Positions 1 through 64,000 of a stretch of 64,000 nt of DNA are shown here, in pieces (position 1 is the first letter of the stretch; every line of letters begins with the position of its first letter). Position numbers and translations under genes: made by a program. Location: assembly GCF_021869535.1 (NCBI RefSeq), contig NW_026262701.1:28086001-28150000 (forward strand), written 5' to 3'. A model generated the notes under the pieces. It did not search any database. It worked only from the letters and a program-made list of their open reading frames with translations, and had not been told where the DNA came from. Source of the DNA: Mytilus californianus. Taxonomy: Eukaryota.

Positions 1-329
1 TATGGTATAATTGTCAATGATTGAGACAACTCACACACACGCACAGTCAGTGACACCCTTCCTAGCACCAAAAAAAATAAATAAAAAAATTGATTGTTGG
101 AATTTATGATATACAAGACAATTACATTTTTATTGTTATATCATGCATGTATACATGTAATACCACAGCGACACTGACAGTTTGGTCTATATGGTTGCAT
201 GGCAATATATTATTTGTAAACTTGTCAAATACAAATGTATGGTGAAACAAGCTAACCTAGCACCAAAAGCACCAAAAGCACATTAACTTTGTATCTTAAT
301 GAGAAATATTTCATGTAAAAGTAGGACCT

Positions 330-810
330 GGGATTTAGTTTGTGGACCTTTCAGTTTGGAGTGTCAAAGGTCCCGGACCTTCAAGTACCAAATGCTAATT
401 TGAACCCCTGAAAGTTTGGTTCAAGTTTGAAAAATAGTGTCAGAAAGATGACCATGAACATGTTTCCCATGTGATTTAATGTTAAACTATGTCCTACTCC
501 GGTCATCTTGGATAGAATAGGACATGTCAGACACATTTGATAAGGTGGACAAACCAAGGATTTTTTTAACCGAGTTTGGTTCAAGCTGTCTCAAAAGTTT
601 TACAAAAGATGACCATTAAAAGGTTTTTTCCCATAGGGTCCAATGTTGAACTATGTACTGAAATGGCGGCCATCTTGGGTGAAGGTCGGACATGTCAGAC
701 ACATTATATAAAGGGGACCACCAAAGGTCTATTTTAAATAAGTTTGGTTTCTGTTGGCGAAATAGTTTCAAAAAAGTGATTCAGTGAGTCAGGTGAGCGA
801 TAGAAATAGT
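330..810. repeat. Degenerate ~165-bp tandem core plus terminal motif of a HINE/Helentron-associated non-autonomous element
   Basis: Recurring blocks (AAGATGACCAT, GGCCATCTTGG, GGACATGTCAGACACATT, AGTTTGGTT) about 165 bp apart; ends in CAGGTGAGCGA, like bivalve HINE ends. Confidence 0.5.
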
Positions 811-844
811 GAAAATATGAATAGTCATTGAGTTCCTGATTTAG

Positions 845-2300
845 TATGGTACTCAAATGGGCAATCGTAATTAAGGACTTAATTCGACTCACAGACCAAA
901 TTTACACTAAGATTGCAATATTCCTGAAAAGTGGGTGTATCGAATTTATATTAAATCTCAAATTCTTTTTCCAAAATCAACTGATTGGAATACAAATGAT
1001 ACAGAGTACACAACTGATATACTGAAAAATGGAAAACTTTATTATGACAAACACTGTTTACGTGTCAAAAAAGTCACACACAGTAATTAAAACGCTAAAC
1101 AAGTCCAATGTTTTCCAAATAGTTTGTGGAACAGGGGTATAATCTGCCAGCCAAGAGGTTAACAACCTCAATGAAATTTACAGAACATCCCCTGAAAGGG
1201 AACCTTTCTGTGAACATATTTTCCAGTTCGCTTATTGCTTGATCTTAATATAACATGGCAATGGAAAAGACTGGTCGACTTTACCAAATAATTCAGGTTT
1301 GCATCTGGTTTGCTAGTAGGAGTTAATAATTGGTTTCGGCGTTGAGCACGAACAGTGTGTGAATTCCATGATGTCATAAAATCTTGTAGCTGAGACTGAA
1401 TAATTGGAAGAAAACAATATAGTATGCATTCAATACGGATATGATTGTAATTATTCAGGACTCCAGTGTCACGCATTTCTGCAAACACATTACTCCAAAA
1501 CTGTATAAATTGCATATTTAGCGTGCCCCAAATTCTTTCGATTCTTTGATTGGCAGTTGAAGGCCCAACTAAAAAGCTTTTTTCTCCCAGACATTCTATC
1601 ATCGTGGTCCAGTCGTAGACCAATATGTATATCTCGCATGATTACAGTTTCTATTCCTGCTTCTGATCTGATAATAGCCGGAATGCGAAGATTTTTCTTG
1701 ATTAAGTTGATGTAAAAGTTTGCAATGTATCAGGGGTCATTGTTTGATGGACAGCTATTAGCCACAGGACTTTTCAGGAAAATTCGTCGATCCCCCCATG
1801 AATTTCGATTCCATATGGTTTAGGTTTATTGTATCCGTCCACGTGTATTAAATAATTGGTCTAAAATACTGCCTTCTTATAAGTCTTTATTGCGACCTTA
1901 GGGCGACCTTCTCTCTATCTATTTCTCTCATGCATATTTGAGCGACTTCTTGGGACACGTGTATACCTCGAAAAATATTAAGCTGTCGACACATCGCTCG
2001 ATATCCCAGATTTACTAAACATTGACAGCGAATTTCCAAAATACAATTGATCACTGTTTGCAACGGTATTTGACTTCTTCTCAGGTTCAGGCGTCTTTTC
2101 ATCTGCTTAATTGTTGAAATACTAAAATACATATATTGAACTAACATCAAAAGTCCACAGATTTCTTTCGTAGTGTACCGAAGATCATGATAATAGCGAA
2201 CAAGATCTTGGGTGTTTGCAATGTCTCCGGGAATACCCAAAACAAGACAGAAATGCATCACAAGGAATGTTGCCTGTAAAAAAAAATACATAGTTAGTCA
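845..2300 (-). mobile_element. Degenerate DDE (integrase-core) transposase gene, IS3EU-like DNA transposon, copy 1
   Basis: ORF 1887-2291 gives an HTH-like N-terminus (GYRAMCRQL..HVSQE..MREID). The region between the ORFs reads KPYGIEIHGG/IDEFS. ORF 1168-1623 gives GPSTANQRIERIW..FW..F..M...WNSH. Frameshifted. Possible terminus TATGG at 845. Confidence 0.7.
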
Positions 2301-2380
2301 CATACATTATATTTAGACATCTGTAATCTGTCAACAGCACCTTGAATCCATATAATTTATGCTAATACAAACCTTGTAAT

Positions 2381-2850
2381 ATGTACGTATTACATTTAAT
2401 AAAAAAAATTAACAAAACTTACCGTTATCTTGATGATATTTTTTCGTTAAATAATCAAGAATTTTCTACATATACTGCCGAAATTTACCCAAAGGAGCTT
2501 ACTTTAAATAAATCTGATTTCAACAGTAGTAATTGTCCATTCCTAGATTTAAATATTTCTGTTTATCAGGGTAAACTTTACACTTAAATTTACGACAAAA
2601 GAGACGATTTTTCATTCCCTATTGTTAATTTTCCTTTTCTTGATGGCGGAGTTTGCTATGCCCGTGTCTGTAGTGAGGTAATATATTTTAACGAACGTAA
2701 TCAGTGTATCACTAGTAAATTATTGAGTCAAGGGTTTCGTTACCACAAATGTCATAAATCATTCACAAAATTCTTTAATAGATATAAAGATTTGGTTAGA
2801 AAATTTGGCTATACCTGTAGATTTCGCATTCTAAATTTTACGGTAATATG
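2381..2850 (+). mobile_element. Penelope-like element reverse-transcriptase fragment
   Basis: YRYLDD..IYPKEL..FLDLNI..KIYDKRDDFSFPIVNFPFLDG, followed by degenerate KLLSQGFRYHK. Confidence 0.75.
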
Positions 2851-2854
2851 TTTT

Positions 2855-3924
2855 ATACACGTGTCCCAAGAAGTCGTTTAAATATGCATGAGAGAAATAG
2901 ATAGAGGGAAGGTCGCCCTAAGGTCGCAATGAAGGCAGTATTTTAGACTGGGTACCAATTATTTAATACACGTGGACGGATACAATAAACCTAAACCATA
3001 TGGAATCGAAATTCATGGGGGATCGACGAATTTTCCTGAAAAGTCCTCTGGCTAATAGCTGGGCCATTAAACAATGACCCCTAATACATTGCAAACTTTT
3101 ACATTAACTTATTCAAGGAAAATCGACGCATTCCGGCTATTATCAGATCAGATGCAGGAACAGAAAATGTAATCATGCGAGATATACAAGTTGCTCTACG
3201 ACTGGACCACTGTGATTGGATGTCTGGGAGAAAAAGCTTTTTAGTTGGGCTTTCAACTGCCAATCAAAGAATTGAAAAAATTTGGGGCACGCTGAATATA
3301 CAATTTATACAGTTTTGGGGGAATGTGTTTGCTGAAATGCGTGACACTGGAGTCCTGAATAATTACAATCATATCCGTATTGAATGCATACTATATTGTT
3401 TTCTTCCAATTATTCAGTTTCAGTCTACAAGATATTTTGACATCATGGAATTCACACACTGTTCGTGCTCAACGCCGAAACCAATTATTAACTCCTACTA
3501 GCAAACCAACCTGAGTTATTTGGTAAAGTCGACCAGTCTTTCCCATTGCCATGTAAAGATCAAGCAATAAGTGAATTGGAAAATATGTTCACAGAAAGGT
3601 TCCCTTTCAGGGGATGTTCTGCAAGATTATACCCCTGTTACACACTCTATTCGGAATACATTGGACTTGTTTAGTGTTTTAATTACTGTGTGTGACTTTT
3701 TTGACACGTAAACAGTGTTTGTCATAATAAAGTTTTCCATTTTTCAGTATATCAGTTGTGTACTATGTATCATTTGTATTCCAATCAGTTGATTTTGGAA
3801 AAAGAATTTGAGATGTAATATAAAGTCCATACACCCACTTTTCAGGAATATTGCAATCTAAGTGTAAATTTTGTCTGTAGGTCGAATTAGGTCCTTAATT
3901 ACGATTGCCCATTTGAGTTCCATA
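2855..3924 (+). mobile_element. Degenerate DDE transposase, copy 2 (5'-truncated, inverted arm)
   Basis: ORF 3175-3501 STANQRIEKIWGTLN..FW; ends CCATA at 3920-3924, mirroring TATGG at 845. Confidence 0.7.
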
Positions 3925-4459
3925 CTAAATCAGGAACTCAATGACTATTTATTTTTTCACTATTTTCCTTCGCTCACCTGACTCACTGACTCGCTTTTTT
4001 AAAACTATTTCGCCAACTGAAACTAAACTTAGTTAAAATAGACCTTTGGTGGTCCCCTTTATTTAAAGTGTCTGACAACGCCCGACCTTCACCCAAAATG
4101 GCCGCCATTTCAGTACATAATTCAACATTGGACCCTATGGTCAGAAGAACATGATATGCATTTAAATTTTGGCAATTTGTTTTATCAAATAAAACTAAAC
4201 TTTACATGAATGATGTATGGAATTTCCTTTTCAAAGATTGCTCATTTTGTTCCAATCCGACAGAAAACATTGCCGCCAACGCAGAACATAAAGTAATATT
4301 GGACCCTAAAAACATGTAAATGACCATCTTTTCTGAACCAAACTTTGTTGAAATAGTCCTAAGCTGGTCCTCTTTTATAAAATATGACTGACATGTCCTA
4401 CCTGCAACCAATATGGCCACCAGCGAAGGACATATTCTATAAACATAGGACCCCTTTTG

Positions 4460-5165
4460 GCCATCAAACAATGACCCCAGATACATTGCAAACTTTTACA
4501 TCAACTTAATCAAGGAAAATCGTCGCATTCCGGCTATTATCAGATCAGATGCAGGAACAGAAAATGTAATCATGCGAGATATACATATTGCTCTACAACT
4601 GGACCACGATGATAGAATGTCTGGGAGAAACAAGCTTTTTAGTTGGGCCTTCAACTGCCAATCAAAGAATCGAAAGACTTTGGGGCACGCTAAATATGCA
4701 ATTTATACAGTTTTGGAGGAATATGTTTGCAGAAATGCGTGACACTGGAGCCCTGAATAATTACAATCATATCCCTATTGAATGCATAAAATATTGTTTT
4801 CTTCTAATTATTCAGTCTCAACTACAAGATTTTATGACATCAAGGAATTCACACACTGTTCGTGCTCAACGCCGAAACCAATTATTAACTCCTACTATCA
4901 AACCAGATGTTTTATATTACCAACCTGAATTATTTGGTAAAGTCGACCAGTCTTTCCCATTATATGTTCACAGAAATGTTTCCTTTCAGGGGATGTTCTG
5001 CAAATTTCATTGAAGTTGTTAACCTCTTGGCTGATTTGCTACCAGATTATACCCCTGTTCCACAAACTATTCGGAAAACATTGGACTTGTTTAACGTTTT
5101 AATTACTGTGTTGACTTTTGTGACACGTAAACAGTGTTTGTCATAATAAAGTTTTCCATTTTACA
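4460..5165 (+). mobile_element. Degenerate DDE transposase, copy 3 (C-terminal half)
   Basis: ORFs 4588-5013 and 4907-5146 are near-identical to copies 1 and 2; retains KPDVLYYQPELFG, which is partly deleted in the others. Confidence 0.7.
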
Positions 5166-5169
5166 TATA

Positions 5170-6372
5170 TCGTAAGCTATAATTATATTCAAGATAATAA
5201 CCAAAAACTGCAGAATTTCCTTAAAATTACCAATTTAGTGGCAGCAACCCAACAATGGGTTGTTAGATTGATCTGAAAATGTCAGGGCTGATAGGTGTCC
5301 TTTACGACACATTGCTACTCATAGTTAGCATTTAAAACTGCATTCTGTCAGTTGCCCTTTCCTTTAAAAAATTACTGAATCTTGTTTTTGGCAAACGTTT
5401 AAGTTTTTCATATTAAGGGCACTGCAGCCAATAGTCGAACATTTATTATAAATGCAAATGAAAAGAATAAAAAAAAAAATGAAACCAAATGTCATATAAA
5501 CTGCTATGCAAAGGGCATCATGTGATCAATTTTATTTTTGAAAAACCTTAAAAATAGTTATATCTTAAATACAAATATCATAAATTTTCAAGCTATAATG
5601 GGAAAACTGTTTTTTTTTAAAACAGAAGAACCATGTAACTAGTACTTTTTTTCAAACAGTAACCGTGGTTATCATAGTATGTTACATTTGCATATTTTTG
5701 TCAGAAAAAAACACTTATCATAATACATACATTCCATATAATAGCAGACATGTTCAACTACCTAAAAAAAAAAATTAATTCAGCAGTTTAAAAGGAGATT
5801 GAAGATTTTTTAAAGTAAGCAAACAAGATGAACAAATTGTAAAAAATTGTTCTTAAAGGGCAATAACTTCTTAAGGAGTCAATTGGCAATTTTGGTCATA
5901 TAAAACTTTTTATAGATGTTACTTTGCTGAACATGTTTGATGTTTACAGTATATCGTTATCTATAATAATATTCAAGATAATAACCAAAAACTGCAAAAT
6001 TTCCTTACAATTACCAATTTAGTGGCAGCAACCCAACAATGGGTTGTAATATTCATCTGAAAATTTCAGGGCTGATAGAACTTGACCTATTGAACATTTT
6101 TATCTCATGTCAGATTTACTCTGAATGCTTTTGTTTTTGAAATATAAGCCAAAAATTGCATTTTACCGCTATGTTCTATTTTTAGCCATGGTGGCCATGT
6201 TTTTTGACGAAACAGAAAATAAAACACAATCTTTAACACAGCTTAAGTTTGGTTGAAATTGGTTCAGTAGTTAAAGAGTCGAAGATCTATGGATTAGTTT
6301 ACGACGGACGACGACGGACGACAAGTGATGACTAAACTTCACAATGCCTTTCAGGAAAGGTGAGCTGAAAAG
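5170..6372 (+). mobile_element. HINE/Helentron-associated non-autonomous element
   Basis: Duplicated block ATAATATTCAAGATAATAACCAAAAACTGC..GGCAGCAACCCAACAATGGGTTG (5180 and 5965); (GACG)n microsatellite near 6300; 3' hairpin CCTTTC-AG-GAAAGG then TGAGCTGAAAA. Confidence 0.6.
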
Positions 6373-6713
6373 TGATATAGATATAAAAAAAAATGCACAA
6401 ACTAAAAGTTAATGGACCATGACTGCATGACATACACACAAAACAGTGTTGTTCTAGAAAATAACAAATAATGACAAATGATCATATAGCTTCAAAGGCT
6501 ATGTGAGCTAAAAAGTAAATGTAAACCATATTTAGTTGATAAATCAAAAGAATGACAAAACAGTAATAAAAAACCATATTTGGTTTGTATATAATATAAA
6601 AATATATTCAGCATTATAATTAAAAAAGAGACTTTCCTGAGCTTTAAACTTGGACAATTAAAATTAAAAGAAATATGGTCAACAGATGACACACAACTTG
6701 CAATATTTACTAA

Positions 6714-6824
6714 TTAATTATTAAACATTGATTTGACCGAGTCAATGTTTCCTCTGCATGTAGGGCAACGTCCATCCATTGTTTCGACTTGCAGCGCACA
6801 CACAAGAAAACATGTATGGCCGCA
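6714..6824 (-). pseudogene. C-terminal half of a RING-HC finger (IAP/neuralized/MGRN-type C-terminal RING), pseudogene fragment
   Basis: Manual translation: CGHTCFLVCALQVETMDGRCPTCRGNIDSVKSMFNN*. Upstream in-frame stops. Not in the ORF track. Confidence 0.55.
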
Positions 6825-7396
6825 TTATTGTAGAGTTGCAACTGAAGGTTAGGAAGACAAAGAAGGATCTTTGTCTTTGCGGGTTTCGGGTAGAAAAGTG
6901 GAAAAAGAAGTTCGGAACGGTCAACCGTTCCATCGACCGGTTCTTAACTTATCTTTCACTATTAACTCTCTGCCCGCGAACATCTCGGCCTGCTGAATGC
7001 ACATAATGAATTTTGTTAAATTATTAAAGGAGATTTCAGATCATATAGTTTTGTGTGAAAATGAAATTATTATTCTTCTTACATGACTCCACGTGTACTG
7101 AATAAACAAAGATATTCGAGATTTTGAATTTATTCTAAAATATGAATCATATAGTATATTGGTCTAATATCACCAACTTATTTCGATATATTAAGCAAAA
7201 CTATTCAGAACATATGTTTTGTCAAATTCTTAGTTCTATAACATAAAACCTCATATTTCTTATTCATTTCTATAATTTTCATGGATTTTTTTTTATATTT
7301 TTGTTATCATTAGCTAATATACGAGAAACAACGTGTGGTTTCCAACAATCCTTGAAGTTAGAGAAACTTAAAAGAAACGTTTCGCCGAAAAATCGA

Positions 7397-7441
7397 GCGG
7401 AAGTTGCACCAAGATAATGGCGTTCGCGGATAAAACCTGGT
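7397..7441 (+). promoter_or_regulatory. Candidate CpG-rich core promoter / orphan first coding exon
   Basis: ETS-like GCGGAAGT (7397), YY1/Kozak-like AATGGCG (ATG at 7417), MAFADKT then GT at 7440. No downstream exon found. Confidence 0.25.
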
Positions 7442-7596
7442 ATTTAATTTTAAGCTAACCACAAAAATTTATAAGATTCCGATGAAAATGATAGAAATGA
7501 ATAAGAATTACAAGGTTTCATGCTATAGAACTAGCCATGCATAGTCAGGACGAGAACAAGATTAACAATATCAATTTAAGAAGAAAACAATATCAA

Positions 7597-7870
7597 TTGA
7601 TTGTTTGCTTCACGTCCAAAAGCAAATATTTCACGTATATATAGGATGACAACGACTTTAAACAATGAATCAAATCAAGAAAAAAGATGGATGGGTAATA
7701 TAGTGGCAACGGATGATTGACATCCACCTGAAAAAGGAGAGCGCTGGGGAAGGTCGGAACGTTTTGCTATCTATGTCGGCTTCCAATTATAGAATACTTT
7801 TATAGAATACCACAGATGGGAACTTAAACGTGCCATGAGTTTGGCATTTTCTACACATATTGCCCAAATG
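7597..7870 (-). mobile_element. Old copy of the CAATCAAT-tailed SINE family
   Basis: Reverse-complement of the family tail (ATTGATTG..TTCACGTCC..AATATTTCA) and weak body similarity to 34255-34642. Confidence 0.4.
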
Positions 7871-8219
7871 GTCAACGGTCAGGTTTTCTGTTTTATTGTC
7901 TGACAATCGACAGGACAAGGGCTTCTTGGATTATATACGAATTTGGCTTGCTCGATCGGCTGAGAATTCGGGCGACCCCAGCCAGACTCAACATAACGGG
8001 AATTGCTGTCTAGTATCAATTACTACTCTAGAGAAAAGATCAAATCATCAATATTTTCTCAAACAAAAACGAAAAGCAACGACTCAACTTACATGTTAAA
8101 TTTATATACTCCATGAATATTGAGCCAATCATTCACATTTAAATGAAGTTGTTTGACTTACATGCCTTACAATTAATATTACCACAAGAAATCAGGATGT
8201 GATAAACCATTTTTAATTA

Positions 8220-8500
8220 GACACCCGCGTGCACAGCTGAACACCCAACCAGATGTCCACACCTATCAAAAAATTCAGGAAATGTTTTGATCAGTCTATG
8301 ATATCTGATACCCTGTTTATGTAATTTCTCTGCAATAAAACGATTAGTAATAAAACGATTTTTTTCATTGAAACCAGAAACACCACTGTAAACACGAGCA
8401 AATCGTACCAACCGTGAAATATATACTCTATAAGACAGACCAGAGGAACATCGCCTTCAAGAAATGGAAAATATACAATAGGAAAAGAAAAAAAAAATAA
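8220..8500 (-). mobile_element. PLE RT C-terminal fragment
   Basis: FPIVYFPFLEGDVP and VRFARV..FNEKN..EKLHKQGIRYHRLIKTF, homologous to the 27684 ORF. Confidence 0.7.
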
Positions 8501-8695
8501 CTTTACTGATATGAACTTTTTTTTGTTTGTATAATTGATTTTTACCATAAACATAAACATTTATATAAAAACGTATATACACCATAGAGCACCTTCTTGA
8601 ATACTTGGAATGTAAAAAAAAAATAACAAATGGATTTCTTGTTAATGTATTTCAACATAAACATTTATATAAAAAACATATATATATATACATAA

Positions 8696-9045
8696 AACGT
8701 GGCGAAAGATACCAAAGGGACGTTCAAACTCACAGATCAAAAACAAACGGACAACGCCATGGCTGAAAAAGAAAAAAAGTCAAACAAACAAATAATACTA
8801 TACAAGACACAACAAAAACAAAACTAAAGACTAAGCAACACGAACCCCACCAAAATCTGGGAGTGATCTCAGGTGCTCCGGAAAGGTAAGCAGATTTTGC
8901 TCCAAATGCGGCAACCGTCGTGTTGCTTATGTTATTACAAACCCGGTAAATAGTCGAATTAGGTAGGTCATATTCGTGAAAAGGGACCGGGATTGTTGTT
9001 ACCACATAAGGAACATATCCGATATCATCTGTGAAACGGATAAAG
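8696..9045 (-). mobile_element. PLE 3' end/tail (SVSQMT-type family)
   Basis: Reverse complement starts ATCCGTTTCACAGATGATATCGGATATGTTCC, like 62660ff; same T-rich tail as 62800-62990 and 63765-63975. Confidence 0.6.
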
Positions 9046-9359
9046 CATCTTCTTCAATACTTGGAATGTAAAAAAAAAATCATTCGGATTACTAGTCAAT
9101 GAGATCATGTTTGGTTTTGCATCAAAATTGAATATTTAACAGAAAGAAAGAAACATATTAAACTAAGAAAAACGTTTTACACACATTTAACATTCTATTG
9201 ATGTACAAAGTAAAGCAAGATCTTCAAAAACCATTAATTAAAATGGAGCTTTACATGAGGGTCAAGATGGGGTTCTATATTTTATATTTTGTTTGTCCTT
9301 TAATCAGCACTTTTAGATGTTTTTTGTATGAAATAATATTTCATTTGACATGCATGTTT

Positions 9360-10206
9360 TAATCAATTCAATTAAATTCAATATTTTATTTACATCTCAT
9401 CTTATGTATAAAATTACACAATACATTTATAAAAGATACATTGAGAATACATAAGTCAATCTGTACAGATTTATGAGAGACGATAACACCTAAAACAATA
9501 TGTTTGTACATTAATAGATTTTAAACAAGAGTGGTAAAATTATATATCATAATTATTCAATTATCATTTACAATATAAAACTTCTCGGCGTCTTTTCAGA
9601 ATAAAATTACAGGTTTTGGCACATAATCTTATAATATATTGATTCGAAAATAAAAATACCATTTTCGGATAATCTGCAAAACTATTAAAATGTTCATCAA
9701 TTTTAAGAGATTCAGTAAAAAGATCTTGTCTTAACTCATTATAAACAGGACAATGTAAAACAACATGATATTCATCTTCAACAGTATTAAAACAATTAAA
9801 ACAACATCTCTCTTCCAGCGGCAAGTTTTCATACATTCCAGTTTCCAGCCTAATAAGAGCCACCCCAAATCTAAATTTTGCAAAGGCACTTCTTTCACTA
9901 AAAGGCATCAACAGTTTGCAGTAGTTTTCAACGACATAATCCTGCTTAAAAAATAGTATATGTTCTCAATTTATTACGCCCATTTCCCCGTCTGGAAGAG
10001 GATGAATTAACAATGCTTTTCCATTCATCAATATATTTATCAAACATTCTTGACATGACTGTATCAACAAACATATTTTTATTAATATTAGTGTTGGTAT
10101 TGCAAAAGTCAACTAGTTCAAATTCAGTGAACTGTTTTTTAACCATGAAATACCAATTTTTTACAATTTTATGTTTCAGACTGACCTCATTTGCCCATAT
10201 AAATAT
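9360..10206 (-). mobile_element. 5'-truncated non-LTR retrotransposon (RTE-X/Proto2-like LINE 3' end) with 40-bp TSD
   Basis: ORF 9564-9911 RSAFAKFR..RLETG..EERCC.NC..VEDEYHVVLHCPVYNELR; AATAAA plus (TTGAA)n-like tail; identical 40-mers at 9320-9359 and 10207-10246. Confidence 0.85.
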
Positions 10207-10972
10207 TTTTTTGTATGAAATAATATTTCATTTGACATGCATGTTTGATCTAACAAAACATGTTTTTTCACGTTAACTTTTTGTTTTAATATCTTAATTC
10301 CGACAATTATATTGAACATATTTTGACTAAAATTTTTATATAAAACTACTTAAAAAACATTAGTGTATCTAATTTGCATTTCATTTTATCATTTATTATT
10401 TAATAGTGTACGGAGACATTCGGTTTATTATGTAATCATTACCGATAATGGGTATAAGATTTGTTTAATAAAACCTACATAAAATTCATGTACTTCGTGT
10501 ACCTATGACCATAAAACTAACTCCTCAAAACACTGTATTTCCATAGCTTGGTATGGATTATGATGCATGGGTTTTATATACTCTTTTCAACTCTATGTGG
10601 TAAGTTTGGTAGGATATATATATCTGAAGTAAATGTTCATAAAAATTCACCAATAAAAAAAATTATACACAAGCACTAAGAAATTCAGAAAGTAGGTATC
10701 ATATGTGTTAAACGGAATTGTTGACATGTGATGATAAATACATTTAGCAAAAAAAAAAAGAAATAATATTAATAAAAAAACAAATACAATTTAAACAAAA
10801 TAAAATACAATGAAGTAAAAAAAAACACAGAAAAGGAAAATATAATTACAAAATAAAAACACTGAGAAGAAAAGTAAGTTCAAAATAACTATCTTTATTT
10901 TTTCCCTTTTCAGTGGCTCTTTAGATCTATGTTATACTGTGCCTCTAAAAAAACTTGTATTCATATTATTTC

Positions 10973-12730
10973 TTGTGGTAGAAAAAACAAATAATTGAAA
11001 TGTGCGAGTCATGACATTTGGACATTCTTCTTATTTTTCAGTTTGAATAATCCTTTTGAGCACTTCAACATTATTTATAATTAAATATCAAAAGAAAATC
11101 ACAGTTATCATTGAACAATTTCAAACGGAACAATTTAAATTGGATAGAAGTGAAAATGAAGATGAAATATCAACAGATGAAACATCAGATGTAATATTTA
11201 GTAGATAGTAATATTTTTACAAAATATATATTGGCTGTGGTGATGATTGTTGTGGGTATGATAGAAATAATCAGAAAATTTAGACAAAGACTTCAAAATT
11301 TACTTGACCGCCTAGAAAACCCTGCTGTACAACAAGATGATCAACCACAGGCAGCTCAGGACCAACCCATAGCTCCATTACTTGCTCATAATCAACAAAT
11401 TCCCCCTTCAGAGTCAACCAATAACAGATGTCAATGTAATGCCACTACAGAAAAGGTCGTTTGGAATTTGATGCGACTGTCATACAAAAGAGAGGTTTAG
11501 CTAGCTATAAAACCAGGTTCAAACCACCATTTTCTACGTAAGAAAATGTCTGTACCAAGTCAGGAATATGACAGTTGTTATCCATTCGTTTGATGTGTTT
11601 GAGCTTTTAATTTTGCCATTTGATTAGGAACTTTCCTTTTTGAATTTTCCTCGGAGTTCAGTATTTTTTCTGATTTTACTGTTTTCTCAACGACAAATAA
11701 AAACAGTTATAAGACTAAACTTGTAGTCAAGTTTTTTGTATGTGTAAATTTTGTATGTGAAGTTTGTTTATCAATCTTATTTATTCTTTTTGAGAGTTCC
11801 CTAATGTTCCCATCTTTAAACAATTATTTATGTCAATTCTTTTTTGATATATATTGTTTTATTTTTTTTATTTAACTGATTTTTAAATGTTAGATACCTT
11901 AACATACTTAACATGTAAAGTTAAAGCTTAACTATCAATACATAAAAAAAAGTTACCATTTCCCACTTTTATTCCACATATATTCGTGCCAGTTCTAAAA
12001 GAAAGTTTTCGCGGTCTTTTCTTTCATATGAAATTTGGGTATGTGTCGTGTTTTTACATAAATCAATTTTAAGTGACATGTCAAACCTTCAGTCTCGACA
12101 TAGGTTAACTACATCGACCGGTATTATCATTATGATAGATGGTGTTTATCAGTTCAAAGTTTTATATATTTATTTATAAAGTGAGCTCAATATATTATCT
12201 CTCAGGTCACATAGTTATTTTTCAATTAATTGATCTTTTTTTACATAGTGTTGAAGATTTGATCATATGTATGTTTGTATATTGTTGATGTTGTTTTTTT
12301 ATAGTCTATTTTACTTTATTTAGAAACTTTTTTGCAAGAAAAAGATGGAGGCAACTTATTTTATACTTGATATCAGTTCAAAGTTTAATATATATTCATT
12401 TAAGTGAGCTCAATATATTTTCTCTAAGGCCACATAGTTATTTTCAATTTGCTGATCTTTTTTACATGGTGTTAAAGATTTATTCATATGTATGTAAATT
12501 GTTGAAGTTGTTTTGTATAGTCTTTTTTTTACATCATGTCATATTAAAATGCCAAAATATAGTGTAAATACATTGTTGTATTCATTGCATAATTTTCCTT
12601 AAGTCATTATTTCATAATAACATTCACATAATTGTCCTTGACTGATGTATTTCTTTCAATCAAAACTATCTCACGTAACATATTTTTTTGAATGATGTAT
12701 CAGGTTATATGTTTTTTTATATTGAAGCAT
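10973..12730 (+). repeat. ~1.75-kb dispersed repeat B, copy 1
   Basis: Colinear, high-identity match to 25023-26790. Contains an 89-aa ORF, a PLE-type tail (11460-11690) and an internal ~227-bp duplication. Confidence 0.9.
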
Positions 12731-13239
12731 TACAACAATACATTGCATAATTTTCTCAAGTCATATATTTCATTAATCAAAAACAAGATCTCAGGTAACA
12801 CATTTTTAAACAATGTATCAAGTTATATATATTTATGTTTCATATATTGTTTTTACAACAATAATGGATAGATGATCACGTAATGTCTTTTAAGTTTATC
12901 AAGAACATGATGTTTACTAAAAAAATAGTTAAGTCACTTGAAACACATATGTTAGCTGTGAATAAAAGTTAATCTGTTTTAATCATCTTTTCTTTTTCCA
13001 AGCCATTTACAAGCTATCGAAACAACATATTAGTTTCAATACTGAATAAGGTATACCAATGTTTACTGTATATATGTATATAAAATACACACATTCCATA
13101 CATTTCTATGGTCAAGGTTACAACATTCCTGATGACATCATTTTGACAATTGTTGGAATGTCACTTATTTGAACTTTGGTTGACCTCATCCTGTTTACTC
13201 CTAATTACTTCTAATTACCCCTGTCCCAGAATGTGTATA

Positions 13240-16200
13240 ATACTACTACTGTATCCCGAAGTCAAGATTTTAGTAGGTAATGATTACACTGTATCATGAA
13301 GTCAAGACTTGAATGTTTATTGATTACACTGTATCCTGAGGTCAAGACTTTAGTAGGTAATAATTACACTGTATCCTGAAATCAAGACTTTAGTAGGTAA
13401 TGATTACACTGTATCCTGAAGGGAAGACTTTAATGTGTATTGATTACACTGTATCCTCAAGTCAAGACTTTAGTAGGTAAATAAATGATAACACTGTATC
13501 TTGAATTCAAGACATTAGTATGTGATGATTGCACTGTATCCTGAAATCAAGACTTTAGTAGGTAATGGTTACACTGTATCCTGAAGTCAAGACTTGAGTG
13601 TGTAAAGTTTACACTGATTTCTGAAGTCAAGACTGTAGTAGGTAATGATTAAACTATATCCTGAAGTCAAGACATTAGAAGGTAATGATTAAACTGTATC
13701 CTGAAGTCAAGATTTTAATAGGTAATGATTCCACTGCATCCTGATGTCAAGACTTTAGTAGGTAATGATTACACTGTATCCTGATGTCAAAACTTAAGTT
13801 TGTAATGATTATACTGTATCCTGAAATCAAGACTTTAGTAGGTAATGATAGCACTGTATCCTGAAATCAAGACTTAAGTAGGTAATGATTACACTGTATC
13901 CTGAATATCAAGACTTTAGAGGGTAATGATTACACTGTATCCTGATGTCAAGACTTTAGTATGTAATGATTATACTGTATCCTGATGTCAAGACTTTAGA
14001 AGGTGGTGATTACACTGTATCTTGAAATCAAGACTTTAGTAGGTAATGGTTACACTGTATTCTGATGTCAAGACTTAATAGGTAATGATTACACTGTATC
14101 CTAAGTCAAGACTTGAATGTGTATTGATTACACTGTATCCTGAAGTCAAAACATTGTTAGTTAATGGTTACCCTGTATCCGGAAGTCAAGTCTTGAATGT
14201 GTATTGATTACACTGTATCCTAAGTCAAGACTTGAATGTGTATTGATTACACTGTATCATGAATTCAAGACTTGAATGAGTATTGATTACACTGTATCCT
14301 GAAGTCAAAACATTGTTAGTTAATGGTTACCCTGTATCCTGAAGTCAAGGCTTTAGTAGGTAATGGTTACCCTGTATCCTGAAGTCAAGACTGAATGTGT
14401 ATTGATTACACTGTATCATGAATTCAAGACTTTAATGTGTATTGATTTCACTGTTTCCCGAAGTCAAGACTCAAGTAGGTAATGATTCCACTGTATCCTG
14501 ATGTCAAGACATTAGAAGGTAATGAGTATACTGTATCCTGATGTCAAGACTTTAGTAAGTGATGATTACACTGTATCCTGAAATCAAGACTTTAGTAGGT
14601 AATGACTGAAATCAAGACTTTAGTAGATAATGATTAAACTGTATCCTGATGTCAAGACTTAAGTAGGTAATGATAACACTGTATCCTGAAATCAAGACTT
14701 TACTAGGTAATGATTCCACTGAATCCTGATGTCAAGACTTTAGTGAGTAATGATTCCACAGTATCCTGAAGTCAAGAATTTAGCAGGTAATGATAACACT
14801 GTATCCTGAAGTCAAGACTTTAGTAGGTAACAATTACACGGTATCCTCAGTGAAGTCAAGACATTTTGGTAATGATTAAACTGTATCCTGAAGTCAAGAT
14901 TTTAATAGGTAATGATTCCACTGCATCCTGATGTCAAGACTTTAGTAGGTAATGATTACACTGTATCCTGATGTCAAAACTTAAGTTTGTAATGATTATA
15001 CTGTATCCTGAAATCAAGACTTTAGTAGGTAATGATAGCACTGTATCCTGAAATCAAGACTTAAGTAGGTAATGATTACACTGTATCCTGAATATCAAGA
15101 CTTTAGAGGGTAATGATTACACTGTATCCTGATGTCAAGACTTTAGTATGTAATGATTATACTGTATCCTGATGTCAAGACTTTAGAAGGTGGTGATTAC
15201 ACTGTATCTTGAAATCAAGACTTTAGTAGGTAATGGTTACACTGTATTCTGATGTCAAGACTTAATAGGTAATGATTACACTGTATCCTAAGTCAAGACT
15301 TGAATGTGTATTGATTACACTGTATCCTGAAGTCAAAACATTGTTAGTTAATGGTTACCCTGTATCCGGAAGTCAAGTCTTGAATGTGTATTGATTACAC
15401 TGTATCCTAAGTCAAGACTTGAATGTGTATTGATTACACTGTATCATGAATTCAAGACTTGAATGAGTATTGATTACACTGTATCCTGAAGTCAAAACAT
15501 TGTTAGTTAATGGTTACCCTGTATCCTGAAGTCAAGGCTTTAGTAGGTAATGGTTACCCTGTATCCTGAAGTCAAGACTGAATGTGTATTGATTACACTG
15601 TATCATGAATTCAAGACTTTAATGTGTATTGATTTCACTGTTTCCCGAAGTCAAGACTCAAGTAGGTAATGATTCCACTGTATCCTGATGTCAAGACATT
15701 AGAAGGTAATGAGTATACTGTATCCTGATGTCAAGACTTTAGTAAGTGATGATTACACTGTATCCTGAAATCAAGACTTTAGTAGGTAATGACTGAAATC
15801 AAGACTTTAGTAGATAATGATTAAACTGTATCCTGATGTCAAGACTTAAGTAGGTAATGATAACACTGTATCCTGAAATCAAGACTTTACTAGGTAATGA
15901 TTCCACTGAATCCTGATGTCAAGACTTTAGTGAGTAATGATTCCACAGTATCCTGAAGTCAAGAATTTAGCAGGTAATGATAACACTGTATCCTGAAGTC
16001 AAGACTTTAGTAGGTAACAATTACACGGTATCCTCAGTGAAGTCAAGACATTAGTAGGTTATGATTACACTGTATCCTAAATTAAGACTTTAGTATGTAA
16101 AAATTACACTGTATTCTCGGTGAAATCAAGACATTCGTAGGTAATTATCAGACTGTATCATAAAGTCAAGACTTAAGGAGGTGATGATAACACTGTATCC

Positions 16201-18745
16201 TGAAGTCAAGACTTTAGTAGGTGATGATCACACTGTATCCTGAAACCACGAATTTAGTAGGTAATGATTGCACTGTATCCTGAAGTCAAGACTTAAATGT
16301 GTAATGATTGCACTGTATCCTGAAGTCAAGACTTTAATGTGTAATGATTGCACTTAATCCTGAAGTCAAGACGTTAGCAGGTAATGATTCAACTGTATCC
16401 TGAAATTAAGATTTTAGTAGGTGATGATTACACTGTATCCTTAAATCAAGATGAAATAGGTGATGATTACACTGTATCCTGAAGTCAAGACTTTAATGTG
16501 TATTGATTACACTGTATCCTTAAGTCAAGACTTAAGTAGGTAATGATTACAATGTATCCTGAATTCAATACATTAGTATGTGCTGATTACACTGTATCCT
16601 AAAGTCAAGACTTAAGTAGGTAATGATTACACTGTATCCTGAATATCAAGACTTAAGAGGGTAATGATTACACTGTATCCTGATGTCAAGACTTTAGTAT
16701 GTAATGATTATACTGTATCCTGAAATCAAGACTTTAGTAGGTAATGGTTACACTGTATTCTGATGTCAAGACTTAAGTAGGTAATGATTACACTGTATCC
16801 TAAGTCAAGACTTGAATGTGTATTGATTACACTGTATCTTGAAGTCAAAACATGTTAGTTAATGGTTACACTGTATCCGGAAGTCAAGACTTGAATGTGT
16901 ATTGATTACACTGTATCCTGAAGTCAAGGCTTTAGTAGGTAATGGTTACCCTGTATCCTGAAGTCAAGACTTGAATGTGTATTGATTACACTGTATCATG
17001 CATTCAAGACTTTAATGTGTATTGATTTCACTGTTTCCGAAGTCAAGACTCAAGTAGGTAATGATTCCACTGTATCCTGATGTCAAGACATTAGTAGGTA
17101 ATGATTATACTATATCCTGATGTCAAGACTTTAGTAAGTGATGATTACACTGTATCCTGAAATCAAGTCTTTAGTAGGTAATGACTGAAATCAAGACTTT
17201 AGTAGATAATGATTACACTGTATCCTGAAATCAAGACTTTACTAGGTAATGATTCCACTGAATCCTGATGTCAAGACCTTAGTAAGTAATGATTCCACTG
17301 TATCCTGAAGTCAAGAATTTAGCAGGTGATGATTACACTGTATCCTGAAGTCAAGACTTTAGTAGGTAACAATTACACGGTATCCTCAGTGAAGTCAAGA
17401 CATTAGTAGGTTATGATAACACTGTATCCTAAATTAAGACTTTAGTATGTAAAAATTACACTGTATTCTCGGTGAAATCAAGACATTCGTAGGTAATTAT
17501 AAGACTGTATCATGAAGTCAAGACTTAAGGAGGTGATGATAACACTGTATCCTGAAGTCAAGACTTTAGTAGGTGATGATCACACTGTAACCTAAAACCA
17601 CGAATTTAGTAGGTAATGATTGCACTGTATCCTGAAGTCAAGACTTAAATGTGTATTGATTGCACTGTATCCTGAAGTCAAGACTTTAATGTGTAATGAT
17701 TGCACTTAATCCTGAAGTCAAGACGTTAGCAGGTAATGATTCAACTGTATCCTGAAATTAAGATTTTAGTAGGTGATGATTACACTGTATCCTGAAGTCA
17801 AGACTTTAATGTGTATTGATTACACTGTATTCTTAAGTCAAGACTTAAGTAGGTAATGATTACAATGTATCCTGAATTCAATACATTAGTATATGCTGAT
17901 TACACTGTATCCTGAAGTAAAGACTTTAGTAGGAAATGATAACACTGTATCGTGAAATTAAGATTTTAGTAGATAATGATTACACTGTATCTTGAAGTCG
18001 AGAATTTAATGAGTATTGATAACACTGTATCCTGAAATCAATTTTTTAGTAGGTGATGATTTCGCTGTATCCTGAAGTCAAGACTTAAGTAGGAAATGAT
18101 TACACTGTATCCTGAAATCAAGATTTTAGTAGGTAATGATTACACTGTATCTTGAAGTCAAGAATTTAATGTGTATTGATTACACTGTATCCTGAAATCA
18201 AGATTTTAGTAGATGATTATTACACTCTATCCTGGTGTCGATAATTTAGTAGGTAATGATTGGACTGTATCCTAAAATCAAGACTTCAGTAGGTAATGAT
18301 TACACTGTATCATGAAGTCAAGATTTTAGTAGGTAATGATTACACTGTATCCTGAAGTCAAAACTTTAATAGGTGATGGTTACACTCTATCCTGAAGTCA
18401 AGATTTTAGAAGGTAATGATTACACTGTATCTTGAAGTCAAGAATTAAATGTGTATTGATTACACTGTACCATGAAGCCAAGACTTTATAGTGTATTGAT
18501 TACACTGTATCCTGAAGTCAAGACTTTAGTAGGAAATGATTACACTGTATCCTGAAATCAAGATTTTAGTAGGTAATGATTACACTGTATCTTGAAGTCA
18601 AGAATTTAATGTGTATTGATTACACTGTATCCTGAAGTCAAGACTTTAGTAGGTAATGAAAACACTGTATCCTGAAGTGAAGACTTTAGTAGGTAATGAT
18701 TACACTGTATCTTGAAATCAAGACTTTAGTAGGTTATGTTACACT
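13240..18745. repeat. 40-bp satellite array (~135-140 units) with higher-order repeats
   Basis: Consensus ACTGTATCCTGAAGTCAAGACTTTAGTAGGTAATGATTAC; period 40 (13331, 13371, 13411). Diagnostic variant CAATTACACGGTATCCTCAGTG recurs at 14831, 16018 and 17370. Confidence 0.97.
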
Positions 18746-18944
18746 ATTGATTTGTGTTTATGCCAGAGCGCTTTTGCCGAAGCCGAAAGCTGATGTTTTT
18801 TTTATTATATCGAATTTATTATTCAAATGTACATGTCATTGAACATTTTCATATCTACAAATATTTGACAGCGACAATGGAGCATTTGAACATATGAATT
18901 CAATAATGAACTCGTCCTTTTACATTTTATTTTATTTAAATATC

Positions 18945-19940
18945 ACCATAAAATTGAGAATGGAAATGGGAAATCTGTCAAAGAGACAACAACCCGACCA
19001 AAGAGCAGATAACAGCCGAAGGCCACCAATGGGTCTTCAACGCAGCGAGAAAATCCCGCACCCGGAGGTGGTCCTCAGTCAGCCCCTAAATAAAATTGTG
19101 TACTGGTTCAGTGAAAATGGACGTCACACTAAGCTCCAAAACATATAAAGGAACTAAAATTAAAAATAAAAAAAACATACAAGACTTACAAAGGCCAGAG
19201 GCTCCTGACTTGGGACAGGTGCAAAAATGCGGCGGGGTTAAACATGTTTTGTAAGATCTCAACCCTCCCCCTATACCTCTAGCCAATGTACAATAAAGAA
19301 ACACATAGTAATGCGCACAGTAAAACTCAATTTAAAAGAAGTCTGAGTGAGATGTCAGAATAGGTAACAAAAGAAACTAAGCAAAATGACAATGATACAT
19401 AAATTAACAAATGGCAGTTACTGACATGCTAGCTCCAGACCTTAATTAAACTGATTGAACGATCATGTCTTCATCATATGAAAATCAGGTACAATCCCTC
19501 CCGTTAGGTGTTTAGTATCATACCATCATAAAATATATGAGAAGAACACAACCCGTATCATGCCAACAACTGGTTTTAGAATAAATGTCTTTATTTCCGA
19601 TGCAAAGACCCTATGAATTAATCAATATTAATACCAAAATATGCAATCCTTAATGATCTGACAACATTATCGTAACTATATCCCTTCCGAATAAGTCTGT
19701 TTAAATGTTTGGTTAGCTTTTGAGGTGAATGCCGACATTTTTGTGCTTTGTAAAGAATATTACCATAAAATGTTGTATGTTAAGTACCTGAACGTATAAG
19801 ATGTCTGCATGTTGATTTATATTTACGAATGATGTCCTTGTACCGATGATAAAATTATGTAAATGTTTTGACTAGTTTGGGATATCGAAAACCCTGGTGT
19901 AATAATTTTTCAGTAATACAGAGATTTCTTTTGTTGAAAT
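18945..19940 (-). mobile_element. PLE RT C-terminus plus 3' region (reverse copy of the 27640-28742 family)
   Basis: 18945 TAAAATTGAGAATGGAAATGGG is the reverse complement of ~28720-28742; colinear back to the KLLHQGF-coding segment at ~19900. Confidence 0.8.
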
Positions 19941-20689
19941 TAAATACGTTGTTACATACTCGAGCGAATCTAAGAGACATTGAATATCATTTACTTCAGT
20001 GACACAGCATTTGGAAGATAATTTTACCTCACACAATACTGGTCAAAATGTAGAACTTCCTAGATTGCATTATGAATGAGTTATTTCAGGAGATTTAATT
20101 ATGAATTTTGTTGCAAATTTGGCAATTCATAATTTAAGATCAACATATTTTTTTAAATATTTTTTTGAGTGGAAAATGCATTCTACATCTTGTAACAAAT
20201 ATGCATATTGTAGTTTAATTATTCTGACGAGTAAAACAAAATTGAAGGGAGAAGTTGTTTTGAAAATATTCTCATCAGAAATTTCTTATCCTCTCAGCAG
20301 CAATACGAAGTCAAACAATAAAAAAACAGCGTGTGTTTATGGTAAAAAGAGTCAGGTGTAGGTTTTGGTCAAACAAAGTTGTTATGTAGTCACCTCTCGC
20401 CGTTAAAATAGTAACTCAAGAAAATAATCAAATACAATTAAAAAAAAATAAAGAGATAGACAGTAGTGCCATGCTCTTTCTGGCCACATATTTCTGTATC
20501 AAATCATATCAACCTGATCAAAAGACAATTACAAAACTGAACATTGATACATGAACTACGAAACAATAGTTACTTATCGATATTAAGCTTTATAAGAATA
20601 TTGATTAGCATAGAAACAATGCAAATCTTTATTCGCATTTTCTATTCTATAGGATATGGTGAATCAAATGAAACCAAACCTAACACATA

Positions 20690-21250
20690 TATAGATATAA
20701 GAAGATGTGGTATGAGTGCCAATGAGACAACTCTCCATCCAAGTCAAAATTTATAAATGTAAACCATTATAGGTCAAAGTACGGTCTTCAACACGGAGCC
20801 TTGGCTCACACCGAACAGCAAGCTATAAAGGGCCCCAACAATTACTAGTTTAAAACCATTCAAACGGGAAAACCAACGGTCTAATCTATATAAAAAACTA
20901 GAAACGAGACACACTTATGAACCACATCAACAAACGACAACTACTGAACATCAGATTCCTGACTTAGGACAGGTGCAAACAATTGCAGCGGGTTTAAACG
21001 TTTTAATGGTACCAAACCTTCACCCTTATATGAAACAATATTGTGACATCACAACATAGAAAGACACACTATAAAATATCAATTGAAATGGCTTAACTTA
21101 ATCAAAAGACATATTAACAACAGTGAACATACACTGAACAAATAAATTTGATCCATGATACAATGTAAATACAAAATAAATAAACTAAGGGAAGAATAGT
21201 TAAAGTAACTGTACATGTTATACCGCTGTGAAATGATTAACAATTTAAGA
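20690..21250 (-). mobile_element. PLE-tail-type non-autonomous repeat; near-identical opposite-strand copy at 42415-42755
   Basis: ATAGATATAAGAAGATGTGGTATGAGTGCCAATGAGACAACTCTCCATCCAAGTC is the reverse complement of 42700-42755. Confidence 0.8.
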
Positions 21251-21467
21251 AAAACAATATGCTTGAACAAAAATATCAGCCATTTGCAATTACTTTAAAC
21301 AGAGCTAAATGAAAATAATTTTGTTGTTAGGTATACGTGTACATATGTTCATCACAAAAATAATTGTAAAAACAAACACATAATCACAAATAAAAAAAAA
21401 CCAAAACTAAAGCTTTGAAAAGTGTTAATCTTAATAAAACTATGAGTTATATCAGCAAAATGGTCTG

Positions 21468-21575
21468 CGACTCTTTTTACAAAAAGTCTTACGAGTAAAA
21501 ACACACATTAGTCATCAACATTTCAGTATAACTTACGACACATTTTAGTCGTAAGATTTTTTTGTGAAAAGAGCC
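21468..21575. mobile_element. ~108-bp MITE with ~30-bp imperfect TIRs
   Basis: CTCTTTTTACAAAAAGTCTTACGAGTAAAA ... TTTTAGTCGTAAGATTTTTTTGTGAAAAGAG; second copy, inverted, at 46742-46850. Confidence 0.75.
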
Positions 21576-22934
21576 CCTGAATTGCTTCTTTTGGATGATG
21601 TCATTTAATTTCATAAGTTACTGAAAAATGAACTGCGCACATACTTCTAAAGCAATAATAAGCTATTTTCAAACAGTTTCTTGTAAATATGCAAAATACT
21701 CATATATTTAAGTGTCATGTAAATAACCGAAATATGGTATTTCATAAAATACAGTCTTTGCAAATTTTTCTTTACGTTCATAGTTATTGAAAAAGTTACC
21801 AAATAACAACGTCAGACAAAAATTCGAAATAGGCAGAAATGAATTCTCCTCGATATAAATGTTACCATTTTCAACGATTCGTAGAAAATGGTAGAAGATT
21901 ACTTAACATCTTGTACGCTACATAGAGATCGTTGCTGAACATCATGTACGCTACATAGTGATAGGAGTACTAGTAATCAAAATTAATACTGTTACCCCCA
22001 AAATATCTCCACTTTTAGTTCGTTCTCCTAGGGGACACTATGTATTATTAGCTACTTAGAAATGTCCCAACGAACAACAACTGTAATGAAAAAAAGATAA
22101 CAAAATGAATTAAACGATTTTGTCATAAAGTTTTTTCTTTTCCTTCTAACATTAAATTCCGTGTCAGTACAAACGTACTTGTAACCTTAGCAAATTATGA
22201 TATATATGCTCTCGGGGACTAAAAGTTTAACAGTAATTGTATCGACTTTGTGGTATTTCATAAACAAATTGCAAATCATGAACTTATTTTGATTCACCAT
22301 TTAGGCACTACAAACACTTTGTGATCAAAAAAATGTTGGCCATCTTTTACCAACCGAACATTTGTTAAGCATAAATATCAATGATACCAAACATACAGTT
22401 TATTGCTAGTCAATTATGCTCGAAACTAAATACTGAAAAATCCGAGTATATAAAAAAAAATTAAGGAGCAATAAACCGGCACACCAAAAACCTTAGAATA
22501 TTTAGCAATAAACTTGTCTTTTCACATCTTGTCGCTTTTCATCTCATAAGGCTTAACAGTCCAATGACCTTTTGACATTTTGTCATTACTGAGAGTCCGT
22601 TAAATACGTATAAAGTCTTTTGTAAAAAGTCCTTATTTCGTTCCAATGTATTAGATGCGTTGCCACCAGATGAAATAAATGATTTCATATTCATTGAATG
22701 ACAAGCATGGCGGCATCTGTGATAAATAGGTCCCATTAAAACCTAAAGGGAAACAAATATTTTCATCTTTTTTTTATATTTCACGGCCGATCTTTACCAA
22801 ACTTACAAGAAATTATACATTTTAGGTTATCCAGAAACAATATTTCATTTTAATCTGGTCTGGCGAAATCAAACATTATCCACAGAGGCAATTGTAGACT
22901 TAGAAAAGTCAATGCCAAACTTTTCAGGAATGAT

Positions 22935-23010
22935 AACGTGTCTTTGCTTTTATTTCTAAATGCCGTGTGCTTAGCGGAGAGACAGCAGACATCAATTTTA
23001 AAGTCTTTGG
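22935..23010 (-). mobile_element. SINE central-domain fragment (MetaSINE-like)
   Basis: Reverse complement CCAAAGACTTTAAAATTGATGTCTGCTGTCTCTCCGCTAAGCACACGGCATT resembles the Meta domain as I recall it; not checked. Confidence 0.4.
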
Positions 23011-23049
23011 ATGGATGCATTTCATGATGCATGATGATAGATTGAGTCA

Positions 23050-24470
23050 CATAAATGTCAGCAATAATGCCACATACATGTCATCAACAATGTCACATAC
23101 ATGTCAACAATGATGTCACATACATGTCAACAACGATGTCACAGACATATAACCAATGGTGTAACATACATGTCAGCAATGAGGTTTCATGATGCTTGAT
23201 GATAGATTAAGTCACATAAATGTCAGCAATGTTGTCACATACATGTTAGTGCTGATGTCGCAAACATGCCAGCAATGATGTCACATACATGTCAGTGATG
23301 ATGTTACATACAATGTCAACAACGATGTCTCATCTCCCAGACATATAACCTTAGCCGTATTTGGCACAACTTTTTGGAACTTTTGGTCCTCAATGCTCTT
23401 CAACTTTGTACATGTTTTGGCTTTCCAACTTTTTTGATCTGAGCGTCACTGGTTAGTCTTGTGTGGACGAAACGCGCGTCTTAAATTTTAAACCTGGTAC
23501 CTTTTGTTAGCTATTATTCGTATGTTTCCCCGTCCTATATGTTCTCCCATTTATTTGCATTGTAGTCCTGTCATGTAATGTTGACATTCTAATGTTATAT
23601 TTAACATTGCCATAAAGGCGGGAGGTTTGGCTAGCCTCAAAACCAGGTTCAACCCACCATTTTTTTCTTAAAATGTCCTGTACCAAGTCAGGAAAATGGC
23701 CATTGTTATATTATAGTTCGTTTCTGTGTGTGTTACATTTTAATGTTGTGTTTCTGTTGTGTCGTAGTTTTCCTCTTATATTTGATGTGTTTCCCTCAGT
23801 TTTAGTTTGTAACCCGGATTTGTTTTTTTCTCAATCGATTTATGAATTTCGAACAGCGGTATACTACTGTTGCCTTTATTTACATGTCGCCAATGTTACA
23901 TGTTACATTGTCAACAATGATGTCACATAATTGTCAACAATGATGTCACATAATTGTCAACTATGATGTCACATGCATGTAAGTATTGATACCACATACA
24001 TGTCAACAATGATGTCACATACACGTCACCAATGATACCCCATACATTAATAATAAAGTCACATACATGTCAGCAACGATGTCACATACATGTCACCAAT
24101 GATGCCACATACATGTCAGCAATAATGTCACATACATGTCAGCATTGATGCTACCCACATATCAGCAATGAAGTCACACACATATCAGTAATGATACCAC
24201 ATATACATTTCACCAATGATGTCACATACATGGTACATGTCAGCAATAATGTCACGAACATGTCAGTAATGATGTCATATGTACATTAGCAATGATGTTA
24301 CATACGTGGCAGCAATGATCTTGTGCACACATGTGAAAGGATGCCATATACATGTCAGCAAGGATCCCCCATACATGTCATCAATTTTATCACATACACG
24401 CCAACAATGATGTCACATACACGTGAGTAATCATGTCACATAAATATTACCAATGATGTCGCATGTATAC
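23050..24470. repeat. Degenerate 23-bp minisatellite (TGTCACATACATGTCAACAATGA), split by an insertion at ~23335-23881
   Basis: Period 23 (23091, 23114); the array resumes at ~23882. Confidence 0.9.
23335..23881 (+). mobile_element. Retrozyme-like segment with degenerate hammerhead (23443-23480) fused to a PLE-type tail
   Basis: GCGTCA-CTGGTTA-GTCT/TGTGT/GGAC-GAAA-CGCGC-GTC: core mutated from CTGATGA and 3' helix-I strand missing. Tail carries the TGTACCAAGTCAGGA box. Confidence 0.65.
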
Positions 24471-24598
24471 AAGGTTCTTATTGGGCTGTTTGGGAAATCT
24501 CAGAAACTTTATTGAACGTATGGTTGGAAGGAATAATATTCTATACGGAATGTGTTTCTAAAAAATATCGCGCTATAGCCAGATGAAATACTCAATTC

Positions 24599-25015
24599 TG
24601 ATCGACATGAAACAATGATAAAAGGACACAAATATTAAATCTATTTGTTGAATAGGATTGGAGAATAGCAAATTTTGACATTTAACATAAATCCAGTGAT
24701 CGGTACATTTTTTTGAAAGTTTTTTTTGTGCCAGTATTTCAACAAAAATTAACATACAGGTATAATATGCCGTTTAAAATTCATTCCTAAATCAAAATTT
24801 TAGTTCAAAAATGAACTTTGTCTAAAAATTCACAAATTTTCCAAAGGATCTTTTCGTGCTGGGATTTCAACAAAAATAATTATATATATATATATATAGG
24901 ACTCGGAGATGCGATGGGGACGCTGAAGTGCGATGGTCACGCTGAAGTGCGATGGTCACGCTGAAGTGCGATGGTCTTCGCCGAAGTGCGATGATCCTTT
25001 TACAGATGTTTAATT
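24599..25015 (+). repeat. ~415-bp dispersed repeat A, copy 1 (ends in a 19-bp tandem cassette)
   Basis: Near-identical to 33504-33905; GCTGAAGTGCGATGGTCAC units. Confidence 0.9.
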
Positions 25016-25022
25016 ATTCCAA

Positions 25023-26790
25023 TTGTGGTAGAAAAACAAATAATTGAAATGTGCGAATCATGACATTTGGACATTCTTCTTATTTTTCAGTTTGAATAAT
25101 CCTTTTGAGCACTTCAACATTATTTATAATTAAATATCAAAAGAAAATCACAGTTATCATTGAACAATTTCAAACGGAACAATTTAAATTGGATAGAAGT
25201 GAAAATGAAGATGAAATATCAACAGATGAAACATCAGATGTAATATTTAGCAGATAGTAATATTTTTACAGAATATTTATTGGCTGTGGTGATGATTGTT
25301 GTGGGTATGATAGAAATAATCAGAAAATTTAGACAAAGACTTCAAAATTTACTTGACCGCCTAGAAAACCCTGCTGTACAACAAGATGATCAACCACAGG
25401 CAGCTCAGGACCAACCCATGACTCCATTACTTGCTCATAATCAACAAATTCCCCCTTCAGAGTCAACCAATACCAGCTGTCAATGTAATGCCACTACAGA
25501 AAAGGTCGTTTGGAATTTGATGCGACTGTCATACAAAAGAGAGGTTTAGCTAGCTATAAAACCAGGTTCAAACCACCATTTTCTACATAAGAAAATGTCT
25601 GTACCAAGTCAGGAATATGACAGTTGTTATTCATTCGTTTGATGTGTTTGAGCTTTTAGTTTTGTCATTTGATTAGGAACTTTCCTTTTTGAATTTTCCT
25701 CGGAGTTCAGTATTTTTTCTGATTTTACTTTTTTCTCAAAGACAAATAAAAACAGTTAAAAGACTAAACTTGTAGTCAAGATTTTTGTATGTGTAAATTT
25801 TGTATGTGAAGTTTGTTTATCAATCTTATTGATTCTTTTTGAGAGTTCCTTAATGTTTCAATATGCATGTTAAATATCTGGTTTTACCAAAACATATAAA
25901 ATCATTAAGTTTCAAAAGTTCCCATCCTTAAACAATTATTCATGTCAATTATTTTTTAAATATATTGTTTTATTTTTTAATGTAACTGATTTTTAAATGA
26001 TGATACCTTAGCATACTTAACATGTAAAGTTGAAGCTTAACTATCAATACATAAAAAAAACTTACCATTTCCCATTTTTATTCCACATATATTCGTGCCA
26101 GTTCTAAAAGAAAGTTTTCGCGGTCTTTTCTTTCATATTAAATTTGGGTATGTGTCGTGTTTTTACATAAATCAATTTTAAGTGACATGTGACACCTTCA
26201 GTCTCGACATAGGTTAACTACATGGACGGGTATTATAATTATGATAGATGGTGTTTATCAGTTCAAAGTTTTATATATTTATTTATAAAGTGAGTTCAAT
26301 ATATTATCTCTCAGGTCACATAGTTATTTTTCAATTAATTGATCTTTTTTTACATAGTGTTGAATATTTGATCATATGTATGTTTGTATATTGTTGATGT
26401 TGTTTTTTTATAGTCTATTTTACTTTATTTAGAAATTTAGAAAAAAAATGGAGGCAACTTATTTTATACTTGATATCAGTTCAAAGTTTAATATAATTAT
26501 ATTCATTTAAGTGAGCTCAATATATTTTCTCTAAGGCCACAAAGTTATTTTCAATTTGCTGATCTTTTTTACATGGTGTTAAAGATTTATTCATATGTAT
26601 GTATATTGTTGAGGTTGTTTTGTATAGTCTTTTTTTACATCATGTCATATTAAAGTGCCAAAATATAGTGTAAATACATTGTTGTATTCATTTCATAATA
26701 GCATTCACATAATTGTCCTTGACTGATGTATTTCTTTCAATCAAAACTATCTCACGTAACATATTTTTTTGAATGATATATCAGGTTATA
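25023..26790 (+). repeat. ~1.75-kb dispersed repeat B, copy 2
   Basis: See 10973-12730; has ~60 extra bp at ~25855-25920. Confidence 0.9.
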
Positions 26791-26794
26791 TGTT

Positions 26795-27225
26795 TTTTTA
26801 TATTGATGCATAAAAATATTTACAATGCGATAAAAAAAAACCGCAATATTTCGCTAGACAAACTATAGCTTCATCTAGCGTGCATCTATCCAGGTGAAAT
26901 CGGATGCAGATAAGAAACATTTGCAGCTCACTGTACATGAATTTTGCTGCCTTGTAAATAATTCAAAGTTTGGATGAAGTTCAAGATTATTTATTTAATT
27001 ACAAAATTTGTGGTTGAAGTTTGCAACGTTCATTGGCCAATATTACAGACATATAAAGGACGATGCTGTAAAATCGATTATTCTTTATCTTTCCTGTATC
27101 TTTTCCCGTCAGGCTTTTTCATTAAGCCCATCAGGTTCTAAAGTATAGATCTGGTGGATCCAAAAGTTTTCTCTTCTCCTTCTCGCCGTGGTGTCCCACT
27201 CAGTGTTCACTTCTATGATTTGGAA
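26795..27225 (-). mobile_element. PLE GIY-YIG endonuclease C-terminal remnant plus 3' region
   Basis: Manual translation of 27225->27109: FQIIEVNTEWDTTARRRRENFWIHQIYTLEPDGLNEKA*, homologous to RLARESFWIRKLRTVSPEGINEK at ~33000-33090. Confidence 0.75.
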
Positions 27226-27639
27226 CGTAAACTAAACTATTCCTCATTGATTCTTGGTGTTAAAAAAAACTTTTAAAAATTTCTTTTTTCTGCTAGTATT
27301 TCAGTAGGTATAGTGTCCGGCTGGGATCGTGTTTTATCGAGCGATTTGATCGAGTGTGACCACGTTTTTTTGAGTAAATATGATCAAAAATGTAACAGAC
27401 TTCCTTTCTGGTAAGACGTAAAACAAGATGCTAGAACCTTATATACAAGATCATAGAAGGTAAATTAGTATTTGTGATAACAAGATATTATCAACCATAC
27501 ATTATTTTGTTTTAAAAACGTTTAATTTAGCCTAACAATGCTTTATTCCAAAATATATATAGATTAAAGCCAGTTTTATACACATACCAATGCAAATGTA
27601 AACGGAAATGCATTCATGGAATCTATATATACTATTTTT

Positions 27640-28742
27640 CATTTCCTATCGTTAATTATCCATTTTTAGATGGTGACGTTCCCTTGTCACCATCTTACGG
27701 TGTTTATATATCTCAACTTGTACGATTCGCTCGTGTATGTAACAATGTTTTAGATTTTAACGAGAGAAATTTATGTATTACTGAAAAATTATTACACCAG
27801 GGTTTTCGATATCACAAACTAGTCAAAACATTTACTAAATTTTATCATCGGTATAAGGACATCATTCGTAAATATAGCTCAACATGCAGACTTCTTATAC
27901 GTTCAGGTATATCACATCCAATTTTTTATGGAAATATTCTTTATAAAGCACAAAAATGTCAGTATTCACCTCTGAAACTAACAAAACCTTTAAATAGACT
28001 TATCAAGAAGGGATATAGTTACGATACTGTTGTCAGGTCATTAAAGATTGCATATTTTGGCGTTAATATTGATTCACTTATAGGGTCTTTGCATCGGCAC
28101 TAAACACATTTATTTAAAAACCAGTTGTTGGCATGACACGGGTTATGTTCTTCTCATATATGTTATGATGGTATGATACTAAACCCCTAACGGGAAGGAT
28201 TGTGCCTGATATTCATATGATGAAGACATAATCTTTCAATCAGTTTAATTGAAGTCTGGAGCTGGCATGTCAGTTAACTGCTAGTAGTCTGTTGTTATTT
28301 ATGTATTATTGTCATTTTGTTTATTTTCTTTGGTTACATCTTCTGACATCAGACTCGGACTTCTCTTGAACTGAATTTTAATGTGCGTATTGTTATGCGT
28401 TTACTTTTCTACATTGGCTAGAGGTATAGGGGGAGGGTTGAGATCTCATAAACATGTTTAACCCCGCCGCATTTTTGCGCCTGTCCCAAGTCAGGAGCCT
28501 CTAGCCTTTGTTAGTCTTGTATTATTTTTAATTTTAGTTTCTTGTGTACAATTTGGAGTTTAGTATGGCGTTCATTATCACTGAACTAGTATATATATTT
28601 GTTTAGGGGCCAGCTGAAGGACGCCTCCGGGTGCGGGAATTTCTCGCTGCATTGAAGACCTGTTGGTGACCTTCTGCTGTTGTCTGTTCTATGGTCGGGT
28701 TGTTGTCTCTTTGACACATTCCCCATTTCCATTCTCAATTTT
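27640..28742 (+). mobile_element. 5'-truncated PLE: RT C-terminal (thumb) ORF plus ~640-nt 3' region
   Basis: FPIVNYPFLDGDVPLSPSYGVYISQLVRFAR..KLLHQGFRYHKLVKTFTKFY; open to the stop at 28103. Confidence 0.85.
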
Positions 28743-29239
28743 AAGATATACAGACACTTTAAAAAAAATCTTGTTTTTGTATTGAAAAGGACATTTTGGA
28801 GAGTAAATTCATTTTTACATGTCCGTGTTTTTTCGAATACCTCCTTGTTTTATCGAGTAAAAAAACATGTTTAATATGGCTTAAAATGTAATATGTCAGT
28901 GCATTTATGTTTAAAAAACAACGAAAAGATTCAAATAAAGTACTTTTCAAAGCACGAACCAATGCATTACACTAGTTTGATAAAGCTGTATTTTCACGTA
29001 CATTTCATAAAAAAGCATCGTTCAATTGTATTCAGAAATCTTCATGTTAGTGTACCGATATAGATTTCATACAGTAAATATTTCGTGATGTAAACAATCT
29101 TTATGTGAGCTCAGACATGTTGGATTGAGATGTACGTACACATAATGTGTAAAGCGGGTAAATGCGGTTTTTTTTAACAGAAAATACATCCTTAATGTTT
29201 CATTTACTATTTGTCTTGATGGTAATATGTTTTATCGTT

Positions 29240-32190
29240 TCAGAAAGGCAATAATTTATTTATTATGAATGGAAGGACAAAACAAGACAGTGAGGGTTAT
29301 CTGACATGCGGAAATGCAAGTGTCGTTGATTATTGCTTAAGTAATACATGTACACACTTTTTACATCACTTTGGTGATATTGAAATTTTACAATTTTCGA
29401 ATGTTTATTGTCCCTTCGAAATAATGGTTAAGTGTGAAGTAGCGCAAAACAAAACAAACCATAATCTAAATAAAAAACAGATACTATGAACAAATTAAAA
29501 ATATAAAAATGGGAAAATGGAAAGTTTGAGGTTTTTCAAGATAATATCAATATTGAACAAATTAATAGTATGTTATGAGAGTAAGACAATAACAATAAGA
29601 ATGATCAAACTTTATTGATATGATTACAAATAAAATAGCAGTAGTCTTCACTGAATTCGCAACAAAAACATTTTGAACAAAAAACATTAAATAGAAAAGT
29701 AATAATGTGAAGCCTAACGCAAATTTGCAAAATAAACCTTGGTTCAACAAAGAATGTAAAACGGCTAGGAGTGATTACTTACCGAAAATTCATACGCTCT
29801 AAAAGAAAGTCCGAAAATTTACGTAATCTTGTAAAAACGGCAGAAAGACACTATATAAAAAAGTTCTGAATAAAGCACAAAAGGGATACAGAAATGACCT
29901 TAGAAAAAAGTTGGATCAAATGAGAAGTGGCAGTCCAAAAGAGTTTTGGAAAGTTCTTAATGAGCGAGAAATTTCCAAACAACCAGATATTTGTTTTGAA
30001 GAATTGTTTTCTTTCTTTAAAGAATTAAACTCACACAAAGAAGATACCCATAATGACCCTACATTCCCAGTTACCGAAAATATATTCAATAACATAAATG
30101 AAGAACTCAATATGCCAATAAGTAGAGAAGAGATCATCAAATGTGTCCATAATTTAAAGAATATCAAGGCGTGTGCAGATGATAATATTATAAATGAATA
30201 TATAAAGGCCTCTATTGATAAATTCATTGACATTTTTGAAAAAAAATTCAAATTTGATATTTGAAACGGGGAAAATTCCAGAGTCATGGTTGATGGGGAC
30301 CATCAAACCATTCATTCTATAAAAATAAAGGCGATAAATATAATCCTAAAAACTATAGACCAATCACTATTGTTAGTTGCTTAGGAAAAATTTTCACTTT
30401 TAAATTAAATAACAGACTTAATAAATTATCAGAGCACTTTCTTCTAAGAAAAAAAAAATCAATGTGGATTTCGTGAAGGTTATTCTACTGTTGATTGTAT
30501 GTTTGCTCCATATTCATTTTTCGAAGTCCTAAAGTACAAGAAAAAGAAATTTTATTGTGCTTTTGTTGATTTTGAGAAAGCCTTTGATACTGTGAAACGA
30601 GAAGCTCTTTGGCATAAAATGCTTCTTAATAACATGAATTGGGAAAATATTTAAATGTATCTACAACATGTATCAAAATATAAAATATTGACTTAAACAT
30701 AACGGAAAGAAATCAGAATTATTTCCATGCGCTATAGGAGTCCGACAAGGTGAAAACCTATCTTCTGTTCTCTTTTCTTTATTTTCAAATGACCTGGAAG
30801 ATTTTCTGACCGCTGAAAATGTCACTGGCTTTAAAACATTAAGCAGTGACAAGGAGAACAGATTAGATATGTTGCTGAAGTTATTTGTTATTCTGTATGC
30901 AGATGACACTGTCATTATGGCTGAGTCAGCAACTGATCTATAAGACTCATTAACGAAATTTAGAAATTATTGTATTAAACGGAAATTAAGAGTCAATGTC
31001 GACAAAGTTATGGTTTTTTCACAAGGTCGGCTTCCAAGGAATATAAAGTTTCTTTACAATGATTTAAATATAGAAATCGTAAAGGATTTTTTATTATCTA
31101 GGTGTATATTTTTCAAGAACTGGAAATTTTAAGACTTGTAAATTACATCTTGCTGAAAAGGCTACCAAAGCCATGTATTCCTTATTGAAAAAAGGGCGTT
31201 ACCACAATCTTTCCGTTAAATGTCAAATGGACCTTTTTGGCAAATTTGTAAAACCGATTCTATTATATGGTTGTGAAATATGGGGATTTGGTAACAATGA
31301 TATTCTTGAAAAAATTCATCTGAAATTTTGTAAACTTATACTAGTCTTCAACACCTAACTCTTATGATTTATGGCGAGTTATGCAGATATCCATTGCATA
31401 TTGATATTAAAATACGAATGATTTTATATTGGACAAAATTGTTAAACGGGAAAGAGAAAAAAAATTGTGCTCAATTGTTTATAAATTAATTACTCAAATG
31501 ACACTTGAAACAAGTTTCCGATATGGCTAAAAAACATAGAAAACACTCTAAACGAATGCGGACTTTCCTTTGTATGGACATCTCAAACTTTTTATGATGT
31601 AAATTGGCTTAAGCAAATTGTTTAAACTACTTTAGAAGACCAATTTACTAAAACTTGGGTCTCAAGTGTAGAAACCTCTACAAAAACTCTGAATTACAGA
31701 CTGTTTCAAGAATCGTTAAAAACTGAAAAGTATTTCGATGTACTAAGCGACAAAGATATGTTTACATTCTGTAAATTTAGAATGGTAAATCATAAAATGC
31801 CAATAGAATGTGGGAGGTGGTTTGATATCCCAAAAGAATATCGGACCTGTCTTTTATGTGAAGATGGCGATATTGGTGATAAATACCATTATCTCCTCAA
31901 ATGCAACTTCTTTACAACAGAAAGAAAAGAATACTTAGAAGAAAAAAAAATCCACAAAAAATTGTAATATTCTTAAGTTCAGGGAATTTATGAATACAAC
32001 TAAACAATCTAAGCTTAGAAATTGTGTAAGTTTATTAGAGTTAAAAAAGATGAAGTGGATTCTCTCAATTAACCTTCTCCCTCCTCCCTTACATTTTAAG
32101 GTCCTCCATATAATATACACTGCACATTTTTAACATGTAAACATATTTATGTATCTCTATTGTATTGTTTATTTCCTCAACATATGTACC
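29240..32190 (+). mobile_element. Degenerate LINE ORF2 (APE C-terminus, RT, C-terminal Cys/His motif), RTE-X/Proto2-like
   Basis: NGRT..TC..SVVDY; NYRPIT..CLGKIF; AFVDFEKAFD; GVRQGENLS..LF; LYADDT; KPILLYGCEIWG; FR..NHKMPIE.GRW..R.C.LC..GD.YHYLLKC. Many stops and frameshifts. Confidence 0.9.
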
Positions 32191-32310
32191 TCTGTCCACG
32201 ATGTCACAGAAGCAAGGGTTTGAATCCCGCTAAAGGAAGAACAATAATTTGTTAACGCAAAGAAGATCTAACATTGTTGGGCTAAATTTGAGACGAATTA
32301 TATATATATT
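32190..32310 (+). mobile_element. tRNA-derived SINE, 5'-truncated
   Basis: B-box GGTTTGAATCC; body matches 32630-32750; (TA)n tail. Confidence 0.75.
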
Positions 32311-32576
32311 GTGGTGTTAGCCCTGTATAACCACGTGTTATCCGATGGAGAATGTCTGTCATAAAGTTGTCACATGTTTAGACGTGTATAATAAAATTAA
32401 AATTTGATGTAGCGGCATGGTAATTAACATTATCATTCTTTACGACAGACAAAATAGCTGATCTGAAAAGTACACCATCTACTTGCCACTGTACATCATG
32501 TACTGTGTTACAACCCTACAGATAAAGCCGACGAGGAAAGGCATTACATCGACCACCAAAAGCTATATGTTTATGT

Positions 32577-32750
32577 AGCCTAGGTGGTCGAGTGGTCTAG
32601 GGCACTGGACACGGTACAGGCAGTGTTGCCACAATGTCACAGAAGCAAGGGTTCGAATCCCGCTGAGGGAAGAACAAAAATTTGCTAACGCAAATTTGAT
32701 TATCTAACATTGTTGTACTAAATTTGAGACGAATTATATATATATATATA
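32577..32750 (+). mobile_element. tRNA-derived SINE, full head
   Basis: A-box TGGTCGAGTGG, B-box GGTTCGAATCC, unique body, (TA)n tail. Confidence 0.8.
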
Positions 32751-32769
32751 TAAAATGTCTGAATAATAG

Positions 32770-33330
32770 GCAACGATGTAACTTGCAAAACCCAGAATGT
32801 TGTATACCTTCGTCAGTGTCGATATGGCATGCAGTATGTTGGCGAGACAGAACAGCCATTCAATAAACGCATGAATGGTCATCAAAGTGACCTGCAAGCC
32901 CGACCTCCCCGTAAGTCGTCATTTAAGATCACCTGGGCACGCCCAAGCTGATCTCAAAAACCTTACCTTCACTATCATAGACCACAAAGAGGGTTGGTCA
33001 AGGGCCGACAGACTTGCTCGGGAAAGTTTTTGGATAAGAAAGTTAAGGACAGTTTCCCCAGAGGGCATTAATGAAAAAAACATAGAATGAGTCTCTTCCA
33101 TCACTTGTTTCCTGTAACTCAAGCTTAAGTACATGACTCTTACAGTTTTAAGGAATTTATTGCTCCTCCTAAAACATCAATATTGAAAAAAATTACCAGC
33201 GTATTGATTCGTGATAATTTGTATAACGATCAAGATTATCATTTCAGTTTGACTACCATATGTAAACAAGATAAAATTCATTTGACATCTAACTGATGAA
33301 GTATATTAGTTATCCGAAATATTAAACATT
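32770..33330 (+). mobile_element. PLE C-terminal GIY-YIG endonuclease remnant plus 3' region
   Basis: TCKTQNVVY..C..GMQYVGETEQPFNKRMNGH, then PVSRHL..H..RESFWIRKLRTVSPEGINEK; stop at 33090. Confidence 0.85.
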
Positions 33331-33384
33331 CATGATTTTATTTTTTTTTGGTGATGTTGTACCCTTTTAGACTTGCTTTATATA

Positions 33385-33503
33385 TATATAAGTACTCTAA
33401 ATATCAGCACAACAATATTAAATCTGCAAATTTGCTTTTGTTCTTCCCTCACCGGGATTCAAACTCATGCTATTGGGATATCGTGACAACACCGCCTGCA
33501 CTG
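33385..33503 (-). mobile_element. tRNA-derived SINE, same family, reverse orientation
   Basis: Reverse complement GAGTTTGAATCCCGGTGAGGGAAGAACAAAAG.. plus (TA)n. Confidence 0.65.
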
Positions 33504-33905
33504 TGATCGACATGAAACAATGATAAAAGGACACAAATATTAAATCTATTTGTTGAATAGGATTGGAGAATAGCACATTTTGACATTTAAACATAAATCC
33601 AGTGATCGGTACATTTTTTTGAAAGTTATCTTTTGTGCCAGTATTTCAACAAAAATTAACATACAGGTATAATATGCCATTTAAAATTCATTCCTAAATC
33701 AAAATTTTAGTTCAAATTGAACTTTGTCTAAAAATTCACAAATTTTCCAAAGGATCTTTTCGTGCTGGGATTTCAACAAAAATAATTATATATATATGTA
33801 GGACTCGGAGATGCGATGGGGACGCTGAAGTGCGATGGTCACGCTGAAGTGCGATGGTCTTCGCCGAAGTGCGATGATCCTTAAAGTTTCACAGATGTTT
33901 AATTA
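33504..33905 (+). repeat. Dispersed repeat A, copy 2
   Basis: Matches 24599-25015 with one fewer 19-bp unit. Confidence 0.9.
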
Positions 33906-34254
33906 TTATAAGATTTTGTTCTTTTATTAGTTAGTATAAACTAGTTAACACAAACCTTTAATATTTTCTCCTGTTGCAGTAAAAACTATCTTGTTCCTTG
34001 TTCTCATTCATAACAGCCGTATAAATTCTCCGCGTATTTTGTTCTGTTCTTACTAATCAAGTAGTATTTGCATTTCAAATAACTACTACGATTTTCAGTC
34101 ATTGCAATACGTACTGGTTTTAAAGGAAAATAAACTTTTATGTAGTGTTTATAGTGGTCAGTATCTGAACGATTGTATGAACTATAATAAATAATTGCTT
34201 TTTTTTTGTCAAGCTATTTACAAAGTACACTACAACGTTACAGTAAGGACGGAA

Positions 34255-34642
34255 AAGGCAATGAGTATGACCACCTAGGTCCTCTTCCGACCGACAGTAA
34301 AACCCTTGCCAAAGTGGGGCGTCCGTTTGGCTGTGCATGATGTACGAGTACGCAGTCACGTCCGGTCAGAATGGGGCGTGTAAAGAGAGTGCCACGCTCA
34401 CTGTACGTAAAGAACCCTTGCAACAACTCTTTGAGGGGTCCGTAGGTGGCCTGTTGCAAGGCAAAATTTCGGTTCTTATCCAATTTACCCTCATTTTTCA
34501 GTGGCAGTCTAAATTTCCCGACCTTCATACCAAACGTCCTCTGTTACAGGACCTACCAATTGGATTTATTGTTAATTTGTTCTAGTCCTGAACATGCATG
34601 AAATATTTTTGCCGCTGGACTTTAAACAACCAACAATCAATC
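34255..34642 (+). mobile_element. SINE family with CAATCAAT tail (possibly Deu/MD-domain type); other copies at 42005-42415(+), 44815-45015(-), 50765-51090(-)
   Basis: Shared TTTGGCTGTGC.GGA.GTA, GACGTTAAATCC, AAGAACCCTTGCAACAACTC and ..AACAACCAACAATCAATCA tail. Confidence 0.65.
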
Positions 34643-34649
34643 ATTTAAA

Positions 34650-34880
34650 ACTTTCTGTTTATTAATTAAAAAATTATAAAGAAAATAAGGTTTCAACTCT
34701 ATCAGGTAAAGTTGACCATAGATATACTTGGCAATTTTTTTAGGTCCTTTTGCTCATATAGCTCTTCAAATGTTTCGGTTCTTATACATCCTTGGCTGTC
34801 AAATATTCGGCTTTGAGCGTTCCGGATGAAGGTAAATTAAAAAAGCGCCTCTGACGCATGAACATTATAAAGTGTTGTTT
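34650..34880 (+). mobile_element. Retrozyme-like fragment (type 2) with degenerate hammerhead at ~34817-34857
   Basis: GCGTTC-CGGATGA-AGGTAAATTAA-AAAA-GCGC-CTC-TGACGC; homologous to 48130-48400. Confidence 0.55.
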
Positions 34881-35406
34881 TCATTTTTTTCATTAGATAC
34901 TCAGTTCTACTCAAATGTTATTGTCAATGGGAAAAAGTAAATGGTTGGATTAAGTGTGTGTGTTTTTTTGTTTTTGTATATTGTTGTTTTTTGGGGGGAG
35001 GGGGCTCTTTTAGTAGTATATTTTTGTTTATATTGAATTTTTCTAATTTTTTACTGTTATTCCTTAAGTTTTCTTGCTCCTATGTTTTTTCGCCACTGTA
35101 AAATATATCCCTGATAAAATACTATTGACTGTAAAAACAAAGGTAGCATGAAATAAAATTGAAAAGATTATGAGTCCCCTGTACTCGGTCCTAAAGACCG
35201 TTTTAAAAGGGCCTAGTGATTTCTTATATATCGTTATACTGCAAGGTTATTGTATGCACAATTTTCTATCATTTAAGATCGTGTGTCGTTTTCTGGATGT
35301 ATTTTTAGTTTGGTGTGTCGTAGAAAATTATATTGACCTATAAATGTGTTTTTTATGTGTTGTTGGGTTGTTTCCAATGAAATTATACCCCACATCTCCT
35401 TTTGTT

Positions 35407-35635
35407 CATATCGGATAGCAGTATCATTGACAATACCCTACATTACTTTGTTGATATCGGATAGCAGTATCATTGACAATACCCTACATTACTTTGTTGA
35501 TATCGGATAGCAGTATCATTGACAATACCCTACATTACTTTGTTGATATCGGATAGCAGTATCATTGACAATACCCTACATTACTTTGTTGATATCGGAT
35601 AGCAGTATCATTGACAATATCCTACATTCTCTTTG
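35407..35635. repeat. 46-bp tandem repeat, 5 near-identical units
   Basis: TCGGATAGCAG at 35411, 35457, 35503, 35549, 35595. Confidence 0.97.
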
Positions 35636-36830
35636 TTTGTAATTCAAGTCAAAACAAAAGAAGTTTTCAATATATTATTTTTATTTCATAATTGAGTTAC
35701 ACAGAGAATTCGTTGATAAGATTATAAAAGGATAAAAAAAATGGCATTGAAATGAGTATAAGATTCATCAATATATCAACAGTTTTTTTTTACATATGAA
35801 ATTATGTGCTGCAAATGAGAGACTCTCAGTACAGACACATTGAAGTGTTCACTTGAAAATCGCAGGTGAAAGTCCAAATTTTAAAAACATATAAATATCC
35901 AGTAGATATACATATATAGAAAAAATATCGTCGGGCATCCGTGTTAAAACTTGCGGAGGTGGACATTCTAAATTATTTCAACTTTATAAAATGCTCTCTT
36001 CTAGCGAAATACTTAAGAGAAAATAAGATAAAGGTCTTTATAAAAATTCTGATATTTATATATGGACTCTTAAGATCATGCCAGCTGTAACTAGTTACTC
36101 TAAGATACCAAACTTTTAACATTCTACAGTTACAATCAGATAGTGGAATAGCATTGTATACTTATTTCAAAGTACATTATAACATTTGGATTCCATGGAT
36201 ATTTAAATTATTTTTTTACATTCATCCAGAATTAACCTTTTCTACCATATATATATATATATATTAGAGGCCTCATGATTTAGGAGGGATGTGACAGGGG
36301 GCCAGGTCCTCCCTTAAGAAGCCTCATATATGGTTAATGAATGGAATTTTTCTTCAATCGGTGCCCCCTTTCAAAATCCTGGATCCGCACATGAATATGT
36401 GCCTTGCGTATATTCTAAATCTCACAACCTTTCGTTGATATGTAACTGTAACTGTATTAAAACACACTCAGCGTAAACATATATTGAACTGTAATTTATT
36501 CAGCTCTGATTGTGAATATACATATACCCTTTCTCTCTCACAACAATGTTTTTGTGTAATAAAAACTTACGTATAATCCCCATTGTAATGAGAACGACAT
36601 ACAAATATCCTTTGTCCGTATACTAAACTCTATATGGTTTTTGATTTTCGTGTCGTTTGATTGCTGTCTCAACGACCGTGTCCACATCTGCCGTTGATTA
36701 CATTAACAAGTACAGTCAAACTAAACAACAATAAATCCTGTTAATATACAGAACATCATAGTACTGTCCGCATACGTAAAATATACAATATAAATAGATA
36801 ATAAAAATAACAATTAATATGGAAAACTTT

Positions 36831-37507
36831 TTAGATAACAGTGGTTTTCCCATTTTCTACAAACAAAGTTTGCTCCTTTGAGCCCTTTTTCCTTTTAGGT
36901 TTTTTCTTCTTTATACTTCCATTTTCATTCTTCTTTGTACTTCCGTTTTCATTCGGAACACTGTCGTACTTATCCTTGTTACATCGTTTGTATATCAGGT
37001 ATGGGACAGTAATTAGAAACAATGGAAATGGAGTCATGACAGCAGAAGCGATTGGTGCCACAGCTGCAATAAATCCATCTGGTGGTGGAAAAGCATACAT
37101 CATTAGAATAATAGCAATTCCTGTATTCTGCATCCCTGTCTCAATTGCAATAGTCTTCACGCGCTGCCATGGTAATCTAAATATGAAAGCTATCAAACCA
37201 CCCAAAAGGTATCCAAAATACGGCAGTAAACAACCAGCCAATACTATTTTTGGCTTAAAAAGTTTAAAAATATAAAGATTTGAGTAGATACCAACAGTTA
37301 ACAGAAAAACAATACAAACAACGGTTACTGGTGTTATTACCTTTACTATGACCTTCGTTACTTTTGGAAGTTTTTGATGTAAGAAAACTCCTACAAACAG
37401 TGGAGCTATCAGTATCAACAACGTTGTAAATATATTGAGAAATGGAACTTGGATTGTGCTATCTATGAACTGTTGTCCCAGTGTGTATAGCCACATCGGC
37501 ATCATTC
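36831..37507 (-). CDS. SLC10: SLC10-family Na+/bile-acid cotransporter-like gene 1, coding exon 3
   Basis: Acceptor TTTTGCAG|GA ATG; phase 1 completes Gly; MMPMWLY..LLPYFGY..KTIAIETGMQN; stop at 36831. Confidence 0.93.
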
Positions 37508-39508
37508 CTGCAAAATATATATGTATTATATAAGTCAAAATGGTGACACTCTGAATGCCAAGATATAAACAATATAAAACAATATGACCACCATAAAAAG
37601 TCACATTTATTTCTGTTATCATTTCGACTGATGTTAGAAGATAAGCAAGTTAGTCACACTCACATTTAAAAGTTCCCGCTCATATTGTAGCATTAGGTTC
37701 ATGAATTCATTATTGAATGCTTGAAAATCAAGTTTAATCATACATATTTCAGTCTTTAGTTTTCTGTGTTGTGTTTTGAGTACTATTTTTTGTCTGTTTG
37801 TCTTTTTCGTTTTTAGCCATGGCGTTGTCAGTTTATTTTTTACTTATGAGTTTCAATGTCCCTTTGGTATCTTTCGCCTTTCTTTTCTTCACGTGTTCGT
37901 CCAAAGTCAGGAAAATCGTCAGTGGATGTCTAGTTATATTTTTTTTGTCTCTAATGAATTTGATGCTGATGGCAGATCTTTAATAGTCCCTGTTCAGTTT
38001 ATTCACTTTTTGATACTCGCGTCTAATACTACGTTTATATACTCGCGTCTAATTAGAGCTTGGCATACCGTATAGACACATGTCTATAGTTGCAGACCGT
38101 ATGTTATAACTTAAATTCTAAATGTCTTTCTCTTTTTTGTGTCGTTGGGTTGCTGTCTCAATATCTATTTTTTAATTCACATCTAGTACTGCCCTGTATG
38201 TTACAATATTCCTTGTGTCTCGACAATAACTTTCAAATATCAAACTTTCCCGAATGGAAAAATTTCGTATCTTGCTAGATACTGTGATTGAATCTATATG
38301 TATGTTATAAATGTCAACGAGTACTCCAGTCCTGTTATTGAAAGCGAATTGGATACTCGATTAGTTGAATTTCAAAAAATAACATACAGAAAATTAAAAC
38401 AAAATGTACATTAAATCCTTGAATGTTTGACAAAGTTATGGATGTTTTAAAAAGATTAACCACATACTGTAACTAAATGTTAACTGCAAAACACTAAGTT
38501 CATTTATCAACAAAATACCGAACAACGAGACAAAAAAAATCAAAAATTTTGTTTCAGATGCAACTTGATCATGTAGTAGGCGAGAGAAAAGTCGAACATT
38601 AGAACAAAATTGTGTCATTGTATAAAACCTCCAACTCATGCCTATAAAACCACATGGAACAACTGATTAAAGATGGAAATTGTTTCGTGACATGATTTTG
38701 ATTTAGCTGCTTACTAAGTAATATATTTTTTTATTATTCAGACATTTTAGGATACTGAAGTTATTGAACTCTACAGTGCCAGAGTAGCACCATAAAAAAC
38801 ACACCTAATCAATTGGTTTGTTTCTCCTTTGACTTGGACGTTTCATGATTTTAGTTTTGGTTAATATACAGTAATTCTAATCAGTAGGTAAGACATCTTG
38901 AAAGCATGCACACATGTATTTTCCCTATCTCGATACCATAGAACTCATGGCAACAACTGAAAACGAATTGATTATTTTATTCTTTAATTTTTACAATGAA
39001 ATCACAAAAAAAAAATCTTTTTTTAATTTGATTTCATGAGTAACATATGGTCTGACTAAAAATCCCGTATTGAGTATTCCTTTTTATACATAATTATATC
39101 AGCTTGTGAAGTCTTTCCAACTATTCATGTCTTAAATCTAAAACTTATTGCGGAACTGAGTACCAACTTGGAAGACAAGCTTTATTTCTATATTTCATAA
39201 GAAATACAAATAAATGCCAGCAAAAACGAAATTCATTCATTAAATCCTTATTTGTTCTTTTTCTTTCGCTGCGTCCTTTTTTGTTTTTGTTTTGAAAGAT
39301 GTTTTAGTCTTTTCGTTTGCTTTGATTAATTGTTAGTAGAATATCTATTGGACAGACCTTATGTAAGAAAAAAAGATACAGGTGTCTGCCTATCGCTGTG
39401 GACCACAGAAGAGTTCCATGATAAATAAAATATGTTGTCTGTTATTTTCTCAAAAGTATATTCCATATCTTAAAACATCTTATGAACGGATGTATTCCTT
39501 ATACTCAC

Positions 39509-39683
39509 CCAAAGCCATGATAGTACTTAGTGCTGTCATGGTGATAGACAGAGAAACATCCCCGCCGAGGAGAAATGAGTAAATATTACTGGATCCGCCA
39601 CCTGGACAACAAGCGGCAACAAATATACCAAGCGCTACATCCGGTCGGTCAGCAGTCACCAGCTTGGCTATTGCATAACCCAA
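39509..39683 (-). CDS. SLC10: SLC10-like gene 1, coding exon 2 (175 nt)
   Basis: TTTTTCCAG|TTG..TTG G|GTGAGT; LGYAIAKL..CCPGGGSSNIYSFLLGGDVSLSITMT. Confidence 0.95.
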
Positions 39684-40086
39684 CTGGAAAAAAAATCGAA
39701 TGGATTTTGAACACATCAAAGGAAAGATACAAAAGAACATTTAAGTCCTATATTAAAGTATACCCCAATATGGACCCTAAATAGAAAATTAAATGTGTAA
39801 TTGAACATTTCCTTTTTTATTTTCTATTTTACTATATAACATTCTTTATAGATAATTTCTTATGTTTTTTTAAATGGTAATACTCGACATTATTGTCAGG
39901 AACAAAATCCAACATAATATGACCGCGCGCCGCGACAGACCGTCCTTTGTATAAAGCTAGCGTTTAAGATAAAACGTGCATATTTGTGCCAGAGCCAAAT
40001 TATCTTGCATTATATGTTCTATTTGAACATTTGTTTTGCTAGAATAGTAGTTACTTATACAATAAATAAAAATTTAAAGTCAGAAT

Positions 40087-40269
40087 CAGGGACGGATTCA
40101 GGCGGGGGCGTGGCGGATGTGCGCCCCCTAAAATTAGCAAAGCATGGGTTGTCCTCAGCTTAATAAAGAATATTTCGATAATTTTACCTCAAAAATATTT
40201 TCGCCTCGCTCCGCTCGGCAAAAATTTAAGTTCGCGCCCCCCTAAACTAAAATCTTGGCTCTGTCCCTG
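40087..40269. mobile_element. ~183-bp MITE, CAGGG-type imperfect TIR, in intron 1
   Basis: CAGGGACGGATTCAGG ... TCTTGGCTCTGTCCCTG; no matching TSD seen. Confidence 0.5.
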
Positions 40270-40870
40270 ATAATGTGACCAAAAGTAAAGAAAAACTGCC
40301 TGTCTCAGTAAAATCCTTTATCGGTGTTTTTTAAAGTTTAATTATTATTTGATGTGTCCACTACATATCACAGAAGTATTTTGTTATAAATAAATTCATC
40401 CCTGAATCGAGTAGATCTGCGTGGTTACTATCACTTACCACTCCAACCGGATTACGACACATTGACTGAATGGGTCTTTACAACCATCGTTCGATTTATT
40501 GATACCCCGGTCCTTTGATATTATTTTGCCGAAGGATACATTTATTGGACATTTCCATCTTTGTACGTGCATTCTATACATTTATAAATCTGTTTCATAA
40601 ATCTAAATGAATTGATCTCTAGAAGTATAAATGCTACATTTATCATTTATTGATATTAAGATGCAGTTTATCAAGTTGTAAAATGCACACACAATTTAAT
40701 AAAAATCCGAAATACCGTCCGATGTATATATAAACAAATTAATTCACTTGACAAAATTACTGTCAACAGACTCATTTAAGTTGTTCAATGTACTCAATAT
40801 TCAAAGGGTATTTAAACCGAATGGTACAGGTCTTTATGAAATAAAGATGTAAAAAACCGTGTCAATATAT

Positions 40871-41702
40871 TAGGGATGTCAACGAGTACTCGAGTACTCG
40901 ATTATCGCTCGGTAGTACCGAGTATCGATTACCAAAATGATACTCGACTAATCGGTTTCCTGTTAGAATGTTGTTTCTCTCCCAAGTTTAAACAAAGAAA
41001 TATGTTTGTTAAGAGCAAAAATTATATATTAATCAAAATTAATAAAAAGCAGAATACGATTCGAATGTTTGCGTTAAACTGTCATTTAAAATTCCTCCAA
41101 ACAGAGGTACATGTATGATATATGAACAAGAGCATTTTTCCAAGGCTTACACTTTTAGCTAATCTTAGTCACTCCACCACCTCTGTACCGACATATATTT
41201 TCATCAGCAGGACTATTAGTTACCTAAATAATTTAAGAAATCGTTACGTCCCAGAAAAAGTTAACAAGATAAAATATTTAAATAAGAACAAATTCGTTGC
41301 ACCCTTTATCGACCCTTAGAAAATGATTAATGGCATCAGTAAGGTCTAATCATCACCCATTTGTTGATCATTAAATGTGTTTTTTTGCGGTTCCCAAATA
41401 GTGTTGTTTGAGTAGTAATTTTTGTAAAGATATTAATTAATTACTTCAATAGATTATTTCCGGTTTACATAATTAGTACATGCAGTAAATGCAAATGAGC
41501 TATTAATTATGGTGAACAATTATCTAGTCCTATGTAAGAATGTTGAGGTTTTACGATCCGAAGAAAACGACCCACAATATACAAAATGGATATACTTTTC
41601 TGTTTCCATTTTGTTAATGATTAATCGAGCAAGTACTCAAGTATCGCTCGGTAAATCCAACGAGTAATCGATTAGTAAATCTTCACCGAGTTGACGTCCC
41701 TA
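40871..41702. mobile_element. 832-bp hAT-type MITE in intron 1
   Basis: TIR TAGGGATGTCAAC / GTTGACGTCCCTA; exact 8-bp TSD CAATATAT (40863-40870 and 41703-41710); subterminal TACTCGA/CTCGGT repeats. Confidence 0.9.
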
Positions 41703-43070
41703 CAATATATTAAATAAGACCATGACATACAAACATGATATCTATTTACAAACTTTCAAAGCGTATCAGGTTATTTAAACATATACATGTATGTAAATTA
41801 TACATGTACAGTAGTCAACATTGTACATGCATGTGAAAAACACGTGACAATGAATGACATAAGCAGGAAAAATAAAAAACGTGACGTTTCAAATACAATT
41901 ACGATTCATAGATTGAGTTCCAATATCCAGCGACCAATATTCCAGACAGTGAGACGAAAATGTTAATTGTAGTACTATATATATTCAATTGTATTGTATG
42001 ACCCGACCCTAAGGGTTGACTCGGGTATAGAAATACGGTCGTCCCTTGTTCTTCTACCGACCGGCAGTTAACTCCTTGCCAAAGTTGAGTGTCTGTTTGG
42101 CTGTGCGGGATGTATAAATTCTGAGCCACGTCTGGTTACGTTAAATCCGATACATCGCATAGAGAAATAGACATGCTTTCTGCATGTTAAAGAACAATTG
42201 CAACAACTCTATGAGGAGTCCGTATAATACCTGTTGCATTGCAAAATATCTGTCCCTATGCAACATGCTCTATGTTTCTAGTGGCTGTTCAAATTTCCCG
42301 CCCTTCATCCCTGTCGACCCCTACCTTGCAGAACCTACCTGTTGTATGTATTTGTGATTTGTTCTCGTCCCAAACATGCATGAAATAATTGCCACTGGAA
42401 GTATCAATCAATCGATTATATGTCTGCTTATAATTGATGTTCTGTTAGAAGTAAACTGCTGCAATTGTTTGCGCCTGTCCTAAGTCAGGAATCTGATGTT
42501 CAGTAGTTGTCGTTTGTTGATGTGGTTCATAAGTGTTTCTCGTTTCTTGTTTTTTATATAGATTAGATCGTTGGTTTTCCCGTTTGAATGGTTTTACACT
42601 AGTAATTTTGGGACCTTTTATAGCTTGCTGTTCGGTGTGAGCCAAGGCTCCGTGTTGAAGACCGTACTTTGACCTATAATGGTTTACTTTTATAAATTTT
42701 GACTTGGATGGAGAGTTGTCTCATTGGCACTCATACCACATCTTCTTATATCTATGTCATTACAAATAAGGGATCTTAAATGTGAATGGACGTCATATGT
42801 TAATTGAATCTTTCTGTAAAATGAAGGTAGTTTTTCGAATATTATGCTGTGTGGTTTATTACTGAATCCTTAATGCAGTTCAGTCACGTGGGTTCAGTTT
42901 TGTTTGTGCTACCGACTTTGTGGGAAATCTGGCCTTTTAACGGCCTTAAGCCGAACTGTATTTGTATTTACATCCACATTTAAAAGGGCAAATATGTATT
43001 AATCTAGTTTCAATGTATTTGCAAAACAATCATACATTCAAGTTGTTTTAATAGTTTATTTGGCACTCAC

Positions 43071-43814
43071 CATCGGCATGATAATGAACTGACATCCTAA
43101 GCCTATACATGGTGCTAGCGGACGCTTGATATTTTCTTTAACGACCTCAAGGTCTAACTTTGCCCCGAAAGCAAGTGTAATGAAAATCATGAAAACGTAA
43201 ATAATGACCCTGAAAGCAGTATCAATAGTTCTCATGGGTCGTAGGATTATAACTGGTACTTTTGTTACATCTACCATATCTTCAGTTATATTATGTTGTA
43301 GGTCAAGGTCATTATAGCTATATAAATTAAACGTTATAAAAGTTCTCCCAAGCAAATCTGAATTCGTATATAAAGTGTGTGTCCCTTGTACAACATAACG
43401 TTCTTTTTCTTTCTGTAATTTATCACCAACTGAATACGACGGACCAACAACAGAACCGTTGGTCAGTGACACGAGAGGCATAAGTACCAAAAGTCTGTTT
43501 CTGCAATCAATAATGACGTCATTAGTTTCAACATTCACAAGGTTAGCGTCGTCAGCTTTAGCTCTCATGACATATTTTAAAGTCTCATCGTCACACTGTA
43601 CTGTATAATTGAAATATTGAGGTGCACGGTCTTTTCCAATGAATACCATAACAACACCATGTGGTGGGGGTCCTTTTACACTTAGAATTCCCGATGCATT
43701 AATCATGTCTAGTGGCACCATCGGGTCCCCCATAGACATATCTGAAACTGCCCGTGACAAACTAAGAGGTATCAACATATGATGAAGTAAAATGATTTTG
43801 CATGACATATCCAT
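43071..43814 (-). CDS. SLC10: SLC10-like gene 1, coding exon 1 (signal peptide, extracellular domain, first TM helices)
   Basis: Start ATG at 43814 (or 43808) is inferred. ..GRTFITFN..FGAKLDL..KRPLAPCIGLGCQFIIMPM|GTGAGT, phase 0. Spliced CDS 744+175+677 = 1596 nt, 531 aa. Confidence 0.9.
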
Positions 43815-46419
43815 TATGCTAGTTTGCAATGTTCTGATTAAATGACAAACCTCATTCAAGCACTGGTAATATAACTACACCAGAATTATTTACATATTTA
43901 ACGGGTCATTGCTTCTTATCATTGACATAAATGTGAGGTCTTTGTTCTTAATCCGTTTTGTATCACTCAAATAATATTTCTTCTCTCTTACTTTCAGTTC
44001 AGGTATATTATGAAGTCTATTGCTTTAAAATTTTATGATGTTAAAATAATTGAATTAAAATTTGTCGGCAAATGTCACAAAGAATAAAAACAGCCAAAGG
44101 TCATGGAGATTATGAAATGAATAGGGTAATTTGAATCAGTTGTTGGTCGTTTAAAGTACTTTCAAACTAAACATGCAAGTTCAGTATGAGAGAAAAACTA
44201 ACTATAAATTAATACAATAGGTAGATCATGTAAAGAGGGTTTGACTGGGATCAGTGGCGAGCATTCAAATATCTATTCTAGCAAAGGGGATTTAAGTCAA
44301 GAATGATGTAATATAATTTTATTTGGTACATGTAATATATAACTACTCTATTTCTGAAGAAATATAAAAAAATTATCGTTTAAAAAAATGAATTGACTTG
44401 CATTAAATCTAAAATTGGGTTCACAGACATTCGTGTACTTCAAAAGATAACCAGAGTACTGATTTTGACTAATCACGGTAAACGTTTTCCAATTATAACG
44501 GTAACGGTTAAATAATTGAACCTCTGACGGATAATGATAATTTGACGACTCACAAAATAAATTTAATCAAGTTGACGCTAACGATAGTCGAAAATTACCA
44601 TTTGACTCCTGACGCTAAAAGACATTCCAACCCGCTTGAGAGACCACTAGGATCACTTATTACAACACAGAGGCGATCTGACACATGAAAAGACCAATAT
44701 ATATATATATATCTGCTTTATATTTTCATTGCATTGAATTTTAATTTTCTATTTCTATTTTTATTTTCATTTTATTTTAGTATCATCCCTCAACAATATA
44801 TGATACAACATTACACTACCCCTCAAAAGGTTGTTCCAAGGGTTCTTAGCGTGCAGAGAGCGTGGCACTCTCTCCACGCCGGCCATAGGATTTAACGTCA
44901 CAATTCTGACAGATGTGACTGCGAATTTATACGTCCCGCACAGCCAAATGAATACCCCACAAGGGTGTACTGCCAGTGAAGACCATATCTCTATACCCCT
45001 AGTCAACCCTAGGAGTTGTCGATACAGTGAAGTCAGCACATATTGGCTACATCATTTCAAGTATTCACATCAATAGATATACGAATAGAGAGAGATATTT
45101 AAGTAGACATGGTTTGTCATTGAGTTTTATACCAAGTTAACATAGTTTGAAACAAATTTGGTTATATATAAATATAATGATACATAAAAAAGGACTAAAA
45201 TGTTAAAATCTATAAAATCAAAAAAGATGTATGGCCAGTTTCCCCTGAAATCATTTCACGCTAGGTATGTTTTTTTAATGTTTTATCGTCGTTTCTATTA
45301 CAGCATCACAGCTTGTTGTGAGTTTTAGGTTGTAACAAAATAATGTTGTATATCTGAATATATTACCTAGGTATTAATGCTTTTATCTTTTATCTAGACT
45401 GTTGTGAATCACTTTTTTGTATGGAAAAACTTCAGAAAGGGGCAAAAAATAAAAATTGTAATAAATAAATTAATATTTTCAACAATCAAAGCAATGAATG
45501 AATTACCTCATTTCCCATAAAAGTACAGTTACATATAGTTATTAAGAACATATATCTGAACATAGCTATAAGCCACAATTATTACATACACGTGTTTCAC
45601 ATTTATAACTTTGATAAATTTATATGATATTTTTAATATTAAGATTTTTAATGAGTTAAATAGTTGATCAAATACATATTTTAAAGGATTTGACCAACAG
45701 TAATGCATGTGCTAAAAATTTCTTTCTTTCTAATTCAAATGTTGTACAATTCATAATGAAATGATACTCATCACCAATGTCGTTTGAGTCAGAGAGACGG
45801 GAGACTGTATTCTCTCTGTAAACCCTGCCATCTCACAGACTCAATCGGCATATAATGACTACTTCATCTATATTTGCAGAACCTAGATGATATGCTTATT
45901 CTGTTGATAATCCCGAGTTTATTAAACATGCTGAATACAGGCAAATAAAGCTAATAATCACAGTCAATATTGCCTCACCTTAGACATAACTGTATTGGTA
46001 TAAATTGGAAAAAGAGATGATTTCAACTTTGTCAAAAAATTTATTTCCCTTTCAGTTTAGATGGCGATGTTTTTTTGCCTTAACCTTACATTTACACAAA
46101 AGTTACTTTTATAGTGTTACAGATACAGGTATTTCTCAACCTCCTTTCAATTGTAATATAGTAACAAGCACTACAAACAATGAAAAATGATATATTTAAA
46201 CTCGGGGAAAATTCTAACATAGTTTCTTTCCTTCGATGATCTGACAATTTAAAAGTTCACTGGCTCTAAATAAACTCATCATAGATACCAGGATTGAAAT
46301 TTTATCTAACAAATACTGACGATTTTAATTAAATTTTATGATGATACTTTATGAAAGCTGTGAGAACTCAACCAACAACTATACGACTACCTTAGCTAGC
46401 TTTCTGTAATAGCAAGTAC

Positions 46420-46570
46420 AGTTTGATCCTGCTGGTCATCCTGTTTGTACAGGGTTTTGTTTTGTGTGTTTTACTTTAACGACATTGGATCTAGATAGGC
46501 AAAAGGGGTGGGGGGTGGGGGGGGGGGGGGGGTGCAAATAACACTGGTTTAACTCCACCACATTTTATAA
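46420..46570 (+). repeat. PLE-tail-type fragment with expanded poly-G run (46505-46532)
   Basis: G-run followed by ..TGGTTTAACTCCACCACATT, equivalent to TAGGGGGAGGGTTG..TGTTTAACCCCGCCGCATT at 28430-28472. Confidence 0.5.
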
Positions 46571-46741
46571 AACAAATATACATGTTGATAAGAAAACAGA
46601 TGAAAAAATGGTTTGCTTGTTTATATTCATTATTGTCTATACTTAAAATTTTCTTACTTCCAATTTAGGAGCCCGAACACATGAAAGTTCAGACATTTCA
46701 TTTTTATAAAACATATATATACAATTAGTTCACATTACAGC

Positions 46742-46850
46742 GGCTCTTTTCACAAAAAATTCTTACGACTAAAATTTATCGTAAGTTATACTAAAATTTT
46801 TCATGACTTGCGAGTATTTTTTCTCGTAAGATTGTTTTGTGAAATGAGTC
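46742..46850. mobile_element. MITE, second copy of the 21468-21575 family
   Basis: GGCTCTTTTCACAAAAAATTCTTACGACTAAAA ... CTCGTAAGATTGTTTTGTGAAATGAGTC. Confidence 0.7.
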
Positions 46851-48044
46851 ACTGATTTACAAAACAATGATCATTACATGCAACATGCATGGACCCGCCG
46901 CTAATTGTTCATGTGAAACTCTTTTTCAGCTAATTTTATTTACCAGTCGTGTTATTGACTTTGTCTGCTTTGCCGCCTCTGGCTTAAGATTAAGGTGAGA
47001 AAATACTTTTTGACAACAATAGTTTATCAATTTATTTTTACTTGTCAAGACACAAACTGCAAATTTAGTGAATACTTTCAATTGATACTTAATGTAATCT
47101 GCTTTTAAAACATTTCAAAATTGCGAAATGTTACCTGCTTATGTCTGCTATTTTTTTTGTCATAGCTTAAAACCTTTCTTGTATTAAAGGTTTAAATACT
47201 TTAAATTTTCAAAAATGGACAGAAGTCCATAACAGAAGTTCTTCTAGAAACTTTGTCATAAACAATGCTATAATATCTGTTTCTATTGGAACAAATCTTC
47301 TATACCCTTATTCCATTAGGACTGTAATATTTTTTTCCAGAGAAAAATTTAATTTTCCGGAATATTTCACCCATTTGGACCTAATATTATAAAGGAACCT
47401 CTATTTTATAACAGCTGTACCAGTATATAATTTGTGATGATTTTTGGTATTCAAATTCCAATTATTTTCGCAAACTTTCATCATGACACCCCAATGTGAA
47501 AATATCATGTAGCCTTCTGATGAGATTTTATCGTTCTGATGGATGTAGAGTGACCCTGGACGCAGTCCGAAATTAATATTCTTTCTGGCCAGTGGGTAAA
47601 GACAAAGTAATGTATTGACCGACCTGCTGATCGCTGTGTTCTATGTGAAATGATAAAGAAATGAATCATCAAAGGGTGGTAAGGAGGGTAACCTTATACA
47701 ACATAACAACAAATAGAAAAGAAATTGTTTAAACAAAGTACATGCATATGTTAAAAGATCTTTATTAAAAGGTAGGTCATAGCTTTTGAATAGTATGATG
47801 CTATAACAAATCAAATGTAACCTTTTCATGTAACTACTAAATCAAATACAATTGGTGTGTTTAGTGCAGAACTTTGTATTGAAAAAAATATCAGTAAGTA
47901 CACTTAAGAGGATGTATATAAAGAAAATCCAAATGATCTTTTTCTATTTTGAGATGATTTCTGATTTGTTTTCAAATTCTCTAATTTATCACAAGTGATG
48001 TTGATTAACTTTTCACAGTTTTTGATGTGGTCATTCCAACTACT

Positions 48045-48400
48045 ATCAGTCACCGAGGGTATCATCAGCTCAGTAGTCAGTGCTGACATGATTTAAAAAA
48101 AAAACCTTTTTAAAATTGCCCGTTTAAGAATTAAAAATTATAAAGAAACTAAGGTTTCAACTCCCTCAAGCAAAACTGACCTTAGAAGGTTTTGGCTATT
48201 TTCTAGGTCATTTTTGTTCTTATAGCTCTTATAGCTCTTTAGCTGTTTCGGTTGTTATACATTCCTGGCTTTCAAATATCTGCTTTGAGCGTTCCTGCTG
48301 GCGGTAAAACCAGAGAAGTGCTTCGGACGCATGAAACTTATTCCAGGAAAGTGCCTCGGATGCATGAAATTTTAAAAGTGTTGTCTTCATTTTTTAAATG
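48045..48400 (+). mobile_element. ~350-nt retrozyme-like monomer (type 2) with degenerate hammerhead at ~48288-48330
   Basis: GCGTTC-CTGCTGG-CGGTAAAACCA-GAGA-AGTGCT-TC-GGACGC; upstream body resembles 23340-23440 and 34650-34810. Confidence 0.55.
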
Positions 48401-48644
48401 CTTCGAAATTCTGTTTAATATGTACAAAGGGACTGTGAAATCGACGATTTGATGATATGAATATAACAGCGGTCAGCGGATTTATTTTCTGTCTAAGTCA
48501 TTCAAGTATGAAAAAAACTTACGATTTTATAGCGCGAAAGGTGTCACGACGTTACAATTGTTTCTTATTTTTTACCCTCTTTTCACTCTAGATACCGATA
48601 CTAATTAATATCTCATAAATTGAAATAACATTTTATAAATTTGT

Positions 48645-48690
48645 TGCGCCCGAAGCGCGTCTCTGGATTTACCTACACCAGGTAAACGCA
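48645..48690 (-). ncRNA. Degenerate hammerhead-like motif (type 2)
   Basis: Reverse complement TGCGTTTAC-CTGGTGT-AGGTAAATCCA-GAGA-CGCGCT-TC-GGGCGCA. Confidence 0.45.
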
Positions 48691-49419
48691 CTAACCCAAC
48701 AATTTGAAAACTAATGGTGTACTAATACCACCACATTAGACTTATATGCCGGTGACAAAAAAAAATCTAAAAGGAAGTCAAATCGATCTAAGATTAACTT
48801 TACCTGAGGAATTGAAGTTTGATTCAATCGGTAGAACAAACAATCGACATACATATACAGGTCTTTTCAGATAGAAGAACATAAGATCCGGCTGAAATTT
48901 GTGCAAATCAAAACAAACATCCCCTACTTCCTAAAAGTGGAAAATGCAATTTTGAAGTTCCGTTTCTCTATTTTGCTGATGCAGAGTTGTAATTGTAATA
49001 TGGTCGAGAATCCAGTGGTTTTAATTGGTAACTCTTGCTATTCCGGGCAGAGAGAACTGTAAACGTAAGTAGAAAAGACAAAAACACAAGTTGGCACAAC
49101 TCGCCTTACTGGGGTAGATATGGCAATGTCAAAGTTTTGTTTGGGAAACATAAAAACCAAACCAAAACCTTCTGAAAGCTTTTTAAACTTTAATCTACTG
49201 ACTTAATAGTTCAGGGAAAATTTTTGGTGCAAAGACCAAACGGAGAGAAAATTACCGAAGAAAAGCGATCACTATGACTGCAGTTTACTGAACAGGTAGA
49301 ATACAAAAATCGATCGAGGATACTATAACAGCGCCGAGCATACGTTTGATATATAACACTTTTATTAGAGCCGCAACTATTCTGAAAATGCAAAATGACT
49401 CTTATGCAATTTCTTTTTT

Positions 49420-50410
49420 TACGATAAGAAACCACCTTAGCAAGTTTGGCTGTACCTGTAAAAAACTTATTTCAGACGGAATAGCACATCCTAAATTTTA
49501 CGGGGATGTTGTTTACCGAGCCCGGAAATTTATATACGATCCAGGTAAACTTATCAATCCTTTAAATAAAATTATTAGAAAAGGTTACCAATTCAACACT
49601 TTAATTTGATCTTTGAATATTGTTTTTATTGGTATAAATATTGATTTTGTTATCAGTAAATTAAAATCATACTAAATAGGTTTGTTATACACATATGCAC
49701 TTTAACGGTACTACAATCTGTTGATACCTTCATTTTGGCATGATTGCACAAGGTCATGTTTTCTCTGACTGTTAATAACGTCTTTCCACTAAATCCAATG
49801 GATGTTGGATGTGTACTGATTGATATTTTAGTCTTAGATACAAGATTTTTTTATTAGTTGTTATTGGCTTTTAATTAGCTGTCAGTAACTGCGAGTACTC
49901 TCAAATCTGTATTTAGTGTCCTTTTTGTTGTTAGGGATGAGGGATGGATAAATACCCTGCCCCTTCCGGTCTGTGTTTATGTTTGATGTTTTTCTGCTTT
50001 GTATCGATCTAATGAGTTAAGCTTTTTCAATAGATTTTGATAGTTTGTTCTTTTGTTGTGCTGTTACACCACTGTTCCAGGTAAGGTGAGGGTTGAGCGC
50101 TCACAAACATGTTTAACCCCGCCACATTCTTTATGTGCCTGTCCCAAGTCAGGAGCCTGTAGTTCAGTGGTTGTCGTTGGTTCATGTCTGTCATATTTTT
50201 TTTTCGTAAATTTTTTTGTTATAAATTAGGCCGTTAGTTTTCTCAATTGAATTGTTTCATATTTTTCATGTAGGGGCCTTTTATAGCCGACTATACAGTA
50301 TGGGTTTTTCTTATTGTTGAAGGCCGTACGGTTGCCTATAATTGCTTTCTTCCACTTTATTTGAACTTTGGTGGATAGTTGTCTCATTGGCAATCATACC
50401 TCATCTCCTT
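49420..50410 (+). mobile_element. PLE RT C-terminus plus 3' region
   Basis: KFGCTCKKLISDGIAHPKFYG..KLINPLNKIIRKGY aligns to the 27684 ORF end; tail has the TGTCCCAAGTCAGGA box and TTGTCTCATTGGCAATCATACC end. Confidence 0.75.
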
Positions 50411-51699
50411 TTTTTTTATATTAAGTTGTTAAAATTTGGCAATAATCGCATATTCTGATTTTAAACTTTGAATAATTTTGTCAAAGAATTTTTTTAAAGC
50501 ATTTTGCAATGAAACTTTTTAATAATTGATGTTTCTAAAATAAATATATATAAGGGAAAGACCTACAAACAGGTATTTAATTTTTTCCGCAGTGACGTAG
50601 CTGGACCTCTGTCCTAGTGAGGCAAACACATTGAGGTTTGCTAGCTATATATATAGTCAAGGTCACAGCTGTAGCTTGGGAGTGGAATATAGTTTAAGGG
50701 CAAACCCCGGCGGCGCAAAAGTTTTCAGAATTTAAGAAAGCAAAACGTCGAATTTAACAAAGATTTGATTGATTAACTGTTGCTTGCTTAACGCCGATTT
50801 AATTAAAATTAAATGTCTTTAAGACGAGAACAAATTATCCAACAGATTGGTTTTGCATAGGTGTTCGACCAGGATGAATCCCATGAATTACGATTGCAAT
50901 TAAGAAAGGATGTTATCCTAAGGCAGACATTTTGCCTTGCAACAGGCTAACTGAATCACTGAAAAAGTTGTTTGAAGGGTTCCTAAACGCACAGAAGGCC
51001 TAACGCTATCATACCAGAGAATAGGATTTAACGTCCCCACTATGACGGTATGCTGCGTATCAATACATCCCGTACAGCCTAATGGATGCTGCTCTTAAGC
51101 ATGGGATTTTTTTTATCTTGGTTGGAGGAGTACATGGATGACCATATTTGTATACCCAGTTACCCTTGTGGTTCATTCAGAACGAAAACAAATCAACAAA
51201 CGAATCCAGTAAGTACGTTCTGTCAGTTGTCCGTCCCGAGTTAAGGGCGGAGAGTTTGGACAGCCACTGGGAAAAAATGAATGTTGGATAGAGGCCTGCA
51301 ACAGATCCACGTACGAACCACTCAAAGAGCTGTTGTTGTTAACGTCTCAATTCTAACTCAAATGTTTGAGTATAGAACACGTACATCCCACATTGTCAAA
51401 TAAACGCCCTTTCGGTATGAGTTTTCTGCTGGATTGGAGAAATCTTGGTGACTGCTTTTCTTAACCCAGTCTAATCTTGGGTTCATTTTTATGCAGAATT
51501 AAATTAATTATCTTAATTAATTTGAAAAAAATTACCAGGTGGTTATAGTCATGAGCTATTACATTTCTTCAGTCATATAAAATTATTAATTTACATAGAG
51601 AATTTTTCAGACATTGTCGTATACATGTAGTTGGATTAATAATTCTAATCTTTACATTTTAAATGCTGTGTTGTTGGGATTGTTTTCTTTCCTTTTTTT

Positions 51700-52010
51700 G
51701 TTCTTCTTTGGGTGAAGATGGGGTTGGGCTGGGCTATGATTGGGCACATTCTGTATGTGTCTGTTACAAGTCAGAAGCCTGTAATTCAGTTGTTGTTGGT
51801 TGCTGTTTGCTTTATTGTTTTTTTCTTTCGTTTATTGTTTTAGCATGAATTTCTTCTTATTTTACATTTTGCCATTCCGGGACCTTTTATAGCTTACTTT
51901 ACGATATGGGGTTAATCATTGTTGAACGGTGACATATAGCTGCTTATTTCAACATCATTTGGTCTCTGGTTGATAGTTGTGTTATTGGCAATCATATAAG
52001 ATCTAATTTT
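51700..52010 (+). repeat. Old PLE-tail-type fragment
   Basis: TGTTACAAGTCAGAAGCCTGTAATTCAGT.. and ..GATAGTTGTGTTATTGGCAATCATA. Confidence 0.5.
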
Positions 52011-52785
52011 TATATAATACACATTAAACCTATTTTTCTCTCATTTCATTGAAGGACCTTATTCAAGCATGTCATTCTTTTAAAAATAAAAAAATTGAAA
52101 ATGTTATACATAAAGTTCAACCATACCACATCTCCTTATGTAAAAAACATTCAAGCATCAAGTTATTTTACAGTTCTTACTTGTTTGGAACAGAGTTTTT
52201 TTTAAGGTAAAATGTGTCCTTTCCTAAAAGTTTGTATCTACGTTGGTCATTTTTATGAAACATATGTGGGCTTATTCGTTTACTCTGTCTTTAAGTAAAT
52301 AATGTGGAGTACAGTAGACAAGTCAATTGATTGGAACTTTTTTTTCATTCAATACTCTCACTCTGGAATACACGTTATACATTTTATTTCATGTTATCCT
52401 ACTCTGTTTCTTCATTCTTGGTAAAAAACAAATGGTAATGCACATGGTCTCAATGGAAACTACGCCACTTCTTAATTTCTTTCTTCACATTGAATGATAT
52501 ATGGGCATGTTAATAATTTACAAATCGGGTGCATGAGTATATATAAAAATTATACAACGATATATGTCAACGATCGAGGAGTAATTGCAGGGTTCATAGC
52601 CATGATGTTTAATACAATCAAAACATGCCAGAAATTCTCACTTCTTTTGTCCAAACTATGAGATGGAAAATTAAGTTGGATTTCACACGATAACTAAACG
52701 ACAATGTAATGTTACATATGTTTGAACCCTGGTAAATTTAAGTTAAACTTTGAAACTTCATATTTTCTTAAACTCTTATAACATG

Positions 52786-52817
52786 TATAAAAAGAGGTCG
52801 TGATACGAAGTTTAGTC
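52786..52817 (+). promoter_or_regulatory. Candidate TATA box plus initiator of SLC10-like gene 2
   Basis: TATAAAA at 52786; TTAGTC with A at 52814 (28 nt downstream); ATG at 52838. Confidence 0.4.
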
Positions 52818-52837
52818 ATTTAAAAAGCTCCCCAAAA

Positions 52838-53488
52838 ATGGAAGCATTGTTATTTATAAGCATCATCATTTGCGCTACGTGTCAGTGTACATCTTCATCA
52901 TGGATAAATACAACAATAACAGATCAAGTACAAGCAGAGAGAAAATACAGTTTAAAAATAAGCCATCCCGGAATTATTGTTCTTTATACAAATGTACGAT
53001 CTCAATCTATGTTAATAAATTATACTTTGTTATGTGAAGAACAGTATACAATTACCTTGAAAGTTGCAGCTAACGACAAGACTTTGGTTGATCTGAGATT
53101 AAAAGATGAAATTATTGAATGTGGTAACAAAAGCTCGGAAATTGAGACGAGAAACAACCCCGTTTCTGATAAATTCAGCTATTATCACGATGGATCAATA
53201 AGACTCTGCATGTCTGGTAAGAGGTTAGGAAGGACCTTTATTTCTTTCAACTTGTATTATTTATCATGAACGGATGAGATTCTGGTCGGAAAGCAGAAGT
53301 TTCCCCTGATTGTTCTTCGTAAAGAAGAACCAGCGTCAGAGATCTTCAAGTATATGATGTATATTGTCATGGTTATTGTCAACTTTGGATTTGGTTGTAA
53401 AACTGATTTGCAGGCAGTTAAAGAAACGTACAGAAGACCTATTGCACCAGTCATCGGAATTTCGTGCCAGCTTTTACTTATGCCAATG
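52838..53488 (+). pseudogene. SLC10: SLC10-like gene 2, exon 1 (in-frame TGA at 53267-53269)
   Basis: Signal peptide MEALLFISIIIC..; GRTFISFNLYYLS* then the same frame continues TDEILV..NFGFGCKTDL..RRPIAPVIGISCQLLLMPM|GT, same splice position as gene 1. Confidence 0.88.
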
Positions 53489-53874
53489 GTAATACAAAAT
53501 TGGTGAATATATAGGGAAAAATAATATAAAACATATGTTAAAGTCATATGAAACTAATTTCTTGTAATTTTAATGTTATCGAAGTTATTGAACCAATGCG
53601 TGTATATATACTAAACTAAGTCCTGTATGCACGTTTTTTTTATATTTATTCCAAATCTATAACGTATCATCGACAAATAATATTTCATTCAGTGGTTGTG
53701 ATCGCAAACTAATCAACTTTCGAGTTTGTTGCCGAAATTTACCGGATCATGACATTGATAAACAATCAACACCGAGCACCTGAAGCACGTGGCAAATAAG
53801 TGAATGATAGAGCAGTGATATATATTTTTCTATATTTTCCATTTGTTAATCAAACCTTTCCTTAACAGTTAAAT

Positions 53875-54665
53875 GGTTTTTGTCTCGCCTGCGACGAAAG
53901 TCGCAGTATGCGAGACTTAGGTATTACTATCCAGCGGCGGCGTAAACTATTTGTATAAAGCTTTACATTTCAGAAGGTAGTAGACCTGGATGCTTCATAC
54001 CTTGTTTGCAGATACCTTATGTTACGAAGTTTCCGTCTGTCATATGTCCATTGTCCTTGACCTCATTTTCATGGTTCAGTGACTGCTTAAAAAAAATAAG
54101 AGTTTTATTGTCATGTAAATTTCTCACTTATTATAAGTAATAGGATAACTATATTTGATATATGGGTTCCTTGCAACGTCTACATGTCCGTCAGACAAAG
54201 TTCACCTGACCTCAACCTCATTTAATGGATCAGTGATCAAGGTTCAAGTTACAAGATTAGGTCCGTTTCTCAGATACTATGAGCAGCAGGTCAACTATAT
54301 TTTGTGTATTGAATGATTGCAAAGGGTACATATGAGTCTGACAGGTTTCATCTGGTCTTTACCTCATTTTCATGGTTCATTGGTCAATGTTACGTTTTTT
54401 TTGTGTGTTTTGTTCTGTTTTTCAATTAGCAAAAGCAATAGGTCAACTATATTTGTTGTATGGAATGATTGTAAGATGTACATGTCTGACTGGCAGGTAT
54501 AATCTTACCTTGACCTCAATTTCATGGTTCATTGATCAATGTTTATAGTTTTTGTGTTTTGGTCTGTTTTTCAATTACCATAAGCAATAAGGTCAACTAT
54601 ATTTGGTATATTGAATAATAACTGTAAGATGTGCACGTCTGTTTGACAGGATTATCTGACCTTTG
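53875..54665. mobile_element. HINE-like element with terminal stem-loop and central ~150-bp tandem repeats, in intron 1 of gene 2
   Basis: GTCTCGC..TGCGAC-GAAA-GTCGCA..GCGAGAC, then (CGG)n. Repeats of GACCTCATTTTCATGGTTCA (54059, ~54360, ~54510) and GGTCAACTATATTT (54289, 54441, 54590). Confidence 0.65.
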
Positions 54666-55473
54666 GATGTTAAAAAAGTAAAGTCTATTGATACTTGTAG
54701 CAAAACCTTTATCTTTAAGACTTTCTACATAAAACCAATGGTCAGCAAAGTAGACGCGACATTTTAGCGTGTGGACTCTTGTTTGTATTAAATTTGTTCT
54801 TTAAGAATCATTTATTACCATTTACCTCCCAGTGCACGTTTGTTTACATTCATTCATCACGGTTTCCCCTCGTAATATGTGCGAATTAGTGTACGGGATG
54901 ACAATAATTCAATATCAGTACATTTATGAAGATTTTGATAATATAAAGAATTTTTTTTTACAAGAAAGTTCACATACACTTGTTTTATAGTAAAACTTAG
55001 ACATTCAAGTATATAAAACATATTCAACTTTTTTAAAATTTAAAATTTCATACATGTCATATGACTTTAAAACAATAAATACCTCACCATGTTTTGAAAA
55101 CCACAATTACATACTACTAGTATTTTAAAGATTAAAGGGCAACTACAAAATGTATTAAAATCACGATGTTACATTGCGTTTCGCTTTGGTAACTGTTGTA
55201 TCTTATGTGATCATCTTATCGGTGCTAGTGTTTTGGTTTTTTTTCTCTCTTTTTTTTTCAAGTCTTAACTCATGTTCAGCGAAATGCAAATGTAACTCTT
55301 CTTTATTATTTTTTTTAGTATTCAATAATTAGTAAAACCGATCAAAATTGCAGTGTTACGTATATGTATACGTACTCTGTAGACAGTTTGGGGGTAGGCT
55401 TACATATTTTGATTGGACATTAATTTTATACAATGATTTGAGTTCGAAATTGGCGATACTTATTTTTTTTCAG

Positions 55474-55648
55474 AATGGTTACGGTATCGCTAAGTTAGTA
55501 ACAACAGGAGAACCTTACATATCACTTGGTATATTCATAGTATCCTGCTGCCCGGGAGGGGGTCTAAGTAACATCTTCAGCTACCTCCTTGGTGGAGATA
55601 TATCATTGTCGGTGTCGTTGACTGTAGTCAGTATCATGCTTTCTTTTG
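55474..55648 (+). pseudogene. SLC10: SLC10-like gene 2, exon 2 (175 nt, open)
   Basis: TTTTCAG|AAT..TTT G|GTATG; NGYGIAKL..CCPGGGLSNIFSYLLGGD; same length and phases as gene 1 exon 2. Confidence 0.92.
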
Positions 55649-56399
55649 GTATGTATTTTGTAATATAATAGCATGAACCGCGCTGAAGTATGTCCATTAT
55701 TCATTATTATTTTTTTTAAATTCAATAATGAATAATGAAATAGTTCATTATTCATTATTCAACGTTTAGTGATGAATAATGGAATAGATCACTTATTATT
55801 TGATTGGGAAATTATCCCATTTTTGATGTCAATTTACAGATTTTCAAATTTATTAGAGAAAAAAGGTTTTTAAACTCTCTTTGATATTTTTTATCTTTAT
55901 TTATTAATTTAGTTTCGGAGGATAATAGCTCGGTATGTACTGTATTCATTTTAGAAAACAAAAACCAGGCCGTTGGTTTTCTCGTTTGAATTATTACATA
56001 TTTTGTCATGTCGAGGCCTTTTATAGCCGACTCGAGATAGTTGACTTACAGTATTGGTTTTGCTCATTGATGATGGCCGTACGATGGCCTATAGTCCCTA
56101 ACCCACACCATTTTAACTTTGTTGGATAGTTGTTTCATTGGCAATTACACCACGTGCACATCTATTTTTTTTTATCCTGGTATGATAGTTCAATTAAAGC
56201 TTGATATGTAGCTGTTCAAAATATTATTGGTATAACTTTTGGTTACTAGTAAAAAGATTGGTAAACTACCCTTTAAACGTATCTTCATTACCTGTTTATG
56301 TTTTATGAATTTAACAGTTTTTTGTGTGCAGTACGTGTCTGTTTGAGAGAGTTTAACTCTATTCTCTTGGTTCTTTGTCGATTGAATTATTTCAAAATG

Positions 56400-57520
56400 G
56401 CTATAGCTTTAAAATGACTTACAATTGACTGTATCATTAGAATGATTGACAAATGACTGTAGCTTTAAAATTCTTTACAAATGACTGTAACCTTAGAATT
56501 ATTTATATGTGACCGTAGCATTAAGATAATTTACAAGTGACTGTAGTATTAATATAATATACATACGAATGTAGCATTAGAATTATTTACAAATGACAAA
56601 AACATTAGAATTATTTAGAAGTAACTGTAACATTATAATGACTGTAGTATTAAAATACTTTACAAATGACTGTAACATTAGAATTATTTAGATGTGACTG
56701 TAGCATTATAATTATTAACAAATGACTACTCTAGCATTAGAATGGTTTACAAATGACTACTCTAGCATTAGAATGGTTTACAAATGACTGTCGCATTATA
56801 TATAGATTCCCCCACTGCATTAAGTGTTTTACGATATTTCTCGAGACAGAGAAATTTTGATATTTAAAGCGCGAGGCTTGCCGAGCTTTTTAAATAATTA
56901 AAATTTAACTGTTGAGAGTGGAGAAATATTTTCATACACGAATAACAGTGGGGGAATCTGTTTTTCTAATGATTTTTATCCTTCCTTTTCGGAGATTTTC
57001 AGAAAGTTGTGGTCTTTATATGCGACGTCATCAGGCATAGTCGCCTTTTTTCATGACGTCACAATAGGAAATTCAGAAGAAACCAAAGAACATTTGACGT
57101 CGTAATTAAATTTCGACCAATCATTTGCCGAGAACAGATATTTCACTAGTGAGGAGAACATTTTTATTTCGCAATCGGTTGGGAAATGTGAAAATAGTGA
57201 AAAATATGGAGAAAATGATTTACAAATATCCGTAGCGCTAGAATAATTTACAAATGACTGTAAGATAAGAATAATTTACAAATGACTGTAACATTAGAAT
57301 ATTTACAACTGACAACAACATTGGAATTATTTGCAAATGACTGTAACATTATTATTATTATTAACAGATTAAATGACTGAAGTATTAGAATTATTTACAA
57401 CTGACAACAGCATTGAAATTATTTACAACTGACAACAGCATTGAAATTATTTACCAATGACTGTAGCATTATTATTATTATTATTTAAAAATGACGGTAT
57501 CGTTAGAATCATTTACAAAT
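56400..57520. repeat. Degenerate 28-bp minisatellite (TTTACAAATGACTGTAACATTAGAATTA), split by an insertion at ~56800-57225
   Basis: Period 28 (57251, 57279). Confidence 0.88.
56800..57225. mobile_element. ~420-bp non-autonomous insertion with an internal 14-bp inverted repeat
   Basis: AGATTCCCCCACTG (56804) / CAGTGGGGGAATCT (56946); CpG-rich relative to the array. Confidence 0.55.
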
Positions 57521-57809
57521 GACTGAGGAATTAGAATGGTCGGCACTTTTTTGTCGATTTAAACACATTATCAGCTATACCAAAACAAGAAGGTATGGTA
57601 TAATTGTGAATAAGGGAACTCTCCACGAAGATCAAATCACAAAAAGGTGTGAACAATTATTGGGTCACTGTACAGCCGCCGACAATTGCTTATACCTCAA
57701 CTATATAATAAGCTATTAAAGGCCCCGGAATAACAAATGGTATTAACAATCAAATTCATATTTGATTCAACATAACGCGAATTTTTACTGAAAAATCAGG
57801 TGAAAGATA

Positions 57810-58390
57810 GGCGAAAGATATTCACACTCATAAGTCGAAAATAAACTGAAAAGACCAACAGACAAACAACAGGACACAAAACGCAACACAACTAAAAACT
57901 GAGCTACAAAAACCCCACCAAAAACTGGGGTTGATCTCAGGTGCTCCGGAAGGGTAGGCAGATGCCGCACCACAATTGACACCCGTCGTGTTGCTAATGT
58001 AAGTACAACCCCGGTGATAAGTCTATTTCGGTAGGTCACATTCGTGGAAAAGGGGACGGGAATGTAGTTACGACAATTGGAACATATCCGTCGTCATCTG
58101 TGAAACAGGTATTCCATAACGGTCAACCAACTCGTGATGGCGTCCGTTAAAATTTACGAAGCGATGATTATGAAAGTAACCATAACTCATACATTATGCA
58201 GAGTAGATTGAATTTAAGGAGAAGAGGGACGAAAGATACCAGAGGGACAGTCAAACTCATAGATCGAAAACAAACTGACAACGTCATGGCCAAAAATAAA
58301 AAGACAAACAGACAAATAATAGTACAGATGACACAACATAGAAAACTAAAGACTAAGCAACACGAACCCCACCAAAAACTGGGGGTGAGG
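57810..58390 (-). mobile_element. PLE 3' end (SSLRKF..HHELVDRYG..SQMTTDMF) plus second tail fragment, in intron 2 of gene 2
   Basis: Reverse complement of 58060-58170 matches 62590-62700. Confidence 0.7.
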
Positions 58391-58504
58391 TGGTCATATG
58401 GAATTCATAAATTTTAACAGATTTCACATAGCCTTAATCATGTAATCATATACTATTAAATAAATCCACTTTTTTCCGATCTCCAAGTTGATTTTTAATT
58501 TCAG

Positions 58505-59079
58505 GAACAATGCCTTTATGGTTATTTACATTGGGCCGGGAATTTTCTACGAGAGCCGAAACAGAAATGCCATATCTGGAAATTGTTACAACATTATTGA
58601 TCCTTCTGATCCCACTCCTGATCGGGGTATTTATACAGTACAAACTAACACGGGTTCACAAGTTCATGTTAAAAATTATTTTACCAATCACGATTGTCTC
58701 ATTTATTCAACTTGCCGTCACTGGACTCTACTCTAATTGGTACGTTTATGAAATGTTCAACGCTAAAATATTCCCATTAAGTGGTAATATAATTTCTGGT
58801 TTGATTTCCTGGATTGCTAGGCTACCCTAGACATGTGTGAAAACTATCGCAATTGAAACAGGTTTGCAAAATACTGGAATTGCAATTTTGGTAATCATGT
58901 TTGCTTTTCCACAACCAGAAGGTCTTATTGCCGTTGTTGTACCATTGGCTACTGGTATAATGACGCAACTTCCACTGATTGCTGTATCGACTCCATACTT
59001 AATATACACAAGGTGTAATGGGAAACGAGATGAACCTGAGTCTGCTAATGAAGAGATCGATATAAACAATTCTAAGTGA
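58505..59079 (+). pseudogene. SLC10: SLC10-like gene 2, exon 3 (TGG->TAG stop at 58828-58830; 6-codon deletion)
   Basis: TTTCAG|GA ACA ATG; RLP*TCVKTIAIETGLQN versus RLPWQRVKTIAIETGMQN in gene 1; KIF------PLSG versus KIVLAGCLLPYFG. Confidence 0.9.
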
Positions 59080-61849
59080 TTGTCTGTGGAATTATTGTAT
59101 ACTTATTTTTTTCTAATAAAGTATAGAACTAGTAGATATGCTGACCCTCGGTTGCTCAGTCTTTATTTTTATGTGTTATTTTGTAGACTGTTTGTCTTTT
59201 CGTATTTTTTTTACTTTTAGACCATAGTGTTGTGTTTTGCATCGACTTATGATTTTTAATTGTCCCCTTGGTATGTCCTGTCTTATATTTCCCTAGTAAA
59301 ACAAATACAAATAATATTTTTTTACTTAAACAAATATTTGATGTCATATGTCTTATTTTTTTACAATGACATTTCCTTCAAAGTTTTCTTTGCCTTTTGT
59401 TTACCGTTTAGTATATGAAATAAGGTCCAGCATGCAACACTATTGTAAAGAATAGCATTGAAAACAAAACTTGTCCCGCTGACTAGTGAATTCGTCTGTC
59501 ATGTTTTCAAGTTCAAAATCCCTTTGTATTTATACTGCCTTCAAAATTATTTCTAAAACTGACCTTGGGGTTATTTTGCAATTGGGGTCAACATCATAAA
59601 TAATACTTTGAACTACATGTCAATGGTCTATATTCGTTTCCTATTCATTAAGTTTGAGTTCTGTTGCTTTCTGATATATGTTTGCTTTGAACTTATATTT
59701 TATAATGAGTTTCTTTGAATAAAAATGTCCTCAACAAAGATTCAGTTAAACACTACAATTATAGCACCAAATTCACAAGGCTATTTGTTCAGTCGAAATA
59801 TTTGTCAATACGATTTTATAACATCTTCTTCATATATTACCATCTTAAATTCAGTATCGTTGCGCAAATCTTCACCTTTATAAATGTATAAAGTGTACAA
59901 AAAAACACCAATATTAAAAAAAGGAAACAGTAAGTACAAGTATCAGAAATAAATATATCGGATAACAGACATTTTTCATCAGTATACTGAAGAAGGATAT
60001 CTGTTATCCTCAATATTTATTATGGTTTTTTTTATATACTGGTCAAAGATTTTGATGAATTAGAGGAAATATTATGGTATAGCAACATCATATTTCATAC
60101 AGAACGTAACCAAGATTTAGCGTGCAATTATATATTATATTATATTGCACTACCACGAATAAAGCTTCAAATTTGTGACGTTAGCCTCAGTGAAAATCAG
60201 TTTTTTTAAAAGTCAATTAAACCTCATATTCACGGACACAAAAGACAGAAACTGTTTTATAAAATTTTCGGAGAAAAAAATTGCATTTAAGGTAGATCCA
60301 TTCTGGTCATGTTGCAAAATACATGTTCGGTTTAAATTTTTTTTATCAAGTTTCATTCAATATTTAACAGAAACATCTGAAACTTAAAGTTTAAAGATTA
60401 AACTATCAAACAATTAAGTGTCGTTAAATGTATTATTTTTTTTTTAAATTCAAGGGCAGATAGTTCTATTGTATCTGATATAACAATTTGTGTTTGTTTT
60501 GAAATTTCAAGAAAACAAGGCTCATGACCCCTATTGTTATTTGATATTTCAAATGTATTCATGAAAAGCAATTCTCTCATATTGAATTTTAACAAATTAT
60601 ATCGTTTAAAGTTTCCTTAATAAAGAGAAATTTATTTTCATCTTTATAACGCATATCAAATAACTGTGATTTCGTAAATTTCAATGTATTTTTCAAAACA
60701 AAAAAAAAATCAAGGTCCGTGACCCCCAGTTTTTAAATTGAAATTGGAAAGTACATTGACCCAGAAGCCTTTTATAGAAGTTTAAGGCAACCTTAATGAC
60801 AATTATTTACCAATACCAAAGGTACGTTTAAAACATTTTACCATATACAAATACATGTAAAAGCACGTGCTGTTAAGTGCGGTGAATATCACTTTTTTCA
60901 GGTGCATTTCTTTTATTTATTCAAAATCCCAATTTATATATAAAAATAAAAATCTATAAAAAAAACTAATGCCAATATGGAATGATATATCGTATTTCAC
61001 TAATGCGAAGAAAGCTTCAAATTAGTGACGTCATCAGTAACAAAAATATGCTGTAAACAGATTTTCAAGCTTTGCTATCACTATTGATGCAATAAATCGA
61101 TCATGGCTATGTATACACTACAAGGGTAATTGCATACAGTTGCATGAATATTGGTAACCATAATTCCTCGTAGAGTACACATTACACTCGCATGCTTGAG
61201 TAGTATAAAAATCTACTCGGGACAATTTCCATCAATATTCATGCAATAACCTCATCATATCGTATTACTTAATCTTACCTTTTATCAGTATCGTAGCACA
61301 GAATTTGTAAAACCAGATGTTAATTGCATTAGAAGAAAACACTTCACGCAGATTGTATTACAAAATTAACTTATTACAGTTCGATGAACATTTGAAATAA
61401 GCCTTAACCGGAACTATCCATGCCATGAGTATGGAAAGTCAAAATATGATTATAACGTGGAGAGCTATGGAGTTTAATGGCCTTCAAAAGGAAGGACCAA
61501 CAACATACAATGTCAACTCGTCTGAGGGAACAGCAACCTGATAAATTGTCTGCTGCATGAACGAATATCTTTTCTTTTAAAATCATTTATTATACCATAG
61601 CGGTAGTTGTGATCAGAATTACTTTCTATAGTGCAATACATCAGGTTCAAAGCTACGGGCATTACATTACTTCGTACCAGTCTAATTTTACGTTGTTGAA
61701 CAATATTCAAAGCGAGATAATTCTAGTGTTATAATCTGTAAGATAATTAAGCTTTGCTTAACATGTGCAAGAATATCCTGCTTCGCATGCAACATCTGTA
61801 AGGGCTGAATTCGATCGATAAGGGGAAAAATTCTAGAAATGAATAATTT

Positions 61850-62990
61850 AAGTTTGGTGACTATGTTGAACGCATCTATCCAACCGAACTTGAGAAATAA
61901 AGGATATAACAGATACAGTTAAATCTGTCTCACATCTTGACTTACATTAAATAAACTCATCATAGATACCAGGATTGAAATTTTGTACGTCAGACGTGCG
62001 TTTCGTCTAAAAAGACTCATCAGTGACGCTTGAATAAAAACATATTAAGATATTGACAATAAGAGTCGGTTGAGAACAAAACTTTACGACAATAGAGATG
62101 ATTTCAGCTTTCCAATTGTGAACTGCCAATTTCGATGTAGCAACATTGTAGTAGAACCTGCATATGGAGTATACATCTACCAGTCGATACAAATATCCAG
62201 AGCCTGTCTTTCCTATCATGATTTCCTAGATAGAGGATTGCTGCTTACAAGGAAGCTATTAAATTTAAACGACAGTAGTTTACCGAATTTCAAATCTCGA
62301 AATCTTTAAGGAAGAGACAAATCAGGGTAACAAACAAAAAGAGAGGGAATCACATGAACTCCAAAAGGAGCAAAAACGGGTTCGTCAACAGGGTACGCGT
62401 CTCTTGCTATGCATGTATCAACCGCCATGCGAATTCACACTCGGTGAAAATGTCACAATCGGTAACAAATCAGTGAAATAACAGATCAGACGATCATATT
62501 GGTATTCTAAAGATCAATTTCAGTCGGTCTGTGTTCTTCCTAATAACTCTGTTGGAGTAGTTTATGTGTTTTGACCCAAACATTTTAAGAAGTGAAGTTG
62601 AAGTCCTCCTTTCGAAAATATTATGGACTAAATCACGAGTTCGTTGACTGTTATGGAATATATGTTTCGCAGATGACGACGGATATGTTCCAATTGTCGT
62701 TATCACAATCCCGTCCTCTTTTCCTCGAATTTGACATCACCGAGTTTGTACTTCTATGAGCAACACGACTAGTGCCACATGTAAAGCAAGATTTGGTTTA
62801 CCTTCCCGGACACCGATGACCACCCACATTTGTTTGTTTGGTTCGTATCAGTCTTAATTTGTCCAAGTTGTGTTTTGTATACTGTTGTTTGTCTTTTGTT
62901 TGTTTTTTCGTTTTTACTATGGCGTTGTCAGTTTGTAATCGACTTTTGAATTTGAATATCTCTTTGGAATCTTCCGCTTCTGTTTTGGAA
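61850..62990 (+). mobile_element. PLE RT C-terminal region plus tail, with two nested insertions
   Basis: ERIYPTELE..DLH | KLYDNRDDFSFPIVN..AYGVYI..DFLDRGLLLTRKLLN | VKLKSSFRKYYG..VSQMTTDMF. Confidence 0.85.
61987..62029 (-). ncRNA. Minimal type-I hammerhead ribozyme with intact catalytic core (retrozyme fragment ~61950-62045)
   Basis: GCGUCA-CUGAUGA-GUCU/UUUU/AGAC-GAAA-CGCAC-GUC|-UGACGU: helix I has 5 Watson-Crick pairs plus 1 GU, helix II has 4 bp, all core nucleotides canonical. Confidence 0.8.
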
Positions 62991-63764
62991 TATTTTTGTG
63001 TCCTTCTCTTTTGAATGTCAAAGCACCTTCTGCTTATTTTTTACATGCTTCTCTATAATTTTGCTGTCTGATAATTATTGAACTCTTTTTCGGTGTAATA
63101 GCTCTCTATGATCGTTCTGTTTTCAGATAAGAGACTAAATCAATGAAAGGAACCAGTCTTTCAACAAAACTGTACAGAAATTTAAGGTTTTGTTCAAACT
63201 TTTTTTGTTAAAATTCTTAAAATTGTAAGTTTTTAAGCAGGTTTGAGATGCATCCATCCTGTCTTGATTTATTGTCGCCTGTGATAAATCATGTCTTACC
63301 GTTGTTTTAATTCAAGTGATAATTCAAGAAAGAAAAAATAAATGAACGAGACGTGTGGTAGTTCCTTGTAACGAGACTCCATTTATAGAAGCAAAAAATC
63401 CCTGGATGTTAGACTTCTCTACCTTGAAAAAACTAACGGATCTTGTTGAAATGGATTTTTCTTGAAAATTTCAACGACAATGAACAAACCGGCGTGTTTG
63501 AAAACGTAATTGTGCAAGAATAAGTAGATATCAGGAATCATGCTAAGAACTATGTGGAACACTAGGAAAATCGTGTATGGAAAGCGCTTAAGATTGTGTA
63601 TGTACAACATTTGTCTTTCAAGTTTTTAGAAACAATATAGACTACAGATATGTTTTTAAATATCAGTAACAAAAGCTTAAAAGCAATTCTTTCTATAAAT
63701 AATAGATAATATGTATTTGCATGTTTATCTCAAATAACACATACATAGATATGTAGATAATTAG

Positions 63765-63975
63765 AGGCTCTGAGGAGCAGTATTTGCTTACCCTTCCGAA
63801 GCACCAGATTTCCACCCGGTGTTTTTGGGGGTACATGTTGCTTAGTCTTTAGTGTTCTATGATGTGTTTTGTATACTGTGTGTCTTTTGATCGTTTTTCA
63901 TTTTTTTGCGTGGCATTGTCAGTTTGTTTTAGACTTGTGAGTTTGAATATCCTTTTGGTCCCTTCTCCACTTTTT
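63765..63975 (+). repeat. PLE 3' tail fragment
   Basis: GAGCAGTATTTGCTTACCCTTCCGAAGCACC..GTTGCTTAGTCTTTAG, same family as 8696-9045. Confidence 0.65.
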
Positions 63976-64000
63976 CATGACTAAAATCTCTTTTCTGTTG

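What the first reader, a model, noticed from the sequence alone, without database searches (positions are those of the whole stretch)
61987..62029. Apparently intact self-cleaving hammerhead ribozyme on the - strand
It reads 5'-GCGUCA CUGAUGA GUCU UUUU AGAC GAAA CGCAC GUC|UGACGU-3'. The core is canonical (C3-A9, G12-A15.1, U16.1, C17), helices I and II are formed, and stem III is reduced to one base pair beyond A15.1-U16.1 with a near-palindrome ACGCACGU (ACGCGCGU in the 23472 copy). This is the minimal type-I design described for PLEs and metazoan retrozymes. Predicted cleavage is after position 61993. The G->A change should weaken dimer-dependent activity, making a natural test allele. A core-less downstream fragment of the same family is at ~46265-46305.
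Basis: partly seen in the sequence, partly recalled or inferred. Interest (0 to 1): 0.75.

Follow-up and report, generated by a model that had tools for sequence, protein, structure and literature searches.

The report
Truncated solo copy of mussel retrozyme hammerhead
The flagged stretch is a genuine hammerhead self-cutting RNA motif, but it sits in a 101-base, front-truncated, apparently silent stray copy of a mussel mobile-element family (retrozymes) already published in 2020, so it is ordinary.

Summary
The motif is at 61987-62029 on the minus strand, exactly as described. Its catalytic core is intact, helix I has 6 bp, helix II 4 bp and helix III 2 bp. Rfam Hammerhead_1 scores it 30.5 bits (E = 0.0015 for the whole window).

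It is not a free-standing ribozyme gene. It lies in a 101-bp insertion (61948-62048) that interrupts a decayed reverse-transcriptase ORF on the opposite strand.

Its sequence matches the published Mytilus galloprovincialis retrozyme hammerhead (Cervera & de la Peña 2020). That family has about 5000 copies, 350-390-bp tandem units, cleavage shown in vitro and abundant circRNAs.

The window copy keeps only the last ~100 nt of a ~355-nt unit. It ends at the same 3' terminus as every other solo copy examined, about 45 nt past the cut site, which is the pattern of a 5'-truncated retro-copy.

The one raw RNA run laid shows no reads on its unique flanks and no pile of ends at the cut site. The G-to-A change in the helix III palindrome is predicted to abolish the double-hammerhead dimer, but many other family copies share it.

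The scan reached the same verdict for another copy in this genome (s1-312177).

Verdict: real motif, known family, dead-end copy; low interest.

The parts
61987..62029 (-). Type I hammerhead motif. Helix I is GCGUCA/UGACGU (6 bp), the core is CUGAUGA...GAAA, helix II is GUCU/AGAC with a UUUU loop, and helix III is A-U plus C-G with loop GCAC. C17 is at 61993.
   Evidence: Sequence; Rfam RF00163 at 30.5 bits, E = 1.4e-5 locally and 0.0015 window-wide.
61992..61993 (-). Predicted scissile bond, 3' of C17 at 61993.
   Evidence: Follows from the hammerhead GUC|N rule applied. No pile of RNA ends was seen here (table 6).
61948..62048 (-). A 101-bp, 5'-truncated solo retro-copy of the Mytilus retrozyme unit: 19 nt upstream of the hammerhead, the 43-nt hammerhead, and a 39-nt 3' tail ending ...GATGAGTTTATTTA.
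   Evidence: It interrupts the plus-strand RT ORF between residues 59 and 61 of P0002. Paralogous empty-site joints 61947->62047/62048 appear in run X18, and the 62048 one also in X21. It is 93.6% identical to L009 over 61948-62040. Family sequence continues past 62048 in other copies (loose ends).
61850..61947 (+). Left part of the decayed RT-like transposon ORF into which the hammerhead copy inserted (...ERIYPTELE / EIKDITDTVKSVSHLDLH).
   Evidence: tblastn of P0002 and P0047; translation.
62049..62237 (+). Continuation of the same RT-like ORF (DIDNKSRLRTKLYDNRDDFSFPIVN...FLDRGL).
   Evidence: 304 relatives with E <= 1e-3.
62568..62699 (+). C-terminal piece of the same RT-like ORF, separated by a second, unidentified ~330-bp interruption (62238-62567).
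   Evidence: tblastn of P0003 residues 95-138.
23328..23517 (+). A ~190-bp 5'-truncated copy of the other tail subfamily. Its hammerhead (23442-23481) is dead: the core reads CTGGTTA and the 3' strand of helix I is deleted. It ends at the same family 3' terminus.
   Evidence: unit positions 177-352 of 355.
46267..46303 (-). A 37-nt piece made up only of the family's 3' terminus. It is 100% identical to 61948-61984 and ends at the same last base.
48049..48080 (+). A 32-nt fragment matching positions 36-67 of the retrozyme unit (the part with no ribozyme).
   Evidence: 90.6% identity, E = 1.7e-6.

Best explanation
The motif is the hammerhead of the known Mytilus non-LTR retrozyme family. Here it is carried by a 101-bp, 5'-truncated solo retro-copy (61948-62048, minus strand) that landed inside an older RT-encoding transposon remnant.

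Inferred mechanism. A retrozyme RNA, or an RNA sharing its 3' tail, was reverse-transcribed at a chromosomal nick. Copying started from the family's fixed 3' terminus (...GAGTTTATTTA, about 45 nt past the cleavage site) and stopped after about 100 nt.

Consequences for this copy. It keeps a sequence-intact catalytic core. It lacks the rest of the ~355-nt unit, has no second hammerhead nearby, and carries a G-to-A change that breaks the helix III palindrome. Helix III is only 2 bp in a monomer, so hammerheads of this architecture are thought to cut best as two-copy dimers. This copy is therefore most likely a silent, non-propagating relic.

Status of each step. Shown: the motif, the insertion, family membership, the shared 3' end, and the predicted loss of the dimer fold. 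Inferred: the reverse-transcription mechanism and the inactivity.
For: Motif.

Insertion: tblastn places P0002 residues 42-59 at 61894-61947 and residues 61-123 at 62049-62237, so about 101 bp intervene with only one residue missing. Contigs of run X18 join 61947 directly to 62047 or 62048, and a few RNA reads of X21 show the 62048 joint; these are paralogous empty sites.

Family identity: the cloned M. galloprovincialis retrozyme and its consensus, in the supplement of PMC7229834, read ...GAGCGTCACTGATGAGTCTTTTGTAGACGAAACGCGCGTC|TGGCGTA...CTATGATGAGTTTATTTG.... The same paper reports ~5000 copies, 350-390-bp repeats, kobs of about 0.1 per min and circRNAs. Locus L011 is a tandem array of this family with a 355-bp unit.

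Fixed 3' end with variable 5' ends: against a natural unit dimer, the solo copies start at unit positions 149, 177, 197, ~255, ~272 and ~318. BLAST matches stop at unit positions 345-355, and the sequences themselves run on to within a few bases of the terminus. None crosses into the next unit. In the presumed DNA run X18, 522 contig matches break at 61948-61950 with no consensus beyond (agreement 0.38).

Silence: in RNA run X21 depth is 0 on the unique flank 61750-61834, 98% of the reads on the element run on into unlike sequence, and no ends pile up at 61992/61993.

Dimer: for the G-variant L009 the double hammerhead is the minimum-energy dimer (-29.5 kcal/mol, P = 0.81). For the window sequence it is not (-20.7 against a minimum of -26.1 kcal/mol, P = 0.00).
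Against: The core and all three helices are intact, so weak monomeric cleavage cannot be excluded if the minus strand is ever transcribed. The published consensus ribozyme cut at about 0.1 per min in a single-repeat construct.

Only one raw RNA run was examined, with about 6% of it read, and from an unknown tissue.

The insertion junctions are defined only to within about 3 nt, and no clear target-site duplication is visible.

The empty sites are paralogous copies of the host transposon, not an orthologous or allelic empty site.

The sample of solo copies read base by base is small: 7, plus contig-end statistics.
Confidence: 0.8

Rival explanations
1. It is a functional, locally acting self-cleaving ribozyme. 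It would process a minus-strand transcript at this locus.
For: The catalytic core is intact and helices I and II are formed. Rfam E = 0.0015 window-wide. The helix I U-A pair at 61990 is stronger than the family's U.G pair.
Against: No reads fall on the unique flanks in RNA run X21. It is a solo copy with no second hammerhead within reach; the only other motif in the window is 38 kb away and dead. The helix III palindrome is broken, and the predicted dimer probability is 0.00. The monomer hammerhead fold (-6.4 kcal/mol) loses to an alternative fold (-10.2 kcal/mol). The copy is a random nested insertion, antisense, inside a dead transposon ORF.
Confidence: 0.07
2. It is the 5'-truncated 3' end of an autonomous Penelope-like element whose tail carries the same hammerhead, rather than a copy of the non-autonomous retrozyme.
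For: PLEs carry hammerheads near their 3' ends, in pLTRs, and leave abundant short 3'-end copies and 30-40-bp 'tails' (PMC8557442). Vertebrate retrozymes are sister to PLE pLTRs (bioRxiv 10.64898/2026.07.22.740005). The fixed 3' end with variable 5' truncation is what a linear element with a defined 3' end would give.
Against: All 101 nt, including the 19 nt upstream of the hammerhead, align with retrozyme units (L009, L011, L019, and by eye the published clone). No family copy seen here runs upstream into an RT/GIY-YIG ORF; the longest, L011, continues into further retrozyme units. With 101 nt the two sources cannot strictly be told apart.
Confidence: 0.12
3. It is a chance match to the hammerhead consensus in AT-rich DNA.
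For: The score is below Rfam's gathering threshold (30.5 against 34).
Against: E = 0.0015 for the window. The flanks are homologous to a published ribozyme-bearing family. Confirmed family members score equally below threshold.
Confidence: 0.01

Closest known systems
Mytilus galloprovincialis non-LTR retrozymes with type I hammerheads (HHR A/B; Cervera & de la Peña, NAR 2020, PMC7229834)
   Same: The ribozyme sequence is the same: GAGCGTCA CTGATGA GTCTTTTGTAGAC GAAAC GCGC GTC TGGCGT in the published clone and consensus. The upstream T-rich stretch and the downstream ...CCTGRTATCTATGATGAGTTTATTT tail also match.
   Different: The published elements are 350-390-bp units in tandem that yield circRNAs. 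This is a single 101-bp terminal piece. It differs by G-to-A in the helix III loop, one base fewer in loop 2, and U-A instead of U.G in helix I.
Canonical metazoan type I hammerheads of newt/axolotl satellite 2 and Schistosoma (Rfam RF00163; Forster et al. 1988, as cited in PMC4209133)
   Same: Helix I has 6 bp and helix II has 4 bp. Helix III is very short, with a palindromic ACGCGCGU segment that lets two copies form an extended helix III. The Rfam consensus reads GACGAAACGcgCGUC.
   Different: The flanking sequences are unrelated. The window copy has lost the palindrome (ACGCACGU).
Minimal hammerheads (min-HHR) in pLTRs of Penelope-like elements (Cervera & de la Peña 2014, PMC4209133)
   Same: Both depend on dimers through a palindromic 15.2-16.2 region, and both are associated with retroelements that leave 5'-truncated copies.
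   Different: As described in that paper, min-HHRs lack helix III and loop 3, and helix II is larger (6 bp) with a bulged base at its 5' end. Here helix III plus a 4-nt loop is present and helix II has 4 bp. The motif is not in a pLTR flanking a sense RT-EN ORF.
Solo ('monomer') retrozyme copies in vertebrate genomes (Li, Clavereau & Pollet 2026 preprint)
   Same: They are dispersed single copies, interpreted as immobile offspring of active tandem retrozymes.
   Different: That study counts near-full-length monomers in vertebrates. This copy covers less than 30% of a unit in a mussel.

Membership tests
Hammerhead ribozyme, type I (Rfam RF00163) | Conserved core: C3-U-G-A-N-G-A9, G12-A-A14, A15.1-U16.1, and H17 at the cut site | tested here: met
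   One search shows CUGAUGA ... GAAA ... GUC with no deviation.
Hammerhead ribozyme, type I (Rfam RF00163) | Three helices around the core, with helix I open-ended (type I topology) | tested here: met
   Helix I has 6 bp, helix II 4 bp and helix III 2 bp. Across 10 family copies 95.7% of cells are paired, against 18-40% when the partners are slid; there are no compensatory changes.
Hammerhead ribozyme, type I (Rfam RF00163) | Covariance-model score at or above the curated gathering score (34 bits) | tested here: not met
   The score is 30.5 bits. Family members with the published active sequence score 31.2-33.3 bits, so the threshold misses the whole family.
Hammerhead ribozyme, type I (Rfam RF00163) | Site-specific self-cleavage | not testable with these tools
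   No pile of RNA ends at 61992/61993 in run X21. The reads there come almost entirely from other copies, so this is uninformative for this copy.
Mytilus non-LTR retrozyme (Cervera & de la Peña 2020) | Sequence homology to the published unit across the ribozyme and its flanks | tested here: met
   Published clone and consensus text compared by eye. Computed identity is 86-94% to family loci L009, L011, L016 and L019.
Mytilus non-LTR retrozyme (Cervera & de la Peña 2020) | Tandem repeats of ~350-390 bp, each with a hammerhead | tested here: not met
   This is a single 101-bp copy with no tandem repeat here. It is therefore a fragment derived from the family, not a functional retrozyme.
Mytilus non-LTR retrozyme (Cervera & de la Peña 2020) | Expression as self-processed linear or circular RNA | tested here: inconclusive
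   Family RNA is present in X21, but depth is 0 on this locus's unique flanks. Only one run was laid and about 6% of it was read.
PLE min-HHR (Cervera & de la Peña 2014) | No helix III or loop 3, a larger (6 bp) helix II with a bulged base at its 5' end, and location in the pLTRs of an RT-GIY-YIG element | tested here: not met
   Helix III of 2 bp plus a 4-nt loop is present and helix II has 4 bp. The adjacent RT remnant is on the opposite strand and is interrupted by the copy.

The most novel reading that the evidence does not exclude
Solo and truncated copies of the mussel retrozyme share one precise 3' terminus (...GAGTTTATTTA/C). It lies about 45 nt downstream of the hammerhead cut site and inside the sequence that is continuous in tandem units and circRNAs. 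This would mean that reverse transcription of these elements starts at a specific internal site of the circular or multimeric RNA, as a PLE-type 3' end does, and not at the ribozyme-generated end. If so, the element is a linear PLE-tail derivative, and the terminus marks where the partner reverse transcriptase is recruited. The common G/A polymorphism in the helix III palindrome would then be a natural series for testing dimer-dependent cleavage.
Probability: 0.35. Interest if true: 0.45.

Novelty: already known. Interest (0 to 1): 0.15.

Why it matters
This copy matters little in itself. It is one of thousands of relics of a published family, and the scan has already reached the same verdict on another copy in this genome (s1-312177).

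Two by-products may help people working on retrozyme mobilisation. First, the copies show a fixed 3' end and variable 5' truncation, which argues for target-primed reverse transcription from a defined site rather than from the ribozyme cut. Second, a common natural G/A variant is predicted to switch the double-hammerhead fold off. Both concern the family rather than this locus, and both need a genome-wide census and bench assays.

There is also a practical lesson for scans. Rfam's gathering threshold for RF00163 misses this entire experimentally validated family, whose members score 31-33 bits against a threshold of 34.

Tried and rejected
- The Rfam gathering scan of the window was blank. The motif appears only with E-value thresholds.
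Later patterns found only this one intact core in the window.
- Pfam gave nothing for the RT-like fragment or its relatives P0002, P0003 and P0047. The host transposon is therefore identified only by the YIDD-containing relatives and by SECIS-like elements next to sister copies. 'Naiad-like' is an inference.
- A look-up of earlier findings by sequence returned nothing. The operators warn that such a blank means nothing.
- Tandem Repeats Finder missed the 355-bp array in L011. It was seen by BLAST and by eye.
- Covariation gave no independent support: 0 compensatory pairs among 10 young copies.
- Single-sequence MFE folding does not recover the hammerhead fold, even for consensus members. It cannot separate active from inactive copies.
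- I looked for a target-site duplication. Only an ambiguous ACAT is present at both junctions, so I make no claim.
- I considered the motif part of a sense PLE tail next to the RT remnant. I rejected this because the ORF is on the opposite strand and is split by the insertion.
- I considered an HHR-like motif on the complementary strand of the L011 unit (CTGGTGA...GACGAAACGTC). I dropped it because the published clone does not conserve it.
- The second 330-bp interruption (62238-62567) showed no informative repeats.

Full report
**1.

The minus strand of 62029..61987 reads GCGTCA CTGATGA GTCT TTTT AGAC GAAA CGCAC GTC TGACGT. In hammerhead numbering:
- The core C3-A9 (CUGAUGA), G12-A14 and A15.1 (GAAA), U16.1 and C17 are all canonical.
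- Helix I has 6 bp (GCGUCA/UGACGU, with a terminal G.U).
- Helix II has 4 bp with a UUUU loop.
- Helix III is A15.1-U16.1 plus C15.2-G16.2, closed by the loop GCAC.
- C17 is at 61993, so the scissile bond lies between 61993 and 61992.

Rfam's Hammerhead_1 model (RF00163) aligns end to end at 30.5 bits. The E-value is 1.4e-5 on a 601-nt slice and 0.0015 on the whole window. The default gathering scan was blank because the curated cut-off is 34 bits. Six relatives from elsewhere, some identical in the ribozyme to the published active sequence, score only 25.9-33.3 bits. The sub-threshold score is therefore a family trait. No other intact core exists in the window.

**2. What carries the motif**

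The ORF at 62070-62309 on the plus strand has hundreds of relatives. Longer relatives such as P0002 contain a YIDD reverse-transcriptase box.

tblastn places the protein as follows:
- P0002 residues 28-59 at 61850-61947.
- P0002 residues 61-123 at 62049-62237.
- The C-terminus (P0003 residues 95-138) at 62568-62699.

About 101 bp (61948-62048) therefore interrupt a decayed RT ORF with only one residue missing, and the hammerhead lies inside this insertion on the opposite strand. Public contigs and a few RNA reads from the same species join 61947 directly to 62047/62048. These are copies of the host transposon without the insertion (tables 5 and 5c). They are paralogous, not allelic, empty sites. 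The junctions are good to about 3 nt, and I see no convincing target-site duplication.

**3. Which family**

Earlier notes of this scan say the genome is a Mytilus mussel. The supplement of Cervera & de la Peña 2020 (PMC7229834) prints a cloned M. galloprovincialis retrozyme and a consensus. Both contain ...TTTTGGATTTCGAGCGTCACTGATGAGTCTTTTGTAGACGAAACGCGCGTC TGGCGTA...TCCTGATATCTATGATGAGTTTATTTG.... This is the same ribozyme and the same flanks as the window copy.

That paper reports:
- About 5000 such hammerheads (HHR A 2,880 and HHR B 1,681 motifs).
- Repeats of 350-390 bp.
- Co-transcriptional cleavage at about 0.1 per min.
- Abundant circRNAs in gonad and mantle.

A pattern scan of metagenome contigs returned six loci of this family: L001, L009, L011, L016, L019 and L021. 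L009 is 93.6% identical to the window copy over 61948-62040. L011 is a tandem array with a 355-bp unit. Family membership at the sequence level is therefore firm.

The architecture is what Cervera & de la Peña 2014 call the canonical metazoan type I hammerhead: helix I 6 bp, helix II 4 bp, helix III 1-2 bp with a small palindromic loop (PMC4209133). It is not their PLE min-HHR.

**4. Anatomy of the copy**

I compared the copies against a dimer of the natural L011 unit, defined so that it ends at ...CTATTTAC.
- The solo copies begin at very different unit positions. BLAST gives 149 (second L016 copy), 177 (window 23345), 197 (L009) and ~272 (first L016 copy).
- I estimate ~255 for window 62048 and ~318 for window 46303 from each copy's length back from the shared terminus.
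- BLAST matches end at unit positions 345-355. The sequences themselves run on to within a few bases of the terminus, and beyond it the flanks differ. None crosses into the next unit.
- The window copy and the 37-nt piece at 46267-46303 are identical up to the last base ...GATGAGTTTATTTA and diverge immediately after. L009 ends the same way.
- In the presumed DNA run X18, 522 contig matches break at 61948-61950 with no consensus beyond (agreement 0.38).
- In the probable RNA contig sets X1 and X2, the sequence beyond that point tends toward the next part of the retrozyme unit (...GACCCAGTGGTTG on the plus strand), though the consensus agreement is low (0.42-0.43) (table 7).
- On the other side, contigs that run past 62048 continue with the family's upstream sequence (AAAGGCCAAATAAAGTAC on the plus strand). 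The window copy is therefore truncated at 62048.

A fixed 3' end with variable 5' truncation is the signature of target-primed reverse transcription. The terminus lies about 45 nt downstream of the ribozyme cut (44 nt in the L011 unit), so the ends of genomic copies are not set by ribozyme cleavage. [quoted passage not shown] That view remains an inference here.

**5. Is this copy active?**

Transcription. In the one raw RNA run available (X21, about 6% read), depth on the unique flank 61750-61834 is zero. Of the reads on the element, 98% continue into unlike sequence, so they come from other copies. The dominant source is a dead copy with core CTAAAGA, and no pile of ends marks 61992/61993. 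The strand bias is 684 against 174 first mates. This would mean that family RNA is mostly ribozyme-sense if the library is of the usual stranded type, which I could not verify.

Folding.
- The monomer hammerhead fold of the window sequence costs -6.4 kcal/mol, against an alternative minimum of -10.2 kcal/mol. The same is true of consensus members, so this does not discriminate.
- For the G-variants L009, L019 and L021, the minimum-energy homodimer is exactly the double hammerhead with an 8-bp trans helix III (-29.5 kcal/mol). For L009 the probability of that helix is 0.81.
- For the window sequence, the double-hammerhead structure is worth only -20.7 kcal/mol against a minimum of -26.1 kcal/mol. 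Its probability is 0.00.
- A heterodimer of the window sequence with a G-variant gives a probability of 0.05.
- The helix III duplex alone is -13.3 (G/G), -7.9 (A/G) and -3.1 (A/A) kcal/mol.

However, the A is not private. At 61997, only 55-74% of the laid family depth in three contig sets carries the consensus G (table 3). These sets are biased toward sequences similar to this copy.

Covariation across 10 copies is nil, with pairs simply conserved, as expected for a young family.

**6. Verdict**

The stretch is a solo, 5'-truncated, apparently silent relic of a published mussel retrozyme family, nested antisense in a dead RT-encoding transposon. It lies about 2.9 kb beyond an SBF/SLC10-like coding region on the other strand.

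An earlier follow-up in this scan reached the same reading for another copy (s1-312177). Others described larger hammerhead arrays with PLE-type insertion scars (s1-302474, s1-318079).

Interest is low. The only mildly new points are at family level: the fixed 3' terminus internal to the circular unit, and a common palindrome-breaking variant.

Noticed in passing
window 28155-28219 (+) and 19475-19539 (-): SECIS_1-like matches (31.7 and 27.7 bits, both below the gathering score of 35). Each lies just downstream of an RT-like ORF copy (27636-27878 +, 19983-19798 -) related to the transposon that hosts the hammerhead insertion. This fits the selenoprotein-coding Naiad Penelope-like elements described in bivalves (PMC8557442).
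   Followed up: partly
window 62238-62567: A second interruption of ~330 bp in the same RT remnant, between residues 88 and 95 of P0003. It has no match elsewhere in the window and no clear terminal repeats.
   Followed up: partly
window 58510-59079 (+): An SBF / sodium-bile-acid-symporter-like coding region (Pfam PF01758, E = 2.8e-7) with an in-frame TAG at 58828-58830. This could be a pseudogene, an exon boundary or an assembly issue. Another SBF-like N-terminal piece lies on the opposite strand at 43056-43859.
   Followed up: no
window 48049-48080 (+): An isolated 32-nt fragment (GTCACCGAGGGTATCATCAGCTCAGTAGTCAG) matching positions 36-67 of the retrozyme unit, far from any hammerhead.
   Followed up: no
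L005, L007, L008, L013, L014, L022, L023, L025, L029, L035, L038 (metagenome contigs): A second, unrelated group of animal-type type I hammerheads (consensus approximately CCTACGCACTG CTGATGAG GGGCAATTACCCC GAAACGCGCGTC CAGTGCTGG) with the same ACGCGCGT helix III palindrome. L014 and L029 each hold two copies about 1-1.35 kb apart.
   Followed up: no
Read laying on window 61750-62250, run X18 (tables 5 and 5c): 'Going-back' joints from 62040 to 61948/61949 with 10-23 nt between them. They indicate that elsewhere in the genome 5'-truncated copies of this family sit head to tail in short partial tandems, as described for PLE insertions.
   Followed up: no
Read-laying run X21 (RNA), loose ends at 61949 and 62013: Most RNA reads on the element come from one other copy. 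That copy has a dead core (CTAAAGA, and GAAAA instead of GAAAC) but shares the A at the helix III position, and it appears embedded in an expressed transcript.
   Followed up: no
L016 1727-1876 (+) and 2583-2732 (-): Two family copies of different tail subfamilies lie in opposite orientation on one 3.3-kb contig. One has core CTGATCA (dead). The other is truncated about 20-25 nt upstream of the hammerhead, close to where the window copy is truncated.
   Followed up: no
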